The notes under the pieces were generated by a model. That model saw nothing but the letters and a program-made list of their open reading frames with translations. It was not told the origin of the DNA and did no database searches. Below are positions 1-552 of a DNA stretch of 552 nt, in pieces. Numbering within the stretch: position 1 is the first letter of the stretch; the number at the start of each line of letters is the position of its first letter. The DNA is from Escherichia coli (GTDB lineage Bacteria > Pseudomonadota > Gammaproteobacteria > Enterobacterales > Enterobacteriaceae): assembly GCF_003334255.1 (NCBI RefSeq), contig NZ_QOWU01000224.1. One strand, written 5' to 3'. The position numbers and the translations under genes were made by a program.

Positions 1-320
1 TCGTGGTGACATTGTCTGCAGTGCCAGCTGGCTTTACGCACCACGGGTAAGGCATCCGGTACGAATTGCTGCAGACGTTTAATCAACTGTATTTCTCTGC
101 GCTCCGGCCTGACATAAGGGCACTGTTGACCGTGCTCTGTCAGCCTGTCGTCAGTGTGTTCAAACCAGGGAAGTTCAGTTTCGTATTGCGGATGGTATCT
201 GAGTGCACTGCCACACAAGTGGCAGGTGTAGTTAGCATAAGGTGCGGCCTGTGCAGTACGGGCGCCCGTCAGACGTCCGTTGCCATCAAGAGCGATAAAG
301 GATTTTGCGTACATAGTCAT
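1..320 (-). CDS. Hypothetical cysteine/histidine-rich (putative zinc-ribbon) protein, N-terminal 106 codons; 3' end lies beyond the window. Start may instead be the in-frame ATG at 314..312.
   Basis: Manual reverse-complement translation: ATG at 320..318, frame open to position 1 (106 codons plus 2 nt), in-frame TGA upstream at 380..378 with no intervening ATG or GTG. GAGG lies 3 nt upstream of the first ATG. Charged-residue content is typical of a globular protein. Motifs: C33-x2-C36...H55...C67 and C101-x2-C104-H-H. Absent from the ORF track, presumably because no stop is reached inside the window. Confidence 0.6.
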   Translation of the reverse strand, partial: MTMYAKSFIALDGNGRLTGARTAQAAPYANYTCHLCGSALRYHPQYETELPWFEHTDDRLTEHGQQCPYVRPERREIQLIKRLQQFVPDALPVVRKASWHCRQCHH

Positions 321-323
321 ATA

Positions 324-327
324 CCTC
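324..327 (-). promoter_or_regulatory. Shine-Dalgarno-like GAGG (minus strand reads ctGAGGtatATG)
   Basis: Minus-strand sequence gctgaggtat immediately precedes the ATG at 320..318. Spacing is 3 nt to the first ATG (short) and 9 nt to the second ATG at 314..312 (acceptable). Confidence 0.45.
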
Positions 328-398
328 AGCCGCCAGACGACACGCAGGCAACAGCCGTCCCGGTACGGGCAGCGTGGTCAGGGTGTGAATGGCGGTTC

Positions 399-428
399 AG
401 TTAAAATCTGGACTGGAGTTTGGGTAAA
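399..428 (-). promoter_or_regulatory. Weak sigma70-like promoter candidate for the minus-strand gene (-35 TTTACC, 18-nt spacer, -10 TTAACT)
   Basis: Minus strand reads TTTACC (plus 428..423), then caaactccagtccagatt, then TTAACT (plus 404..399). Both hexamers match consensus only partially and the spacer is long. This would place the transcription start about 70 nt upstream of the ATG. Confidence 0.2.
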
Positions 429-440
429 GCAGGCTGGTTG

Positions 441-455
441 CTGTTACAGCACTGT
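441..455. repeat. Cluster of alternating CTGT/ACAG half-sites (CTGT-t-ACAG-ca-CTGT)
   Basis: Plus 441..444 ctgt, 446..449 acag, 452..455 ctgt. Adjacent half-sites are exact reverse complements with 1-nt and 2-nt centres. Confidence 0.45.
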
Positions 456-473
456 GGTTGTCACACAATGGAA

Positions 474-497
474 CACTGACGTAAAAAACAGTCAGTG
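474..497. repeat. Perfect 7-bp inverted repeat CACTGAC-N10-GTCAGTG with an A-rich spacer; candidate operator or RNA hairpin
   Basis: Plus 474..480 cactgac, spacer 481..490 gtaaaaaaca, 491..497 gtcagtg, which is the exact reverse complement of the left arm. It sits about 155 bp upstream of the minus-strand start codon. Confidence 0.6.
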
Positions 498-552
498 GGC
501 GAGTGGATACATCGTTGCCGCCAGACAACAACCCATACTTTTGGTTTGCCGG

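Follow-up and report, generated by a model that had tools for sequence, protein, structure and literature searches.

The question raised by this locus is which of its two strands codes for protein. The window, meaning the whole analysed stretch of 552 bases of Escherichia coli DNA, contains on the plus strand a complete open reading frame (ORF) of 112 codons (66..404) and on the minus strand a frame that is open to the left edge. A first-pass annotation, made from the letters of the sequence, had proposed that the minus-strand frame, which did not appear in the accompanying ORF list, is the real gene and the plus-strand ORF its antisense shadow. The domains, the homologs, the intact frame and dN/dS agree with this proposal, and we assign a probability of about 0.9 to the reading that positions 1-314 on the minus strand hold the first three-quarters of a genuine protein-coding gene and that ORF 66..404 is a non-coding shadow of it. 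The gene was indeed missing from the list, but only because the ORF lister does not report frames that are cut by an end of the source.

Compared by megablast, the window was 100% identical to many complete E. coli chromosomes. Its sequence was matched in 3783 of 5426 complete E. coli genomes (~70%), with a median of two and a maximum of six places per genome; a copy of at least 99% identity is carried by roughly 2,300 genomes. The sole annotated RefSeq feature beneath the window matches was a minus-strand CDS labeled "putative zinc ribbon protein", and RefSeq already carries the frame as WP_000270978.1 (133 aa). In the reference locus NZ_CP025892.1 (here L001), in which window base 1 corresponds to base 8001, this CDS occupies 7913-8314 on the minus strand, that is, window position 314 down past the left edge. 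The window (1..314, minus strand) accordingly holds codons 1-104 and two bases of codon 105, as read from the RefSeq record, the translation, the Pfam matches and dN/dS, and the remainder of the gene is found in the 88 bases past the left edge. The leftward extension of the contig that had been suggested as a check gave 29 more codons and then a stop, leaving an intact product of 133 aa. The rest of the window (315..552, minus strand) is, according to the annotation, the 5' leader and spacer between a YagK/YfjJ (inovirus Gp2-like) gene and the zinc-ribbon gene, and is partly conserved. The window is chromosomal island DNA of E. coli, and the minus-strand gene is an ordinary, already known genomic-island gene for a small zinc-ribbon protein. 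The concern that the locus would be mis-called applies to the plus-strand ORF, which is non-coding, but not to the public annotation, since RefSeq already annotates the minus-strand gene.

The earlier statements about the letters of the minus strand were found to be correct. No stop interrupts the frame between position 377 and the left edge; an in-frame TGA (378..380) closes it upstream, and it comprises 106 codons when counted from position 320; a Shine-Dalgarno-like GAGG is present at 324..327. Regarding the start codon, the claim of a canonical ATG at 318..320 stands in so far as this ATG exists within the open frame, but the likelier start is the ATG at 312..314 (MYAKSF...), and the upstream one is probably unused. 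The downstream ATG is preferred because it is the start used by RefSeq, because the GAGG lies 9 nt upstream of it and only 3 nt from the ATG at 320, and because of its conservation: every one of the nine related loci read upstream of the gene retains it, whereas four of the nine lack the ATG at 320 (ATA in two E. coli loci, CTG in Citrobacter, CAA in Salmonella). The N-termini of the homologs (MYAKSF or MFAKSF in 8 of 8 compared) and the Pfam DUF7828 model, which begins at residue 2 of the 133-aa form, argue for the same choice. In the alignments the homologs carry AGGA or GGAG at the position of the GAGG. In a collection of 15 billion proteins the 133-aa form was recorded on at least 1000 contigs and the 135-aa form on 419, so that the longer form is called by some annotators.

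The minus-strand product matched two Pfam families, DUF7828 (PF25165; E 5.2e-31, score 106.6, residues 2-87, model positions 1-87 of 87) and Zn_ribbon_11 (PF11682; E 8.4e-9, residues 94-126, of which only 94-104 are encoded within the window). The DUF7828 domain, which includes a conserved PWFEH motif, is encoded at 54..311 on the minus strand, and the beginning of Zn_ribbon_11 at 1..35. In two family alignments, the second of which was made of members 24-57% identical to the query, residues C31, C34, F51, H53, C65, W97, C99, C102, G108, C112, C115 and G118 were each invariant or at least 90% conserved; the ordered Cys/His motifs noticed at first reading are therefore real, and are conserved in relatives of that divergence. 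The putative metal ligands of DUF7828 are C31 (224-222), C34 (215-213), H53 (158-156) and C65 (122-120). C99 (20-18) and C102 (11-9) form the first CxxC knuckle of the ribbon, and the second (C112/C115), read from L001, is encoded past the left edge of the window. All eight putative ligands are present in WP_000270978.1. The conservation of these columns suggests two small metal-binding modules, a CCHC module in DUF7828 (C-x2-C...PWFEH...C) and a C-terminal C4 ribbon (CxxC-x9-CxxC); the frame is presumably translated, and its product probably binds zinc.

Relatives of the protein numbered 285 in the databases (Escherichia, Salmonella, Citrobacter, Klebsiella, Enterobacter, Edwardsiella and Serratia), nearly all of them with both Pfam domains. 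When a profile was run against 1.84 billion cluster representatives, 281 matched at E <= 0.001, and nearly every one of these was a stand-alone protein some 125-140 aa long. All 32 members of a divergent family set carried DUF7828, and 31 of them Zn_ribbon_11. The family defined by these two domains is small and centred on the Enterobacterales.

Selection on the two frames was assessed in a codon alignment of the gene with eight homologs, namely four divergent E. coli copies and one copy each from Edwardsiella, Salmonella, Citrobacter and Klebsiella. Over the 104 codons within the window, sense dN/dS was 0.09-0.27, with differences mostly at third positions; the same alignment columns read in the frame of the plus-strand ORF gave 0.9-1.4. 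Furthermore, the antisense frame gains stops inside the span of the plus-strand ORF in three of the eight homologs (M11, Edwardsiella and Citrobacter). As judged from these aligned sequences, the minus-strand gene is under purifying selection. The comparison of codon composition and GC3 that had also been recommended favored the minus frame, but weakly: the codon-usage log-likelihood ratio was -1.7 bits for the minus frame vs -11.1 bits for the plus frame, and GC3 likewise discriminated poorly between the strands.

The plus-strand ORF is antisense to the zinc-ribbon gene in the frame whose codons lie exactly upon those of the gene: both 66 and 312 are divisible by three, so that the codon boundaries of the two frames coincide. 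A stop in such a frame requires a TTA, CTA or TCA codon on the sense strand. These three made up 1.2% of the codons in local reference genes and one of the 104 codons of the gene in the window, its single TTA, the reverse complement of which is the TAA at 48-50 that bounds the plus-strand ORF on the left; on the right the ORF ends at a TAA in the spacer (402-404). At a frequency of 1.2%, the chance of 83 consecutive stop-free antisense codons is about 0.37, and a long open antisense frame is therefore to be expected by chance where the sense gene uses so few of these codons. The ORF starts with TTG, as had been noted, and the only sequence resembling a ribosome-binding site that had been pointed out, 'taagg' at 48-52, lies 13 nt before it and includes the bounding stop. 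Its product matched nothing in Pfam even at E <= 10 or in NCBIfam, and the exact product was absent from the collection of 15 billion proteins. The ORF was not annotated in any RefSeq genome matched, and no gene caller on record made exactly this ORF. The plus-strand ORF is an expected by-product of the register rather than a signal, and is non-coding. It resembles the shadow ORFs known as an artefact of gene finding in its register, in its bounding by a rare TTA, in its unconstrained evolution and in the lack of any exact-sequence, Pfam or NCBIfam match, and no difference from the textbook case was found.

Among the alternatives, the one that survives best accepts the minus frame as a gene by origin and regards it as a decaying pseudogene of a cryptic island, yielding no functional protein. 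Although the surroundings are rich in IS elements and pseudogenes, the tandem paralog described below is frameshifted in one strain, and fragmentary or altered family copies exist in the databases (e.g., P0006, which lacks C31), the copy in the window is intact over 133 aa and retains all eight ligands, the identical protein occurs on at least 1000 contigs, and the low dN/dS across species (0.09-0.27) indicates that the family is maintained by selection; decay at this locus appears quite improbable. That both strands code, as a true antisense overlapping gene pair, is very improbable indeed. The plus frame is open across 83 sense codons in the window and stays open there in five of the eight homologs, but openness of this length is what the rarity of TTA, CTA and TCA predicts (P about 0.37), the frame is without purifying selection, Pfam domain or any exact copy in the protein collection, and its end sits in poorly conserved spacer. 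The reverse assignment, with ORF 66..404 as the real gene and the minus frame as its shadow, has a negligible probability, for the completeness of its 112 codons within the window and a codon-usage score only about 9 bits below that of the minus frame are outweighed by the TTG start with its badly placed Shine-Dalgarno-like sequence, the dN/dS of 0.9-1.4, the stops in three of eight homologs, the product without Pfam, NCBIfam or exact match among 15 billion proteins, the lack of annotation in RefSeq genomes, and the location of the two Pfam domains on the minus frame instead. The two observations named beforehand as speaking against a minus-strand gene, homologs for the plus-strand product only and a minus frame broken just beyond position 1, were not made: the domain searches with both translations gave two Pfam domains for the minus product and no Pfam or NCBIfam match for the plus product, and the homology search with the minus product gave the 285 relatives.

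The minus-strand gene is preceded on the same strand by a gene of the "inovirus Gp2 family" (YagK/YfjJ), whose stop lies 22 bases past the right edge of the window. The wider neighborhood in L001 contains Hha-like, AlpA-like and GTPase genes, Ag43, many IS elements and fecIR. An arrangement in which a YagK/YfjJ-like gene is followed by a DUF7828/Zn_ribbon_11 gene, with AlpA nearby, recurs in E. coli, Edwardsiella, Klebsiella and Citrobacter, and also with relatives of about 30% identity. The pairing is frequent and not universal, as in the Salmonella locus the upstream YagK/YfjJ gene was not called, and in the CP4-6 region of E. coli K-12 yagK (b0277) is flanked by yagJ and yagL, with no DUF7828/zinc-ribbon gene adjoining, so that this region supplied no K-12 gene name for the family.

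Downstream of the gene in L001 (7491-7925, minus strand) lies a tandem paralog of 144 aa, annotated as "zinc-ribbon domain-containing protein", which overlaps the 3' end of the gene by 13 nt and is 30% identical to its product (E 3e-15). The corresponding paralogs in two other loci (L006 and L012) carry the same two Pfam domains. A paralog was present downstream in seven of the nine loci of the codon comparison, with an overlap of 4 or 13 nt wherever the records give coordinates. The succession of YagK/YfjJ gene, zinc-ribbon gene and paralog on the same strand, with overlaps, suggests co-transcription and translational coupling. A promoter scan of L001 7400-9300 gave no sigma-70-like site, and terminator-like sites in the same region were at chance level. 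As no promoter-like site was found, the gene is probably co-transcribed with the Rep-like (YagK/YfjJ) gene, and it is probably translationally coupled to the paralog.

This context suggests that AlpA-type chromosomal islands carry the gene as part of their backbone. The downstream genes vary from locus to locus (DpdD, SNF2 helicase, genes with SMEK_N, CTD10, MC6 or DUF2326 domains, T6SS genes, IS elements), so that the zinc-ribbon gene appears to mark the edge of variable cargo. Defence- or conflict-like genes were often seen downstream of the family gene at L008/L009, L010/L011, L016 and L017/L018, examples being DpdD with PLDc_2, SNF2/DEAD helicase, SMEK_N, CTD10, MC6, DUF2326 and a WYL/WCX regulator. 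In Pseudomonas islands with defence cargo, integrase, AlpA and an inovirus Gp2-like protein have been counted among the likely core functions (10.1101/2024.08.29.610337). The protein is encoded in 32 of 72,556 plasmid records; a tblastn search of 50,697 phage records gave no match to it.

The spacer shows several features of its own. The window as a whole gave no Rfam match at E <= 1. A leader block at 341-372 (CTGCCCGTACCGGGACGGCTGTTGCCTGCGTG on the minus strand), about 30-60 nt upstream of the start codon, can still be made out at the loci of Salmonella, Citrobacter and Klebsiella and at one metagenomic locus (protein 42% identical), the remaining spacer having diverged. Within it CTGCCC and GGGACGG are kept and the 4-5 nt between them vary, as they would in a small hairpin or in a binding site of two parts; the structure obtained for the leader with RNAalifold was weak (-5.8 kcal/mol), with no compensatory pair. 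Positions 474-497, after the YagK/YfjJ gene, form an inverted repeat of 7 bp without mismatches (CACTGAC-N10-GTCAGTG), the loop of which contains an A6/T6 run. The sequence TGTTTTTTACGTCAG is largely kept in Klebsiella and only partly in Citrobacter, the stem being kept in neither; the terminator pattern was not fitted by this repeat. A direct repeat, GCCGCCAGAC(G/A)ACA, occurs at 329-342 and 517-530, its two copies being 188 bp apart, and may be due to chance. At about position 402 (L001 about 8402), the similarity of ~97% to the gene and proximal leader ends abruptly in a set of E. coli genomes, and in other genomes the spacer is about 110 nt longer; the spacer is thus a mosaic junction between island variants.

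Regarding known systems, the protein is a plain member of the Enterobacterales family with DUF7828 and Zn_ribbon_11 (formerly DUF3279), named 'putative zinc ribbon protein' in RefSeq and 'Ybl85' in UniProt; it agrees with the family in its full-length domains, its length of about 130 aa, the ligand pattern and the genomic context, and no difference was found. Searches of PHROGs, PADLOC and NCBIfam with the protein and its paralog gave nothing; for the Gp2-like neighbor no PADLOC family was matched, and one PHROG, of unknown function, was. The AlphaFold2 model of the protein has a mean pLDDT of 82. Neither by sequence nor by fold search was a match found among solved structures, the best result of the sequence-profile search of the PDB being RPB9 at a non-significant E of 0.06, and the best 50 Foldseek matches listed from AFDB50 all look like relatives from the same family. 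A literature search on the DUF7828/Zn_ribbon_11 family found nothing relevant in the library covered.

Two further likenesses were considered. By our own reading of the alignments, the N-terminal layout 'A..G..v.A...(Y/F).C..C...l......(W)F.H......C' is shared with the N-terminal domain of CoiA (CoiA_N, PF25164), whose motif has been described as a putative C2H2-type zinc finger (bioRxiv 10.1101/2024.02.06.579203). CoiA_N was matched by 8 of the 32 divergent family members at E <= 0.1 (best 1.3e-3) and by none at E <= 0.001, and the protein of the window gave no match to it at E <= 10. CoiA differs in its PD-(D/E)XK nuclease core (PF06054), which is absent here, a C4 zinc ribbon being present instead. 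Membership in the CoiA competence nuclease family was rejected, with CoiA_N below threshold, PF06054 absent and a length of only 133 aa. One family member bears the name 'Competence protein' in UniProt. Transcription factors with two zinc ribbons, such as the RNA polymerase II subunit RPB9, are likewise small and consist of two Cys-rich zinc modules and a linker, but the first module here is of the CCHC type with the PWFEH motif and not a C4 ribbon. Some UniRef relatives carry spurious 'DNA-directed RNA polymerase' names.

As to function, the context allows a tentative proposal, which we hold to be possible without being the likelier outcome: the protein may belong to the island backbone as a small accessory factor that depends on zinc and has nucleic acid or a partner protein as its binding target. 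Such a factor would serve the Rep-like or regulatory module of the island rather than act as an enzyme. A more specific version is more doubtful still: DUF7828/Zn_ribbon_11 proteins might be the dedicated zinc-dependent partner of YagK/YfjJ in AlpA-type islands, binding DNA, RNA or the Rep-like protein and helping to control replication, excision or expression at the cargo boundary, with the leader block (372-341) possibly taking part in regulation.

For annotation the outcome is reassuring rather than new, as RefSeq/PGAP already calls the minus-strand gene. The locus provides a worked example of two pitfalls: an ORF list from which run-off frames are dropped hides a real gene, and the codon-on-codon antisense frame readily gives long shadow ORFs. 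The residual interest is modest and lies in the family itself, which is widespread in E. coli and whose proposed role is tentative, and in the close linkage of the gene to the YagK/YfjJ-AlpA backbone of chromosomal islands with adhesins, toxin-antitoxin genes and defence-like genes as cargo.

Follow-up and report, generated by a model that had tools for sequence, protein, structure and literature searches.

Introduction

Bacillus CoiA is built from three parts, an N-terminal finger domain (CoiA_N, PF25164), a nuclease domain (PF06054) and a C-terminal domain (CoiA_C, PF25166), and all three are carried by the database sequences of genuine Bacillus CoiA that we used as the reference set. Small proteins that consist of zinc modules only are known from other systems, namely the RNA polymerase factors Rpb9/TFS, which have two zinc ribbons, and the Ogr/Delta zinc-finger activators of P2/P4, the latter encoded on mobile elements. 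Integrative islands of the CP4-57 type carry Ag43, toxin-antitoxin pairs, fec and many defence systems. A block of GTPase, DUF932, antirestriction, RadC and CbeA-CbtA genes is typical of islands of the CP4-57/CP4-44 type.

Here we describe a gene of such an Escherichia coli island, the 5' part of which lies in a stretch of 552 nt that was analysed as a whole (the window). The window DNA is 100% identical to E. coli chromosomes and is matched in 3783 of 5426 complete E. coli genomes (about 70%), often in several copies (median of 2 places per genome), and yet the gene is uncharacterised. The family is not new, since it is already represented in Pfam (DUF7828 and Zn_ribbon_11) and by a RefSeq entry. 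Literature searches for DUF7828, for DUF3279/Zn_ribbon_11/PF11682 and for Ybl85 gave only annotation labels in island papers, and the terms "putative zinc ribbon protein" and "inovirus Gp2 family protein" likewise appeared there as annotation labels only. The protein is a small member of this catalogued but uncharacterised family and has two putative zinc sites. We compared its N-terminal finger with that of CoiA, examined what follows the finger and surveyed the islands in which the gene resides.

Results

Position and start of the gene

The sole convincing gene of the window is an open reading frame on the minus strand, and the translation of positions 3-320 is exactly the 106-aa fragment from which the preliminary description had been made. 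At base 1 the window ends within the gene (Table 1). In NZ_CP025892.1 (locus L001), where the DNA is 100% identical, the stop codon follows 29 codons further on, and the full-length protein has 133 aa when counted from the RefSeq start or 135 aa from the ATG at 320-318. The second ATG is likely the true start, because it is the one annotated in RefSeq, is the start in 90 of 93 homologues and is better spaced from the GAGG motif. Residues are numbered here from the first ATG; RefSeq numbers are lower by 2. From the second ATG on, the protein is identical in sequence to RefSeq WP_000270978.1, which bears the name Ybl85 in UniProt. A TTG-initiated frame of 112 aa (66-404, plus strand) overlaps the gene in antisense; it has no counterpart in the RefSeq annotation and most likely represents a shadow ORF.

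The leader upstream of the gene contains a 14-nt direct repeat, which reads TGTYGTCTGGCGGC on the gene strand (342-329 and 530-517) and GCCGCCAGAC(G/A)ACA on the plus strand (329-342 and 517-530), with the copies 188 nt apart. One of the copies abuts the ribosome-binding site. The repeat was not found at the 12 other loci compared, orthologous islands included, and at least two matches at 2 mismatches occurred in 11 of 100 shuffles, which places it only weakly above chance. On these two grounds we dropped the repeat as a candidate operator. Scanning of the window for a sigma-70 consensus promoter found none, terminator-like sites were not more frequent in the window than in shuffles, and Rfam gave no match in the window.

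Table 1. Coordinates of the features discussed in the text; positions refer to the window unless a locus is given
Feature	Position	Strand	Basis and remarks
Intergenic leader, from the upstream YagK/YfjJ ("inovirus Gp2 family") gene to the zinc ribbon gene	321..552	-	annotation
5' part of the "putative zinc ribbon protein" gene WP_000270978.1	1..320	-	106 of 135 codons; translation and RefSeq annotation in NZ_CP025892.1
Shine-Dalgarno-like GAGG	324..327	-	9 nt upstream of ATG 314, 3 nt upstream of ATG 320; read from the sequence
First ATG (M1 of the numbering used)	320-318	-	translation
Second ATG, RefSeq start	314-312	-	RefSeq annotation
DUF7828 domain (PF25165), residues 4-89	54..311	-	Pfam; beta-hairpin, C2HC finger, then alpha-helix (AF2)
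C2HC putative zinc site, CoiA_N-like	120..224	-	C33-x2-C36...P-W-F-E-H55...C67
C33 codon	224-222	-	translation
C36 codon	215-213	-	translation
H55 codon (of P-W-F-E-H)	158-156	-	translation
C67 codon	122-120	-	translation
First CxxC knuckle of the C-terminal C4 ribbon	9..20	-	C101 at 20-18, C104 at 11-9
Tandem paralogue WP_001221615.1, 144 aa	L001:12628-13062, just beyond window base 1	that of the gene	DUF7828 and Zn_ribbon_11
Upstream neighbour families	L001:8879-9481; L006:6498-7091; L006:7288-7860; and relatives		YagK/YfjJ type; REP_ORF2-G2P-weak type; ~200-aa uncharacterised type

Domain architecture and conserved cysteine and histidine residues

Pfam matches divide the protein into two domains. 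DUF7828 is matched over the whole model (positions 1-87 of 87) with E=2.5e-31 for the fragment and 5.5e-31 for the full-length protein, and Zn_ribbon_11 (PF11682, formerly DUF3279) is matched at residues 96-128 with E=8.6e-9. The latter domain contains a C4 zinc ribbon of the form W-H-C101-x2-C104-x9-C114-x2-C117, the second knuckle of which (C114, C117) falls just outside the window. Both domains were matched in the query and in each of 30 diverse members, and a word-indexed search collected 324 clusters, all about 130-140 aa long and all combining DUF7828 with Zn_ribbon_11. That the protein belongs to this family by identity and architecture is therefore close to certain. NCBIfam, PADLOC and PHROGs gave no match for the zinc ribbon protein or its paralogue. 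In public databases, members of the family carry misleading names such as "DNA-directed RNA polymerase, beta subunit/140 kD subunit" or "ribosomal protein L37AE/L43A", and a member from Budvicia is called "Competence protein"; these names probably stem from generic zinc-ribbon or CoiA-finger similarity.

A zinc-ribbon-like motif had been placed at 120-224 in the preliminary description, with about 18 residues between the knuckle and the histidine. This span is exact, as it runs on the minus strand from the codon of C33 to that of C67, and 18 residues indeed separate C36 from H55. Conservation was assessed in an alignment of 30 representatives with 24-67% identity to the query. C33, C36, F53 and H55 are invariant in this set and C67 is kept in 29 of the 30; W99, C101, C104, C114 and C117 of the ribbon are invariant as well. 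Other histidines of the span vary among the same representatives: conservation of H34 and H43 is confined to the close subfamily, and residue 63, a histidine in the query, is mostly Asn. As far as sequence can tell, this pattern indicates two sites in succession, C2HC and then C4, and the motif is more than a chance arrangement: it is a real and conserved, putatively zinc-binding finger. An AlphaFold2 model built with the family alignment reached a mean pLDDT of 84.8, with values above 90 for residues 1-70, about 90 for the C-terminal ribbon and about 70 for the linker. Zinc is very probably bound as a structural ion at both sites. Within the family, net charges lie between -7 and +7 and the median pI is 7.3. 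This near-neutral and highly variable charge argues against a generic strong binder of DNA or other nucleic acids, and protein binding is consequently at least as likely.

Likeness of the finger to CoiA

The likeness to the CoiA finger had been proposed in the preliminary description, and profile comparison supports it. Aligned with hhalign against the N-termini of Bacillus CoiA, the profile of the DUF7828 N-domain scored 45.1 over 57 columns (probability 95.3%). The alignment pairs C33/C36/H55/C67 with C30/C33/H51/C57 of CoiA, and the leading strand FIALDGNGRL with FSAVTEDGQM. Shuffling the columns of the CoiA alignment 100 times gave a maximal score of 19.0, and 100 shuffles in which the four ligand columns were held fixed reached 20.6 at most; the similarity thus exceeds the shared ligand pattern. 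Six of 30 family members matched the Pfam model CoiA_N at E<=0.1, all below threshold (best E 1.5e-3). The zinc ribbon protein itself had no match to this model and its paralogue matched at E=0.39, again below threshold. Of the Pfam families against which the preliminary description had suggested a comparison, a zinc-ribbon family is matched, and the CoiA families are not matched above threshold. The DUF7828 finger appears to be homologous to the CoiA-type N-terminal finger in sequence profile and in predicted fold.

The similarity does not extend beyond the finger. When full-length profiles were aligned with hhalign, only the finger aligned with CoiA; the nuclease and C-terminal CoiA domains are absent, and the zinc ribbon protein is therefore not a member of the CoiA family. 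The helix that follows the finger was considered as the first helix of a truncated CoiA nuclease, and this was dropped, as the hhalign alignment stops at the finger. No match to PF06054 or another nuclease family of Pfam was obtained in the 30 members, and no match to CoiA_C in the query or these members. The N-domain profile was also searched exhaustively with HMMER against 1.84 billion representatives, which yielded 181 proteins. The best 150 of these 181 are all at most 240 aa long, except for one spurious repetitive protein, and no nuclease is present in any true relative among them. The exception, P0258 (1196 aa), is the sole long match and was rejected, since it is a repetitive protein that matches the stretch "LDGNGRLTG". 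This search did not reach CoiA, whereas the profile-profile and fold comparisons did. The nuclease that had been expected in the truncated remainder of the gene is not there: the frame ends 29 codons past the window, and what these codons complete is the C4 zinc ribbon.

Island context and the tandem paralogue

The island of locus L001 (NZ_CP025892.1) contains a gene for an AlpA-like HTH protein, a YeeP/YfjP-type GTPase gene, Ag43, IS66 and the fec operon. The zinc ribbon gene comes after a co-oriented gene of the "inovirus Gp2 family" (YagK/YfjJ), AlpA is encoded on the opposite strand, and IS66 lies on the downstream side. We extended the survey to the surroundings of homologues with 25-65% identity from Citrobacter, Klebsiella, other Enterobacterales and metagenomes. 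At loci L002-8, L010, L011, L012-14 and L017 the DUF7828 gene is preceded by co-oriented genes for the excision regulator AlpA and for a protein of the YagK/YfjJ or REP_ORF2-G2P type, often also by a gene for an uncharacterised protein of ~200 aa. It is the last gene of this AlpA/Rep-like module and is followed by variable cargo, while the other side of the module is occupied by the divergent GTPase/DUF932/antirestriction/RadC/CbeA-CbtA block. Taken together, these loci show that the gene belongs to the conserved backbone of CP4-57/CP4-44-type integrative islands of Enterobacterales.

The gene directly upstream varies among three families of ~190-200 aa (Table 1), for which there is no NCBIfam or PADLOC model; PADLOC-DB v2 holds 0 families for the zinc ribbon protein, its paralogue and the upstream Gp2-family protein. 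The site directly after the DUF7828 gene behaves like a cargo hotspot at L002-L008, L010, L012 and L016. The cargo differs between loci and comprises a Dpd 7-deazaguanine system (DpdD, PLD, DEAD helicase, PTPS), a cluster of SNF2, AAA, Peptidase_S8 and N6_N4_Mtase genes, an OLD-family AAA_15-TOPRIM nuclease, radical-SAM/cyclase genes, and MarR together with oxidoreductases. According to the preliminary description, CoiA-like families occur in defence islands too. This holds for the present gene in so far as it adjoins a cargo slot that often harbours defence systems; it is, however, a backbone gene tied to no one system and has no PADLOC match. No homologue was found in 50,697 phage records, and the family is rare on plasmids (33 of 72,556 records). 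A tblastn search of the leuX/KpLE2 region of E. coli K-12 MG1655 (4494000-4520000; L009) detected no DUF7828 copy in that region. Like the L001 island, this K-12 region carries the fec operon and IS debris.

Just beyond base 1 of the window lies a tandem paralogue of the same architecture. This B-type protein is 30% identical to the A-type protein of the window (E=3e-15), and its start shares 13 bp with the stop region of the window gene. This overlap suggests that the two are translationally coupled and perhaps form an A-B heteromer. A- and B-type copies occur together at L001, L002-5, L014, L016 and L017. In addition, a natural protein of 238 aa (P0158) joins two DUF7828 units in a single chain, and its first unit is without the C-terminal ribbon; this fusion is consistent with paralogues that work together.

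Discussion

The observations as a whole are best explained by a non-catalytic island adaptor with two zinc sites, a reading to which we assign a blended probability of about 0.6. Two conserved Cys/His sites, a helix and a linker make up the whole protein, and a catalytic motif is lacking. The N-terminal DUF7828 domain would form a beta-hairpin with a C2HC finger and one helix, from which a linker of lower confidence would lead to the classical C4 ribbon, with zinc serving as a structural ion at both sites. The CoiA-like finger could then bind DNA or a partner protein, and plausible partners are the paralogue and/or the Rep-like or AlpA machinery of the island. Such an adaptor would not cut DNA but might serve the excision, replication or regulation of the island. 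That it contributes in this way to island maintenance, by binding DNA or a partner protein, we infer from the lack of a catalytic domain, and we propose this part of the reading only tentatively. Three families alternate in the upstream position, and this weakens the case for the Rep-like protein as a specific partner. To say that the protein works like the CoiA finger has, moreover, little mechanistic content.

Several other explanations were weighed against the island adaptor. Motifs of the C-x2-C type with scattered His and Cys are common, and the window also holds the 112-aa antisense frame, so one might suspect a fortuitous Cys/His pattern in a non-functional or mis-called reading frame. 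The Pfam match of about 1e-31, ligands that are invariant at 24-67% identity while nearby histidines vary, the confident AF2 model and the retention of the gene across many genera leave practically no room for this; the conservation data refute it. Hardly more probable is that the window encodes the N-terminal part of a PD-(D/E)XK nuclease of the CoiA-like kind, perhaps an effector in defence, with the nuclease domain encoded beyond the window. The finger is CoiA_N-like, and an anti-phage protein of E. coli with a CoiA domain has been reported (PMC9519451). The full-length sequence already refutes this idea, as the frame closes after 29 more codons with a C4 ribbon, and several further results speak against it: PF06054 and PF25166 are unmatched in the 30 members, no true member among the best 150 of 181 exceeds 240 aa, PADLOC gives no match, and the next gene downstream encodes a paralogous zinc protein, not a nuclease.

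Two regulatory or accessory functions fit parts of the data better. By analogy with Ogr/Delta or Rpb9/TFS, a small zinc-ribbon transcription factor might contact RNA polymerase and control the island or the adjacent cargo genes. Its two zinc modules joined by a linker, a weak RPB9 profile match across both ribbons (E=0.035), the position at the boundary between core operon and cargo, and a near-neutral charge that suits protein binding rather than DNA binding would all agree with such a role. There is, on the other side, no significant sequence or fold match between Rpb9/TFS or Ogr/Delta and the DUF7828 protein. We regard this function as unlikely. Somewhat less likely still is an accessory of defence or anti-defence, which as sensor, regulator or decoy would serve the downstream cargo system or protect the island during transfer. 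Its neighbourhood speaks for it, with Dpd DNA-modification genes, the SNF2/AAA/protease/methyltransferase cluster and the OLD-family nuclease downstream, and with antirestriction and DUF932 genes in the islands. The slot also receives cargo unrelated to defence (MarR/oxidoreductases, radical SAM/cyclase, IS66, fec), however, the gene is linked to no one system, and neither PADLOC or PHROG matches nor homologues in the phage records were obtained.

Returning to the island adaptor, a bolder version can be formulated. DUF7828 proteins might be nuclease-less relatives of the CoiA finger, often present as an A/B pair, whose task has become the structure-specific binding of DNA or the binding of Rep/AlpA. 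Excision, rolling-circle-type replication or transfer of the very common CP4-57/CP4-44-type islands would then be under their control, or they would gate the adjacent (defence) cargo slot. We consider this version improbable as it stands; if true, CoiA and these proteins would have in their finger a common portable module that recognises recombination intermediates. Irrespective of this, a false lead is removed, as no hidden nuclease or defence effector resides at this gene. The N-domain amounts to a CoiA finger that stands alone, and the finger of CoiA is just as unstudied. The binding target of the N-domain, once known, could inform both the biology of the islands and the part that the finger plays in CoiA during transformation.

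In comparison with the described systems, the DUF7828 protein shares with Rpb9/TFS and Ogr/Delta its small size and its construction from zinc modules only, and with Ogr/Delta also the residence on mobile elements. It differs from them in its N-terminal site, which is a C2HC site of the CoiA_N type as opposed to a two-knuckle C4 ribbon. The comparison with CoiA is the converse, as here the finger is similar and the remainder is not. Behind the finger, CoiA has a PD-(D/E)XK nuclease and CoiA_C, the DUF7828 protein one helix and a C4 ribbon. Within the finger, the spacer from His to Cys measures 11 residues in the DUF7828 protein and 5 in CoiA. Finally, DUF7828 proteins are encoded on islands of Enterobacterales, whereas CoiA (also YjbF) belongs to the competence regulons of Firmicutes.

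Follow-up and report, generated by a model that had tools for sequence, protein, structure and literature searches.

The window analysed here is a stretch of 552 nt from Escherichia coli that corresponds to positions 8001–8552 of a locus (L001) in NZ_CP025892.1. The sole convincing gene of the window lies on the minus strand, in a frame that is stop-free from an ATG at position 320 (or from another at position 314) to position 1, ending ...VVRKASWHCRQCHH; the in-window translation of this frame closes with ...LPVVRKASWHCRQCHH. The remaining minus-strand frames are riddled with stops. RefSeq annotates the frame in L001 as WP_000270978.1, a "putative zinc ribbon protein" of 133 aa, and the 5' part of this CDS (314 nt) occupies window positions 1..314 on the minus strand while 88 nt run beyond position 1. 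The frame is a real gene: its product matches two Pfam domains (E = 5.5e-31 and 8.6e-9) and it is a RefSeq CDS. The opposite reading, a chance Cys/His run in a spurious frame with a plus-strand ORF at 66–404 as the true gene, has a TTG-initiated ORF of 112 aa in its favor and practically no chance of being right against a minus frame with two Pfam domains (of the order of 1e-31 and 1e-8), hundreds of homologs with invariant cysteines and a RefSeq CDS; the plus-strand ORF was rejected as a mechanical antisense ORF only.

Two in-frame start codons are present within positions 312–320. The ATG at 320 gives a protein of 135 aa and the ATG at 314 one of 133 aa. A Shine-Dalgarno-like GAGG, read from the sequence, stands 5' of the start codon at positions 324..327 (minus strand, running 327–324), 9 nt from ATG 314 and 3 nt from ATG 320. 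Homologs begin with MYAKSF or MFAKSF. Both the Shine-Dalgarno spacing and the way in which homologs begin favor ATG 314 (133 aa) as the start, and the residue numbers of an earlier note on this DNA, made from the letters alone, are therefore probably 2 too high. All residue numbers below take ATG 320 as residue 1 (the 135-aa version).

The protein carries a dense cluster, HCRQCHH, where it meets the edge of the window. The earlier note had assigned this cluster to residues 100–106, and minus-strand translation agrees; the placement at window positions 1–20 was right to within about 3 nt, the HCRQCHH codons actually lying at 23..3. The codons of the CxxC cysteines occupy window positions 18–20 and 9–11. 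Completion of the ORF beyond the edge added just 29 residues before the stop, with a C-terminus that reads ...WHCRQCHHDYYGEQYCTHCQTGGFSIPRTTQEEICEF and then ends. The residues across the edge are W-H-C-R-Q-C-H-H-D-Y-Y-G-E-Q-Y-C-T-H-C-Q-T-G-G-F-S-I-P-R-T-T-Q-E-E-I-C-E-F-stop. The rest of the motif, supposed earlier to lie outside the window, was found there as C114-T-H-C117, 10 residues on. The two CxxC pairs are 9 residues apart (HHDYYGEQY), the whole motif is C-x2-C-x9-C-x2-C, and the protein ends 18 residues past the last Cys. The Pfam family Zn_ribbon_11 (PF11682, "probable zinc-ribbon") matched residues 96–128 at the second of the E-values given above (8.6e-9, model positions 3–35 of 37), and the in-window part of this domain, residues 96–106, covers positions 1..35 of the minus strand. 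Within it, knuckle 1 of the ribbon, W99-H-C101-R-Q-C104, is encoded at 9..26 (minus strand), and H105 and H106 at 3–8 (minus strand). The cluster thus reads as the first half (knuckle 1) of a predicted C-x2-C-x9-C-x2-C zinc ribbon. Three CxxC pairs occur in the complete protein, where about 0.017 would be expected for a protein of this size with 1.15% Cys (P for three or more, about 8e-7), and this excess, together with the invariance of the cysteines in homologs, argues that the cluster is not due to chance. Zn_ribbon_11, a probable zinc-ribbon family of Enterobacterales, was formerly known as DUF3279; the protein is a direct member with no structural difference, and the allele in the window differs by an unusual richness in histidine beside the cysteines (H100, H105, H106, and H116).

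A word-indexed search returned 322 relatives, and a profile search run exhaustively over 1.84 billion representatives returned 251 matches at E ≤ 0.001. The family is small and includes many gene fragments. The best 150 of the 251 representatives are all at most 238 aa long, too short to accommodate an enzymatic domain fused to the protein. Conservation was read from two alignments, A1 with 64 close sequences and A2 with 31 sequences at 24–59% identity. In both, W99, C101, C104, C114, and C117 are invariant, and Y108, G110, G120, and S123 are nearly so. All 31 diverse relatives match Zn_ribbon_11 at E ≤ 0.001, and the pattern W-x-C-x2-C-x2-D-Y-x-G-E-x-x-C-x2-C-x-T-G is common to all relatives examined. 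The histidines behave differently in A2, where position 100 is H, F or Y, H105 is replaced by D/G/Q/R/N, H106 by E/R/S/N/T, and H116 is variable. Because H105 and H106 vary freely and position 100 alternates while the four cysteines never change, the histidines next to the cysteines are best regarded as bystanders and not as ligands. The comparison with homologs that the earlier note had proposed as a check on the cluster therefore divides it: the cysteines stood, all of them invariant, and the histidines did not, so the motif written there as C-x2-C-H-H loses its last two letters.

Alignments of this family have one pitfall. In the unfiltered first alignment about 7–9% of the sequences seemingly lacked the ribbon cysteines. 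These sequences are frameshifted alleles that carry KPAGTADNVTTIIMGS in place of WHCRQCHHDYYGE, and KPAGTADNVTTIIMGS is exactly the alternative minus-strand frame of the first 50 nt of the window (1–50). Alleles frameshifted just before the ribbon include those of proteins P0028, P0035, P0047, and P0053, and they imitate "non-conserved cysteines" in naive alignments. Since there are several such alleles, the gene seems to decay repeatedly at this spot in cryptic islands.

An HNH-like beta-beta-alpha metal site was among the architectures that the earlier note had offered for the cluster. On that account the cluster opens a nuclease site in which HH are the catalytic or metal-binding histidines and the CxxC pairs hold a structural zinc. 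Two CxxC pairs do flank the site in many HNH nucleases, and C-x2-C-H-H is what can be read in the window. The completed protein argues otherwise. The 9 residues between the CxxC pairs and the 18 after them are too short for a beta-beta-alpha-Me fold complete with Asn and helix, no conserved His, Asn or Asp lies between the knuckles, and H105 and H106 are substituted in relatives as listed above. The AlphaFold2 (AF2) model has no helix past residue 84, and no HNH-family Pfam match was found for the protein, for its paralog (see below) or among the matches listed for the 31 diverse members. An HNH site is extremely improbable, conservation and length having already refuted it, and the likeness to HNH or beta-beta-alpha-Me nucleases is superficial only, limited to CxxC pairs and histidines. 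A C2H2 or CCHH-type site, in which the metal would be bound by C101, C104, either H105 or H106, and a further His, with the downstream CxxC used for another purpose, would account for the unusual number of histidines near the knuckles of this allele. It is highly improbable as well, given that none of these histidines is conserved and all four cysteines are invariant, and that the paralog of the same operon has D-E in place of HH. Zinc-knuckle geometry makes a His directly after the second Cys of a knuckle a sterically poor co-ligand, which is general knowledge that also speaks against a CCHH site.

The cluster is very probably the N-terminal knuckle (C101-x2-C104) of a Cys4 ribbon, the second of two modules in an island backbone protein. 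In such a ribbon C101, C104, C114, and C117 would coordinate one structural Zn2+ tetrahedrally and pin a small three-stranded beta unit, and the adjacent histidines would not be zinc ligands. AF2 run on the 64-sequence alignment gave a model with a mean pLDDT of 80 and a pTM of 0.64. The N-terminal alpha/beta domain is modeled with confidence (pLDDT blocks of 84–93) and a helix spans residues 74–84. In the C-terminal unit the model has beta strands only (97–101, 107–110, and 123–125; block pLDDT 68–83), and the final 8 residues are disordered. The modeled arrangement of the C-terminal strands is suggestive of a zinc-ribbon layout. Resemblances in the PDB are local only, to units of the zinc-ribbon or rubredoxin type, namely Rpb12, Rpb9, and the C-terminal domain of rubrerythrin, with eL43 found by sequence (Foldseek E > 0.6, HMMER E > 0.06). 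PDB searches with the single sequence and with a profile gave nothing beyond eL43-type ribbons at E > 0.06, and the best 50 matches listed in AFDB50 belong to the protein's own family alone, with no link to another family. The protein shares two CxxC knuckles, on predicted beta-hairpins, with classical Cys4 ribbons and rubredoxin-like knuckles (Rpb9/Rpb12, eL43/L37Ae, and rubrerythrin), but these matches are non-significant, and homology to RNA polymerase is absent.

The N-terminal module belongs to DUF7828 (PF25165), which matched residues 4–89 at E = 5.5e-31 over model positions 1–87 of 87 (window 54..311, minus strand) and is matched by all 31 diverse members. The N-terminal 86 residues fit the full model and no difference from the family was found. 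Family members typically combine DUF7828 with a following Zn_ribbon_11. The module contains a first metal site, C33-x2-C36 ... (P-W-F-E-)H55 ... C67, at window 120..224 (minus strand), with the pattern C-x2-C-x18-H-x11-C, and conservation points to a predicted CCHC zinc site. C33, C36, F53, H55, and C67 are all invariant in A1; in A2 the first four are invariant and C67 is at least 90% conserved. The earlier note's expectation of two separate metal-binding-type clusters has thus been borne out by a CCHC-type first site and a CxxC/CxxC ribbon, and zinc-ribbon architecture, one of its options, is where the second cluster belongs, in Zn_ribbon_11. Zinc binding by both the four-Cys ribbon and the first site is a prediction from sequence. 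A distant member of 238 aa (P0139) carries an extra N-terminal DUF7828-like copy, C-x2-C...W-F-D-H...C, which is a tandem duplication.

The first cluster also resembles the zinc finger of CoiA_N (PF25164), in the form C-x2-C ... aromatic-F-E-H ... C. Sub-threshold matches to CoiA_N were obtained for 8 of the 31 members at E ≤ 0.1 (best 1.3e-3) and for none of the 31 at E ≤ 0.001; the paralog gave E = 0.39, and the match is non-significant for the window protein itself. DUF7830 gave sub-threshold matches for 7 of the 31. The likeness to CoiA_N concerns the first cluster and not the ribbon, and whereas CoiA has a PD-(D/E)XK nuclease domain after the finger, this protein has just a helix and the zinc ribbon there. 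The resemblance of the first cluster to CoiA_N and DUF7830 is a lead and not a demonstrated relationship.

The gene is a common one. The window was matched in 3783 of 5426 complete E. coli genomes (about 70%), the median being 2 places in a genome; matches at ≥99% identity were found in 2323 records, and the 552 nt are 100% identical in many E. coli chromosomes. The feature is already known as a catalogued domain, and thousands of E. coli genomes carry the gene under a zinc-ribbon annotation. Upstream lies a gene for a 189-aa protein (L001 8574–9143, minus strand) that matches YagK_YfjJ_C (4.8e-48) and REP_ORF2-G2P (3.3e-5), is named "inovirus Gp2 family protein" by RefSeq and ends 22 nt beyond window position 552. 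The REP_ORF2/G2P match suggests, weakly, a rolling-circle Rep-like signature. The upstream protein is 36% identical to YfjJ of K-12. K-12 YfjJ and YagK were considered as the zinc-ribbon proteins themselves and rejected; YfjJ is homologous to the Rep-like gene that lies upstream.

The arrangement, in which the zinc-ribbon gene is preceded by one of the YagK/YfjJ or REP_ORF2-G2P-like type and some loci have AlpA in between or next to them, recurs in Escherichia, Citrobacter, and Klebsiella genomes and in further contigs. Loci of the Citrobacter farmeri type have AlpA, a 108-aa gene, a 177-aa protein, a zinc-ribbon paralog, and a 193-aa Rep-like protein upstream, with a PTPS gene and then Dpd genes downstream. 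In Klebsiella the upstream genes encode AlpA, a 197-aa protein, and a 190-aa Rep-like protein and the downstream ones SNF2, AAA, and S8 proteins. Two further loci have a YagK-like protein and then AlpA upstream; downstream, one (L010) has genes for a MarR-family regulator and oxidoreductase-like proteins and the other (L012) an ars operon. On one short metagenome contig the neighboring 210-aa protein is not detectably YagK-like. In the CP4-57 island of K-12 (L002), yfjJ is kept, no annotated zinc-ribbon gene follows it, and the abpAB defence genes stand directly next; the pair is therefore not obligatory. Immediately downstream of the gene, relatives have entirely different DNA (L003 6651–12390, L007 6609–12387, and L012 5424–9718), the cargo being, in that order, PTPS and Dpd genes; SNF2 helicase, AAA, and S8 peptidase genes; and an ars operon.

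The far side of the locus carries DUF932, antirestriction, RadC, YfjP-like GTPase, and WYL genes, all of them typical of CP4-57/CP4-6-type islands. A phage origin was rejected, since tblastn against 50,697 phage records gave no match. Records labeled as plasmids carry the gene in only 33 of 72,556 cases, several of which are megabase replicons, and PADLOC gave no match for the protein and at best E = 0.063, to PDC-S64, for the paralog. With few plasmid records, no phage record and no PADLOC match, the gene belongs to the backbone of chromosomal CP4-57/CP4-6-type integrative islands in Enterobacterales and borders variable cargo. Its position in these islands is at the margin of a hotspot for cargo insertion. 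No significant PHROGs match was obtained for the zinc-ribbon proteins, and NCBIfam yielded no family for the protein, the paralog or the upstream gene.

Directly beyond window position 1 lies a downstream neighbor, a 144-aa paralog (L001 7491–7925, minus strand) that has 30% identity to the protein and the same DUF7828 and Zn_ribbon_11 domains (Zn_ribbon_11 E = 1.7e-18). Its ribbon reads W-F-C-V-M-C-D-E-D-Y-E-G-E-K-C-C-P-R-C-G-T-G, so that the cysteines align and the HH of the window protein corresponds to DE. The ATG of the paralog lies within the last 13 nt of the zinc-ribbon gene, behind AGGAGG. This 13-nt overlap suggests co-translation of the two genes by translational coupling, possibly into a heteromer.

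The product is a stand-alone protein of 133 aa with a DUF7828 module (C-x2-C...H...C) followed by the ribbon, and each four-ligand set (CCHC and CCCC) would bind a structural zinc. The protein has no detectable catalytic domain, and it may work without enzymatic activity, as a zinc-stabilised module that binds nucleic acid or a partner protein, with a role in island regulation or DNA processing alongside the Rep-like protein and AlpA. This functional assignment is tentative and less likely than not. The predicted pI is 6.7, near neutral, so bulk charge offers no argument for nucleic-acid binding; taken with the overlapping paralog, it makes protein-protein docking as likely as DNA binding.

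A rival to the functional part of this explanation only is that the ribbon mediates protein-protein contact and not DNA or RNA binding, with the paralog, the YagK/YfjJ Rep-like protein or RNA polymerase as partner. Zinc ribbons such as those of Rpb9, Rpb12, and the TFIIB type are frequently protein-docking units. Protein contact accords with this background, with Rpb9 and Rpb12 being the best, if weak, structural matches, with the near-neutral pI, and with the suggested co-translation and possible heteromer with the paralog. Many loci are single-copy and have no adjoining paralog, which counts against it, and the proposal carries about one chance in three. A more specific proposal is that the DUF7828/Zn_ribbon_11 protein is a dedicated partner of YagK/YfjJ Rep-like proteins, a two-zinc adaptor that might, for example, target or license the Rep-like protein or AlpA where the island backbone meets the variable and often defence-carrying cargo. 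The conserved synteny mildly favors such an adaptor, which is on the whole unlikely; if real, it would bear on the control of island replication, excision or cargo expression.

A literature search for DUF7828, PF11682, DUF3279, and Ybl85 found no relevant paper, and papers that name YfjJ or YagK concern the upstream-type gene and not the zinc-ribbon gene. Many members are labeled in UniProt and AFDB as "DNA-directed RNA polymerase, beta subunit/140 kD subunit" or "ribosomal protein L37AE/L43A". The UniProt names are unsupported beyond generic zinc-ribbon likeness and look like propagated annotation errors. Annotation of the locus can do without an HNH nuclease, and the histidines of the cluster should not be taken for ligands. 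What the locus offers is an island backbone protein that about 70% of complete E. coli genomes encode, frequently in at least two copies, and that is constantly associated with YagK/YfjJ Rep-like genes, some loci also having AlpA nearby.

The intergenic region of 254 nt upstream of the gene was included when the locus was searched against Rfam, which gave no RNA family, and a scan for promoters and terminators gave nothing above shuffle expectation. A direct repeat of 14 nt, GCCGCCAGAC(G/A)ACA, occurs in this region as the copies GCCGCCAGACGACA and GCCGCCAGACAACA (13 of 14 positions identical) at window 329–342 and 517–530. The copies are 188 nt apart and one of them adjoins the ribosome-binding site; the repeat may be an operator or may have arisen by chance.
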